The notes under the pieces: generated by a model
Seen by the model: only the letters and a program-made list of their open reading frames with translations
Database searches by the model: none
What the model was told of the DNA's origin: nothing
IMG/VR virus record: IMGVR_UViG_3300022561_000019
Coordinates: 1 to 45,576 of that record
Strand: one strand, 5' to 3'
Length of the DNA: 45,576 nt
Source: a virus
Translations under genes and position numbers: made by a program
In this document: one piece after another, positions 1-45,576 of the stretch
How the letters are laid out: each line of letters begins with the position of its first letter
Position numbering within the stretch: the stretch's first letter is position 1

Positions 1-2
1 AT

Positions 3-296
3 GTGGCTGAAAGGTATGAAAATGCATTAGAAACTGTAAATGGAATCGCTGAGAAAGTCAAGGGTATGAAGAGCTCAGAAAGTATTAGAATTCAATGTAC
101 CGCTATTTTTGGTGTTTTTAATACTATATTTGGTGCAGGTACTGATAAAAAAGTATTTGGGGACAGAGTTAATCTGTTGATTTGTATAAAAGCTTTTGAA
201 GAATTAATCCTAATAGTAAATGCTAAAGAGGAAGAAGTTCAAAAACTATTTAATAAATATTCTCCAAATAGAGCAGACAGGCGTGTTAAAAAATAA
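3..296 (+). CDS. Tail assembly chaperone, 3' part (same gene as 45435..45576; 114 aa in total)
   Basis: The ORF is continuous across the duplicated window ends. It lies between the major tail protein and the Gp15-like and tape measure genes. Confidence 0.6.
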   Translation: MAERYENALETVNGIAEKVKGMKSSESIRIQCTAIFGVFNTIFGAGTDKKVFGDRVNLLICIKAFEELILIVNAKEEEVQKLFNKYSPNRADRRVKK

Positions 297-895
297 TGAA
301 TATCTTAATTGATTTATTACCCGAAGAAATTGAAATTGAGGGCATAGAATATAAAATAAATTCAGATTTTAGAAATTCTATGCTCTTTGAATTAATGATG
401 GCTGATAATGATTTGGATGATAATGAAAAAATAATAAAGGCCTTAGAATTATATTATCCTGATATCCCAGAAAATATTAATTTAGCAATAGATCAATTGC
501 TTTGGTTCTATAGATGTGGTAAAGATATGGTTAAATCAAGTGAAAATGGTAAGGGCAAGAGTACACAGATTTATGATTTTAACTTTGATGATGATTATAT
601 CTATAGTGCATTTTTAGACCAGTATAACATTGATTTACAGGACATTGAGAATCTACACTGGTGGAAATTCAAAGCTATGTTTAAATCACTAAGGGAAGAT
701 AATGAAATAGTAAAAATAATGGGTTATCGTTCTATGGACTTAAATAAAATTAAGGATAAAGAAGAAAAAGCACACTATAAGAAAATGAAAGATTTATATA
801 AAATACAGAATCATATTGGTCAAGATGAAACTGAAAAACTTAAGCTTATTCAAGAAGCTCTACAAAAAGGTGAAGATTTATCTAAACTATTGTAA
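296..895 (+). CDS. Tail assembly protein, phage Gp15-like (T-like partner of the chaperone)
   Basis: 199 aa. N-terminus LLPEEIEIEGIEYKINSDFRNSMLFE...LLWFY resembles the Gp15 family as I recall it. TAATG overlap with the upstream chaperone and no SD of its own. Confidence 0.6.
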   Translation: MNILIDLLPEEIEIEGIEYKINSDFRNSMLFELMMADNDLDDNEKIIKALELYYPDIPENINLAIDQLLWFYRCGKDMVKSSENGKGKSTQIYDFNFDDDYIYSAFLDQYNIDLQDIENLHWWKFKAMFKSLREDNEIVKIMGYRSMDLNKIKDKEEKAHYKKMKDLYKIQNHIGQDETEKLKLIQEALQKGEDLSKLL

Positions 896-918
896 ATTTA
901 TCCTATATATGCAATAAT
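890..918 (+). promoter_or_regulatory. Sigma-A-like promoter for the small moron gene
   Basis: TTGTAA (890-895), 17-nt spacer, TGcAATAAT extended -10 (910-918). SD TAGGGGGT lies before ATG 947. Confidence 0.35.
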
Positions 919-946
919 CAAATTATATTGTATAGGGGGTAATCAC

Positions 947-1180
947 ATGCAGTGTTCAAGGTGTAAAAGTGAAAATGTATCTGTTCAAGCGGTAACAAAT
1001 ACAAAGATTAAGACTAAGCATAGAGGTTGTTTAGGTTGGCTTATATGGATTATATTAGCATGTTGTACGTTAGGGCTTATTATTATAATCCCACTTATAA
1101 CTAACTCAAAAACAAAAACAAAAACAAAAACACATAGTGAAGCGGTGTGCCAAAATTGTGGCCACAGATGGAAAATTTAA
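947..1180 (+). CDS. Small membrane protein with a split zinc ribbon (moron inside the tail module)
   Basis: 77 aa. CxxC at the N-terminus (CSRCKS), a central TM helix (LGWLIWIILACCTLGLIIIIPLI), a (KT)4 tract, and CxxC at the C-terminus (CQNCGH). It has its own promoter-like and terminator signals. Confidence 0.6.
   Translation: MQCSRCKSENVSVQAVTNTKIKTKHRGCLGWLIWIILACCTLGLIIIIPLITNSKTKTKTKTHSEAVCQNCGHRWKI
1108..1131. repeat. In-frame hexanucleotide microsatellite (AAAAAC)x4
   Basis: Four perfect tandem AAAAAC units encode KTKTKTKT in ORF 947..1180. Confidence 0.9.
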
Positions 1181-1195
1181 AACATATTTATAAAA

Positions 1196-1220
1196 AGTAC
1201 CTATACTAGGTGCTTTTTTA
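1196..1220 (+). terminator. Rho-independent terminator after the moron gene
   Basis: AGTACCTA-tac-TAGGTGCT hairpin (one G-U pair) followed by TTTTTTA. Confidence 0.6.
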
Positions 1221-1247
1221 TTTTACTCAAAAAGGTAGGTGAGAAAT

Positions 1248-3656
1248 ATGAGTGATGGAACAATAATAATTGATACTAGTGTAAATAATAGTGGTGCTGA
1301 GAAAGGTATAAGTGGTCTTAGTGGTAAACTTGGTAGTATGGCTAGTGGTGCATTAGGGGTAGCTGCAAAAACAACAGCTGCAATGGTAACAGTAGCTACT
1401 GGAGCGGTTGCTGCATTAACGAAAGCATCAATTGAACAATATGCTCAATATGAGCAACTAACGGGTGGAGTTGAAACGCTATTTAAAAGCAGTAGCAATA
1501 CAGTAATGGCTTATGCGGACAATGCATATAAGACAGCTGGAATGTCTGCAAATCAGTATATGAGTACCATTACAGGATTCTCTGCCTCACTATTACAAGG
1601 ACTTGGTGGAGATACAAAAAAAGCAGCTGAAATAGGAAATATGGCTGTTACCGATATGTCAGATAATGCGAATAAGATGGGCACAGGTATGGAAAATATA
1701 CAAACTGCATATCAGGGATTTGCAAAGCAAAATTATACTATGTTAGATAACTTAAAACTCGGTTATGGTGGTACAAAAACAGAAATGCAAAGACTCCTTG
1801 TTGATGCTTCAAAAATTAGTGGTATTAAATATGACATGAAAAAATTTAGTGATGTTATTGCAGCCATTCATGTGATACAGACCGAAACAGGTATAACTGG
1901 GACTACTGCAAAAGAAGCTTCGTCTACTATTGAGGGTAGTTTGAATATGACTAAATCCGCATGGGCTAATTTATTAACAGGTATGGCTGATGAAGAGTCT
2001 GATTTTGATGGATTGATAAATAATTTAGTTACTAGCGTGGGGGCTTTTGGAGAAAATATATTACCAAGAATAGAAGTTGCTGTTTTGGGTATTGGGCTTT
2101 TAATAGAAAGATTGCTACCTCCAATTATTGATAAAATACCAGGATTAATAACATCTATATTACCTGGTATGTTAAAAGCAGGGGTAGATATAGCATCTTC
2201 TCTTGGAAATGGTATTCTTCAATCTTTGCCAATAATTATAAGCATGGGTATAGAAGTAATTCAATCTCTTGCTACTGGATTACAAGCTAATGCACCAGCA
2301 ATAGCAATGGCTGTAGTGGAGATCATGACAAGTTTGGTAACTGCTTTTTTAACTTTATTACCACAATTAATGGATATAGGGCTACAGCTTATAAGCAATC
2401 TAGCAATGGGAATAGGGTTTGCATTACCTACGTTAATACCACTTGCAATACAGTGCATAATGAGTTTGATAAATACAATTATCGCAAATTTACCAATGTT
2501 ATTAAATGCTGGATTGCAAATTATAACAGGATTAGTAAATGGAATTTTGACAGCATTACCTCAGCTTATAGCCATGTTACCAACTTTAATAACTAGTATC
2601 GTGACATTTATAACTACAAGTATACCAATTATAATACAGACTGGGGTAACACTATTGCTAGCCCTTATAAATGGTTTAGTAACTGCATTACCACAGCTAT
2701 TAGCTATGCTGCCACAGATAATAGATTGTATTACAACTGTTATATCTACTAACTTACCTGTAATAATACAAGCTGCTATAACAATTTTGCTTGCAATTAT
2801 AAATGGTTTGGTTAAAGCATTACCACAATTGATAGCAATGCTACCCAGAATAATAGATAGCATATTAAAAGTAATAACTACTAATCTGCCAATAATATTA
2901 CAGGCAGCAATAACAATCATGCTTGCTATTATAAAAGGTTTAGTGCAAGCACTACCACAATTAATAGCCATGTTACCAACTATAATTAATACCATAGTAA
3001 AAGTACTTACAAATAATTTACCTCTTATAATTAATGCAGCTGTTCAAATTATGATTGCATTAATAGGTGGGCTGATACAGGCAATTCCACAACTTATTGC
3101 TGCAATACCTAAAATAATAAGTGCCATTAAAAATGCATTTTCCAGTATTAATTGGGGAGAAATTGGTGTTAACATCTTATCTGGCATAGGGAAAGGAATT
3201 CTTGCTGGAATTGGAAGCGTAGTAAGTGCCGCAAAGAATGCCGCGTCTAAAATAAAAGATGGCATTGCAGGATTTTTTGGGATACATTCACCATCGACAC
3301 TTATGCGAGACTTAGTAGGTAAGAATATAGTTAAAGGAATTGGAGTGGGTGTAGAATTAGAAACTCCAAATCTACAGAAAGATATAAATAATAATTTATC
3401 TAGTTTAACCAGTAAAATGAAAGGCACAGTGGATTATGAAACTGCTAGGACTACATCAAAGGTTGCTGCAATGCATGGCTACACATTCAATAAAGAAAGA
3501 GTTAATGCAGATGATATATCCAGTAAACAAACTACACAGACTATAATAGTTCCAGTAAATTTAGATGGAAAGACTATAGCAACTGTTACTGCACCATACA
3601 ATGACAACATGAGTGGGAAAAGAATAAATTTAAGTGAAAGGGGATTGATCCTATAA
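1248..3656 (+). CDS. Tail tape measure protein
   Basis: About 800 aa immediately after the chaperone pair. Helical Ala/Gly-rich N-terminus and long periodic hydrophobic LPxL repeats. ATG 1248 with SD AGGTAGGTGA is preferred over GTG 1239. Confidence 0.9.
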   Translation: MSDGTIIIDTSVNNSGAEKGISGLSGKLGSMASGALGVAAKTTAAMVTVATGAVAALTKASIEQYAQYEQLTGGVETLFKSSSNTVMAYADNAYKTAGMSANQYMSTITGFSASLLQGLGGDTKKAAEIGNMAVTDMSDNANKMGTGMENIQTAYQGFAKQNYTMLDNLKLGYGGTKTEMQRLLVDASKISGIKYDMKKFSDVIAAIHVIQTETGITGTTAKEASSTIEGSLNMTKSAWANLLTGMADEESDFDGLINNLVTSVGAFGENILPRIEVAVLGIGLLIERLLPPIIDKIPGLITSILPGMLKAGVDIASSLGNGILQSLPIIISMGIEVIQSLATGLQANAPAIAMAVVEIMTSLVTAFLTLLPQLMDIGLQLISNLAMGIGFALPTLIPLAIQCIMSLINTIIANLPMLLNAGLQIITGLVNGILTALPQLIAMLPTLITSIVTFITTSIPIIIQTGVTLLLALINGLVTALPQLLAMLPQIIDCITTVISTNLPVIIQAAITILLAIINGLVKALPQLIAMLPRIIDSILKVITTNLPIILQAAITIMLAIIKGLVQALPQLIAMLPTIINTIVKVLTNNLPLIINAAVQIMIALIGGLIQAIPQLIAAIPKIISAIKNAFSSINWGEIGVNILSGIGKGILAGIGSVVSAAKNAASKIKDGIAGFFGIHSPSTLMRDLVGKNIVKGIGVGVELETPNLQKDINNNLSSLTSKMKGTVDYETARTTSKVAAMHGYTFNKERVNADDISSKQTTQTIIVPVNLDGKTIATVTAPYNDNMSGKRINLSERGLIL
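2553..3080. repeat. Four diverged tandem 132-bp (44-aa) repeats inside the tape measure gene
   Basis: ALPQLIAMLP recurs at aa 439, 483, 527 and 571, with AIPQL at 615. More degenerate 22-aa half-units start near nt 2355. Confidence 0.8.
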
Positions 3657-4360
3657 TGTATTATGGTTTTGAGATAAATGGAAAGCATAGCTTTAAAGAT
3701 TTTGGATTACGGATTATAGACAGGGAATTCAATCCTCCTAATAAAGTGAAAATAAAACAAACTGTGCCATTCATGAATGGATCATACGACTTTTCTACTT
3801 TATATGGAGAACAGACATATGAGGAAAGAATAATAAAATATACTTTGAACCTTAAGTATAGAAACAAGTTTGAATATATAACTAAAAAAATTCAAATTAC
3901 TGAATGGTTGATGTCTGGTATCCAAAAGGAATTGTATGATGATTTAATTCCTGGGTATTATTTTTTAGCTGAATGTGAAAATGGTCCTGTATTTAGTGAA
4001 TACCATACAGGTTGTGAAATTGAAGTTGTATTTATAGCTTATCCTTTTAAAATGGGTATAAGCCAAGAAGGTACTTATCAATTGTGGGACACATTTTGTT
4101 TTGCGACTGATTATATGCAAGAAAGCGTATTTGATGTAGTTGGTACTAAAGATATACAACTGTATAATGTTGCAGCTACTAAGATAGTACCCACGATTAT
4201 TTGTAGTTCAAATTTTAGTATTATTAAAGCTGGAATAACTTATAATTTCAGTACTGGAACAACTAAAAATTTGAAATTTAAACTGGAAAAGGGAATGAAT
4301 ATTATGATTTTAAATGGTACCGGAAATATTGAATTTGTATTTAGAAAGCAGGTGTTATAA
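3656..4360 (+). CDS. Distal tail protein (Dit, siphovirus tail component)
   Basis: 234 aa, ATGA-type overlap with the TMP stop. N-terminus FEINGKHSFKDFGLRI...VPFMNGSYDF is typical of Dit-like proteins. Position is after TMP. Confidence 0.75.
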   Translation: MYYGFEINGKHSFKDFGLRIIDREFNPPNKVKIKQTVPFMNGSYDFSTLYGEQTYEERIIKYTLNLKYRNKFEYITKKIQITEWLMSGIQKELYDDLIPGYYFLAECENGPVFSEYHTGCEIEVVFIAYPFKMGISQEGTYQLWDTFCFATDYMQESVFDVVGTKDIQLYNVAATKIVPTIICSSNFSIIKAGITYNFSTGTTKNLKFKLEKGMNIMILNGTGNIEFVFRKQVL

Positions 4361-6102
4361 TGTATGAAGTAAGCATTTTTAATAATAATATTGAGACAGT
4401 TATTCAGTCGTTAAGCACAGATAAAGAAGCTCCACATATAGATAAATTGCCCTTAAAAGAAGGATTGTCCATGGTTGATAGTCTTTCTTTTGTTTTGTAT
4501 GCAAATAATCCAGGCTATAATAGTTTATTTGAGTTAACGACAAAGGTTAAAGTAACAGATACAAGGGATAACACTACAAGGTTTACGGGTCGTGTTTTAG
4601 ACGTAAATGAACACATGGATAGTAATGGACTATTTTATAAAGAAGTGTTGTGCGAGAGTGCATTAAGCTATTTAAATGATACTAAGCAACGCGCAAATGC
4701 GTTTGCAACAACAGATGCAACTATATTTCTAATGCAGATATTAGCAATTCATAATAGTAAAGTAGATGCTAGTAAACAGATCCAAGTAGGCAATGTGGAT
4801 ATAGTTGGTAGTGTGGCATATAGTTGTAATTTTAAAAGCACACTGGCAGAATTAATCGCAGTTAAAGACAAAATGGGTGGAGAGATACGAGTAAGAGAAG
4901 TAAATGACATCTTATACTTAGATTGGCTACAAAGTTTTAGTATTAATACAGTAGAAATAACCCTTGGTGAAAATATGAAAGATATGATTAAGGGTAAAGA
5001 TGTTACCTCTTTAGGCACAAGAATTATACCACTGGGGGCCAACAATTTAACAATAGCCAGTGTAAATGGTGGTAAAGATTATATTGAGGACATAGCAGCT
5101 AGTAGCACTTATGGAGTAATAGAAAAAACAGTTGAGTATAAAGACATAATAGACGCAACAGAATTATATAACACTTGCATGGCTGATTTAAGCAATTATA
5201 CCCAACCTTTGTTTTTACTAGAAAGCAATGCACTAGATTTAAGTTTTTTAACAGGTAATAAACCAGAACAATTTATGCTAGGTATCAATATTCATTTAAA
5301 TAATCCGGTTATGGGTGTAGATAGTATTTACAAAGCAGTACAAATTGAATTGGATTTATTGCAGGCATATGATCCTAAACTCACTATAGCAAATTTCCCA
5401 CTTAAATTGAGTAGTACTATAAATGATTTAAGAGCATCCTCTATGCAAAACAATGGTGTATATAATAATGTACAGGTAGGTGATGCGTTTGGAATTAGGG
5501 CAGTACGCAGTGATGGTAAGGTGGTAACTACATTAAACGCAACAGAGGGAATAAGCATAGAAAACGAAAATCAAAAAGTTTTATACGTTGATGTAAATGG
5601 AAATATAATTGCAAATAGCGGAACTTATAATGATATAACTGCCAATAATGTAACTGCTGTAAATGGCACATATACGAATATAAAAGCAGTAAATATGGTG
5701 GCAAATGAAATGAAAACAAGTGCCACACTAGATTATATAAAATTACATGCTTTATGGATGGATTTTTTTAGTAATGGAAGTCTTGAAATGCAAATGGGTA
5801 TATTAGACTTTTTTGGAGCAGGCATACCTGCTATTTATGCTGCGCATGGATTAGCACTTGGCAGTGCAGGAAGTATAACCCTAGAAGGGTCTACAGTTAA
5901 TCTGAAAGGTAATGTACAAGTAAACGGTGCAGCATTAACGAGTGGATTACAGATGCAAGGTAACTACTTATTTTTAACGAATGGATGTTATTTAGAATGT
6001 CTAGCAGGTAGATTAATTTTACATGCAAATTCAACGAATTACGTGAGTATAGGTGCTGGATTAATGCAAGTTACAGAAAATGGAGTAAGTAGGCCAATAT
6101 AA
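4360..6102 (+). CDS. Tail-associated protein (Tal / minor structural protein)
   Basis: 580 aa, overlapping start with the Dit stop. Conserved TMP-Dit-Tal order. Confidence 0.7.
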   Translation: MYEVSIFNNNIETVIQSLSTDKEAPHIDKLPLKEGLSMVDSLSFVLYANNPGYNSLFELTTKVKVTDTRDNTTRFTGRVLDVNEHMDSNGLFYKEVLCESALSYLNDTKQRANAFATTDATIFLMQILAIHNSKVDASKQIQVGNVDIVGSVAYSCNFKSTLAELIAVKDKMGGEIRVREVNDILYLDWLQSFSINTVEITLGENMKDMIKGKDVTSLGTRIIPLGANNLTIASVNGGKDYIEDIAASSTYGVIEKTVEYKDIIDATELYNTCMADLSNYTQPLFLLESNALDLSFLTGNKPEQFMLGINIHLNNPVMGVDSIYKAVQIELDLLQAYDPKLTIANFPLKLSSTINDLRASSMQNNGVYNNVQVGDAFGIRAVRSDGKVVTTLNATEGISIENENQKVLYVDVNGNIIANSGTYNDITANNVTAVNGTYTNIKAVNMVANEMKTSATLDYIKLHALWMDFFSNGSLEMQMGILDFFGAGIPAIYAAHGLALGSAGSITLEGSTVNLKGNVQVNGAALTSGLQMQGNYLFLTNGCYLECLAGRLILHANSTNYVSIGAGLMQVTENGVSRPI

Positions 6103-6125
6103 GCAAAGACGAAAGGGGATAAATA

Positions 6126-8228
6126 ATGGCAGATATAATAGATAAGATAGCAGCAATAAGAGCGGCTGATTATGGTATAGAAGTAAAAAAAAGTATTGCA
6201 GACGGAATAGAATCTATAAACATAGAGGTAGTAAATACTACAGAAAGGCAGACTGTATTAGAAACTGATATGTCTACTGCAAAAGCCGATGCAATCCAAG
6301 CTACTGCAGATGCTAATACAGCTACAACTAATGCCGATAATGCTACCGAAGTAGCAAATATAGCAATAACAGAAGCAAATACCGCTAGAGATAATGCAAA
6401 TGAAAAAGCAACACTAGCAGATAGCAAAGCAACTTTGGCACAAACTGCAACAGATATTGCAAACACTACAGTTGAAAATATAAATAATAATACATTAATA
6501 ATATATAAACCTTGGGTAGCTAATTTTGCTGCAATAGCTACTGCCTATCCAGCACCTGTTTTAGGCTGGACAACACAGACTATAGATACAAATACTCGTT
6601 ATAGATACAACGGAACTGCATGGACTAATATTGGAGCTTTTAGTGGTGATAAAACTGGAGATATGAGCCAAATATCTGAAACAAATTTAGTCCAGGCGGT
6701 GCTTAATGATAGGTCACAATTGGCAGATATGACGAAGGACTTAAATGATTACAAACACCTAATTGTTAATGGTGATTGGAGTATTGCATTACAAACTGCA
6801 ATAAATGAAAGTTTAGATAATGCGGTAATTAAAATTCCACATGGTGTGATTATTAAAAACCCCGTGTGTATTACGAATATAAATGCAATAAGGTTTATCG
6901 GTGACAGAGGGAAAGAAGAAGTAAACCCTAATATTACGGTAAGTGGTGCAGGTACGATTGATTTGTTATTTACACGTAATTGTACATTTGAGAATATTAG
7001 TTTTTTAGGAGATAGAAATAATCGCCCCGAAAGGATATTTTTATTAGGAAGGACTGCTTTTGGGGAGTTCCCGTACGGTCACCGGTTTATTAATTGTGGG
7101 TTTTATGGTCATTGTGAGAAATATGCGGTTGTAATTTCTGGTGGAGAAGTAAATAAATTTATATCTTGTGATTTTTCGATGGCTAGTAATAAGGGTATTT
7201 GTTGCATTACAGACAATACCGACAATGAATTTAGTTCAACATTTGCCACACTTACCAATACTATAATATCAACTACAATAAATAGTTTTGACCATTGTAG
7301 TTTTAGTTATTATGGTGCATTAGATAGTTGCGAAGCTTTAATAAAATTTGAGACAGAAAATTGTGGTTCGACTTTTAATGATTGTTATTTTTTAAGTAAT
7401 GGTCTAGTAGCAGGCAAATATCCTGACGTATTTAAGTTTTTACTTAGTCAATCATCGACTGGAAGATGTGTCACTATTACTAATTGCGTCCATGAAAACA
7501 TGAATTTCGGTGGATCATTTTTAAAATGTGTATCTAGGAATGCAAATGTATATGATTTTGTTTTTGTAATGGTTGGTAATAAATTTAAAGGACATTCTGT
7601 TGCATCGGGTTATGCATTTGATTTTCAAAATGTAACATTATTGAATTCATTAATGAAATCTAATAGTTTTATGTGTTCGGGTGTTGAAGTCGGAAGGTTA
7701 AAATTTGGTAATTTTATATCTTGTGATATTGATTTACCTAATGCAACGGATAGTAGTTCTCTATTTGGTGATATTTTAATGAGTAAAATAGTATCGAGAG
7801 CGTTGATAACATCCTTACAAATTAAAACACCATTGCAAATACGAGGTAGCATAATCAAAAATCAATGGGAAATATATATTGACCCTTATTGTAATGATAT
7901 TTTCAAAGTTGGTAGAATTGAATTTACCAAAGCACCTGATGGACAAACATTAATTAAGACAAATAGCCGAATTATTAATGTAATGCCAACGTCGGCTTTA
8001 GGTGGAGTAAATACGAATGATGGAGATATAGCAATAAGCACGGGAGTAGGTACAGTTCAAATTAAAGTAAATGGTATTATAAAATTTTTACAACCAATTG
8101 TAGCATGTACAACTGCAACGAGACCAACCGTATCAATAGTTGGGTTTCATGTTTTTGATACTACTTTAAATAAAGGTATAGATTGGAATGGTAGCGTGTG
8201 GAAAGATGGTTCCGGCGTAACTGTTTAG
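6126..8228 (+). CDS. Tail fibre / receptor-binding protein with a probable right-handed beta-helix (depolymerase-like) domain
   Basis: 700 aa. N-terminal Ala/Thr/Asn-rich coiled coil. Central Cys/Asn/Phe-rich periodic segments (IKIPHGVIIKNPVCITNINAIRFIGDRG, ISFLGD, FINCGFYG). C-terminal TTATRPT...FDTTLNKGIDWNGSVWKDG motif seen at fibre C-termini. Confidence 0.65.
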   Translation: MADIIDKIAAIRAADYGIEVKKSIADGIESINIEVVNTTERQTVLETDMSTAKADAIQATADANTATTNADNATEVANIAITEANTARDNANEKATLADSKATLAQTATDIANTTVENINNNTLIIYKPWVANFAAIATAYPAPVLGWTTQTIDTNTRYRYNGTAWTNIGAFSGDKTGDMSQISETNLVQAVLNDRSQLADMTKDLNDYKHLIVNGDWSIALQTAINESLDNAVIKIPHGVIIKNPVCITNINAIRFIGDRGKEEVNPNITVSGAGTIDLLFTRNCTFENISFLGDRNNRPERIFLLGRTAFGEFPYGHRFINCGFYGHCEKYAVVISGGEVNKFISCDFSMASNKGICCITDNTDNEFSSTFATLTNTIISTTINSFDHCSFSYYGALDSCEALIKFETENCGSTFNDCYFLSNGLVAGKYPDVFKFLLSQSSTGRCVTITNCVHENMNFGGSFLKCVSRNANVYDFVFVMVGNKFKGHSVASGYAFDFQNVTLLNSLMKSNSFMCSGVEVGRLKFGNFISCDIDLPNATDSSSLFGDILMSKIVSRALITSLQIKTPLQIRGSIIKNQWEIYIDPYCNDIFKVGRIEFTKAPDGQTLIKTNSRIINVMPTSALGGVNTNDGDIAISTGVGTVQIKVNGIIKFLQPIVACTTATRPTVSIVGFHVFDTTLNKGIDWNGSVWKDGSGVTV

Positions 8229-8248
8229 TTACACAATTGGAAAATAGT

Positions 8249-8280
8249 GCGTACGTACAAATACTTATTTGTACGTACGC
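8249..8280. terminator. Perfect 15-bp inverted repeat after the fibre gene (possible terminator or operator)
   Basis: GCGTACGTACAAATA-ct-TATTTGTACGTACGC. No clear T-run follows. Confidence 0.4.
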
Positions 8281-8293
8281 ATATGTAAAAAGG

Positions 8294-8321
8294 TTACAAA
8301 GTAATCACTCTGTTATATAAT
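8294..8321 (+). promoter_or_regulatory. Sigma-A-like promoter for the RHH gene
   Basis: TTACAA (8294-8299), 16 nt, TATAAT (8316-8321). Confidence 0.35.
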
Positions 8322-8339
8322 AATTTTGGGGTGATTATT

Positions 8340-8516
8340 TTGGACAAAAAGAAAAGAGCAGATCATTTAAATATTAGTATCAAACCAGAAATTGTTGAAG
8401 AATTTAGAAAGTATGCAGAAAAAAAGGGAGTATTAATATCTCCTTGGGTAGCTGCAAAGATGCGCGAGTTTATTGAAGATGAGAAAGCTCTGGAAGAAAT
8501 GAAAAAGAATAGGTAA
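8340..8516 (+). CDS. Ribbon-helix-helix (Arc/CopG-like) DNA-binding protein
   Basis: Pattern HLNISIKPEIVEEFRKYAEKKGVLISPWVAAKMREFI fits beta-strand, helix, helix. TTG 8340 follows SD GGGGTGA; the alternative start is GTG 8331. Confidence 0.55.
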   Translation: MDKKKRADHLNISIKPEIVEEFRKYAEKKGVLISPWVAAKMREFIEDEKALEEMKKNR

Positions 8517-8579
8517 AAAAGTAAGGCATCCATAAGGGTGTCTTTTACTTTTAAAAAGAAAGGGTGTGTTCTTGGTATC

Positions 8580-8714
8580 ATGCAAATAAAAGAAATTAAA
8601 GAGATGTTAAGAATTATACATGGATTATTTAAATACCTAACATCAGAAGAAGTTGATGAAATTGTAAACCTGTTACATGATATAACAACAAGAAAAACAC
8701 ATAAGTCGCAATAG
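8580..8714 (+). CDS. Hypothetical 44-aa protein
   Basis: ATG ORF (MQIKEIKEMLRIIHGLFKYLTSEEVDEIVNLLHDITTRKTHKSQ) below the track cut-off. SD spacing is poor. Confidence 0.3.
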   Translation: MQIKEIKEMLRIIHGLFKYLTSEEVDEIVNLLHDITTRKTHKSQ

Positions 8715-8838
8715 TAAATACTTATATTTATATGTGCTTATAAACCCTTACAAATAGCCATTCGTACATATAAATGGATATTATTTACAATAGGAAAACA
8801 GGACGACACAACTACAAAATAAAATAACACAAATTAAG

Positions 8839-8861
8839 AGGGCCTCCAAGGGTCCTTTTTT
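8839..8861 (+). terminator. Rho-independent terminator just upstream of the lysis cassette
   Basis: AGGGCC-tccaag-GGTCCT hairpin (one G-U pair) followed by TTTTTT. Confidence 0.5.
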
Positions 8862-8887
8862 AATACAAAAATACTAGGAGGTATGAT

Positions 8888-9319
8888 ATGGATAAAGGAA
8901 CTTCAATTAAAACAGTAATAGCAGTAATGGGGACATGTTTAACGTGGCTGTTCGGTGTGTGGGATACGGCTATAATAGTTTTACTCTTATTCATGGTGCT
9001 TGATTATATGACAGGATTAATAAAGGCATATGTAAATAAAGAGATCTCTTCTGATGTGGGCCTTAAGGGCATAGCTAGGAAGAGTTTAATACTTATAGTA
9101 ATAATTGTAGCGGTTTTGTTAGACAGACTCTTAAATGCGGGCACATGGTTATTTAGGACATTGATATGTTACTTTTACATTGCAAATGAGGGCATTAGTT
9201 TACTAGAAAATTGTGCTCAGTTAGGGTTACCCATACCAGAAAAATTAAGAGATGCACTAGTACAGTTACAGGCTGGTAATAAAAAAGGCGCTAAAGAGGA
9301 GGAGAATAAAGTTGAATAA
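8888..9319 (+). CDS. Holin (phi29/TcdE-like holin_4_1 type)
   Basis: 143 aa, about 3 TM helices. Motif YFYIANEGISLLENCAQLGLPIPEKL. Overlaps the endolysin start. Confidence 0.85.
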   Translation: MDKGTSIKTVIAVMGTCLTWLFGVWDTAIIVLLLFMVLDYMTGLIKAYVNKEISSDVGLKGIARKSLILIVIIVAVLLDRLLNAGTWLFRTLICYFYIANEGISLLENCAQLGLPIPEKLRDALVQLQAGNKKGAKEEENKVE

Positions 9320-10106
9320 AGTTTGGATTGATGATGGACATGGCGGAAGTGATCCAGGAGCTGTTGCTCTTGGGCTAGTAGAAAAGTCAATTAACTTGGT
9401 AATGTCTTTATCCTGTAAAGCAGAACTAGAAAGACATAATGTATTGGTGGGAATGACAAGACTAGGTGATGCTACAGTATCACTTACACAAAGAGCAACG
9501 CTAGCCAATAATTGGGGAGCTCATTATTTTATATCTATCCATAACAATGCTGGTGGAGGTGATAGGGGAGAGGTTATTCATTCTGTTAATAATGGTAAAG
9601 GATTAGAACTAGCTAATAAAATAGCTATAAAAATAAAAACAGAAACGCAGCAAGATTTTGTGAAAGTATACTCAAGACCTTCAACTAGCAGCCCTAATAA
9701 AGATTACTATTCGGTAATTGCTAATACCAAGATGCCAGCAGTTATAGTGGAGGGTGCATTCTTAGATAATCACTTAGATAATAACGCTATAGACACTGTA
9801 GAAGAGCAAAAGGGTTTTGGGGTTGCAATTGCTCATGGCATATTAAATCAGCTTGATGTGGCTATAAAATCAACTATAAAGCCTATAGTTATAGTTCCTA
9901 TAGAAGAAAAACCTTTTGTTGTCCCAGCAAATAATTTAATTCCACCAACTGGCCCAAATATTACATTGTTAAACGGTGGCGGATGGATTGAACATGCAGC
10001 GGATGGCAGAGTTATAACACATCAATCAAGATCAGTATATTTTGCGATAACCGCGGATGGTCATTTAGATTTTACTGTTAATGGAGTTTGCACAAGATTA
10101 AAATAA
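9312..10106 (+). CDS. Endolysin, N-acetylmuramoyl-L-alanine amidase (Amidase_3) with an uncharacterised C-terminal domain
   Basis: WIDDGHGGSDPGAV...ISIHNNAGGG...EGAFLDN motifs. TTG start after GGAGGAGAA. Confidence 0.9.
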   Translation: MNKVWIDDGHGGSDPGAVALGLVEKSINLVMSLSCKAELERHNVLVGMTRLGDATVSLTQRATLANNWGAHYFISIHNNAGGGDRGEVIHSVNNGKGLELANKIAIKIKTETQQDFVKVYSRPSTSSPNKDYYSVIANTKMPAVIVEGAFLDNHLDNNAIDTVEEQKGFGVAIAHGILNQLDVAIKSTIKPIVIVPIEEKPFVVPANNLIPPTGPNITLLNGGGWIEHAADGRVITHQSRSVYFAITADGHLDFTVNGVCTRLK

Positions 10107-10123
10107 ATTTTGGAGGTATTAAT

Positions 10124-10321
10124 ATGGATTTAAAAACAAGAATGAAAAACAAATATTTTTGGGTGGCTGCAGTAGCATTAGTTGTTGCTGTAGTTAAACA
10201 AGTCAATCCAACAATTATCCCAGAAAACTATGAAGTTACTGTAAATGTGGTTTTAACATCCCTAGTTGCCATGGGAATACTTTTAGATCCAACAAGTCCT
10301 GGCATAGAAGATAAAGAATGA
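10124..10321 (+). CDS. Second small holin-like membrane protein (phage_holin_1-like)
   Basis: 65 aa from ATG 10124 (SD GGAGGT). KNKYFWVAAVALVVAVV TM helix, a second TM helix, and a C-terminal LLDPTSPGIEDKE tail. Confidence 0.7.
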   Translation: MDLKTRMKNKYFWVAAVALVVAVVKQVNPTIIPENYEVTVNVVLTSLVAMGILLDPTSPGIEDKE

Positions 10322-10324
10322 TTT

Positions 10325-10377
10325 AAAAGACCTGAGGTTAGTTTAAATACTAATTCTCAGGTCTTTTTTTATTTTTT
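10325..10377. terminator. Bidirectional rho-independent terminator closing the late operon
   Basis: AAAA-GACCTGAG...CTCAGGTC-TTTTTTTATTTTTT, with an inner TTAGT/ACTAA extension. Confidence 0.8.
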
Positions 10378-10380
10378 GTA

Positions 10381-10557
10381 TTATGAGTTGAGAGGCTTAT
10401 AAGTATTTTTAGTTACATTAAATTCAACCTGCATATCAATTCTTATGTTTTCAGGAAAGGATCTTGTATACACAAAACATATTTTTTCACCACTCACTAT
10501 TTTAATATAATGTACGGAACTATCGTGGTCCGAATAATCTACTACAGTACCAACCAT
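10381..10557 (-). CDS. Hypothetical 58-aa protein
   Basis: ATG preceded by SD AAGGAGATG. Just below the track cut-off. Sequence MVGTVVDYSDHDSSVHYIKIVSGEKICFVYTRSFPENIRIDMQVEFNVTKNTYKPLNS. Confidence 0.45.
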   Translation of the reverse strand: MVGTVVDYSDHDSSVHYIKIVSGEKICFVYTRSFPENIRIDMQVEFNVTKNTYKPLNS

Positions 10558-10591
10558 TTATAACATCTCCTTTTAAATCACCCTTGGAGTA

Positions 10592-10600
10592 TGCTATAAT
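10592..10600 (+). promoter_or_regulatory. Extended -10 promoter element (TGcTATAAT)
   Basis: Exact TGnTATAAT about 40 nt upstream of a canonical + strand terminator. Confidence 0.3.
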
Positions 10601-10636
10601 TAAATAGACGATACTTTTTAGGTGTTATTTTGCTTT

Positions 10637-10675
10637 GAAGTCTACAAACTCTGGTAGGGGCGTAGACTTCTTTTT
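10637..10675 (+). terminator. Rho-independent terminator (+ strand) inside a minus-strand gene pair
   Basis: GAAGTCTAC, 16-nt loop, GTAGACTTC, then TTTTTATTTTTTT. Confidence 0.5.
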
Positions 10676-10874
10676 ATTTTTTTAAACTTTTTCTGATTTC
10701 TTCAATCGCATTATTATTAAAAAGATAATTTCTCTTTCCAGCACTTCGCATATCCTCAGATTTAATATTCCCATTTTCAAGTAGCATTTTTGCTACGCGA
10801 ATTAAATATGAGGGGTTAATATCTAACATTTCTGATACTTCTTTTGTTATAAACACGTTGTTAACATTATTCAT
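10674..10874 (-). CDS. Small MerR/excisionase-like HTH DNA-binding protein
   Basis: 66 aa from ATG 10874 (SD AAAGGATGA). FITKEVSEMLDINPSYLIRVAK is HTH-like. The longer track ORF (to 10994) lacks an SD. Confidence 0.6.
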   Translation of the reverse strand: MNNVNNVFITKEVSEMLDINPSYLIRVAKMLLENGNIKSEDMRSAGKRNYLFNNNAIEEIRKSLKK

Positions 10875-10908
10875 TTTAATCATCCTTTCATGTGTATATA
10901 GATTATTG

Positions 10909-10962
10909 GTCGCATGTCGTATATGTGACTTAACTTTATTGTACATTGTCGCAAGTCGTATG
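10909..10962. promoter_or_regulatory. Two direct operator-like repeats between divergent HTH genes
   Basis: GTCGCATGTCGTATATG (10909-10925) and GTCGCAAGTCGTATG (10948-10962). Confidence 0.4.
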
Positions 10963-11115
10963 TCAATACAATTTGTAAAAAATAATTTAACCAATTGAGT
11001 TATAGAATCTGAGGTTAGAGGATCTAGCTTCAGGATTTTTTTATTTTTGTTACAAATATAAAGGAATTTAAAACACTTTGGAGAATATTTACATAATATG
11101 AATTGAGGTGGTTAT

Positions 11116-11316
11116 ATGGTTAAAAATAAACTACTACAAATAAGACTAGGTTTAGGTTATAAATTCCAAAAGGATTTTGCAGAATTTTTAGAGATAAACC
11201 ATAAAGATTATAACAGGATTGAAAATAACAATAAACAAGTATATCTTGAAACTGCAATCAATATAGGCCAAAAATTAAATATGAAAATTGAAGATATATG
11301 GTACTTAGAAAAATAA
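11116..11316 (+). CDS. XRE-family (Cro/CI-type) HTH regulator
   Basis: 66 aa. LRLGLGYKFQKDFAEFLEINHKDYNRIENNNKQ fits an HTH_3 pattern. SD GAGGTGG. Confidence 0.75.
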   Translation: MVKNKLLQIRLGLGYKFQKDFAEFLEINHKDYNRIENNNKQVYLETAINIGQKLNMKIEDIWYLEK

Positions 11317-11446
11317 GTATCATATTTTTTTATGATTAAATCTACTACTTAATAGATTATTTATAGTGGACAAGCAACATTTCATGAATTGGTACATAGA
11401 ATGTTATTAGGTAGTAAGGTAAAGAACAATAAACAGGAGGTACAAA

Positions 11447-11596
11447 ATGCCGAAAGTAGAGGTAAGTTTTAAGCAAACATCAAAAGACATGAAGCTATTT
11501 GCAAAAGTAATTAGTGAGGAGGAGAAGTCCGTTTTTGTTAAAAATGCTCTTGAATTTTATATTGAGTATCTAGAAAATAATAAAAAAAGGCAATAA
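11447..11596 (+). CDS. Small ribbon-helix-helix-like protein (49 aa)
   Basis: SD AGGAGGT. MPKVEVSFKQTSKDMKLFAKVISEEEKSVFVKNALEFYIEYLENNKKRQ has a beta-strand then two-helix layout. Confidence 0.5.
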   Translation: MPKVEVSFKQTSKDMKLFAKVISEEEKSVFVKNALEFYIEYLENNKKRQ

Positions 11597-11748
11597 AAAG
11601 AGCCTAACCTGTGTGGTCAGACTTATTCTATCTCGCGAACCCTTACGTCTTGCTACGCTTCAACGCCTCAAGTTAGCTTATGCATCCATTATTTGAAATG
11701 TGCTACTTTTAACACTATATTAATTGTTTATTAACAGAATATTAATAA

Positions 11749-11814
11749 TTATAGGAAAGCTTGAATTAAATCAACTGCAACAATTAAACCCGCGCCAAAT
11801 GCAAATAACAACAT
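11749..11814 (-). CDS. Candidate 21-aa hydrophobic peptide
   Basis: MLLFAFGAGLIVAVDLIQAFL, preceded by SD AAAGGATGTGA at correct spacing. Divergent from the operon promoter. Confidence 0.25.
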   Translation of the reverse strand: MLLFAFGAGLIVAVDLIQAFL

Positions 11815-11837
11815 GAAATCACATCCTTTATACTATT

Positions 11838-11865
11838 TTGATTATATTATGACCCAATATATAAA
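11838..11865 (+). promoter_or_regulatory. Sigma-A-like promoter of the three-gene membrane/ATPase operon
   Basis: TTGATT (11838-11843), 16 nt, TATAAA (11860-11865). SD GGGGGAAG lies before ATG 11886. Confidence 0.4.
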
Positions 11866-11885
11866 TAATTATTCAGGGGGAAGAT

Positions 11886-12305
11886 ATGGAAATATTAATT
11901 ATTAAAAATAATAAAACTATAGTTAATCATGAATTTAAAACATTAAGTAAAAAACATGCTGAGGATATGGAGTTAATTGCAACCAAAATTAATAGCAATA
12001 CTGGGACCAAAAGAGCGGCTATATTTGTGCTAGGTAGTTTACTGTGTTTTAACAATATTGTTGTAGCGGCAGCAAGTAAGGATCCTTTAAAGGCATTACC
12101 TATAGTTGGTGCTAAGATTTTAGATATAGTGCAAATGTTCGGATGGTTTATATGCGCAATAGGTGGTGTAATAACAATTTTAAAAGCTCTTATGGCGGGA
12201 GATACAAAAAGTATTCCCAAAATAATGATGGGATTTGGTATGGGATTTGCTTCACTTTATTTATTTCCAGCATTATTAAATATGATTAAAGATATATTTC
12301 AATAG
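11886..12305 (+). CDS. Membrane protein with pre-pilin-like (VirB2/TrbC-like) layout
   Basis: 139 aa. Hydrophilic leader of about 43 aa, then signal-like helix AAIFVLGSLLCFNNIVVAAA|SKD, then two hydrophobic helices separated by the loop LKALMAGDTKSIPK. Confidence 0.7.
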   Translation: MEILIIKNNKTIVNHEFKTLSKKHAEDMELIATKINSNTGTKRAAIFVLGSLLCFNNIVVAAASKDPLKALPIVGAKILDIVQMFGWFICAIGGVITILKALMAGDTKSIPKIMMGFGMGFASLYLFPALLNMIKDIFQ

Positions 12306-12318
12306 AGGAGGTATCTAT

Positions 12319-12750
12319 ATGTTCCTAAATAGAATGTTAGCAGCCGCACCAACAGAAATAGAAAAAATGTTATTAGAACAACAGGAAACTCTAAGGAAAT
12401 TAGCAGAGATTAAAGTTAATGTAGAAAAACTTAAAAGTGGTAGCATTGGGCAAATGTATGATGCCCCTAATACTCTAAAAACTCCAATTTTTGATATGGG
12501 TAGTATTTCATGGGTTGCAAAAGCTGAGAGTTTTTTTAATGCTACAGATAAGGCTATAAACTGGTTAACGCATCCAGTACTAATAATTAATAGCGTAGCA
12601 GGAATTAGTTTTTATATAGCAGTAGCGGTTGGACTTACTGGCCTTATATTTTATATTGTTGGAATTAAGAAGGGCATGAAATATACTGTAGGAAGTGTGA
12701 TTGGTTACTCTTTAATTCAAATAGTAAACTATGGGGTGAGCTTATTGTGA
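12319..12750 (+). CDS. Membrane protein (N-terminal coiled coil, 2-3 C-terminal TM helices)
   Basis: 143 aa, SD AGGAGG. VLIINSVAGISFYIAVAVGLTGLIFYIVGI and YTVGSVIGYSLIQIVNYGVSLL. 4-nt overlap with the next gene. Confidence 0.7.
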   Translation: MFLNRMLAAAPTEIEKMLLEQQETLRKLAEIKVNVEKLKSGSIGQMYDAPNTLKTPIFDMGSISWVAKAESFFNATDKAINWLTHPVLIINSVAGISFYIAVAVGLTGLIFYIVGIKKGMKYTVGSVIGYSLIQIVNYGVSLL

Positions 12751-15095
12751 TAAGCATGAAATTGTCTAAGTATATTGAAATAGTTTATCCTGTGTACGTG
12801 ACACTTAAAATAGTTCCAGATACTAGCATAAGGAACTACAATTCTAGCACAATTGCAAAGGCCATGAATTACACATATAGGACTATAGCTCAAAGGATTC
12901 ACAAGGAGGAAAAAAAGTTAAAATGGAAAGTTGATGCCCCAGCCAAAATTAGTTTCTTTATAGATATTAAAAAAAATGATGTTAGTTTTTATTTTATAGT
13001 TCCTGAGCGCCATCTAACCTTAATAAAAGAAAAAATTACTAACACATGGCCAAAGGCTGCTATCACAATTGCAAATGAAATTAGCCCCTTTTCTAAAGAT
13101 GCAATTATGTATCAATTAAAATATTCTAAAGAAGATGCTATGAGCCTCAATTTGGATAAGAAGTGTAATGAGCCCTTGAATGGTATTCTAAATGTATTAG
13201 ATGTGCTAGAGGAAGATGACAGGGTGGGAATTTTCTATAATTTTGTACCTGTACAACAAAAGGGGTGGAGGCAAGAGCACCAAAGGACCATGGATAAAAT
13301 TAAAAAGAACGAATTTATAGATAAGGAAAAGTTTAATGCCTGGTTTATTATTAAAAGTGGAATGATGCTATTAATTAATTTAGTTCAAGACTTTATGGAT
13401 ACTCTTGGTGATTTTCTAGGAGCTGAACGCAAAAGTACAACTCTGTCATTGGCAGAGGTAGCTATGAGTAGTTTAATTCTAGAGAACACTAAGAAACCAA
13501 CTAGCGCCACCATGAGCAAAAAGGATTCTACAGTAATAAACACACAAATATTAGTCATATCTGAGAGTGAAGATAAGCAAAGACAAAATAATACTGCTAT
13601 AGGAGTATGTGAAAGCTTCAGCACGATTAATGAAGATAATAAACTAATATATAAAAAAGTAAAAGCAAAAAATATATTTTATGTAAATGATTTAAAAATT
13701 GCTGGGGCAGAAGAAAATAAGTGTAGTATTGAAGAATGTCAAAACTTCCTGGAGCTTCCGGGAAAGGAATTATTAATTCAACATAAAATAATAAAAAAAA
13801 TTGATGCACTAGAAACCAAAGTTCCAGAAGAATTACAAAGTGGAATTATAAGAGCAGGAATAAACATGTATAAGGGTATACCATCAAGAGTTTATCAAAC
13901 AGAGGATGAAGAACTCAGGAATACTATAATGTGCGTTTGTGGACCGAATAGGAGTGGTAAAACCACACTTATAGCTAATATAGTCAAAGATGTAATGGAA
14001 GATGGCAGAAGTGTAATTCTACCTGACTTCTGTGGCAAGTGTGAATTGTCAGATGCACTTGCTCAAGTAATTCCAGCAAACAAAATTATTAATGTAAATT
14101 GTAATGACCTACTGAATGTACAAGGATTTGGATTTAATGAAATAGTACCACATGATGAAAGTATGGAAGCATTATATATTTGTGCTAAGAAAAAGGCTGC
14201 TAAATTAAAAGAGCTTATTAATTTAATCAACTCAGGTGAAAGTGATCTTGAAGGAAGAATGGAAAGATATTTAGAGTTTGCAGCGCTTATAGTATTTGTG
14301 AGTAATGGTCCTGTAAATGATGTATTTAAAATGCTAAAGGATCATGTTCTAAGACATAAATACATTAATAGCATTCCAGAAGAGCTTGAATCAAATATGG
14401 AAGAATATGTGGAAGAATTATTGGAGATAGATGAGATAGGGAAAGCCAAAGAAAATTTAGGGGAGGTAATAGGTACAAAAATGGGGAGCATCTCTGCAAT
14501 ACTAAGTAGGATCCATAGACTTAAAGAAAATGCCTATATAGAAAAAATGTTAAAAAAAGATTGTAAGGACAATATAAATTTAATTGATGCAATGCAAGGT
14601 GGTAAATTGATTTGCATAAGGATGAGCACAGATATGTTTGGCACAAATGCGGAGAAAGATATATTCGTATGTTATTGGATGGTTAAAATGTGGGCAGCTC
14701 TCCAGAAGAGATTTAATGATGTAGAGAGGGAGGACTTAACTCAGGCAGTAATACTTATAGATGAGTTATATCAGGTTAAAAATTGTGAAATATATCTAAC
14801 TAGTATATTAAGCCAAATAGCCAGGCATAGAATTAAAATAATTTTAAGTTGTCACCATCTAGCCCAAATTCCAGTAATTCAGAATGAAATGAAATCCGCG
14901 CTCTGTAGTTATACATTTATAGCTGGAAGCAATAAGAAAAATTTTAATGCTATGAAAGAAGAATTTACTGATAAAGGTTACGAACTAGAAGACTTGCTAC
15001 ATTTAAAAAGACACAATGCATTAAATTTGTTAGCTTATGAGGGAGGATACTGGGCAGGGATAACGCAACTTCCTTCACCAATTAAGAGGATGTAG
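12747..15095 (+). CDS. Large P-loop NTPase of the VirB4/HerA/FtsK superfamily (VirB4-like size and motif spacing)
   Basis: 782 aa. Walker A GPNRSGKTT (nt 13941-13967, aa 399-407). Walker B AVILIDE (from nt 14745). Then RHRIKIILSCHHLAQ. GTG 12747 follows SD GGGGTGAG. Confidence 0.8.
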   Translation: MISMKLSKYIEIVYPVYVTLKIVPDTSIRNYNSSTIAKAMNYTYRTIAQRIHKEEKKLKWKVDAPAKISFFIDIKKNDVSFYFIVPERHLTLIKEKITNTWPKAAITIANEISPFSKDAIMYQLKYSKEDAMSLNLDKKCNEPLNGILNVLDVLEEDDRVGIFYNFVPVQQKGWRQEHQRTMDKIKKNEFIDKEKFNAWFIIKSGMMLLINLVQDFMDTLGDFLGAERKSTTLSLAEVAMSSLILENTKKPTSATMSKKDSTVINTQILVISESEDKQRQNNTAIGVCESFSTINEDNKLIYKKVKAKNIFYVNDLKIAGAEENKCSIEECQNFLELPGKELLIQHKIIKKIDALETKVPEELQSGIIRAGINMYKGIPSRVYQTEDEELRNTIMCVCGPNRSGKTTLIANIVKDVMEDGRSVILPDFCGKCELSDALAQVIPANKIINVNCNDLLNVQGFGFNEIVPHDESMEALYICAKKKAAKLKELINLINSGESDLEGRMERYLEFAALIVFVSNGPVNDVFKMLKDHVLRHKYINSIPEELESNMEEYVEELLEIDEIGKAKENLGEVIGTKMGSISAILSRIHRLKENAYIEKMLKKDCKDNINLIDAMQGGKLICIRMSTDMFGTNAEKDIFVCYWMVKMWAALQKRFNDVEREDLTQAVILIDELYQVKNCEIYLTSILSQIARHRIKIILSCHHLAQIPVIQNEMKSALCSYTFIAGSNKKNFNAMKEEFTDKGYELEDLLHLKRHNALNLLAYEGGYWAGITQLPSPIKRM

Positions 15096-15118
15096 CATAA
15101 GTGCTATATCCTCTTTTT
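15086..15118 (+). terminator. Rho-independent terminator of the three-gene operon
   Basis: GAGGAT-g-TAGCA-taag-TGCTA-t-ATCCTC followed by TTTTT. Overlaps the stop codon. Confidence 0.7.
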
Positions 15119-15253
15119 ATAATACCTTATAAACAGTATATTCATTTTAAGCCTATACTAAAATGCATAGGTAATATCATAAGGGCAATATAGTTAGACA
15201 AGTCTTACAAGCCAAATTTGAGGGTCAGTTTCACAATGAAACTTAAAATTAAT

Positions 15254-15475
15254 CTACTTATTTTTATATACAATTAGTTTTCTCGGAGTTGTATCCAGGG
15301 CCAATGCAATGTCACATAGCAATGTTAATCTTATGTCATATTTACCATTTTCAATTTCAGATAAAAAATTTCTACTTATTCCAACTTTTTTTGCTAATTC
15401 TGTTTGCGTTAGTTTTTTAGCCAGCCTTATTTCTTTGATTTTAAGTCTATATTGGTCCATATCGTAATTATACAA
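15254..15475 (-). CDS. XRE-family HTH regulator
   Basis: 73 aa. LAKKLTQTELAKKVGISRNFLSEIENGKYD. The alternative start ATG 15460 sits 6 nt after a TATAAT, so the mRNA may be leaderless. Confidence 0.75.
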   Translation of the reverse strand: MYNYDMDQYRLKIKEIRLAKKLTQTELAKKVGISRNFLSEIENGKYDIRLTLLCDIALALDTTPRKLIVYKNK

Positions 15476-15581
15476 TGCACTCGTATAACTTGTATACAGG
15501 TAAGTTATGACAGGTGTTGTTACCTTATGTGTCTTGTTTTAACGTTACGTTGAAATTATAATTATTCCATGGGGTGGTAAT

Positions 15582-15734
15582 ATGTTAATACATAGAGTTA
15601 GATTTGGTAGTTCTATGGATAAGAAGCTAGATGAGGGTTTGCGGAAGTTAGCAAAAGAATCAAGAATAACAATATCAAAACTGCTGGATGAAGCCATAGA
15701 AGACCTTTTAATAAAACACTCTGCTGATAAGTAG
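15582..15734 (+). CDS. Small ribbon-helix-helix (CopG-like) protein (50 aa)
   Basis: SD GGGGTGG. MLIHRVRFGSSMDKKLDEGLRKLAKESRITISKLLDEAIEDLLIKHSADK. Divergent from the XRE gene. Confidence 0.5.
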   Translation: MLIHRVRFGSSMDKKLDEGLRKLAKESRITISKLLDEAIEDLLIKHSADK

Positions 15735-15944
15735 GGTGTTTTGTACTTTTATGGGATAATTTAGTGCAAAATTGTCGAAACTGTCGGTGCGCTCGACACT
15801 ATTTAGACTTATAATAAATATGCGATAAATAATTAACAAGAAACTATTGCAAATCTTGAATAAAAACACGAACACTTGTTCTTTACTTATCGTGGATAAA
15901 AGAGTATTATAAATAATTACAGGAGATAAAAAACTGGGGGCGCA

Positions 15945-16145
15945 TTGATAATGAATAAAATAAAATTCTATAAATTAAGATATAAAAATAAAAGAATATT
16001 TTTAGGATATTGCAATTATAAAAATTTTAAATGGTCTTGTATAAAAATAAATGGGTGTCTTTTTCTAGTTATAAATAGTAATTATAGCCAACAAAACAAG
16101 AGCAAGATACTCCATCAGATTTTACGCGGAGAAATAAGCAACTAA
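15945..16145 (+). CDS. Hypothetical 66-aa protein
   Basis: Track ORF with Lys/Asn-rich, low-complexity sequence. SD GGGGGCG is weak. Confidence 0.3.
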   Translation: MIMNKIKFYKLRYKNKRIFLGYCNYKNFKWSCIKINGCLFLVINSNYSQQNKSKILHQILRGEISN

Positions 16146-16225
16146 CACACAACTAACAAAACAGGCTCTAAGGCTTGTGAAATGGTGGTTGCAAATTCTC
16201 AAAGAGATAAAAATAACCAAGTTGA

Positions 16226-16257
16226 AAACCCCACAAACGCTGATGTTTGTGGGGTTT
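16226..16257. terminator. Bidirectional terminator downstream of int
   Basis: AAA-CCCCACAAAC-gctgat-GTTTGTGGGG-TTT. T-runs are present on both strands. Confidence 0.7.
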
Positions 16258-16299
16258 CTTCTTTATAAAAACGTATGAAAATGTATCAAAATTTACTCA

Positions 16300-16332
16300 C
16301 AACTAACATATAACTAACATATAACTAACAAA
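16300..16332. repeat. Three tandem 11-bp repeats (TAACTAACATA-like) next to int; probable arm-type sites of attP
   Basis: cAACTAACATA TAACTAACATA TAACTAACAaa. Two more ACTAACA copies lie at 16141-16147 and 16152-16158. Confidence 0.5.
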
Positions 16333-16352
16333 CTATTATATTTAAAAAGCTA

Positions 16353-17375
16353 TTAGATTAAATCAATAGCTTTTTTTAATTGCTCTATATCTTTATGTGT
16401 ATAAACATTAGCAGTAGTTTCATAACTAGCATGACCTATTATCTTTTGTAGAGCAATTGTATCAGCTCCAGCATTACTCATTAGAGTTGCAAATGTATGT
16501 CTGCAATCATGTGGTTTATGTTTAAAGTTCAATTGCTCCATAATTGGTGTGAATTTCTCTTTGTAATAATTTTCATATTTGAACTGCTTTCCATTTTCTC
16601 TAGCAATTAAATACTCGTTACCCTCAGATACTCTAGCAGATATCATATCAAAAATTTTACTACTTATTGGTATAATCCTATCTTTACCAGCATCTGTCTT
16701 AATTCCACCAGTTATGGTCCTGTTCTCCAAATCTACATCTCCTGGCTTAAGTATAATTAATTCTCCTATTCTAAGGCCTGTATAAATCATAATTAAAATA
16801 GTATCTACGTATTTAATACTATCTTTAACTTCAATTAATCTTTTTATTTCCTTATCAGAAAATGCCTTTCTTGTGCTGTCCTCGGTATTTTTACCTATTT
16901 CTACGTAGTTTGAATAGTCCTTATTTATAATATCATTTTCCATTGCAAATTTAAAAAGCTGATTATAAAGAACTTTAATTTTTCTTAAGTTACCATGTTT
17001 TTTACCACATGTCCTTATAACGTCTTGCATATGCTTAGTTCTTATATCGACAAACTTCATATCATGTAGAGCAGCGCAAGTTATATACGCAGCCTTATAA
17101 CCATTAACTGCGCTTTGAGTTACACTTTCAAACTTACCTACATTCCAATTATTATATACATCACTAAAAGTTACAGTTGATACTTCTATACTATAGGGAT
17201 CCTTATTAAAATCAGCCAAGGCTTGCATTGCTAATTCCCTTTTTTCATAATATCCTATAGTCTGATATAACTGTTTTGCATTATCATCCCATCCTATAGT
17301 CTTACGAGCCATGAAAGGCTTTCTTCTTTTGCCACTTAACTTATAAACTGATCCATAGCCATTTGGGTTTCTCAT
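16353..17375 (-). CDS. int: Tyrosine site-specific integrase
   Basis: 340 aa. YTGLRIGEL, HDCRHTFATLM and GHASYETTANVYTH give the R..HxxR..Y catalytic set. Confidence 0.95.
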   Translation of the reverse strand: MRNPNGYGSVYKLSGKRRKPFMARKTIGWDDNAKQLYQTIGYYEKRELAMQALADFNKDPYSIEVSTVTFSDVYNNWNVGKFESVTQSAVNGYKAAYITCAALHDMKFVDIRTKHMQDVIRTCGKKHGNLRKIKVLYNQLFKFAMENDIINKDYSNYVEIGKNTEDSTRKAFSDKEIKRLIEVKDSIKYVDTILIMIYTGLRIGELIILKPGDVDLENRTITGGIKTDAGKDRIIPISSKIFDMISARVSEGNEYLIARENGKQFKYENYYKEKFTPIMEQLNFKHKPHDCRHTFATLMSNAGADTIALQKIIGHASYETTANVYTHKDIEQLKKAIDLI

Positions 17376-17399
17376 TGTTACTCCTTTATTTATCTATAG

Positions 17400-17852
17400 T
17401 TATTTTTTATATTTATAACCAACCATTTTCATTTGTTCTAATAAAGCATTCCCGAATTCCATAACATCTCTGTCTGACATTTCATTTATATTAAAACCCT
17501 CAGCTGCAAACATTTGGTGCTTACTTATGTAAGCCCTAGCTTCCTCTGGACAAGTAAATTGCTCAGGAACTACATCTAGATTGGATTCTATTTTTTTTGC
17601 ATTACTTACTTTATCAGGAGCATATATTGCTTCCATCTCTTTAACTAAAGAATCCTGTATTTCTTTAAAAAATTCATCAACTGAAACATCAAGAGCATCT
17701 GCAAGCTTATTTAGAATTTTAGTAGACGGATTAGTTTTTTCATTTCGCTCAATAGCAGAAATATAACTTGCGTTCATTTTGGCTTTTCTTGCCAACTCAT
17801 TTACACCAAGTCCTTTCTGTTCTCTTAGATCTTTTATTTTATCACCTAGCAT
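17400..17852 (-). CDS. CI-like lysogeny repressor (XRE HTH plus a non-S24 C-terminal domain)
   Basis: 150 aa. ELARKAKMNASYISAIERNEKTNPS. Next to int and divergent from the cro-like gene. SD GGAGGT. Confidence 0.85.
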   Translation of the reverse strand: MLGDKIKDLREQKGLGVNELARKAKMNASYISAIERNEKTNPSTKILNKLADALDVSVDEFFKEIQDSLVKEMEAIYAPDKVSNAKKIESNLDVVPEQFTCPEEARAYISKHQMFAAEGFNINEMSDRDVMEFGNALLEQMKMVGYKYKK

Positions 17853-17872
17853 TTTGTAACCTCCGTAAATGT

Positions 17873-18039
17873 ATTCTATTAGAATATATTATACCCTACT
17901 AGAATATATTATATTCCTATAGAATGTGAAGTCAATAGGAAATAGAAGAAATACGGAGGTATATTCTGATAGAACATGATAATTTGTTCTAACCATGTGC
18001 CATCAGAATTTTAAACTTTGTGTATTCTGATAGCACATG
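17873..18039. promoter_or_regulatory. Genetic-switch operator region with two repeat families
   Basis: A-type: CTAyTAGAATATATTATA at 17876-17893 and 17896-17913, plus a partial copy at 17917-17929. B-type: ATTCTGATrGmACATG at 17963-17978 (+), 17994-18009 (inverted) and 18024-18039 (+). Confidence 0.6.
17908..17935 (-). promoter_or_regulatory. Leftward promoter for the CI-like gene
   Basis: On the minus strand: TTGACT (17935-17930), 16 nt, TATAAT (17913-17908). Overlapped by A-type operator repeats. Confidence 0.5.
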
Positions 18040-18046
18040 ATATTAT
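18018..18046 (+). promoter_or_regulatory. Rightward early promoter (cro-like)
   Basis: TTGTGT (18018-18023), 17 nt, TATTAT (18041-18046). The spacer is exactly operator copy B3. Confidence 0.5.
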
Positions 18047-18079
18047 ATTCTCATGGAACACGAAAGTGAGGTGAACGAC

Positions 18080-18292
18080 ATGAATAAGATTAAATTTTAC
18101 AGAAACAACTTAAATTTATCAATATATAAAGTGGCTGAATTAGCAGGATTAACTCCAAGCTATATCTCTAACTTAGAAAATGATAATAGGACAAACCCAT
18201 CGAGGGAAGCAATGCAGAAAATATCTAATGCATTAAAAGAAAGTGTACAAGCAATATTCTTCCCAGATGATAGAGAGGAAGGATCAGAGTGA
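18080..18292 (+). CDS. Cro-like XRE HTH regulator
   Basis: 70 aa from ATG 18080 (SD GTGAGGTG). VAELAGLTPSYISNLENDNRTNPS. Confidence 0.75.
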   Translation: MNKIKFYRNNLNLSIYKVAELAGLTPSYISNLENDNRTNPSREAMQKISNALKESVQAIFFPDDREEGSE

Positions 18293-18489
18293 ATCAAAGC
18301 AGCGGTAAACATCTATCAGTAGTCAGAGCAGCAGACATCATGGGTAAATCTCAACAATTTGTGAGAATTGGGTTACAAAGAAACTTATTACCATTCGGAA
18401 CAGCAGTAAAGATGAGCACGATGTGGACTTACTACATATCACCTAAACAGTTTTGTGAGTATGTAGGTATAGACGAAAAAACCTTATAG
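18289..18489 (+). CDS. Small HTH DNA-binding protein (excisionase-like candidate)
   Basis: 66 aa. GTG start after GAGGAAGGA. VVRAADIMGKSQQFVRIGLQRNLLPFG. Confidence 0.5.
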   Translation: MNQSSGKHLSVVRAADIMGKSQQFVRIGLQRNLLPFGTAVKMSTMWTYYISPKQFCEYVGIDEKTL

Positions 18490-18631
18490 GCTGAGAAGCC
18501 TAATTAAAAATTTCATTTTAACGTATCAAGGCAAACACTTCTTAAGATATATTATGCAATTCATTTCTAAAATATACCAATAAAGCGCAATGCTTTTATA
18601 GAGATAAAATAAAATTGGGAGGCTGATTATC

Positions 18632-19216
18632 ATGAAAGAGGAACTGATCCAAGAGTTTAAAAACGGAAACAAAAGAGCCGGAGACGATTTTTACAATGCA
18701 AACAGAGGTCTGGTGCATACAGTAGCTAAAAAATACCAACGCATGAGTATGGACCAACAAGAGGTTATGGCAATAGTTAATCAAGCATTTGCACATGCAA
18801 TCAAAAATGTGGATTTAGAAAAAGCTATGTTTTCAACATACTTCGGAGCAGTAGCACATGGAATGATAATGAGACATATCAGAGATTATGAAAGCACTAT
18901 CAGGACGCAAAGAAAAGATGTGGCAGCAGGGAAAATAGTGTACTGCGAAAGTTTTAATCTAGTAATAGCAGGGGCATCTGAAGATATTACATTAGGCAGC
19001 AAACTTAGTTCGGAGCAAGATTTTACAAAAGTTTTTGTGGATGAGGCCCTAAGCAAAATCAATAAAAAAGACAGACAAGCTTTCAAACTTAAATTATTTT
19101 GTGATCTTTCACAGTGTGAGATAGCTGAAAAGCTTGGGACTAGTCAGGTAGAAGTTAGCAGGCGACTAGCAAGAGCCAAAACCTCATTAAAAATATTTTT
19201 GAGAGAGGTGAGTTAA
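18632..19216 (+). CDS. Sigma-70 family sigma factor, group-3 (SigF/SigG/SigB-like)
   Basis: 194 aa. Region 2 FSTYFGAVAHGMIMRHIRDYESTIRTQR. Region 4 LSQCEIAEKLGTSQVEVSRRLARAK. Confidence 0.85.
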   Translation: MKEELIQEFKNGNKRAGDDFYNANRGLVHTVAKKYQRMSMDQQEVMAIVNQAFAHAIKNVDLEKAMFSTYFGAVAHGMIMRHIRDYESTIRTQRKDVAAGKIVYCESFNLVIAGASEDITLGSKLSSEQDFTKVFVDEALSKINKKDRQAFKLKLFCDLSQCEIAEKLGTSQVEVSRRLARAKTSLKIFLREVS

Positions 19217-19217
19217 A

Positions 19218-19379
19218 ATGGCAGGTGGAAAAACTAGATGCAGCCAATGTGTACATGCTAGTAAAAAAGCAACTGAAAAGCCTTGTGACAAATGTGGTGA
19301 AGTTCAATTCTGTAGAAACAAGGTTGCTAATCAATTCCTAGATGCCAGTAAAAATTTAATTAGTGGCGATTTGAAATGA
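19218..19379 (+). CDS. Small zinc-ribbon protein (53 aa)
   Basis: CSQC...CDKC pairs. ATG 2 nt after the sigma stop. ATGA overlap with the next ORF. Confidence 0.45.
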   Translation: MAGGKTRCSQCVHASKKATEKPCDKCGEVQFCRNKVANQFLDASKNLISGDLK

Positions 19380-19567
19380 TAATCAAGATTAAATGCAAAG
19401 AGTGTAGAGCAATATGGCGAATAAAAAAAGATACATTAAAAGAAGCCAGGAAAACTAAAAAGGATTATAAAGGTTGCCTCTGCAGAACATGTGATTTTAA
19501 GGCACTAGCGAATAAAACCGCAAAAGAAATTGTGAGAGGAGCTAAACATTATGACACCTATAGGTAA
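19376..19567 (+). CDS. Small Cys-rich (zinc-ribbon-like) protein
   Basis: 63 aa. CKEC...CLCRTC. Confidence 0.5.
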   Translation: MIIKIKCKECRAIWRIKKDTLKEARKTKKDYKGCLCRTCDFKALANKTAKEIVRGAKHYDTYR

Positions 19568-19642
19568 ATTAGTAATGACTGTTTATAGCCTTGTAGTTGT
19601 AGGTGGATTTATTATAAAGGACTTGAAAAGAGGTGATAAAGG

Positions 19643-19897
19643 ATGGAAAGGGGTGCTACTTATACCAACACTAATATTATTAATGAACATGTAGAAAATG
19701 TTATCAAGTTGTATTTTTCAGGGTTCTCAGTAAGAGAGGCATTAAAAGAAGTTATGACTACAGAAGTATTACGAAAGAAATTAAACAAGCTTATAATAGA
19801 AAAAAATTATGATCTTACTGACCTAGAAGTAATTAGGTTATCCCAGAGATTAGATAAGCACATAGTAAAAGAACAAAGAAAAAAGGCTGCTCTGTAA
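19643..19897 (+). CDS. Spo0E-family aspartyl-phosphate phosphatase-like protein
   Basis: 84 aa, SD AGAGGTGA. The C-terminal LRKKLNKLIIEKNYDLTDLEVIRLSQRLDKHIV carries the SQxLD signature (nt 19841-19855). Confidence 0.55.
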   Translation: MERGATYTNTNIINEHVENVIKLYFSGFSVREALKEVMTTEVLRKKLNKLIIEKNYDLTDLEVIRLSQRLDKHIVKEQRKKAAL

Positions 19898-19956
19898 AGC
19901 AACCTAGTATAAATAGTTGTTAAATCCATTATATCACAGAAAGTGAGGTTGTACAG

Positions 19957-20106
19957 ATGGAGAAGAAATATAAGTATGTATTAGAAGGAGTATTGGCAAA
20001 TCTGAGGTCGATAGATGGCCCCAATGAAGCTGATGAATATATCAATGACTCTATAAGAATTATTTCCAAAGTCTTAAAGGATGGTGAATTAAATGAAAAC
20101 TTATAA
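19957..20106 (+). CDS. Hypothetical 49-aa protein
   Basis: SD GTGAGG. + strand ORF in the operon context. The antisense track ORF 19929..20111 is taken as a shadow. Confidence 0.4.
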   Translation: MEKKYKYVLEGVLANLRSIDGPNEADEYINDSIRIISKVLKDGELNENL

Positions 20107-20473
20107 AACATGGGAAGCTATTAAAATGCTAACTGTAAATTTGGAGCTTAGATTTAAGGATAATGAAAATAGAATTTTATCTAATCGCCATAGCGCGCTA
20201 GAATGCATGTACCACAATAGAAAAATTGTTATTGACTTAGATGAATCATGGACATTAATACAGCAGTCAGTAACTTTTATGGAAGCAACAAAAGCTTTTA
20301 TCAGTGGTCAAAATGTAAGAGTAGAATATGCATCTAGTACAGATGGAGAATTAGAAACTGTATTGTTTAGCCAAGCAGATGCATCTAAACCTGGAATAAT
20401 GAAATATAACCAAAACTTAACTTTTTATGTAATTGAAAATGGAAATTGGTTTATAGAGGAGGTAATTGAGTAA
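20093..20473 (+). CDS. Hypothetical protein
   Basis: 126 aa, SD AAGGATGGTGA. Abuts the next gene. Confidence 0.7.
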   Translation: MKTYKTWEAIKMLTVNLELRFKDNENRILSNRHSALECMYHNRKIVIDLDESWTLIQQSVTFMEATKAFISGQNVRVEYASSTDGELETVLFSQADASKPGIMKYNQNLTFYVIENGNWFIEEVIE

Positions 20474-21493
20474 ATGCAAGAATTAGCCTTAGTATCAAAA
20501 ACCACAGCTGCAGTAGTTTCATTTAACTACGCTGAGATAGATGCTCACCTGGATGAAGTACTAAAGAAATATGGTGGTCTGTTATTCACAGAAGAAACTG
20601 TGGCAGAGTGTAAGAAAACCATAGCAGAACTTAAGAAAGGTAAAAAATCGTTAAATGATTTTAAGATAAAAACTAAAAAATTATTAACTGAGGACATTAC
20701 AAAATTTGAGGACCAGTGCAAAAAACTTAGTGATAAATTCGATACAGTCATAGACCCAATTGGTGTTCAGGCGGATGCATTCGAGGTTACTAGGAAAGAA
20801 GATAAGAAACTAGCTATCCAAACAATAATAGACACTTTAACTGATGAGAGGTTCCTGGAGTATAAGTATTACAGTCAGTTGGTAATTACAGAGCAAATGT
20901 TGAATAAAGGCCCCAAGATAAAAGATATTACTGCAGATTTAACCAAGCAAGCTGATATATTACTATCTCTGCAAAATGTAGAGGAAGCCAACATTGAACT
21001 TATTAAAAGTAAAGTTGAACTTGCTAATGCACAATATGGAGTTACCTTACTAAATAATCTGTATCTTTCATTATTAAGTAATGGTGAAGATGTTACTAAC
21101 CTAATCAAAATGATTAATGAAAATGCTGAACAGACCAAGATTGCAGCTGAAGAAGCTGAAACTGAGAAATTAGCAATTGAAGCAAGAAGAGTTGAAAGAG
21201 CAGACAGGCTTGCAGTTGAAAAGGCTGATTATGATGCTAGGATGGCTGAAGAAGATAGAATTAAAAAAGAAAGAAAAATTGAGCTAGACGAAGCCTTAAA
21301 GCAAGAATTTAAAAGAGTTTTAGATATGCAACAAGTGGAGGAATCAAAAGTTATTACACCTAGTCCGCGCCCAATAGAAACTATAGCAGACCCTGGAGTA
21401 ATGGCCACAGAAACTTATACAGTTACTGGAACAGAGGCACAACTAGATGCTCTAGAAAATTACTTAAATGTTAATGGCTTTGTTTGGATCTAA
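20474..21493 (+). CDS. DUF1351-like phage protein (recombination/replication-associated)
   Basis: 339 aa. The N-terminal FNYAEIDAHLDEVLKKYGGLLFTEETVAECKKTIAELKK pattern and a long coiled coil are typical of the family as I recall it. Confidence 0.65.
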   Translation: MQELALVSKTTAAVVSFNYAEIDAHLDEVLKKYGGLLFTEETVAECKKTIAELKKGKKSLNDFKIKTKKLLTEDITKFEDQCKKLSDKFDTVIDPIGVQADAFEVTRKEDKKLAIQTIIDTLTDERFLEYKYYSQLVITEQMLNKGPKIKDITADLTKQADILLSLQNVEEANIELIKSKVELANAQYGVTLLNNLYLSLLSNGEDVTNLIKMINENAEQTKIAAEEAETEKLAIEARRVERADRLAVEKADYDARMAEEDRIKKERKIELDEALKQEFKRVLDMQQVEESKVITPSPRPIETIADPGVMATETYTVTGTEAQLDALENYLNVNGFVWI

Positions 21494-21507
21494 GGAGGTG
21501 TAAATAG

Positions 21508-21765
21508 ATGCAAGAAAAGATAGCACTGGTTAAATTTAATAACAACTCAGCGACAGAGTACATGGAATACTCCTATAACACAGATATAGAGGACCTAAAG
21601 AAAGATGATGTACTTGTAGTACCAACTAACACTTCATACTCAATAGCTCATTTCTCTAGGTATTCAGATAATAAGCAGCATGTAAAGAATGCTACTAAGT
21701 GGATTATTCAGAAAGTAGATATCGAGGGCTTTGAAAATAGAATGTTTTTAGGAGGTTTTGATTAA
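21508..21765 (+). CDS. Hypothetical protein
   Basis: 85 aa, SD AAGGAGGTG. Confidence 0.65.
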   Translation: MQEKIALVKFNNNSATEYMEYSYNTDIEDLKKDDVLVVPTNTSYSIAHFSRYSDNKQHVKNATKWIIQKVDIEGFENRMFLGGFD

Positions 21766-21972
21766 ATGGGTAAGTTAAAGAAAATAGCTTATCAAATAGA
21801 AAATGGTGAGACTGTATATTTGCACGAGAGAATTATCAAAGGCATAACTAAGAGTGCATATATCACAAAGCAGTGGGTAGAAGAGCATCCCAGAAGATTA
21901 ATGGTTGAGTATAAAAGTAAAAAGTTTAAATCACATGGTTCAATGGAAATTATTGATCTAGGTCCAGACTAA
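21766..21972 (+). CDS. Hypothetical protein
   Basis: 68 aa, SD GGAGG. Confidence 0.6.
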   Translation: MGKLKKIAYQIENGETVYLHERIIKGITKSAYITKQWVEEHPRRLMVEYKSKKFKSHGSMEIIDLGPD

Positions 21973-21985
21973 GGAGGAAATATAA

Positions 21986-22132
21986 ATGCTTAAAGGTTTA
22001 AAGAAAGCAAAAGAAATTATTGAGAATGAAATAATATTTGCAAAAACAGTTAATCCTCAGATGGCAATGGGTATGTCTCAGGTATTAATGCTTATAGAAA
22101 GAAAAATAAAAACTGAAAGCGAGGAAATATAA
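21986..22132 (+). CDS. Hypothetical 48-aa protein
   Basis: SD AAGGAGGAAA. Fills an otherwise empty gap. Confidence 0.45.
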   Translation: MLKGLKKAKEIIENEIIFAKTVNPQMAMGMSQVLMLIERKIKTESEEI

Positions 22133-22135
22133 TTT

Positions 22136-22585
22136 ATGAAAATAACAGCAGAATTTAATTCAACAGAGGAACTAATAAGCTTCATTGGTGCATTTGATAC
22201 TAAGAGCTCCATCCCAAGTCAAGGTGTTACTAATATAACCAATGCAACTCCAACTGCAGCAGAGACTAAGAAAGCAGCTAAGAATGAGGTTGTTAAAAAG
22301 GAGGACAAACCTGTAGAGCCAGTTAAAACAGAAACTCTAAAGGAAGAAATTAAAGAAATTGTTCCAACTAAAGATGCTGAAATTATTAAAGAAGAAACTA
22401 AGGCCACTGAGGGAGAAGTTGAAATTACTAAAGAGATGGTAAGAGAAAGACTTGGAGTGATAATGAAGTCAGGCAAGCAGGCAGAAGTTAAAGCACTTGT
22501 AGCTAAACATGGTGCTAGTAAATTACCTGATCTAAAAGAAGAGGAATACGCAGCAGTATATCAGGAAGCGGAGAAATTACTATAA
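22136..22585 (+). CDS. Hypothetical protein with a Lys/Glu-rich linker
   Basis: 149 aa, SD GAGGAAA. TAATG coupling to the next gene. Confidence 0.65.
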   Translation: MKITAEFNSTEELISFIGAFDTKSSIPSQGVTNITNATPTAAETKKAAKNEVVKKEDKPVEPVKTETLKEEIKEIVPTKDAEIIKEETKATEGEVEITKEMVRERLGVIMKSGKQAEVKALVAKHGASKLPDLKEEEYAAVYQEAEKLL

Positions 22586-23751
22586 TGGCACAGCATGCAA
22601 TATTAAGCGCAAGTGGAGCCAAGAAGTGGTTAAATTGCCCGCCTAGTGCTAGATTGGAACAACAATTTAGTAATAAAACTTCTACAGCTGCAGAAGAGGG
22701 AACCTTGGCGCATGAGCTTGGGGAGTTAACATTACAGAAAGAATTAAAATTTATAAGTACTAGAAAATTCAATTCTGAATTTAAGAAGATAGAAACACAT
22801 GAGCTTTTTACTTCAGACATGCCTGACTATGTAGATATTTATGTTTCTACTTGTATGGAAAAAGTAGCAGAAGCTAGGGCAAAAACCTCAGATGCGATTA
22901 TTAGTCTAGAACAGAGACTTAATTACAGTAGATGGGTACCGGAAGGCTTTGGTACCGGAGACATGGTCATTATTGCAGATGGAACAATTGAAATTATTGA
23001 CCTTAAGTATGGTAAAGGTGCTCCAGTAAGTGCGATAGATAATATACAAATGAGACTTTATGCTCTAGGAGCAATAGCAGAGTTTGAATTTCTATATGAT
23101 ATGCAAAATGTAAAAATGACTATTATCCAACCTAGATTAGATAGCATTAGCACAGATGAAATAAAAGCAGAGGATTTATTAAAATGGGCAGAAGATGTGT
23201 TAAAGCCCACCGCAGCACTTGCATTTAAAGGTGAAGGAGATTTCTGTGCAGGAGAGCATTGTAGCTCTGGCTTTTGCAGAGCTAAAGCAGTATGTAGAGC
23301 TAGAGAAGAGAAGAACATGGAACTGGCGGTATATGAGTTTAGCGATGGTCCAACATTAAATATTGATGAAATAGCAGATATCATTGGTAAATGCGATGAA
23401 CTGGCCAAATGGGCCAAGGATATTCAAGAGTATGCATTAGAGCAAGCTGTAGCAGGTATTGGTTACCCTGGATGGAAGCTAGTTGAGGGTAGAAGTAATA
23501 GAAGATACACAGATGTTGATGCTATATCAGACATTCTGATGGATGAATTCACGCAAGATAAAGTATATAAACCCGCTGAAATACTTGGAATATCCGCCAT
23601 GGAAAAATCAATAGGTAAGAAGAAATTTAATGAGTTAATTGGTGATTATATAGAAAAGCCTCAAGGGAAACCAGTGCTAGTTGTTGAGACAGATAAAAGA
23701 GAAGTCTTCAATAAAGTAACAACAGATTTTGGAGTGGTTGCTGATGGCTAA
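22585..23751 (+). CDS. DUF2800-type PD-(D/E)XK nuclease (Cas4-like, with a Cys cluster)
   Basis: HAILSASGAKKWLNCPPS, GTLAHELGE, GDMVIIADGTIEIIDLKYGKG, and the C-terminal cluster FCAGEHCSSGFCRAKAVC. Confidence 0.8.
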   Translation: MAQHAILSASGAKKWLNCPPSARLEQQFSNKTSTAAEEGTLAHELGELTLQKELKFISTRKFNSEFKKIETHELFTSDMPDYVDIYVSTCMEKVAEARAKTSDAIISLEQRLNYSRWVPEGFGTGDMVIIADGTIEIIDLKYGKGAPVSAIDNIQMRLYALGAIAEFEFLYDMQNVKMTIIQPRLDSISTDEIKAEDLLKWAEDVLKPTAALAFKGEGDFCAGEHCSSGFCRAKAVCRAREEKNMELAVYEFSDGPTLNIDEIADIIGKCDELAKWAKDIQEYALEQAVAGIGYPGWKLVEGRSNRRYTDVDAISDILMDEFTQDKVYKPAEILGISAMEKSIGKKKFNELIGDYIEKPQGKPVLVVETDKREVFNKVTTDFGVVADG

Positions 23752-23929
23752 AAAGATATATGACACAGAAAAAGTACTTTATCTTTATGAAAAGTATGGA
23801 ACACTTACCGCAGTACACATGAGACTAGGATATGCTCCTCCAACAATTAAAAAGATATTGTTGGAAAATGGAGTAGAACTTAAAAAGCACATTCCTGTAA
23901 GATGGGATATTAAAAATAAAATAGGCTAA
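23744..23929 (+). CDS. Small HTH-like protein
   Basis: 61 aa from ATG 23744 (SD GGAGTGG). GTLTAVHMRLGYAPPTIKKILLENG. Confidence 0.5.
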   Translation: MAKKIYDTEKVLYLYEKYGTLTAVHMRLGYAPPTIKKILLENGVELKKHIPVRWDIKNKIG

Positions 23930-24037
23930 CGACTAAGTGCCTTTAAGTCGACTACCTGAGGATTGAGGATGATAGGTGTACTAGTGGGTGGACGCACTCG
24001 TGTAGGGTAGTCAAATTATATTCAAGGAGAAATATAG

Positions 24038-24550
24038 ATGCTAGAAATTTGGAAAGATGTAAAAGGTTATGAAGGCCTTTACCAGATTAGTAATACTGGC
24101 AAAGTAAAAAGTATTGAAAGAGTAGATAGCACAAATGTTAAACGTAAAGAACGAGTATTAAAACAATGTCTAAGTGGTAGGGGTTATCCTATGGTCGGTA
24201 TATATAAAAATGGTAAAAGAACGCCAGTTAATATTCATAGATTAGTAGCTGAATATTTTGTATCAAATTTTTATAATAAATCTCAAGTTAACCATATTGA
24301 TGGCATAAAGGAGAATAATATTTATACTAATTTGGAATGGTGCTCAGCAAGTGAAAATATAATACACGCTCATAAAAATGGATTAACTAACCCAGTAAAA
24401 GGTGAACAAGTCGGATCCTCAAAATTAACAAGAGCAGAGGCCCAGTCAGTAAAAGATCTAAAAGGTAAACTGAGCCAAAGGAAGATAGGCTTAATGTTTA
24501 ATATATGTCAACAAGAAGTGAGTAAAATTCACACCAATAAATGTTGGTAA
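24038..24550 (+). CDS. Free-standing HNH homing endonuclease (NUMOD4 + HNH_3 + C-terminal HTH)
   Basis: IWKDVKGYEGLYQISNTGKVKS, NHIDGIKENNIYTNLEWCSASEN. Confidence 0.85.
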   Translation: MLEIWKDVKGYEGLYQISNTGKVKSIERVDSTNVKRKERVLKQCLSGRGYPMVGIYKNGKRTPVNIHRLVAEYFVSNFYNKSQVNHIDGIKENNIYTNLEWCSASENIIHAHKNGLTNPVKGEQVGSSKLTRAEAQSVKDLKGKLSQRKIGLMFNICQQEVSKIHTNKCW

Positions 24551-24582
24551 AATAATTTTAAAATAAAAGGAGATTAATAATT

Positions 24583-25146
24583 ATGGCAATAGTAAAAGCA
24601 GCAAGAACAGGTTCAAAGGTAACTACAGGTCGTGTGCGTCTATCATATACTCACCTATTTGAAGCAGCAGCAATTGATGGAAATGAGCCAAAATTCAGTG
24701 TTAGTGTAATAATTTCTAAGAATGATAAAGATACTCTTAAAGCAATCAAAGAGGCAGTAGATGAAGTTAAAGAGACAGGTAAAGCTAAATGGGGCGGAAA
24801 AGTACCTGCTGTACTAAAAACTCCTCTTCGTGATGGAGATACAGAAAGACCAGATGATCCAGCTTATGAAAATTGTTATTTCTTAAATGCTAGTAGCAAA
24901 AATAAGCCAGGTGTAGTTGACCAGAATGTTCACCCAGTATTAGATGCTTCAGAAGTATATAGCGGTTGCTACGGAAGATTAACAATTAACTTCTATGCTT
25001 TCTCAGCTTCAGGTAACAAAGGTATTGCAGCAGGACTTGGAAATGTTCAAAAGCTAGAAGATGGAGAATCACTTGGTGGTGCATTTACTAGGGCAGAGGA
25101 TGATTTTGGCTCTGTAGAATCTACTGATGAAAGTTTCTTAGGTTAG
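24583..25146 (+). CDS. DUF2815-type single-stranded DNA-binding protein
   Basis: 187 aa. TGRVRLSYTHLFEA...KFSVSVIISK...TPLRDGD...CYFLNASSKNKPGVVD. Canonical partner of DUF2800 and PolA. Confidence 0.8.
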   Translation: MAIVKAARTGSKVTTGRVRLSYTHLFEAAAIDGNEPKFSVSVIISKNDKDTLKAIKEAVDEVKETGKAKWGGKVPAVLKTPLRDGDTERPDDPAYENCYFLNASSKNKPGVVDQNVHPVLDASEVYSGCYGRLTINFYAFSASGNKGIAAGLGNVQKLEDGESLGGAFTRAEDDFGSVESTDESFLG

Positions 25147-25151
25147 GACTT

Positions 25152-25325
25152 ATGGATGATGTATGTTTGGGATTCTCCGAATTTAATGGAGAATCCACAG
25201 AGTATGATTGTGAATATGGATTTAGTGGAGAAGTAGATTGTGGAAGTTGTATATTCAATCATAACATACCACTAGAATGTAGAACGCAAGACCCAAGAGT
25301 AGATCCTTATGCTGAAGAAGAGTAG
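25152..25325 (+). CDS. Hypothetical Cys-rich acidic 57-aa protein
   Basis: ATG ORF with five Cys. Weak SD. Confidence 0.35.
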   Translation: MDDVCLGFSEFNGESTEYDCEYGFSGEVDCGSCIFNHNIPLECRTQDPRVDPYAEEE

Positions 25326-25343
25326 AAATAGGGAGTGAATTAA

Positions 25344-25886
25344 ATGATAGAGGCTTGGAGAGATATACCAGGGTATGAGGGTTATTACCAAGCCTCTACC
25401 TTTGGTAATATAAAAAGTTTAGATAGAACAATTACACAGGTGAGCAGATGGGGTAAGTTAGTTTCAAGAAACTACCCGGGAAAAATATTCACTTTTAAAC
25501 CTCATGCAAAGGACAGTGACTACTATTCTGTAAGATTTAATAACAAAAAGTTGTCAGTTCATACTTTAATTCTTTTAACATTTAAGGGTCCCATGCCTGT
25601 TAATTGTGATGTTGTTAGACACAAAGATGGTGATCCATTCAATAATAACTTATCTAATTTATTATATGGGACATTTTCAGAAAATGTACTTGATATATAC
25701 AGGCAGGATAAACCTAAAGGGATATTAAAAATTAATGAAGTTATTGAAATTAGAAAATTGTTTAATACTGGTATATCCCACAAAAATATTGGTTGGCTTT
25801 ATGGGGTATCAAGAAGAACAATAAGCAGTATACACAATAACACTTCATACTCTTGGTTAAACAAGGAAGGTGAAATAAATGGATAA
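25344..25886 (+). CDS. Second free-standing HNH homing endonuclease (NUMOD4 + HNH_3)
   Basis: AWRDIPGYEGYYQASTFGNIKS, RHKDGDPFNNNLSNLLYGTFSEN. The 3' end overlaps the polymerase start. Confidence 0.8.
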   Translation: MIEAWRDIPGYEGYYQASTFGNIKSLDRTITQVSRWGKLVSRNYPGKIFTFKPHAKDSDYYSVRFNNKKLSVHTLILLTFKGPMPVNCDVVRHKDGDPFNNNLSNLLYGTFSENVLDIYRQDKPKGILKINEVIEIRKLFNTGISHKNIGWLYGVSRRTISSIHNNTSYSWLNKEGEING

Positions 25887-27831
25887 TTACTTATTCTTAG
25901 ATTTAGAAACTTATTCAGATTTTGATATAAAAAATTGTGGATCCTACAAATACGTAGAGTCTCCAAAATTCGAGATATTACTATTTGCTTATGCATTTAA
26001 TAGTGAAGAAGTAAAAATTATAGATTTAACTAAAGAAAAAATACCGGAAAAATTATACTCTGCTCTCACTGATCCGGAGGTAATCAAAGTGGCCCATAAT
26101 GCTAATTTTGAGAGAAGTGCTTTAAAAAGTTACTATGGAATACCAATGCCACCGGAGCAATGGAGATGTTCAATGGTCAAAGCTCTTACCTTGGGTTTAC
26201 CTGCAAGTTTAGGCATGATTGGTAAGGCAATGCATTTTGAAGAAAGTAATCAAAAAATGAAAGAGGGTAAAGCATTAATACAGTTCTTCTGTAAACCTTG
26301 CAAACCTACAAAGGCCAATGAAAGTAGAAGTAGAAATTTACCAGAGCATGATTCTGATAAGTGGGAAACATTTAAAAAATATTGTATTCAGGACGTTGCA
26401 GCTGAAATAGAAATTTGGAACAAGCTAATTATATATAAAACCACTGACACAGAGCAGAGATTATGGGAATTGGACCAACACATTAATGATAGAGGTGTAG
26501 GTGTAGATTTGACTTTTGTTAACCAAGCAATACTTGGAAGTAGTATATACGCTGAAAAATTGTTGTTAGAGGCTAGAGAAATTACAGGCTTAGATAATCC
26601 AAACAGTGCAACACAGTTAAAGAAATGGATAGGTGAAAGACTAGGTCATGAAGTAACAAGCCTTACAAAAGAGAGTGTACCGGTGCTGTTAGAAGAGGCT
26701 GAGGATAACAATGTAGTTAGAATTTTAGAACTAAGACAACTTATGGCTAAAACCTCAGTTAAAAAATATGGTGCTATGCTGCATGCTTATTGCAATGACA
26801 CAAGAACTCATGGGCTGTTACAGTTTTATGGTGCCAATAGGACCGGTAGATGGGCGGGTCGTTTGATACAGGTGCAGAACTTACCTCAGAACCATCTGCC
26901 TGACTTAGATGATGCTAGGAACTTAGTAAGAACTGGTCGATTTGATGAAATAGAATTTCTATATGATAGCATTCCAGATACTCTCTCACAACTCATAAGA
27001 ACTGCTTTTATACCTAGAGAGGGTAATAGATTCATGGTAGCCGACTTTTCAGCTATTGAGGCAAGAGTAATTGCTTGGATAGCAGGTGAGAAATGGAGAC
27101 TTGATGTTTTCAATACTCATGGAAAAATATACGAAGCTTCTGCATCTCAGATGTTTAAGGTACCAATAGAATCTATATACAAAGGTAGTGATCTAAGAGC
27201 TAGAGGAAAAGTAGCAGAACTTGCGTTAGGATATGGTGGTAGTGTTGGAGCTCTAATCGCAATGGATAAAAACAAGAGTATTCCTGAAGAGGATATGCCA
27301 GAGCTTGTTAAGAGTTGGAGAAATGCAAATGTTAATATTACAAAGTTTTGGTGGGACTGTGATAAGGCTGCTAAAAAAGCTATTACTGAAAAAACAACAG
27401 TGTGTATGCAATTTGGTCTTAAATTCATATATGCTCCTGGAGTTTTGTTTATACAACTACCATCAGGTAGAAAGCTAGCTTATGTAAGACCTGCTATAGA
27501 AGACGGTAAGTTTGGTAAACCGGTAGTAACTTATGAGGGCATGGAGCAAACCACAAAACAGTGGGTAACACTTGAAACTTATGGACCTAAGATTGTAGAG
27601 AATATAGTCCAAGCAGTAGCAAGAGATTGTCTAGGTGAAGCAATGTTTAAAGTAGAAGCTGCAGGCTATCCGATAGTAATGCATGTACATGATGAAATAA
27701 TAATGGATGTACCAAAAGGTTTTGGCACCATGAAAGAAGTTAATGATATCTTTGGAGAAACTTTAGACTGGGCCCCTGGACTTCCACTTGGTGCTGATGG
27801 ATATGAAACAGAATACTACAAAAAGGATTAG
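25879..27831 (+). CDS. Family A DNA polymerase with 3'-5' exonuclease domain
   Basis: ExoI LDLETYS. Motif A DFSAIEARV. Motif B RARGKVAELALGYGGS. Motif C HVHDEII. Confidence 0.95.
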   Translation: MDNYLFLDLETYSDFDIKNCGSYKYVESPKFEILLFAYAFNSEEVKIIDLTKEKIPEKLYSALTDPEVIKVAHNANFERSALKSYYGIPMPPEQWRCSMVKALTLGLPASLGMIGKAMHFEESNQKMKEGKALIQFFCKPCKPTKANESRSRNLPEHDSDKWETFKKYCIQDVAAEIEIWNKLIIYKTTDTEQRLWELDQHINDRGVGVDLTFVNQAILGSSIYAEKLLLEAREITGLDNPNSATQLKKWIGERLGHEVTSLTKESVPVLLEEAEDNNVVRILELRQLMAKTSVKKYGAMLHAYCNDTRTHGLLQFYGANRTGRWAGRLIQVQNLPQNHLPDLDDARNLVRTGRFDEIEFLYDSIPDTLSQLIRTAFIPREGNRFMVADFSAIEARVIAWIAGEKWRLDVFNTHGKIYEASASQMFKVPIESIYKGSDLRARGKVAELALGYGGSVGALIAMDKNKSIPEEDMPELVKSWRNANVNITKFWWDCDKAAKKAITEKTTVCMQFGLKFIYAPGVLFIQLPSGRKLAYVRPAIEDGKFGKPVVTYEGMEQTTKQWVTLETYGPKIVENIVQAVARDCLGEAMFKVEAAGYPIVMHVHDEIIMDVPKGFGTMKEVNDIFGETLDWAPGLPLGADGYETEYYKKD

Positions 27832-27843
27832 GAGGCGAGTTAG

Positions 27844-27966
27844 ATGATTGTATTAAAAATTATAGCCACACTGTTCGGATTAGTTGCTGTGATAGTTGTA
27901 ATTAGCTTATGTTCCATTAGTGGTAAATGTAGTGAAATAGAGAGGCAAAACGGATGGGGCGAATAA
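27844..27966 (+). CDS. Hypothetical 40-aa single-TM peptide
   Basis: SD AGGAGGCGA. IVLKIIATLFGLVAVIVVISL. Confidence 0.35.
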   Translation: MIVLKIIATLFGLVAVIVVISLCSISGKCSEIERQNGWGE

Positions 27967-28052
27967 TGAAGTATTTGTTTAGTGCTGTAGCAGGTGTGGT
28001 GCTTGGGTATTGTTTAGGCAAATCTGTAGTTTTGCTAATAGAAATATTCTAG
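27966..28052 (+). CDS. Hypothetical 28-aa hydrophobic peptide
   Basis: TAATG coupling. MKYLFSAVAGVVLGYCLGKSVVLLIEIF. Confidence 0.25.
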   Translation: MKYLFSAVAGVVLGYCLGKSVVLLIEIF

Positions 28053-28095
28053 CTACATCCTCTGATTAAATGGCGAAGGATTGGAGGTTGGAAAA

Positions 28096-28317
28096 ATGAC
28101 ATTAAAAGAAGCACTGGAAAATAAAATCATCATAAAAGATGAACATGATAATTGTAAATATAATGGGAAATGCAAAGAATGTAAATATAGCGAATGTTAT
28201 TCATATCCTGCACAATCTAATATGTGCATGAATAACAAATCAAAATGGTTTGGAATGTATCATGTTGACTATAGTTTTAAAAGGTTTGTAGACGGTTGTA
28301 ATTGCTTTGAACATTAA
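28096..28317 (+). CDS. Cys-rich small protein
   Basis: 73 aa from ATG 28096 (SD GGAGGTTGG). Nine Cys, including CKYNGKCKECKYSEC. Confidence 0.55.
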   Translation: MTLKEALENKIIIKDEHDNCKYNGKCKECKYSECYSYPAQSNMCMNNKSKWFGMYHVDYSFKRFVDGCNCFEH

Positions 28318-28379
28318 TAGTTACTACACAATACAAATAATATGTCGGCTAATGTATAAAATGCGTAGGAGGTAAAGAA

Positions 28380-28538
28380 GTGAGAGTATATGAAAACTGG
28401 TCTGAAAGTCAATTAAGGAATGCAATATGGATGTTATCAAACGGAATGAGCATACCAGGTGGTTATACAGATGCGGAGATGTTAAAGCAAGAATTAAGGG
28501 GTAGAGGATTATCGGATGAAGGTTATCACAATACTTAA
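28380..28538 (+). CDS. Hypothetical 52-aa protein
   Basis: GTG after SD TAGGAGGTAA. Preferred over the antisense track ORF 28324..28554. Confidence 0.45.
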   Translation: MRVYENWSESQLRNAIWMLSNGMSIPGGYTDAEMLKQELRGRGLSDEGYHNT

Positions 28539-28587
28539 TTAGGTCGTCATTCAAATATATGTTGAAACAATAGGAGGGAGCGAGGTC

Positions 28588-28752
28588 ATGTTAAAATGCG
28601 CAGAATGTATGAAGTGTAAAAATGGGTTAGCAAGATGTCAACTTTGTAAAAGATATGCTCGGTTAGAGAATACTCTCATAATTAAAAACAAAATAAGTGG
28701 TAAAGAATTAAGAGTGTGCAAAGAATGTGGTAAGAGATTTAATTGGATATAA
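28588..28752 (+). CDS. Small zinc-ribbon protein (54 aa)
   Basis: SD AGGAGGGAG. CAECMKC...CQLC...CKEC. Confidence 0.45.
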   Translation: MLKCAECMKCKNGLARCQLCKRYARLENTLIIKNKISGKELRVCKECGKRFNWI

Positions 28753-28771
28753 ATTAAGATGGAGGTAGTAG

Positions 28772-29128
28772 ATGATTAATTTAGAGGAACTGTTAATGAT
28801 GCAAAGGGACTTAGATATTGAAATTCTAAAAAAATATAATAGTAGAAGCTGTATGAGTAGATTTCCAAAAGAACAAGCTGATTTCCTTACTGAAAGAATG
28901 TTGGCCATGATAGTGGAAGTTAGCGAACTCGCAAATGCCTCAAGGTGTTTTAAATACTGGTCAATGAAGCCAGCAGAGCCAAAAGAAAGACTACTTGATG
29001 AATATGCTGACTGTTTGCATTTTCTTCTTAGTCTAGGTAATACACTTGATTTTACACCTCAAGAAATACAAGATGCATATTTTAAAAAATATAGTGAAAA
29101 CTTAGTTCGCCAGATGGAGGGGTATTAG
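28772..29128 (+). CDS. Dimeric-type dUTP diphosphatase (dUTPase_2/MazG-like all-alpha NTP pyrophosphatase)
   Basis: LAMIVEVSELANASRCFKYWS...LLDEYADCLHFLLSLG matches the dimeric dUTPase pattern. Confidence 0.7.
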   Translation: MINLEELLMMQRDLDIEILKKYNSRSCMSRFPKEQADFLTERMLAMIVEVSELANASRCFKYWSMKPAEPKERLLDEYADCLHFLLSLGNTLDFTPQEIQDAYFKKYSENLVRQMEGY

Positions 29129-29129
29129 T

Positions 29130-29276
29130 ATGGTAAAAAGAATATGCCCAAAATGTCTTGCAAGATGGTATTCTTCTTCAACAACTAATGGTGTATGGGT
29201 TTGTGAAGTTTGTAAGTCAGAGATTCCAAAGTCTCAAGAAGTTGTGAACTGGGGGCAGAGTGAAGATGGGGAGTAA
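29130..29276 (+). CDS. Small zinc-ribbon protein (48 aa)
   Basis: SD GGAGGGG. CPKC...CEVC. Confidence 0.45.
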   Translation: MVKRICPKCLARWYSSSTTNGVWVCEVCKSEIPKSQEVVNWGQSEDGE

Positions 29277-29342
29277 AAAGTTAGGAGGGGTAGAAAACTG
29301 AATGAGATTAAATTAATTAAAATATCTTCAAAAAAAAGTGAA

Positions 29343-29891
29343 ATGATGGATTTTAATGGAGTTGTTAAACAATATAAAAACTTCTTATATAAAGAATCAT
29401 GGAAATGGCAAATGAACTATGATTTTGAAGAATTATATCAAATGGCAATGATAGGTTGCTGGAAAGCATTCATGCATTATACCGGAGAAGTATTATTTTT
29501 AACTTATGCAGCAAGATGTATTCAAAATGAAATACTCATGTACGTTAGAAAATGCCAAGGGTGTAAAAGTGAAGATAAACAAGTTAAATTTATAGTTAAT
29601 TTAGAAGCGGTTATAGGAACTAATAAGGATGGCCAAGAAAGCTTACTTCAAGATACAATTGGGGCTACGGATGATGATATAGAAGAGTATGGAGAAAGAG
29701 AAATTAAAAGGAAATTACTTAAAAAATTAAGCAAAAGGCAATGGGAAGAAATAGAATGTGTTCTTTTTAAAAGTACAAGCCAAAAAGAATTGAGTGAAAA
29801 ATATGGAGTTTCACAAAGCTATATAAGCAGAAGGGCACAAGCTACATTGGACCGTTTAAAAATCAATTACTTAAAGGAAATGTCGTTATGA
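29343..29891 (+). CDS. Sigma-70 family sigma factor, SigE/SigK-like
   Basis: 182 aa. LTYAARCIQNEILMYVRK closely resembles the TYA(A/S)RCIENEILM(H/Y)LR block of mother-cell sigma factors. Region 4 ELSEKYGVSQSYISRRAQATLDRLK. Confidence 0.85.
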   Translation: MMDFNGVVKQYKNFLYKESWKWQMNYDFEELYQMAMIGCWKAFMHYTGEVLFLTYAARCIQNEILMYVRKCQGCKSEDKQVKFIVNLEAVIGTNKDGQESLLQDTIGATDDDIEEYGEREIKRKLLKKLSKRQWEEIECVLFKSTSQKELSEKYGVSQSYISRRAQATLDRLKINYLKEMSL

Positions 29892-30595
29892 AAAATGTTT
29901 ATTCCACTCCAGAACTCAAGCAATATGTTTTAGAAAATTATGACGGAAGTTCTGAAATGATTACGCAAATTCAAGAAAAATTCAACGTGCCGAGAGGGGT
30001 TATAACTTCTATGGCGAGAAGATTAAAGTTATCCAAGAATAAAAATTTTTGGTCTGAATCCGACCTAGAATATTTAAAAGAAAATTGGGGTATTAAAACC
30101 GTACCAATAATGAGTAAATTCTTAAAACGCACACCGTATGCAGTAAGGCGTATGGCAATAAAACTAGAGTTGGGTACCAGGAAATTGAATTACACGCTAG
30201 ATGAGGTTGGAAGGTTGTTTGATATAGATGCAAAGGCAGTGAAAAGATGGGGTGGAAAAGGGTTAGTAATAACGAAAGCTAAAACAGACGCGAAAATTTA
30301 TTCTATAAAAGTAGAAGATTTAATAGAATTTTTAAAAGATTATAAAGGTTACTGGGATAGCAGAAAAATGCAATACTCACTGTGGATAACGGAACCGGAA
30401 TGGTTTAAACAAAGGAAAAGAGAGGATAAATTAAAACCTAATAAACATTATCAAAAATGGGATGATAATCAAGATAGAAAATTAGTGGAATTGTACAATA
30501 AAGGCATGGAATATAAAGAAATTGGCGAAATAATCGGAAGAAGTGAAGTTACAACTAAGCAAAGAATGAGGGACATTAATTTTGGGAGAAAATAA
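29888..30595 (+). CDS. DNA-binding protein with Myb/SANT-like and MerR-like HTH segments
   Basis: 235 aa. WSESDLEYLKENWG, LDEVGRLFDIDAKAVKRW, WDDNQDRKLVELYNKGMEYKEIGEIIGRS. Confidence 0.5.
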   Translation: MKNVYSTPELKQYVLENYDGSSEMITQIQEKFNVPRGVITSMARRLKLSKNKNFWSESDLEYLKENWGIKTVPIMSKFLKRTPYAVRRMAIKLELGTRKLNYTLDEVGRLFDIDAKAVKRWGGKGLVITKAKTDAKIYSIKVEDLIEFLKDYKGYWDSRKMQYSLWITEPEWFKQRKREDKLKPNKHYQKWDDNQDRKLVELYNKGMEYKEIGEIIGRSEVTTKQRMRDINFGRK

Positions 30596-30633
30596 TTCGC
30601 ACTACAAATAAATCATGTATGGGAGGGGTAGAA

Positions 30634-30981
30634 GTGGAAAGTGAAAAAATATTGGAAACCGAGAATATGGCACTTAAAATGTATAAAAAGGATTTATTAA
30701 AAATAAGAGCCTCAGTATTAAAGAAAAGAGAAAAAGAGATTATAAAACTTGAATCTAAAATAAAAGACATTGAGGAGTTAAATGAAGATGAACTCCAAGA
30801 GCTCTATGGTTATGCAGCTATTAGTAAAAGAGAATATGAGAGTAGATTAAAAAATCTTAGGGAATATGAGGAGAACAAAGATACCTTTAGAGATAATCCA
30901 ACTACTCTCAAATCATATCTGAAATTATTAGATCAGGACATATGGGATATAGGGACAAACATTCAACTAAATAGGGAATAA
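30634..30981 (+). CDS. Hypothetical coiled-coil protein
   Basis: GTG 30634 lies 5 nt after GGGAGGGG. The track start ATG 30619 overlaps that SD. Confidence 0.55.
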   Translation: MESEKILETENMALKMYKKDLLKIRASVLKKREKEIIKLESKIKDIEELNEDELQELYGYAAISKREYESRLKNLREYEENKDTFRDNPTTLKSYLKLLDQDIWDIGTNIQLNRE

Positions 30982-31022
30982 TTATAAGGGTAATAATATT
31001 TGCATAGAGGGGAGGTGATAAC

Positions 31023-31151
31023 TTGAATAAGAGAAAATGTAAAGAATTAAAAAGAAAAAGAGAAATTAAGAAAAAGAATAATATGCGTACTAATAATAGA
31101 ACTAAACAAAAATTTATAAAAGAGTCGGCAGCTTTGCAATATGATGTGTAA
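31023..31151 (+). CDS. Hypothetical highly basic 42-aa protein
   Basis: TTG after SD GGGGAGGTGA. Lys/Arg-rich. Confidence 0.35.
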   Translation: MNKRKCKELKRKREIKKKNNMRTNNRTKQKFIKESAALQYDV

Positions 31152-31190
31152 TCTTAAGACAGAAAACATATACAGGAGGGCGGTGATAAA

Positions 31191-33626
31191 TTGGAATATG
31201 TGACAGAAGATAAGAAAATTAAAAAAATCAAGTATGATGGGTCAATATCATTAGCCACTGGGGCGAGTAAGAAAGAAATTCACTGGAAAAATAAGAACAT
31301 GCTCTATTCTGCGCTAGTTGAAAAATTAAGTAATACAACTAGAACTCCTGAAACCCACGCGGAATACGGAAAGATGCCAAAGACTGATAGAGACAATATA
31401 AAAGATGTTGGAGGCTTTGTTGGTGGGTCACTTAAGAATGGTCGTAGAAAAGCAGAGAATGTAGCTAATAGAACCTTATTAACCTTGGATTTAGATTATG
31501 TTAACGGTGATGTATGGAGCAGTATAGAAATGTTATGGGAGTTTGCTGTGGCTATGTATTCAACTCATACACATGCACCGGATAATCAAAGACTAAGATT
31601 AGTTATCCCACTGAGCAGACCAGTTCTTCCAGATGAATATCAAGCTATTAGTAGAATGATAGCAGATGATTTAGGAATTGACCAGTTTGATGATACAACC
31701 TATGAACCCTCAAGATTAATGTACTGGCCATCAACTAGTGCTGATGGAGATTATATATTTAAAGTTCAAGACTTACCTTGGCTTAATCCGGATGATGTAC
31801 TAGCTAGATATACTTTTGGGTGGCAGGATGTAAGTTACTGGCCTGAGAGTTCAAGAGCCAGGGCGAAGATTACAAGTGATATTAAAAGACAAGAGGATCC
31901 GCTTGAAAAGAAAGGTGTTATAGGGGCATTTTGTAGGACCTTTAGTATAAGTGAAGCAATAGCAGAGTTCTTAGATGATGTTTACGCTTCAGGAGCTGAT
32001 GATACAAGATATACATTTGTAGATGGAAGTACTACGGGTGGAGTGGTAGTCTATGAAGATAAATTCAGTTTCTCTCACCATGGGACGGACCCAACAAGCG
32101 GAATATTGTGTAATGCTTTTGACCTTGTAAGAATTAATAAGTTTGGACACCTGGATGATGATATTAAAGAAGATACTCCAGCTAATAGAGTACCATCATT
32201 CACTAGAATGACAGAGTTTTCAAGTAGCAATGCAAAAGTAATACAGACTTTAGGTATGGAGCGTATGGAGAAGGCCCAAGAGGACTTTGATACTGTTATA
32301 GATACAGATGAGAAAGAAGTTAGCACAGATTGGCTTAAAGAAATAAAATACACTGATACTGGAAAGTTAAAAAGCACTATAAGTAATTTTCTGTTAGTAA
32401 TAGAGAATGAACCAATGCTTAAGGGTAAGATAGCCTATAATGAATTTTCTAATAGAGCTGTAGTAGTTGGTAAGCTTCCTTGGAGAAGTGATGGTAATAA
32501 AAGTGACTGGGCTGATATAGATGATAGTGGACTCAGAGAATTTATAGAAAAATATTATGCAATAAGTTCAACTGCAAAATGCGCAGATGCATTAGCACTA
32601 TCTTTTGAAAAACATTCATACCATCCAATTAAGGATTATTTAAATAGTCTCACCTGGGATGGTGTGAAAAGACTTGATACTCTATTTATAGATTATTTAG
32701 GAGCAGAGGATAAACTATATGTGCGAACAGTAACGCGAAAAATTATAGTTGCTGCAGTAGCAAGAGTATTTGTTCCCGGCATTAAATTTGATAACATGCC
32801 AGTTTTAAGTGGTCCTCAGGGAATAGGTAAAAGTACACTAATTAAAAAGTTAGGTAGGGATTGGTACTCGGATTCCTTAACTACTGTACAAGGTAAAGAG
32901 GCATATGAACAATTACAAGGTGTATGGATGATAGAGATGGGAGAAATGATGGCTACAAAGAAAGCAGATATTGAAGCTACAAAGCATTTTCTATCTAAGA
33001 CAGAGGATATATACAGAGTTGCATATGGGAGAAGGACAAGCAGATTCCCAAGGCAATGCATATTTATAGGTACAACTAATGATAGTGAGTTTTTAAGAGA
33101 CAAGACCGGTAACAGAAGATTTTGGCCAATTGATGTTGGTGTAGCTGCACATACTAAAAATGTATGGGAAGATTTAAATAAAAATGAAGTTGACCAAATA
33201 TGGGCCGAGGCACTGGAGTTATGGAAGAATAAAGAGCCACTACATCTGAATAAAGATGAAGAGAAAGAAGCAGCTAAGGAGCAAGACTCACATAGCGAAG
33301 AGAGTGCAAAAGCTGGATTAATAGAAGAATATTTGAATAAACCTCTCCCGGATGGTTGGTATGATTTAGGTATTGTTGAAAAAAGAAATTATATACAAGG
33401 CTCAGATTTTGGAGACTTACCTGAAGGAAATATAAAGAGAGATAGGACTTGTGTAATGGAGATTTGGTGTGAGCTTTTTAATGGAGATCCTAAGCAACTT
33501 TCATACATGAGTGCAAGAGAAATAAATGATGTTTTAGGTGGACTTAGTGACTGGGAAAAGAGTAAAAGTCCATTAGGTTTTGGAAAAATATATGGTAGGC
33601 AAAGAGCTTATTTACTTAAGAATTAG
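31191..33626 (+). CDS. Primase-polymerase / VirE-family helicase (replicative primase-helicase)
   Basis: 811 aa. TTG after GGAGGGCGGTGA. C-terminal P-loop GPQGIGKST with VirE-like context (RFWPI). Confidence 0.9.
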   Translation: MEYVTEDKKIKKIKYDGSISLATGASKKEIHWKNKNMLYSALVEKLSNTTRTPETHAEYGKMPKTDRDNIKDVGGFVGGSLKNGRRKAENVANRTLLTLDLDYVNGDVWSSIEMLWEFAVAMYSTHTHAPDNQRLRLVIPLSRPVLPDEYQAISRMIADDLGIDQFDDTTYEPSRLMYWPSTSADGDYIFKVQDLPWLNPDDVLARYTFGWQDVSYWPESSRARAKITSDIKRQEDPLEKKGVIGAFCRTFSISEAIAEFLDDVYASGADDTRYTFVDGSTTGGVVVYEDKFSFSHHGTDPTSGILCNAFDLVRINKFGHLDDDIKEDTPANRVPSFTRMTEFSSSNAKVIQTLGMERMEKAQEDFDTVIDTDEKEVSTDWLKEIKYTDTGKLKSTISNFLLVIENEPMLKGKIAYNEFSNRAVVVGKLPWRSDGNKSDWADIDDSGLREFIEKYYAISSTAKCADALALSFEKHSYHPIKDYLNSLTWDGVKRLDTLFIDYLGAEDKLYVRTVTRKIIVAAVARVFVPGIKFDNMPVLSGPQGIGKSTLIKKLGRDWYSDSLTTVQGKEAYEQLQGVWMIEMGEMMATKKADIEATKHFLSKTEDIYRVAYGRRTSRFPRQCIFIGTTNDSEFLRDKTGNRRFWPIDVGVAAHTKNVWEDLNKNEVDQIWAEALELWKNKEPLHLNKDEEKEAAKEQDSHSEESAKAGLIEEYLNKPLPDGWYDLGIVEKRNYIQGSDFGDLPEGNIKRDRTCVMEIWCELFNGDPKQLSYMSAREINDVLGGLSDWEKSKSPLGFGKIYGRQRAYLLKN

Positions 33627-33627
33627 T

Positions 33628-33880
33628 GGATACAGGCTGCTTTATATAAAATATGTGTAGGATACAGTGGATACAAGAAAAAACAACCTGTATCTATACC
33701 CTGTATCCATTGAAAAGCTATATATATTAAGGGTTAGGAGGTTGTAGGATACAGGAGATACAGGTATTACTTATATAGTAGTATTTATATATTTAGGCAT
33801 ATACACGCGACCACCTATATGCCTAAACGCACGAATACGTGTGCGTAAGGAAAACCTGTATCCCTGTATCTCCTGTATCC
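33628..33880. repeat. Iteron cluster with an AT-rich core; probable origin of replication
   Basis: Ten copies of GGATACAG or close variants. + orientation at 33628, 33660, 33669, 33747 and 33756. - orientation at 33688, 33701, 33856, 33864 and 33873. AT-rich stretch and inverted repeat TAGGCATATA/TATATGCCTA around 33770-33826. Confidence 0.65.
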
Positions 33881-33898
33881 ACTATAAAAAAAAGGAAG

Positions 33899-34183
33899 AT
33901 GATGAAAATAGAAGAAGCTGTTGTTGAAAAAAGACTTAAAAAAGAGATTGAGAAAATAGGTGGTAAAGCATTAAAGTTTGTTAGCCCAGGAATGTCAGGA
34001 GTGCCAGATAGGATTGTATTTTTACCCGGAGGAAAGATCATATTTATAGAACTTAAAGCACCAGGAAAAAAACCAAAACCAATGCAAAATTATAGAGCAA
34101 AAGAATTAAGAAATTTAGGGTGTGATGTCAGATGCATAGATACAGTTGAAAAAGTAATGGAACTTATAGAAGAGGTGAGATGA
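33899..34183 (+). CDS. VRR-NUC domain nuclease
   Basis: PDRIVFLPGGKIIFIELKAPG is a D..ExK core. The track extension to 33839 runs through the iterons with no SD. Confidence 0.8.
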   Translation: MMKIEEAVVEKRLKKEIEKIGGKALKFVSPGMSGVPDRIVFLPGGKIIFIELKAPGKKPKPMQNYRAKELRNLGCDVRCIDTVEKVMELIEEVR

Positions 34184-35545
34184 ATGAAATTTATACCACA
34201 CGAATATCAGCAATATGCAATGACCCATATTATAGAGCATGAAGCTTCAGGACTTTTTCTTGATATGGGACTTGGAAAAACTGTAACAACCTTAACTGCA
34301 ATAAGTGATTTATTGTTTCTGGGAGATGTAGAGAAAGTATTAGTTATTGCACCACTTCGAGTAGCAGAAGATACATGGAGTACTGAGATAGATAAATGGG
34401 ATCATCTGAGTCATTTAAAAATATCTAAAGTTTTAGGTAAACCAAAAGATAGAATAAGAGCTATGAATAGACCAGCAGACATATATGTTACAAATAGGGA
34501 AAATGTAGAATGGTTAGTTAAAGAATACTTTGATAAGTGGACATTTGATATGTGTGTTATAGATGAATTAAGTTCTTTTAAATCTCCCAAGGCAATTAGG
34601 TTTAGGTCCTTAAAGAAAGTAAGACCTTATTTTAAAAGAATAGTAGGACTTACAGGAACACCTGCACCAAACTCTTTAATAGATTTATGGCCACAGTTAT
34701 ATTTACTTGATGGTGGTGTAAGACTAGGTAAAACTATAACAGGATTTAAGCAGCAGTATTTCAGCCCAGGGCGCCAAAATGGTTATATAGTTTATGACTG
34801 GAAACTAAAAGATGGTTCAGAGGATGCAATTCATAATAAGATAGGTGATATATGTATTTCTATGATGTCAAAGGATTATTTAGATATACCTGAGAGAATT
34901 GACAATATAATTAGTGTCAATTTACCTGACAAAATAAAGAGTGTCTATAAACAATTAGAAAAGGATTTAGTAATAGAGCTTGAGGATAATGATATAACAG
35001 CAGCTAATGCAGCAGTGCTTACAAACAAGTTATTACAGATGAGTAATGGTGCTATATATTCAGAAACTAAGGAAGTAGTAGAAATACATGAGGAAAAATT
35101 AAAGGTATTACTGGACCTTATAGAAGCAGCCAATGGTAAACCAGTATTAATATTTTATAGTTTTAGACACGATTATGAGAGAATAGTAAATTATCTAAAA
35201 GCTAAGAAATTAAAGGCAATAGGGTTAAAGGATTCAGAAGATATTAAAAAATGGAATGATGGAGAAATACCAATACTTTTAGTTCATCCAGCTTCAGCCG
35301 GACATGGCCTTAACCTGCAATATGGTGGAAATATAATAATATGGTTTGGACTTACTTGGAGCTTAGAGCTATATCAACAAGCAAATGCAAGACTCCACAG
35401 ACAAGGACAAAAGGAAGTTGTAGTTATTAATCATATAGTTTGTAAAAATACAGTAGATGAAGATGTTATGAGAGCATTAGGGAATAAGGAAATAAATCAG
35501 AATACATTACTTGAAGCTGTAAAAGCCAGAATAAAAAAATTATGA
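34184..35545 (+). CDS. SNF2-family helicase
   Basis: DMGLGKT, VIDELSSFK, HPASAGHGLNLQ, QQANARLHRQGQ. Confidence 0.9.
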   Translation: MKFIPHEYQQYAMTHIIEHEASGLFLDMGLGKTVTTLTAISDLLFLGDVEKVLVIAPLRVAEDTWSTEIDKWDHLSHLKISKVLGKPKDRIRAMNRPADIYVTNRENVEWLVKEYFDKWTFDMCVIDELSSFKSPKAIRFRSLKKVRPYFKRIVGLTGTPAPNSLIDLWPQLYLLDGGVRLGKTITGFKQQYFSPGRQNGYIVYDWKLKDGSEDAIHNKIGDICISMMSKDYLDIPERIDNIISVNLPDKIKSVYKQLEKDLVIELEDNDITAANAAVLTNKLLQMSNGAIYSETKEVVEIHEEKLKVLLDLIEAANGKPVLIFYSFRHDYERIVNYLKAKKLKAIGLKDSEDIKKWNDGEIPILLVHPASAGHGLNLQYGGNIIIWFGLTWSLELYQQANARLHRQGQKEVVVINHIVCKNTVDEDVMRALGNKEINQNTLLEAVKARIKKL

Positions 35546-35558
35546 AGTAGGTGATTAG

Positions 35559-35996
35559 TTGACTAAGGAGGAGTTATCAAAGTTACAAAGAATTACAGAT
35601 GAGATTGAACAGATTAAACGAGAATTAGAAAGTATTGAGCCAGAGTATGCAATTGATTCTGTAACTGGGTCAAGTGTAAATTTTCCTTACACACAACATA
35701 ATATCAAGATAGAGGGATATGATATTAAAAGTTATGAGCATAAGGTTAAGAGGATAAAGAATAGATTAAATCGCAAAAGGGTTGAGTTAGTAGAAGAAAA
35801 GGACAGGTTAACAAAGTATATCTACGGTTTAGATGATAGTGATTTAAGACAAATACTTATATATAGATATATAAATGGCCAAACATGGCAAGAGGTTGGA
35901 GCGAGTATGGGCTATGCAACTATTACGGTCAGGGTAAAGCATAATAAATTTTTAAAAAGTGTATCACCTTATATCACATTGAATGATGTATACTAG
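35559..35996 (+). CDS. Late-gene transcriptional regulator, sigma region-4-like HTH (ArpU/RinA/DUF1492-class candidate)
   Basis: 145 aa. TTG after GTAGGTGA. RQILIYRYINGQTWQEVGASMGYATITVRVKHNKFLK. Lies immediately upstream of terS. Confidence 0.55.
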   Translation: MTKEELSKLQRITDEIEQIKRELESIEPEYAIDSVTGSSVNFPYTQHNIKIEGYDIKSYEHKVKRIKNRLNRKRVELVEEKDRLTKYIYGLDDSDLRQILIYRYINGQTWQEVGASMGYATITVRVKHNKFLKSVSPYITLNDVY

Positions 35997-36020
35997 TATT
36001 ATTAAGAATTATAGAGAGAA

Positions 36021-36052
36021 AAGAACACCGGTGGACAACTGGTGTTCTTTTT
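36021..36052 (+). terminator. Rho-independent terminator
   Basis: AAGAACACC, 11-nt loop, GGTGTTCTT, then TTTATT. Confidence 0.75.
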
Positions 36053-36084
36053 ATTACAGTGTTGACTATATAGGAGGTGATTAG

Positions 36085-36477
36085 ATGTTAGATCAAAGAC
36101 AAATTGATGCAATAGAGAGACAGGCTACAGGTGGCAATATAACTGATATGGCAAAGGCAGCAGGTGTTACAAGGAATACTATTTACAAATGGATAGAACT
36201 TGAGGAATTTAAGGCTGAGGTAGCCAGATGTCAACAGGAGTATATATCTTCCACAATACAGATAATAACCTCCTATGCGCCTAAGAATGCTGCGAAGTTG
36301 ATTAAGCTGGCGGATAGTACTACCAACAAGAAGATTGAGTTAGATGCAAGGCTTGCGCTATTGAATAAGACTATGCCTAATACAAATAAGATAAGCATAG
36401 ATGATGGCAGAGACAGTAAGGACAAGGTCGATGTTGATGTATTGGATGCAGAGATGGATGAGCTAGATACTAACTAG
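36085..36477 (+). CDS. terS: Terminase small subunit (HTH type)
   Basis: 130 aa, SD AGGAGGTGA. ITDMAKAAGVTRNTIYKWIE HTH. Position is upstream of terL. Confidence 0.65.
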   Translation: MLDQRQIDAIERQATGGNITDMAKAAGVTRNTIYKWIELEEFKAEVARCQQEYISSTIQIITSYAPKNAAKLIKLADSTTNKKIELDARLALLNKTMPNTNKISIDDGRDSKDKVDVDVLDAEMDELDTN

Positions 36478-36483
36478 AATATT

Positions 36484-36523
36484 AAAACCATTCCATATAA
36501 TTTATATTATGTTGAATGGTTTT
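36484..36523 (+). terminator. Hairpin with U-tail right after terS
   Basis: AAAACCATTC, 20-nt AT-rich loop, GAATGGTTTT. Confidence 0.45.
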
Positions 36524-36622
36524 AGTTGTGTATGTTCATAATTAATTCATAGTTAGTTAACATATAATACACACAAAACAAGCAAACAATAGCAGTTAAC
36601 CAAAGCAATGGGTTTAGAGCAT

Positions 36623-36662
36623 ACAATAATGTCGCGAAAGTTTTATTTCACGACATTATTGT
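36623..36662. repeat. 17-bp inverted repeat (one mismatch) in the terS-terL gap
   Basis: ACAATAATGTCGCGAAA-gtttta-TTTCACGACATTATTGT. Confidence 0.7.
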
Positions 36663-36841
36663 ATTTAGTGTGTAATTATTAGGACAGGGGGTACCTTCTA
36701 TTTTAGGTATTCTGAATATCCCCGTTGGCCGACTCTACAATTTCTCCAATATTTTTTTTAGGTTGAGAACAGAACTAGTCAAGCCTCTTAATAATGCTCA
36801 AATGGACTAGACATCTTATTATAAACAAGGCGGTGTGGTAT

Positions 36842-37033
36842 ATGAAAATTAAATTATATACACAGTGGAAAGATGGCGAGGTTGTTTGTACTTGCCCTGT
36901 TATAAATAAATGTAACAAAGAACATGGGTGTGAGCTATTAGATTTCACGCTTGATCCTTATGCTAATATGCGTGAATGTATGGGCCATGATAGTTATACA
37001 AGGGTTAAGAGTAGGTTGCAGCAAAGAAGGTGA
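36842..37033 (+). CDS. Hypothetical Cys/His-rich 63-aa protein
   Basis: ATG 36842 after GGCGGTGTGG. CTCPVINKCNKEHGCE. Confidence 0.4.
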   Translation: MKIKLYTQWKDGEVVCTCPVINKCNKEHGCELLDFTLDPYANMRECMGHDSYTRVKSRLQQRR

Positions 37034-37038
37034 TTTAG

Positions 37039-38802
37039 TTGGAATATATAGAAGTTGACGAACACAAAGTTAATAGGCAATTATTATATAAATATTTAAA
37101 GCAGCTATACCCTCAGGGTACCCAAGCAAGAGATCTAATGAAGCAGCATAAGGACCACCTATTTGATTTTCATGGATTAGCTTGGTCTGTTGGTAAACGT
37201 TCCTTAGAATTTTTTTGCTTATATTTTTTACAAGATGTATTCCTGGTTAAAGAAGATAATGCTGCAGCTCCAATTGCAGAAGTACACAGAGAGCTCTGGG
37301 AAGATATACAAGAATCCATAATTGGTGAGGGTCCTGAACAAATAGGAAGAATACTTCCTAGAGGAACAGGTAAGTCTGCTTTTGGTACTTATGCAACTAC
37401 TATTTGGAGTCATTGCTACGAATTTAAAAAATACACTTTGATTTGTTCTGACATAGGATCTACTGCTGAGAAATTCATTAAAGATATAAAAAATACATTT
37501 CTGAATAATGAATACATTGAAAAGGCTTTTGGTAAGCTCCTGGATGATAAAGATAAAAGATATATTTGTAATTCTACACAGCTAGAGTTCACAAATATAT
37601 CTTTTTTAGAGGCCATTTCTTCAAGCTCTCCAATGCGTGGAAGAAAATATGATAATTGCAGGCCCGATCTTATTATCCTTGATGATTATCAATCAGAGGA
37701 TGATGTTAGAACCGAAGATGCAAGGGCGAAAAAATGGAAGCGCTTCAGCGATGATGTTATGTATGCATCTCAGAAAGCCTTATATCGTAATGGAAAAAAA
37801 GTTAAAAAGGGTACCACCTTTATTGCAGTTGGAACACTGCAGCATAAAGAATGTTTTTATAGCAGCCTTATTAAACAGCCTACTTGGAAATTTAAAAATA
37901 AAAAAGGTGTTTTAATAGATGATCTCATAGATGAAGATGGTAAATTAATTAATGGTCTTGATAATTATTTTGAAACTGGTCTATGGCTTGAATTTAAGAA
38001 CATCTTCTTTAACTTTAAAAACGAAAATCATTTAGAAGATGCAAAGGAATTTTATTGGTGGTATCAATCAGAGATGCAGTTTCCTATGCTATGGGATGAA
38101 TTTTGGGATTGTTTAGATATGGCCATGAGTTATTATGCAAATCCTAGTAGTTTTAAGCAAGAGGTTCAGGGTGATGTTAATAGCATCGGAGAGAAATGGT
38201 TTAAAACAGTAGCATCATTCCCACGAGCCGAAATCGAAATGCATAGATTTATTAAAACAATGTTAATCGTGGATCCCGGGGCAACAGCCAATGTTAAATC
38301 CGATTATTCGGCTTTTTTAGTTGGGTCTGAGAGTGATAACGGATTAAAATATGCTCGTAAGGCAGAACTTGCAAAAATAAATGCACGTACTGACTTTGAT
38401 AATTATATTAAGCATATGGCTGATTTACTAAAGGAGTATCCAGATATAACACATGTTTCTATTGAGAAAAACACATTTAATGGTGCGGATGCTAATCAAC
38501 TTGAAAAAATGATTAATAAAGATCCTGCATTGATGTCCAGAGGTATTAAAATAATTAATGAAGCTCAGAAAAAAAATAAGGACGATAAAATAAGCACAAT
38601 TATTCCTTATATGAATAAGGGCCAAATTATATTTGCTGAAGAGGACGAAGAATTTATAAAACAAATAATGGAGTTTTCAGGTCAGAAGTTTTCAATCCAT
38701 GATGATGCTCCTGATGTAACCGCAGAATTTAACTTGAAAATTGACATGATAAAAGTAACAAGCGTTGTCACAATATTAGATAGGCGGTCATTAGGCCTAT
38801 AA
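37039..38802 (+). CDS. terL: Terminase large subunit
   Basis: 587 aa. Walker A PRGTGKSA. Walker B LIILDDYQSED. C-terminal nuclease-like LIVDPGAT...HDDAPD. Confidence 0.92.
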   Translation: MEYIEVDEHKVNRQLLYKYLKQLYPQGTQARDLMKQHKDHLFDFHGLAWSVGKRSLEFFCLYFLQDVFLVKEDNAAAPIAEVHRELWEDIQESIIGEGPEQIGRILPRGTGKSAFGTYATTIWSHCYEFKKYTLICSDIGSTAEKFIKDIKNTFLNNEYIEKAFGKLLDDKDKRYICNSTQLEFTNISFLEAISSSSPMRGRKYDNCRPDLIILDDYQSEDDVRTEDARAKKWKRFSDDVMYASQKALYRNGKKVKKGTTFIAVGTLQHKECFYSSLIKQPTWKFKNKKGVLIDDLIDEDGKLINGLDNYFETGLWLEFKNIFFNFKNENHLEDAKEFYWWYQSEMQFPMLWDEFWDCLDMAMSYYANPSSFKQEVQGDVNSIGEKWFKTVASFPRAEIEMHRFIKTMLIVDPGATANVKSDYSAFLVGSESDNGLKYARKAELAKINARTDFDNYIKHMADLLKEYPDITHVSIEKNTFNGADANQLEKMINKDPALMSRGIKIINEAQKKNKDDKISTIIPYMNKGQIIFAEEDEEFIKQIMEFSGQKFSIHDDAPDVTAEFNLKIDMIKVTSVVTILDRRSLGL

Positions 38803-38815
38803 GGAGGTGGATAAA

Positions 38816-40153
38816 ATGAATTTGAGTGAATTAATAAAAAAATTATTTAAAAAACAAACGGGACTAAATTTATATAATCCTGAACATTTAGCATTAGTTA
38901 AAAAGATATATGGCAATTATAATGCAAACCGACATATCTATGAAAAAATGTATAGATATTATAAAGGTGATACAGATGCTATGAGAAAATATAAATTTAT
39001 AACCGAGAGATCTAATATTAAGATAAATACAAACTATGTTAAAAAGTTTATTAAAGAAGAGATAAGTTATACAGTAGGCAATGATATAACATACGAGTCT
39101 AGGAGTGACAATGATAATATAGTAAAAGATATTGAATACTATACTTCTCACTGGGATGAATTGCATGATACAGACCTAATGAAGTACTTACTTGTATTCA
39201 CCAAAGTATATGAGTTATATTATTTAGATGAGAATGACAGCACTGATTTTTGCAGTAAAATTATAAAACCTACTGATGGCTATGCTTATACAGATAACTC
39301 AGGTAAGGTTTTATTTTTTATTCATGCATTTAAAAATGATTTTGATACAGTAAACCAATATATTGATGTTTACACAGACAATTATATCTATCATTTTGAT
39401 AGCAAATTCAGTGAAATCGCAGCTCCTACTGTAAACATATTCGGAGAAGTTCCTGTGAGTGTTGGAAAATTAACGCTGGAAGAATATCACGATAGTTTAT
39501 ATAACGATATCAAAGGTCTTCAGGATGCCTTTGAAACTAATTTTTCTGATATTGGAAATGAAATAAGTGATTTTAGAAGTGCCTATTTGGTATTTACCGG
39601 TTGTGAAATTCGAGAAGAAAATATTCCAGCTATGAAAGAACTTGGTGTACTTCAAGCCAAAGATAAAGACAGTACAATCCAATGGCTTATTAAAAATATC
39701 AATGATACCTTTATTCAAAATACGCTTGATAGATATGTGGACACAATGTATCAAATAAGTTGCCATATCAATCATAATGAGGGAATGGTTAGTAATGTAA
39801 GTAGCATTGCATTAAGAGCTAGACTCATTGCATTAGAAAATAAATGTAGGCTTGAAGAAAAGGCGCATAAAAATATTGTTAAAAATAGAAATAGATTTTT
39901 ATGTATGTATTTAAATCTTAAGCAAAATAAAAACTATGATTATAAAGATATTAAGGCTCTCTATACTCCTAATATACCAACAGATGATGCTGCTACTGCT
40001 CAAATGTTATCGGTAGTTCCAGAAGGTGTGCTTAGTAAGGATACTTCAAGAGGTAGGTTTAGTTTCATTACTAATAAAGTTAGCGAAGCCGAAAAAGTTA
40101 AAGCGGAACAGGATGCAGAAATGCCCGTAGTTGATTTAAATAAGGTGACTTAA
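38816..40153 (+). CDS. Portal protein
   Basis: About 445 aa directly after terL. ATG 38816 after AAGGAGGTG (the track GTG 38807 lies inside the SD). Confidence 0.8.
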   Translation: MNLSELIKKLFKKQTGLNLYNPEHLALVKKIYGNYNANRHIYEKMYRYYKGDTDAMRKYKFITERSNIKINTNYVKKFIKEEISYTVGNDITYESRSDNDNIVKDIEYYTSHWDELHDTDLMKYLLVFTKVYELYYLDENDSTDFCSKIIKPTDGYAYTDNSGKVLFFIHAFKNDFDTVNQYIDVYTDNYIYHFDSKFSEIAAPTVNIFGEVPVSVGKLTLEEYHDSLYNDIKGLQDAFETNFSDIGNEISDFRSAYLVFTGCEIREENIPAMKELGVLQAKDKDSTIQWLIKNINDTFIQNTLDRYVDTMYQISCHINHNEGMVSNVSSIALRARLIALENKCRLEEKAHKNIVKNRNRFLCMYLNLKQNKNYDYKDIKALYTPNIPTDDAATAQMLSVVPEGVLSKDTSRGRFSFITNKVSEAEKVKAEQDAEMPVVDLNKVT

Positions 40154-40888
40154 ATGAAAGATTACACAGACAAAGAAGAACTTGATTTCATAGAGGGCCT
40201 TTACAATGAAGCTGATAAACTGATAAAAGAGGTTTATAAGGAACAAAAGAATAACAGAGATGAATTATTAAAGCAATTAGCCAGTATAATGCTTACCTAT
40301 ACCATTTTAAATGACCTTATGAAGCTTTCTAAGGCAGATAAAAAGAAAGAATATAATAGGCTGTCTAAGATAGTTACAGGCTATGCACAAAGCCAAGGCA
40401 CTACACAAAACAGGGTTATAGAAGAAATGCTAACCTCTACTATAAATAAGACTTTTGATTTTTACAGTTATAATGTTGGACTTAAAGATGTTAAAGAGAT
40501 TATAAGCAATAATTTTGCTGGAAAACATTTTTCATCAAGAGTCTGGGAAAATGAAACTGAGGTTGCCAAGCATCTCAATAAGCAAGTTAATAATTTTCTT
40601 AATGGCAAGGTTAATGTTAATCAAATTAAAAAAAATATTGAAAAAACTTATAACACTAGCGCTTATAATGCACACAGGCTAGTAGATACAGAGGTAAATC
40701 GTGTTGAGGATGAATCATTCAAGAGATTCTGCAAAGAAACAGGTGTAAAAAGAGTTATGAGAAATGAGGAAATGGATTCCAGAACTTGTAGTATATGCGC
40801 CGGGGTAAATGAAAATGTATATGATCTAGAAGATGCACCAGGATTACAGCACCCATTATGCAGAGGGTATAATACTATAGTTGAATAA
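40154..40888 (+). CDS. Minor head / head-morphogenesis protein (Mu F / SPP1 gp7-like)
   Basis: NAHRLVDTEVNRV...RTCSICAGVNENVYDLEDAPGLQHPLCRGY. Confidence 0.85.
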   Translation: MKDYTDKEELDFIEGLYNEADKLIKEVYKEQKNNRDELLKQLASIMLTYTILNDLMKLSKADKKKEYNRLSKIVTGYAQSQGTTQNRVIEEMLTSTINKTFDFYSYNVGLKDVKEIISNNFAGKHFSSRVWENETEVAKHLNKQVNNFLNGKVNVNQIKKNIEKTYNTSAYNAHRLVDTEVNRVEDESFKRFCKETGVKRVMRNEEMDSRTCSICAGVNENVYDLEDAPGLQHPLCRGYNTIVE

Positions 40889-40912
40889 AATAATGCTTTG
40901 AGGTGAAATTGT

Positions 40913-41167
40913 ATGACTAATGAAAATTTAATTAAAGCTAATGAAATTAAAAAAGAAATAAAAGAATTAGAGTTATTTATATGGAATGCTGAAAGTGTTT
41001 GGACAGGAAAGATTATAAAAAAAGAAACAAAATATATTTTTAAAGCTAATGCTTATGGTGCAATGGCCTCTGCAGAATTTAACATGAATACAGAAACAAA
41101 GAACAAAGTTTTAAATGTATTAAAAGAGCACTTACAAGATTTAAAAAACCAATTAAAAAGTTTGTAA
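40913..41167 (+). CDS. Hypothetical coiled-coil protein
   Basis: 84 aa, SD GAGGTGA. Followed by its own terminator. Confidence 0.6.
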   Translation: MTNENLIKANEIKKEIKELELFIWNAESVWTGKIIKKETKYIFKANAYGAMASAEFNMNTETKNKVLNVLKEHLQDLKNQLKSL

Positions 41168-41171
41168 TTAG

Positions 41172-41195
41172 AGTCTTAGAAAACTAAGGCTTTTT
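41172..41195 (+). terminator. Rho-independent terminator
   Basis: AGTCTTAG-aaaa-CTAAGGCT (one G-U pair) then TTTTT. Confidence 0.65.
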
Positions 41196-41333
41196 ATTAT
41201 GTCCTTAATATGACTCTAAACTGTTTAAGCTCGTCTTGTGGGCATTTTGTGTACAAGGGGTGCAAGTATACCAAAATAATAAAAATTTGTGTCCTAGGGT
41301 AACACACTTAGTCTAGGGGATAGGAGAGAATGT

Positions 41334-41972
41334 ATGTTAAAGAAAGATTTGTTAGAAAAAATAAAAAACTTAAAAGATGATGAGGATATTAACACCGCCT
41401 TAGTTGGTACAGATATAGAAACTCAATTTAAAACAAGCGGGGTAACCTTGGATGCTTTTAAAGAGAAAATGAAAACAGACAAAGATTTTAAGGCTTACAC
41501 AGAAAGCGAAAACGATAAGTATCACACTAAAGCCCTTAAAACTTGGAAAGAAAATAACTTAGAAAAGGAACTTGAGCCATTTATGTTGGTAAAGTATCCT
41601 GACATGGTTACTGATCCAGTTAAAAAGGAATTAGCGGAAATGAGAAAAGAACTTGAAAAAGAAAAATCCTCAAACGCAAGAAAAGACTTACTTAGTGAAG
41701 CAATGAAGTATGCTGCAGAAAAGAAATTGCCAGCTGGCTTTATTGATAAATTTTTAGGTGAAGATTTAGACACTACAAAAGCTAATTTAGATGTATTGGC
41801 AACTGATTGGGCAAAGGGTCTTGAAACATCAATGAATGAGAAGTTTAAATCCAGTTCGTACGTTCCTGGCGGAACAGGTCCGGATGGAGTTAAAACTAGT
41901 ATTGGTGCTGCAATGGCTGCACAAAACAATGGTACAAAAACTGCTCCAAGTGATCCTTGGGCAACAAAATAA
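41334..41972 (+). CDS. Capsid scaffolding protein (DUF4355-like)
   Basis: 212 aa, charged and helical. Position before the capsid genes. Confidence 0.7.
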   Translation: MLKKDLLEKIKNLKDDEDINTALVGTDIETQFKTSGVTLDAFKEKMKTDKDFKAYTESENDKYHTKALKTWKENNLEKELEPFMLVKYPDMVTDPVKKELAEMRKELEKEKSSNARKDLLSEAMKYAAEKKLPAGFIDKFLGEDLDTTKANLDVLATDWAKGLETSMNEKFKSSSYVPGGTGPDGVKTSIGAAMAAQNNGTKTAPSDPWATK

Positions 41973-41985
41973 GGAGGAATATTAA

Positions 41986-42354
41986 ATGTTTAAAAAAATA
42001 ACTTACACAAACGAAATGGAAATATTATTTTCAGAAGCAAATTTAGTATGTTTTTCAGGAACAGTATTATCAGCAGGTGTGGTAGCAGATGCTGATGGAA
42101 AGAAATATGTTCCCGCAGGTAGTTTTATTGATGCTACTGGAGCAGTAGTAGTTGAAACTGGAACTGCTGGAAGTGAAACTTTAACAAGTGCTCCAGTGGG
42201 AGTTTTATATCAAACTGTAGATGTTACAAACGGTGATTCACCAGCGTCTATAATGGTAGAGGGTTACTTAAGAGCCGATAGAGTATTTGCTGGAGTAGCA
42301 GACGCGGCAGTTGTATTAATCAAAGCAGCATTAACAGAAATAAAATTTAGATAA
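41986..42354 (+). CDS. Head structural protein (decoration-like candidate)
   Basis: 122 aa, Gly/Ala/Val-rich. Lies between scaffold and major capsid. SD AAGGAGGAA. Confidence 0.5.
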   Translation: MFKKITYTNEMEILFSEANLVCFSGTVLSAGVVADADGKKYVPAGSFIDATGAVVVETGTAGSETLTSAPVGVLYQTVDVTNGDSPASIMVEGYLRADRVFAGVADAAVVLIKAALTEIKFR

Positions 42355-42372
42355 TAGAGGAGGAATAATAAT

Positions 42373-43398
42373 ATGCCAAAATTAGTAGAAGTATTTAACA
42401 CATTAGAACTTATAAATTATTTCAAGGAAAGAGTAGCTGTACCAATGTTAGGAGAAGCACTATTTCCTGAAAAGAAAATTCAAGACATAGAATTTGATAT
42501 GATCTTAGGACGCGGTGGTCTTCCAGTTAGTGCAAGCGTACATGCTCTAGATACAAAAACTCAATTAGCTAGCAGACAGGCTATTGAAAAGGGTGTTCAA
42601 AGTTTGGCTCTTATCAAAAGACAAATTAAGATCACTGAGAAAGAGTTAATTAAAATTCAAAATCCTCGAAATGATGCTGAGTTAGCATTTGTTTTAGCTC
42701 AACTTTATAAAGATGCGGATAAAATGGAGGAAAGTATCAGAGTAAGAGCCGAAGCGATGAGAATGGAAGTTATTTCATCGGGTAAAATTGCAATAAATGA
42801 AAACAATGTTGCTGTTACTATAGATTACTTAGTGCCATCTGAAAATAAATTGCCTTTTAACTGGTCCGCTCCAACTACTGCTACACCACTTATTGACTTA
42901 GAGACAATTGCTACTGCAGTTGAAACATCATGTGGAAGTAGACCATCAAGAGCAATGACTTCAAGAAAAGTAATGAAAGCTATTTGTGCATGTACTTCAA
43001 TCAGAAAAGCCATCTTTGGAACTAACTCAGACAAGCTTGTAACTTTAGCATTACTTAATGATTTATTATCACAATCTGATCTACCAATTCTTTTAGTTAA
43101 TGAGGGAAAATACAAAGTAGAAACCGCTACAGGATATTCAACGGTAAGATACTTCCCTGAAAACATAATTTCAATGTTTGGAAGTTCTGAACTTGGAGAA
43201 ACAATCTATGGATTAACTGCTGAAGAGGTTAAACTTATTGGTGACGGCAATATGGAAACTGCAGGCATGGTTGGAAATATATTTGTTGGAACTTACACAA
43301 GTGTAGATCCAGTAGCCGAGTTTACCAAAGCAGCAGCAACTGCAATTCCATCTTTCCCACATGCAGATGAATTGGGAATAGCAACAATAACACTTTAA
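42373..43398 (+). CDS. Major capsid protein (capsid E-like family)
   Basis: 341 aa. Strong SD AGAGGAGGAA. N-terminal PMLGEALFPEKKIQDIEFD pattern. Strong terminator downstream. Confidence 0.88.
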   Translation: MPKLVEVFNTLELINYFKERVAVPMLGEALFPEKKIQDIEFDMILGRGGLPVSASVHALDTKTQLASRQAIEKGVQSLALIKRQIKITEKELIKIQNPRNDAELAFVLAQLYKDADKMEESIRVRAEAMRMEVISSGKIAINENNVAVTIDYLVPSENKLPFNWSAPTTATPLIDLETIATAVETSCGSRPSRAMTSRKVMKAICACTSIRKAIFGTNSDKLVTLALLNDLLSQSDLPILLVNEGKYKVETATGYSTVRYFPENIISMFGSSELGETIYGLTAEEVKLIGDGNMETAGMVGNIFVGTYTSVDPVAEFTKAAATAIPSFPHADELGIATITL

Positions 43399-43402
43399 TA
43401 CT

Positions 43403-43430
43403 AAGGAGGATTGATTTCCTCCTTTTATTT
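43403..43430 (+). terminator. Rho-independent terminator after the capsid gene
   Basis: AAGGAGGA-ttgatt-TCCTCCTT then TTATTTT. Confidence 0.7.
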
Positions 43431-43449
43431 TATATAGAGGGAGGTATTT

Positions 43450-43737
43450 ATGGAGCTTAGTAAAGACCAGAGAAAAGCTATATTAACGATTAAAAATTAT
43501 TTAAATATAGGGCCTAATTTAAAATATAATGATGAATATATGATGGTAACATTTGAACTTGCTATTGATGAGCTAGTTGAAAGCTCTTTAGCTATTAAAG
43601 CAATGAAAGCAACTGGAATTAAATCTAAGAGTGATGGAGTACAATCTGTTACATTTGCTGATGGTATTGAAGCATGGTCCATAACTGATAATGTGAAGAT
43701 GCTTTTACCTTTGCCATTTGTAAGGTTAATGGGGTGA
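43450..43737 (+). CDS. Head-tail connector protein (gp6/QLRG-type candidate)
   Basis: 95 aa. First gene after the capsid. SD GAGGGAGG. Confidence 0.55.
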   Translation: MELSKDQRKAILTIKNYLNIGPNLKYNDEYMMVTFELAIDELVESSLAIKAMKATGIKSKSDGVQSVTFADGIEAWSITDNVKMLLPLPFVRLMG

Positions 43738-43741
43738 TGAT

Positions 43742-44152
43742 ATGAGTGTGTTATTTAAAAATGCCAGTATAACTTTGTATAATAGGTATTATGATTTTTC
43801 AAGTGGATATGATCTATATCAGAGGACTGTTATAAAAGGTGTTAACTGGAATGGTATTAGGAATGCTACAGTTAGCAGCAATGGCTTATTACTAGCTGAT
43901 TCCATACGTATTATTTTAGATAAATTAGAAAATTATATTTCTCCAAAACAGTTTGCAAAATTGAATGATAATGAAAGAGTAAATTATTTTACTTTAGCTA
44001 TAGGCGATAAGATCGTAAAAGGTGAAATTGACTTTGAAATTTGGGGTATTAAACCTAATTCCATTGCTGATTTAGAAAATAATTATAATGATGTAGTAAA
44101 TATAATGTCTTCCCGGGAACTTTCGGATCATTGGGAGGTGGAAGGTAAGTAA
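43742..44152 (+). CDS. Head-tail joining protein (minor-capsid-1-type candidate)
   Basis: 136 aa. Call rests on synteny. Confidence 0.5.
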   Translation: MSVLFKNASITLYNRYYDFSSGYDLYQRTVIKGVNWNGIRNATVSSNGLLLADSIRIILDKLENYISPKQFAKLNDNERVNYFTLAIGDKIVKGEIDFEIWGIKPNSIADLENNYNDVVNIMSSRELSDHWEVEGK

Positions 44153-44511
44153 TGGGTTCAACTATAAGAATAAATATGAACTCCACCGCTGCAATTATGG
44201 CTAAAAGAAAATTGCAAAATAATGGACCTGCGCAAGTGCTTTTTACAAAAGAATGTGCTAAAGCGTTTAACAATTATGTTCCCCTTGATACCGGTAGACT
44301 TAAGGATATGATGATTACTATAGAAACCGCTAGAATTATATACTCAGCGCCTTATGCATCAAAACAATTTTATAATAACAAGGGTATGGGAAAACAAGGT
44401 GATGCAGCTGGTGGCAAAAGGGGAAAGCAATGGGCTTCGCGCGGTTGGATTGATAATGGAAGCAAAATTGTAGAAACCATTGCTAACTTTTGTGGAGGTG
44501 TTAGCGAATGA
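44152..44511 (+). CDS. Head-tail joining protein (minor-capsid-2-type candidate)
   Basis: 119 aa. Overlapping starts and stops. Call rests on synteny. Confidence 0.5.
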   Translation: MGSTIRINMNSTAAIMAKRKLQNNGPAQVLFTKECAKAFNNYVPLDTGRLKDMMITIETARIIYSAPYASKQFYNNKGMGKQGDAAGGKRGKQWASRGWIDNGSKIVETIANFCGGVSE

Positions 44512-44945
44512 TTATAGAAAGCGTAAGAAATTTTATAAGAAATATGTCTTGTTTGGAAACTTTTAACAATGCTATTAGAGTAAATGTAAATTATTTAGAA
44601 CCTAATGTAGATAATTACTCTTTAGAGGAAATGCCAATAGAGCCTATTTTAAAGAAATATGTTAATGGTGATAGTATTAGACAGTATGCATTTCTTTTTA
44701 CAAGTAGAGAGCCATATAGTAGTGATGTAATTCAAAATATAGATAATTCAGGATTTTATGAAAAGTTTGCAGATGAAATTGAAAATAAGAATGATAATGA
44801 AATATTCCCTATACTAGACGCAAATTTAGAGGTTATAGAAATTAAAGTAACTAGTACAGGGTATGCCTTTGCAGTTAGTGAAGATACAGCTCAATATCAA
44901 ATTCAGTTAAGACTAAAATATTACAAAAAACAAGGAGGAATTTAA
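44508..44945 (+). CDS. Tail completion / head-tail joining protein
   Basis: 145 aa. ATGA overlap. Call rests on synteny. Confidence 0.5.
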   Translation: MIIESVRNFIRNMSCLETFNNAIRVNVNYLEPNVDNYSLEEMPIEPILKKYVNGDSIRQYAFLFTSREPYSSDVIQNIDNSGFYEKFADEIENKNDNEIFPILDANLEVIEIKVTSTGYAFAVSEDTAQYQIQLRLKYYKKQGGI

Positions 44946-44946
44946 C

Positions 44947-45423
44947 ATGATACGTAAAAGAAAAATACAAGCAAACTATTTGAAAGTAGCAGAGGCATTT
45001 GAACTATTAGGAACAGGCTTCACAGAGCTAAATGAAAGCCCTAGTGCTCAAACAAGTTCTAAGAGGTACATTAATCAATCAAGTGCAACTCAATCAGTTA
45101 CAGGCTATGAATGGGGAACTTCATTCAATGCGGATCAAATAGTATCTGAAAATGCTATTGAGCATATTAGAAACATTGGAGAAATGCAGTTAACCGGTGG
45201 GGATACAGAAACAGAATATGTAATAGTTGATTTAGACCAAGCTGCATTGACTCTTGGCTTTAGAGCTAGAAAGTTTAATGTTGCTGTAGCGGTGGATTCA
45301 TTTGAAGACAACGACGGTGAACTTGGAATCACTGGAAATTTCTTAGGATTAAGTGATCCTATATTAGGAACATTTGATACAGCACTTAAAACATTCACAG
45401 AAGGATTTGTACCAGCAGTATAG
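44947..45423 (+). CDS. Major tail protein
   Basis: 158 aa. Strong SD AAGGAGGAA. Lies immediately before the chaperone pair. Confidence 0.65.
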   Translation: MIRKRKIQANYLKVAEAFELLGTGFTELNESPSAQTSSKRYINQSSATQSVTGYEWGTSFNADQIVSENAIEHIRNIGEMQLTGGDTETEYVIVDLDQAALTLGFRARKFNVAVAVDSFEDNDGELGITGNFLGLSDPILGTFDTALKTFTEGFVPAV

Positions 45424-45434
45424 GAGGGATTTAA

Positions 45435-45576
45435 TTGAAAATTAATAACGTTGAATTAGAAGATATAGATATATTGGATGCCGATGTGGCTGAAAGGTAT
45501 GAAAATGCATTAGAAACTGTAAATGGAATCGCTGAGAAAGTCAAGGGTATGAAGAGCTCAGAAAGTATTAGAATTC
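45435..45576 (+). CDS. Tail assembly chaperone, 5' part (continues at 3..296)
   Basis: TTG 45435 lies 6 nt after GGAGGG. In frame with ORF 3..296 through the duplicated junction. Confidence 0.6.
   Translation, partial: MKINNVELEDIDILDADVAERYENALETVNGIAEKVKGMKSSESIRI
45484..45576. repeat. Exact 93-bp duplicate of bases 1-93 (assembly overlap of a circular molecule)
   Basis: Base-for-base identity on direct reading. Confidence 0.95.

What the first reader, a model, noticed from the sequence alone, without database searches (positions are those of the whole stretch)
11838..15118. Self-contained operon in the lysogeny cargo slot: pre-pilin-like membrane protein, second membrane protein and a VirB4-like ATPase, with no other secretion parts
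Seen in the sequence. The unit has a promoter (TTGATT-16-TATAAA, 11838-11865), SD GGGGGAAG, three tightly coupled ORFs (13-nt gap, then a 4-nt overlap) and a strong terminator (15086-15118). It is therefore an autonomous transcription unit. ORF1 (139 aa) has a hydrophilic leader of about 43 aa and a signal-like helix ending VVAAA|SKD. Two hydrophobic helices follow, joined by a short charged loop. That is the layout of VirB2/TrbC-type pilins. ORF2 (143 aa) has an N-terminal coiled coil and 2-3 C-terminal TM helices. ORF3 (782 aa) has Walker A GPNRSGKTT at aa 399-407 and Walker B VILIDE about 267 aa later, followed by RHRIKIILSCHHLAQ. This long A-to-B spacing with an inserted helical region, an N-terminal half of about 400 aa and an overall size near 790 aa matches my recollection of VirB4/TrbE-type ATPases. 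It does not fit ABC, AAA+ or terminase ATPases. The order small membrane, small membrane, large ATPase mirrors virB2-virB3-virB4. The genome has no VirB6/VirB8-like protein, VirB1-like hydrolase, relaxase or coupling protein, and it carries complete packaging and injection machinery of its own. The operon lies between the lysis cassette and attP/int, the classical position for lysogenic-conversion and anti-phage cargo. Inference: it may be a membrane-anchored translocase-type module for superinfection exclusion or abortive defence, or a minimal export device. I know of no described defence system with this composition.
Basis: partly seen in the sequence, partly recalled or inferred. Interest (0 to 1): 0.85.

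Follow-up and report, generated by a model that had tools for sequence, protein, structure and literature searches.

The report
Phage-borne minimal VirB4-like membrane ATPase cassette
The three genes are real and encode two small membrane proteins plus a very divergent VirB4-type secretion ATPase, but they are one copy of a widespread, uncharacterised cassette already noticed in the model phage SPP1. It occurs in virulent as well as temperate phages of spore-forming bacteria, so it is not a lysogeny-specific defence cargo.

Summary
**Verdict:** the sequence features hold; the defence-cargo reading does not.

- **Sequence:** ORF1 (11886-12305), ORF2 (12319-12750), ORF3 (12747-15095), both Walker motifs and the terminator are as described. 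The proposed promoter is no better than chance.
- **ORF3:** it matches no VirB4 sequence model. AlphaFold models find R388 TrwK/VirB4 as the best full-length PDB match. For the N-terminal domain alone, VirB4 is the only significant match. The VirB4-like call is supported.
- **ORF1 and ORF2:** ORF1 has the VirB2 pre-pilin layout, but homology is unproven. ORF2 is a two-helix membrane hairpin.
- **Conservation:** the trio lies upstream of the ATPase in about 100 related loci. It corresponds to SPP1 genes 31.1/31.2/32, proposed in 2018 to form a "translocon" and non-essential there.
- **Extent:** the cassette starts further upstream, with an Xre-HTH gene (11116-11316) and a small RHH-like gene (11447-11596).
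- **Relatives:** 28 of 61 add an actin-like ParM/Alp gene, and 13 of 110 fuse an M23 peptidoglycan hydrolase to ORF2. No complete T4SS was seen beside it.
- **Hosts:** all identifiable hosts are endospore-forming Bacillota, apart from one unexamined Microcystis phage hit and three oddly labelled genome or MAG records.

It occurs in virulent SPP1 and SPO1, which argues against a defence role. The best reading is a T4SS-derived, ATP-driven envelope machine. Its function is untested.

The parts
11116..11316 (+). Xre-type HTH gene (66 aa), the upstream member of the conserved cassette
   Evidence: Homologues lie upstream of the ATPase in 52 loci (jackhmmer). Pfam HTH_19 is weak (E 0.013). In Alp-bearing loci the order is HTH, Alp, RHH-like, ORF1, ORF2, ATPase.
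11447..11596 (+). Small RHH-like (ParR/CopG-like) gene, 49 aa; same family as SPP1 gp31
   Evidence: phrog_18533, E 2.5e-20. Homologues lie directly upstream of ORF1 in 85 of 106 loci. SPP1 gp31 and LY1 gene 03 recover the same ORFs. The alignment shows a beta-strand IxxSFK and an SxS/GxF/YIK helix start. The RHH fold is inferred, not confirmed. The window copy lacks the C-terminal tail that co-varies with Alp.
11693..11746 (+). Promoter-like site TTGAAA-17-TATATT (11693-11721) overlapping the direct repeat TTAACACTATATTAAT / TTAACAGAATATTAAT (11709-11746); candidate promoter and operator of the trio
   Evidence: Consensus matches only; promoter-like sites are at chance density.
11838..11865 (+).
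   Evidence: Present in the sequence. It is a 9/12 match and not distinguishable from chance.
11886..12305 (+). ORF1, 139 aa: long leader, signal-like helix ending AAA|SKD, then a two-helix hairpin of about 76 aa (VirB2/TrbC-like layout)
   Evidence: Family homologues occur in 100 of 106 loci. Pfam TrbC is matched weakly by 3 of 28 members. Synteny with the pCLK 'TrbC/VirB2 family protein'.
12319..12750 (+). ORF2, 143 aa: hydrophilic coiled-coil-like N-terminal part and a C-terminal two-helix hairpin with the basic loop KKGMKY (VirB3-like position and size)
   Evidence: Homologues occur in 76 of 106 loci and abut the ATPase gene. The hairpin is fused to Peptidase_M23 in 13 of 110 loci.
12747..13901 (+). 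ORF3 N-terminal domain (aa 1-385), VirB4-type NTD
   Evidence: AF2 model pLDDT 83.1. In Foldseek against PDB the only significant matches are TrwK/VirB4 (E 8.8e-5 to 6e-3).
13902..15095 (+). ORF3 C-terminal P-loop domain (aa 386-782): Walker A at 13941-13967, Walker B at 14748-14765, with an all-helical insert between them
   Evidence: Foldseek hits: VirB4 full length, then TrwB (E 4.5e-10), HerA and DndH-C. Pfam TrwB_AAD_bind is matched by 7 of 37 homologues. PHROG 5156, E 6e-95.
15084..15123 (+). Intrinsic terminator closing the cassette
   Evidence: 14-bp stem with 5 GC pairs, a 4-nt loop and a T-run.

Best explanation
ORF1-ORF3, together with the upstream HTH and RHH-like genes, are this phage's copy of a conserved accessory cassette of phages and phage-plasmids of endospore-forming Bacillota. 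It is the same cassette as SPP1 gp31/31.1/31.2/32 and SPO1 gp27.9-27.4.

**What it is (shown).** It is a stripped-down relative of the inner-membrane core of a type IV secretion system. ORF3 is a very divergent two-domain VirB4-type ATPase with intact Walker A and B motifs. It always comes with two small membrane proteins.

**How it probably works (inferred).**
- ORF3 oligomerises and docks by its VirB4-type N-terminal domain onto the ORF2 hairpin at the cytoplasmic face of the membrane.
- ATP hydrolysis then drives extraction or assembly of the ORF1 pilin-like subunit, or passage of a macromolecule across the envelope. Phage DNA marked by the RHH-like protein is the most likely substrate.
- Relatives fuse a peptidoglycan hydrolase to ORF2 and place an actin-like ParM/ParR-type pair just upstream. 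These point to an envelope-spanning, DNA-handling role.

**What it is not.** It is an early or accessory phage function. It is not a lysogeny-specific defence cargo.

**Confidence.** Identity and ancestry about 0.85; the translocation mechanism about 0.35.
For: **ORF3 identity**
- Best full-length PDB matches are TrwK/VirB4 (E 8e-14, about 900 aligned columns).
- The NTD alone matches only VirB4.
- The catalytic residues are invariant in 37 homologues.

**Conservation**
- PHROG 5156 is matched over the full length.
- 477 clusters at 50% identity match ORF3, most listed hits near full length.
- ORF1, ORF2 and RHH-like homologues lie upstream of the ATPase in 100, 76 and 85 of 106 loci. The order is kept in 38 of 40.
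- The same arrangement occurs in SPP1, phiCp-D, TPDSL_ph2, LY1 and SPO1.
- Godinho 2018 reached the translocon idea independently from HHpred matches to TrwB, VirB4 and FtsK.

**Envelope link**
- The ORF2 hairpin is fused to an intact Peptidase_M23 domain in two different architectures (E 1e-31 and 1e-24; 13 of 110 loci).
- The hairpin loop has net charge +2 to +4 in every member where two helices were resolved. That places both termini, and the fused M23 domains, outside the membrane.

**DNA link**
- An actin-like Alp gene lies nearby in 28 of 61 dereplicated loci, nearly always directly upstream on the same strand. It is also present in SPO1 (gp27.9, E 1.4e-23).
- The C-terminal tail of the RHH-like protein co-varies with Alp: 16 of 22 against 3 of 21, p 1.7e-4.
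- Partition proteins assist T4SS DNA transfer in other systems (PMC4949242 and PMC8716806).
- Ced/Ted are minimal VirB2+VirB6+VirB4 DNA importers, often with ParA-like neighbours (PMC9905601).

**Not lysogeny cargo**
- It is present in virulent SPP1 and SPO1 and is early-transcribed in SPP1.
Against: - No experiment addresses function. SPP1 does not need genes 31.2 and 32 for growth.
- No sequence HMM for VirB4, AAA_10 or DUF87 matches ORF3. Foldseek TM-scores are low (0.30-0.37), so the relationship is distant.
- ORF1 as VirB2 and ORF2 as VirB3 rest on layout and gene order only.
- There is no VirB6-like channel protein, which every characterised T4SS and Ced/Ted has.
- The window copy has neither Alp nor M23, so inferences from relatives may not transfer.
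- Adjacency to partition genes could reflect shared placement in an accessory region and not shared function.
- The RHH fold of the 49-aa protein is unconfirmed.
- The tail motif used in the co-variation test was defined after seeing the alignment.
Confidence: 0.55

Rival explanations
1. Superinfection exclusion or anti-phage defence. The membrane complex is made from the prophage, or early in lytic growth. It blocks or expels incoming foreign DNA, or triggers abortive infection.
For: - It sits next to the lysogeny module and has its own regulators and terminator.
- Both virulent and temperate phages are known to carry exclusion genes expressed early or from the prophage (own knowledge: T4 imm/sp, P22 sieA).
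- It is non-essential in SPP1.
- There is a PADLOC mad8 P-loop hit, E 5.9e-9.
Against: - No known defence architecture matches. The mad8 hit is one domain of an 8-gene system with no other members present.
- Neighbours in 61 loci are partition, lysis, recombinase and regulator genes, not defence genes.
- Exclusion does not explain the link to the actin-like ParM/ParR pair, the M23 fusions or the restriction to spore-formers.
Confidence: 0.2
2. Spore-directed delivery. The cassette, with Alp/ParR where present, positions phage or phage-plasmid DNA at the pole. It then moves the DNA across the sporulation septum into the forespore, so the phage genome is carried in the spore.
For: - All identifiable hosts are endospore-formers: Bacillus, Geobacillus, Lysinibacillus, Brevibacillus, Alicyclobacillus, Paenibacillus, Sporosarcina, Clostridium, Terrisporobacter and others.
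- Control proteins from the same window hit hundreds of Streptococcus, Staphylococcus, Lactobacillus and Listeria phages.
- The virulent phage phi29 uses host Spo0J/parS partition to get its genome into the prespore (PMC2731898).
- Being non-essential in vegetative laboratory growth fits.
- The M23 fusions would suit crossing septal peptidoglycan.
- The window phage also encodes a Spo0E-like protein and a sigma factor.
Against: - The evidence is purely correlative, and shared ancestry of the host groups confounds it.
- An integrated prophage, as in the window, rides the chromosome into the spore without help.
- VirB4 proteins are not known to pump double-stranded DNA.
- There is no gamma-domain or recognition sequence as in SpoIIIE/FtsK.
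- One Microcystis phage hit and three oddly labelled genome or MAG records were not examined.
Confidence: 0.13
3. Membrane tether or cell-wall accessory without translocation. The ATPase complex anchors replicating or segregating phage DNA at the membrane. Alternatively it controls a wall-remodelling activity related to lysis.
For: - It lies directly after the holin/endolysin genes in the window, TPDSL_ph2, SPP1 and a C. tetani prophage.
- Some relatives carry the M23 fusion.
- The Alp/ParR pair lies upstream.
Against: - A VirB4-type two-domain motor with a pilin-like partner is an elaborate device for a tether.
- The cassette is not next to lysis genes in SPO1, LY1 or phiCp-D.
- The window copy has no hydrolase domain.
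Confidence: 0.08
4. Decayed fragment of an integrative conjugative element or conjugative plasmid, picked up by the phage and now non-functional.
For: The components are T4SS-like, with no VirB6, VirB8, coupling protein or relaxase nearby.
Against: - Open, full-length genes are conserved in more than 100 phage, prophage and phage-plasmid loci.
- The catalytic residues are invariant and the gene order is fixed.
- It was never seen inside a complete T4SS locus.
- GC content is uniform with the rest of the phage.
- 36 of 37 plasmids carrying it are typed non-mobilizable.
Confidence: 0.02

Closest known systems
Bacillus phage SPP1 genes 31, 31.1, 31.2 and 32 (Godinho et al. 2018, PMC6316719)
   Same: - Same gene order and sizes: a small RHH-like protein, a 3-TM protein, a 2-TM protein, then an ATPase of about 800 aa overlapping the previous gene by 4 nt.
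- gp32 is a tblastn homologue of ORF3.
- gp31 falls in the window's RHH-like family in an independent search. gp31.1 and gp31.2 are part of the ORF1 and ORF2 alignments, so their HMM matches are not independent.
- The authors proposed the same 'trans-membrane translocon' idea.
   Different: - SPP1 is virulent. The genes are early (promoter PE5) and dispensable there.
- Identity to the window ATPase is only about 23%.
- The function has never been tested.
VirB2-VirB3-VirB4 sub-assembly of bacterial type IV secretion systems (e.g. R388 TrwL-TrwM-TrwK; PDB 7o42, 8rtd)
   Same: - Two-domain ATPase fold. VirB4 is the best PDB match for the whole protein and the only significant one for the NTD.
- Gene order small membrane, small membrane, ATPase.
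- ORF1 has a long leader, an AxA-type site and a two-helix mature part of about 76 aa, like VirB2 pilins.
   Different: - No sequence-model match to any VirB2, VirB3 or VirB4 family.
- No VirB6, VirB8, VirB1, VirD4 or relaxase.
- It is carried by phages of monoderm bacteria, where conjugative pili are not known (PMC9905601).
Archaeal Ced and Ted DNA-import systems (PMC9905601)
   Same: - A domesticated, minimal T4SS derivative with a VirB2-like small membrane protein and a VirB4-like ATPase.
- No relaxase or coupling protein.
- Often has ParA-like genes nearby.
- The components are too divergent for simple sequence recognition.
   Different: - Ced/Ted have a VirB6-like channel protein (CedA/TedA), which is absent here.
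- They are chromosomal in archaea, not phage-borne.
- DNA import has been shown experimentally for Ced but not for this cassette.
Conjugative coupling proteins and FtsK/SpoIIIE/HerA pumps (TrwB 1e9s, HerA 8sub, DndH-C 7es4)
   Same: The C-terminal P-loop domain with its all-helical insert matches TrwB (E 4.5e-10), HerA and DndH. TrwB_AAD_bind is matched by 7 of 37 homologues.
   Different: - These match only the C-terminal half.
- None has the VirB4-type N-terminal domain found here.
- ORF3 has no transmembrane segment.
Type II (ParM/ParR, Alp7A/Alp7R) plasmid partition systems
   Same: Relatives place an ALP_N/MreB-like_C actin-like gene and a small RHH-like gene with a co-varying C-terminal tail directly upstream of ORF1.
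   Different: - The window has only the short, tail-less RHH-like gene and no actin-like gene.
- No centromere was identified.
MADS anti-phage system, component mad8 (PADLOC)
   Same: P-loop domain similarity, E 5.9e-9, over ORF3 aa 392-723.
   Different: MADS is an 8-gene Pseudomonas operon. None of the other seven genes is present, and ORF1 and ORF2 have no PADLOC match.

Membership tests
VirB4/TrbE/CagE ATPases | Two-domain architecture: a VirB4-specific N-terminal domain plus a C-terminal RecA-like P-loop domain | tested here: met
   Full-length model: top hits are TrwK/VirB4, E 8e-14. NTD-only model: the top 9 hits are all TrwK/VirB4 (probability 0.82-1.00) and everything below is noise. 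TM-scores are only 0.30-0.37, so the relationship is distant.
VirB4/TrbE/CagE ATPases | Match to curated sequence models (Pfam CagE_TrbE_VirB, AAA_10, DUF87; NCBIfam VirB4 models) | tested here: not met
   Only generic P-loop hits below cutoff for ORF3 and for 37 homologues. Profile against PDB sequences found nothing.
VirB4/TrbE/CagE ATPases | Intact Walker A, Walker B and downstream conserved motif | tested here: met
   G399, P400, R402, G404, K405, D672, E673, Q676, K697 and Q707 are invariant or nearly so.
VirB4/TrbE/CagE ATPases | Encoded within a T4SS locus (VirB6, VirB8, hydrolase, coupling protein, relaxase) | tested here: not met
   No such families appear among the top 25 Pfam families of 253 flanking ORFs from 61 loci. 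None is in the window contig or the C. tetani prophage.
Type IV coupling proteins (VirD4/TrwB/TraG) | N-terminal transmembrane anchor plus a nucleotide-binding domain with an all-alpha domain | tested here: not met
   The C-terminal half resembles TrwB. ORF3 has no TM segment and its N-terminal 385 aa are VirB4-like.
VirB2/TrbC pilins | Long leader with a signal-peptidase site, then a mature two-helix hairpin of about 70-80 aa | tested here: met
   Leader of about 63 aa, AAA|SKD, mature part 76 aa with helices near 81-102 and 113-131. Similar xLA| sites occur in about 10 family members. Cleavage itself is not testable here.
VirB2/TrbC pilins | Sequence or profile homology to TrbC/VirB2 models | tested here: inconclusive
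   Pfam TrbC is matched by 3 of 28 members, best E 0.0079. NCBIfam gives no consistent family. PDB sequences give no pilin hit. The pCLK 'TrbC/VirB2 family protein' sits in the same position. It scores 14 bits against the ORF1 profile and about the same against ORF2, with hhalign probability 8.5%.
VirB3/PrgI-type small T4SS membrane proteins | Short membrane hairpin encoded directly before, or fused to, VirB4 and binding its N-terminal domain | tested here: inconclusive
   Position, 4-nt overlap and hairpin topology fit. No sequence match was found. Binding is not testable without complex modelling.
SPP1 gp32 / PHROG 5156 cassette | Full-length homology of the ATPase, plus homologous small membrane genes in the same order | tested here: met
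   phrog_5156, E 6e-95, aa 7-766. tblastn to SPP1 gene 32. ORF1 and ORF2 families occur in 100 and 76 of 106 loci, and the order is kept in 38 of 40.
MADS defence system | Presence of the multi-gene mad operon, including the methyltransferase | tested here: not met
   Only a mad8 P-loop hit. ORF1 and ORF2 have no PADLOC hit. MADS has 8 genes.
ParMRC / Alp7AR partition system (for the upstream genes) | Actin-like NTPase plus a DNA-binding adaptor plus a centromere | tested here: not met
   The window has no actin-like gene. Its RHH-like protein is the tail-less form. 28 of 61 related loci do carry the actin-like gene.

The most novel reading that the evidence does not exclude
The cassette is a phage-owned minimal type-IV-like DNA conduit. 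An RHH-marked phage or phage-plasmid genome is positioned by actin-like filaments where these are present. It is then driven by the VirB4-like motor through a channel built from the two small membrane proteins, with an M23 hydrolase opening the wall in some versions. The DNA passes across the sporulation septum into the forespore, or into a sister cell. The phage would then persist in spores or spread without virions.
Probability: 0.12. Interest if true: 0.9.

Novelty: new variant of a known kind. Interest (0 to 1): 0.62.

Why it matters
- **Model phages.** The cassette is conserved in the best-studied Bacillus phages, SPP1 and SPO1. It is also in many Clostridium prophages and phage-plasmids, including elements of C. 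botulinum and C. tetani. It has no known function.
- **Evolution.** If it is a working T4SS derivative, it is the first phage-borne one in monoderm bacteria. It would also be a bacterial parallel to the archaeal Ced/Ted systems.
- **Secretion biology.** It would show what a VirB4 motor can do without VirB6, VirB8 or a coupling protein.
- **Spore-formers.** The restriction to endospore-formers, with the links to actin-like partition genes and a wall hydrolase, gives testable hypotheses about phage persistence in spores. That bears on toxin-carrying clostridial elements.
- **Tractability.** The question can be addressed directly with existing SPP1 and SPO1 genetics in B. subtilis.

Tried and rejected
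- **Megablast** of 11800-15130 against phages gave no match.
- **Sequence models for ORF3:** Pfam, NCBIfam and PDB sequence searches, alone or as a 37-sequence profile, gave only generic P-loop hits. No VirB4, FtsK or HerA model matched.
- **Small proteins:** profiles against PDB sequences, the 5.8-billion-protein set, Pfam and NCBIfam gave nothing decisive.
- **pCLK TrbC/VirB2 protein** against the ORF1 profile was too weak to count, and it scored equally against ORF2.
- **RHH-like family** against Pfam and PDB sequences did not confirm the fold.
- **Rfam** over 10900-16400 gave only one sub-threshold hit.
- **Repeat search** for a centromere found only one short two-copy direct repeat.
- **Base composition** showed no foreign-origin signal.
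- **Literature searches** found no experimental study of a phage VirB4-like module.
- **Rejected readings:** decayed ICE fragment; MADS membership; coupling protein or FtsK identity for ORF3, because its NTD is VirB4-type and it has no TM segment.

Full report
**1. The observation**

ORF1 is 11886-12305 (139 aa), ORF2 is 12319-12750 (143 aa) and ORF3 is 12747-15095 (782 aa, GTG start). The gap is 13 nt and the overlap 4 nt. The Shine-Dalgarno sequence, Walker A GPNRSGKTT (aa 399-407), Walker B VILIDE (aa 668-673) and RHRIKIILSCHHLAQ are all present.

The terminator at 15084-15115 is a 14-bp hairpin with a T-run. The region holds 8 such sites against 2.4 expected. The proposed promoter exists but is only a 9/12 match, and promoter-like sites here are at chance density (39 found, 36.6 expected).

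Gene callers prefer ATG 12756 for ORF3. GTG 12747 has the better ribosome-binding site and matches the N-termini of homologues.

The neighbours are as claimed. Holin and endolysin lie upstream. Xre, Arc, integrase and repressor lie downstream.

**2. ORF3**

Sequence libraries fail to place ORF3. Pfam and NCBIfam give only P-loop hits below cutoff. PDB sequence searches give nothing. PHROGs gives a full-length match to phrog_5156, which has no assigned function (E 6e-95).

Structure resolves it:
- The AlphaFold2 model built on 37 homologues has mean pLDDT 84.6.
- Its best PDB matches are full-length TrwK/VirB4 of the R388 T4SS (E 8e-14).
- TrwB, HerA and DndH-C follow, and they cover only the C-terminal half.
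- I modelled residues 1-385 separately (pLDDT 83.1). The top 9 PDB hits are all TrwK/VirB4, with probability 0.82-1.00, and everything below is noise.

ORF3 therefore has the two-domain VirB4 architecture and is not just an FtsK/HerA-type P-loop. The relationship is distant (TM-scores 0.30-0.37). The catalytic residues are invariant across the family.

**3. The small proteins**

ORF1 has a leader of about 63 aa, a signal-like helix ending AAA|SKD, and a mature part of about 76 aa. The mature part has two hydrophobic helices joined by a short charged loop. That is the VirB2/TrbC layout.

Homology is unproven:
- 3 of 28 family members touch Pfam TrbC (best E 0.008).
- NCBIfam gives no consistent family and PDB sequences give no pilin hit.
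- On C. botulinum plasmid pCLK, a full-length homologue of ORF3 at about 25% identity is preceded, with a 4-nt overlap, by a gene NCBI names 'TrbC/VirB2 family protein'.
- That protein aligns colinearly with the ORF1 family but weakly, and it scores about the same against ORF2.

ORF2 is a two-helix hairpin with a basic loop. The loop has net charge +2 to +4 in every family member where two helices were resolved. It should therefore be cytoplasmic, with both termini outside.

**4. The trio is a conserved cassette, and it is larger than three genes**

tblastn finds ORF3 homologues in 78 phage records. The large protein sets give 455 and 477 hits. I fetched 76 viral and 46 genomic loci.

Among 106 loci with enough upstream DNA:

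| Component | Loci with a homologue |
|---|---|
| ORF1 family | 100 |
| ORF2 family | 76 |
| RHH-like family (window 11447-11596) | 85 |

Where both small proteins are detected, the order ORF1, ORF2, ATPase is kept in 38 of 40 dereplicated loci.

The 49-aa protein belongs to the same family as SPP1 gp31. Its alignment has a ribbon-helix-helix-like pattern, but Pfam and PDB searches do not confirm the fold. The Xre-HTH gene at 11116-11316 is conserved further upstream in 52 loci.

**5. Prior description**

SPP1 genes 31.1, 31.2 and 32 show the same arrangement. Godinho et al. 2018 (PMC6316719) reported the following:
- gp31.1 and gp31.2 have transmembrane segments.
- The C-terminus of gp32 matches TrwB, VirB4 and FtsK in HHpred.
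[quoted passage not shown] I found no experimental follow-up.

**6. What relatives add**

(a) *Actin-like gene.* An actin-like ParM/Alp gene (Pfam ALP_N and MreB-like_C) lies near the cassette in 28 of 61 dereplicated loci. It is nearly always directly upstream and on the same strand. It occurs in a chromosomal C. tetani prophage. It also occurs in the virulent myovirus SPO1, where gp27.9 (E 1.4e-23) precedes small membrane ORFs and the ATPase homologue gp27.4.

(b) *Co-varying tail.* The RHH-like protein carries a C-terminal 'x-L-x-D-F'-type tail in 16 of 22 Alp-bearing loci and in 3 of 21 loci without Alp (Fisher p 1.7e-4). I defined the motif after seeing the alignment. This is what a ParR-type adaptor would show. 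The window has the short, tail-less form and no Alp.

(c) *Wall hydrolase.* In 13 of 110 loci the ORF2 hairpin is fused to an intact Peptidase_M23 domain. The fusion occurs in two different architectures, and both place the enzyme outside the membrane.

(d) *No T4SS partners.* No VirB6, VirB8, coupling protein or relaxase family appears among the top 25 Pfam families of 253 flanking ORFs. 36 of 37 plasmids carrying the gene are typed non-mobilizable.

(e) *Hosts.* Hosts are Bacillus, Geobacillus, Lysinibacillus, Brevibacillus, Alicyclobacillus, Paenibacillus, Sporosarcina, Clostridium, Terrisporobacter and relatives. All are endospore-formers. Control proteins from the same window reach hundreds of Streptococcus, Staphylococcus, Lactobacillus and Listeria phages. 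One Microcystis phage hit and three oddly labelled genome or MAG records were not examined.

**7. Interpretation**

*Shown.* The cassette is a T4SS-derived module: a VirB4-type ATPase with two small membrane partners. It is conserved in virulent phages, temperate phages and phage-plasmids.

*Inferred.*
- The ATPase docks on the ORF2 hairpin, as VirB4 does on VirB3.
- It then powers extraction or assembly of ORF1, or passage of a macromolecule across the envelope. Phage DNA is the most likely substrate.
- The M23 fusions argue for an envelope-crossing role, and the ParM/ParR-type neighbours for a DNA link.
- Partition proteins assist T4SS transfer in other systems (PMC4949242, PMC8716806).
- The archaeal Ced/Ted systems show that a minimal VirB2/VirB6/VirB4 set can move DNA without a relaxase or coupling protein (PMC9905601).

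*Weaknesses.* There is no VirB6-like channel and no experimental data. The window copy lacks both Alp and M23.

**8. Rivals**

- *Superinfection exclusion or defence.* This remains possible, because exclusion genes occur in virulent and temperate phages. It has no positive support beyond position and a mad8 P-loop hit.
- *Delivery of phage DNA into the forespore.* This fits the host range and the phi29 precedent (PMC2731898). It is correlative only, and an integrated prophage would not need it.
- *Passive tether or lysis accessory.* This is less likely.
- *Decayed ICE fragment.* This is effectively excluded.

**9. Novelty and verdict**

The 'lysogeny cargo / new defence system' reading does not. 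The composition had also been noticed in SPP1.

What appears new here:
- structural proof that the N-terminal domain is VirB4-type;
- the extension of the cassette to the RHH-like and HTH genes;
- the recurrent link to actin-like partition genes, with the co-varying tail;
- the M23 fusions;
- the restriction to spore-formers.

The cassette is best described as a new, phage-borne variant of a T4SS-derived machine with unknown function. It is testable in B. subtilis.

Noticed in passing
window 11749-11814 (minus strand), with a minus-strand terminator at 11623-11601: A 21-aa very hydrophobic ORF (MLLFAFGAGLIVAVDLIQAFL) with an SD-like AAGGA upstream and its own terminator. It lies antisense in the unusually long 290-nt gap between the RHH-like gene and ORF1. 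It looks like a type I toxin or small membrane peptide gene. Rfam found nothing there.
   Followed up: partly
window 11709-11746: The direct repeat TTAACACTATATTAAT / TTAACAGAATATTAAT, 22 nt apart, overlaps the best promoter-like site upstream of ORF1. It is a candidate operator for the HTH or RHH-like protein.
   Followed up: no
window 18632-19216 and about 19643-19897: The phage encodes a sigma-70-family sigma factor (194 aa) and a Spo0E-like protein (84 aa, PF09388). Both are of a kind that can interfere with host sporulation (precomputed Pfam).
   Followed up: no
window 10124-10321: A second holin gene (Phage_holin_1, 65 aa) lies just after the endolysin gene, in addition to the Phage_holin_4_1 gene at 8888-9319.
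   Followed up: no
window 16135-16335: Several copies of an ACTAACA-containing motif (e.g. CAACTAACACACAACTAACA and CATATAACTAACATATAACTAACA) flank a strong hairpin at 16226-16257, just downstream of the integrase gene's 3' end. They may be integrase arm-type or attP sites. A sub-threshold Rfam hit (ncr1175, E 0.25) overlaps them.
   Followed up: no
L029, L038, L059, L074, L078 (M23 at the C-terminus); L034-L036, L088-L090, L092, L093 (M23 at the N-terminus): The ORF2-type membrane hairpin is fused to a catalytically intact Peptidase_M23 peptidoglycan endopeptidase in two independent architectures, directly before the ATPase gene.
   Followed up: yes
28 of 61 dereplicated loci (e.g. L101 8001-8885; L131 7997-8869); SPO1 gp27.9 (L126 986-2005): An actin-like ParM/Alp gene lies directly upstream of the cassette. 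The C-terminal tail of the small RHH-like protein co-varies with its presence (16 of 22 against 3 of 21).
   Followed up: yes
L133 (C. botulinum plasmid pCLK, NC_010418) 13597-16397: Large botulinum-neurotoxin plasmids (pCLK, pCLJ, pCLD types) carry a distant full-length homologue of the ATPase. A gene annotated 'TrbC/VirB2 family protein' precedes it with a 4-nt overlap. No other named T4SS gene lies within 14 kb.
   Followed up: partly
(tblastn with SPP1 gp32); One Microcystis phage record, two MAG contigs labelled Bacteroidota and Brachyspira, and one protein labelled Rhodopseudomonas are the only hits outside endospore-forming Bacillota. They may be mis-binned or chance matches.
   Followed up: no
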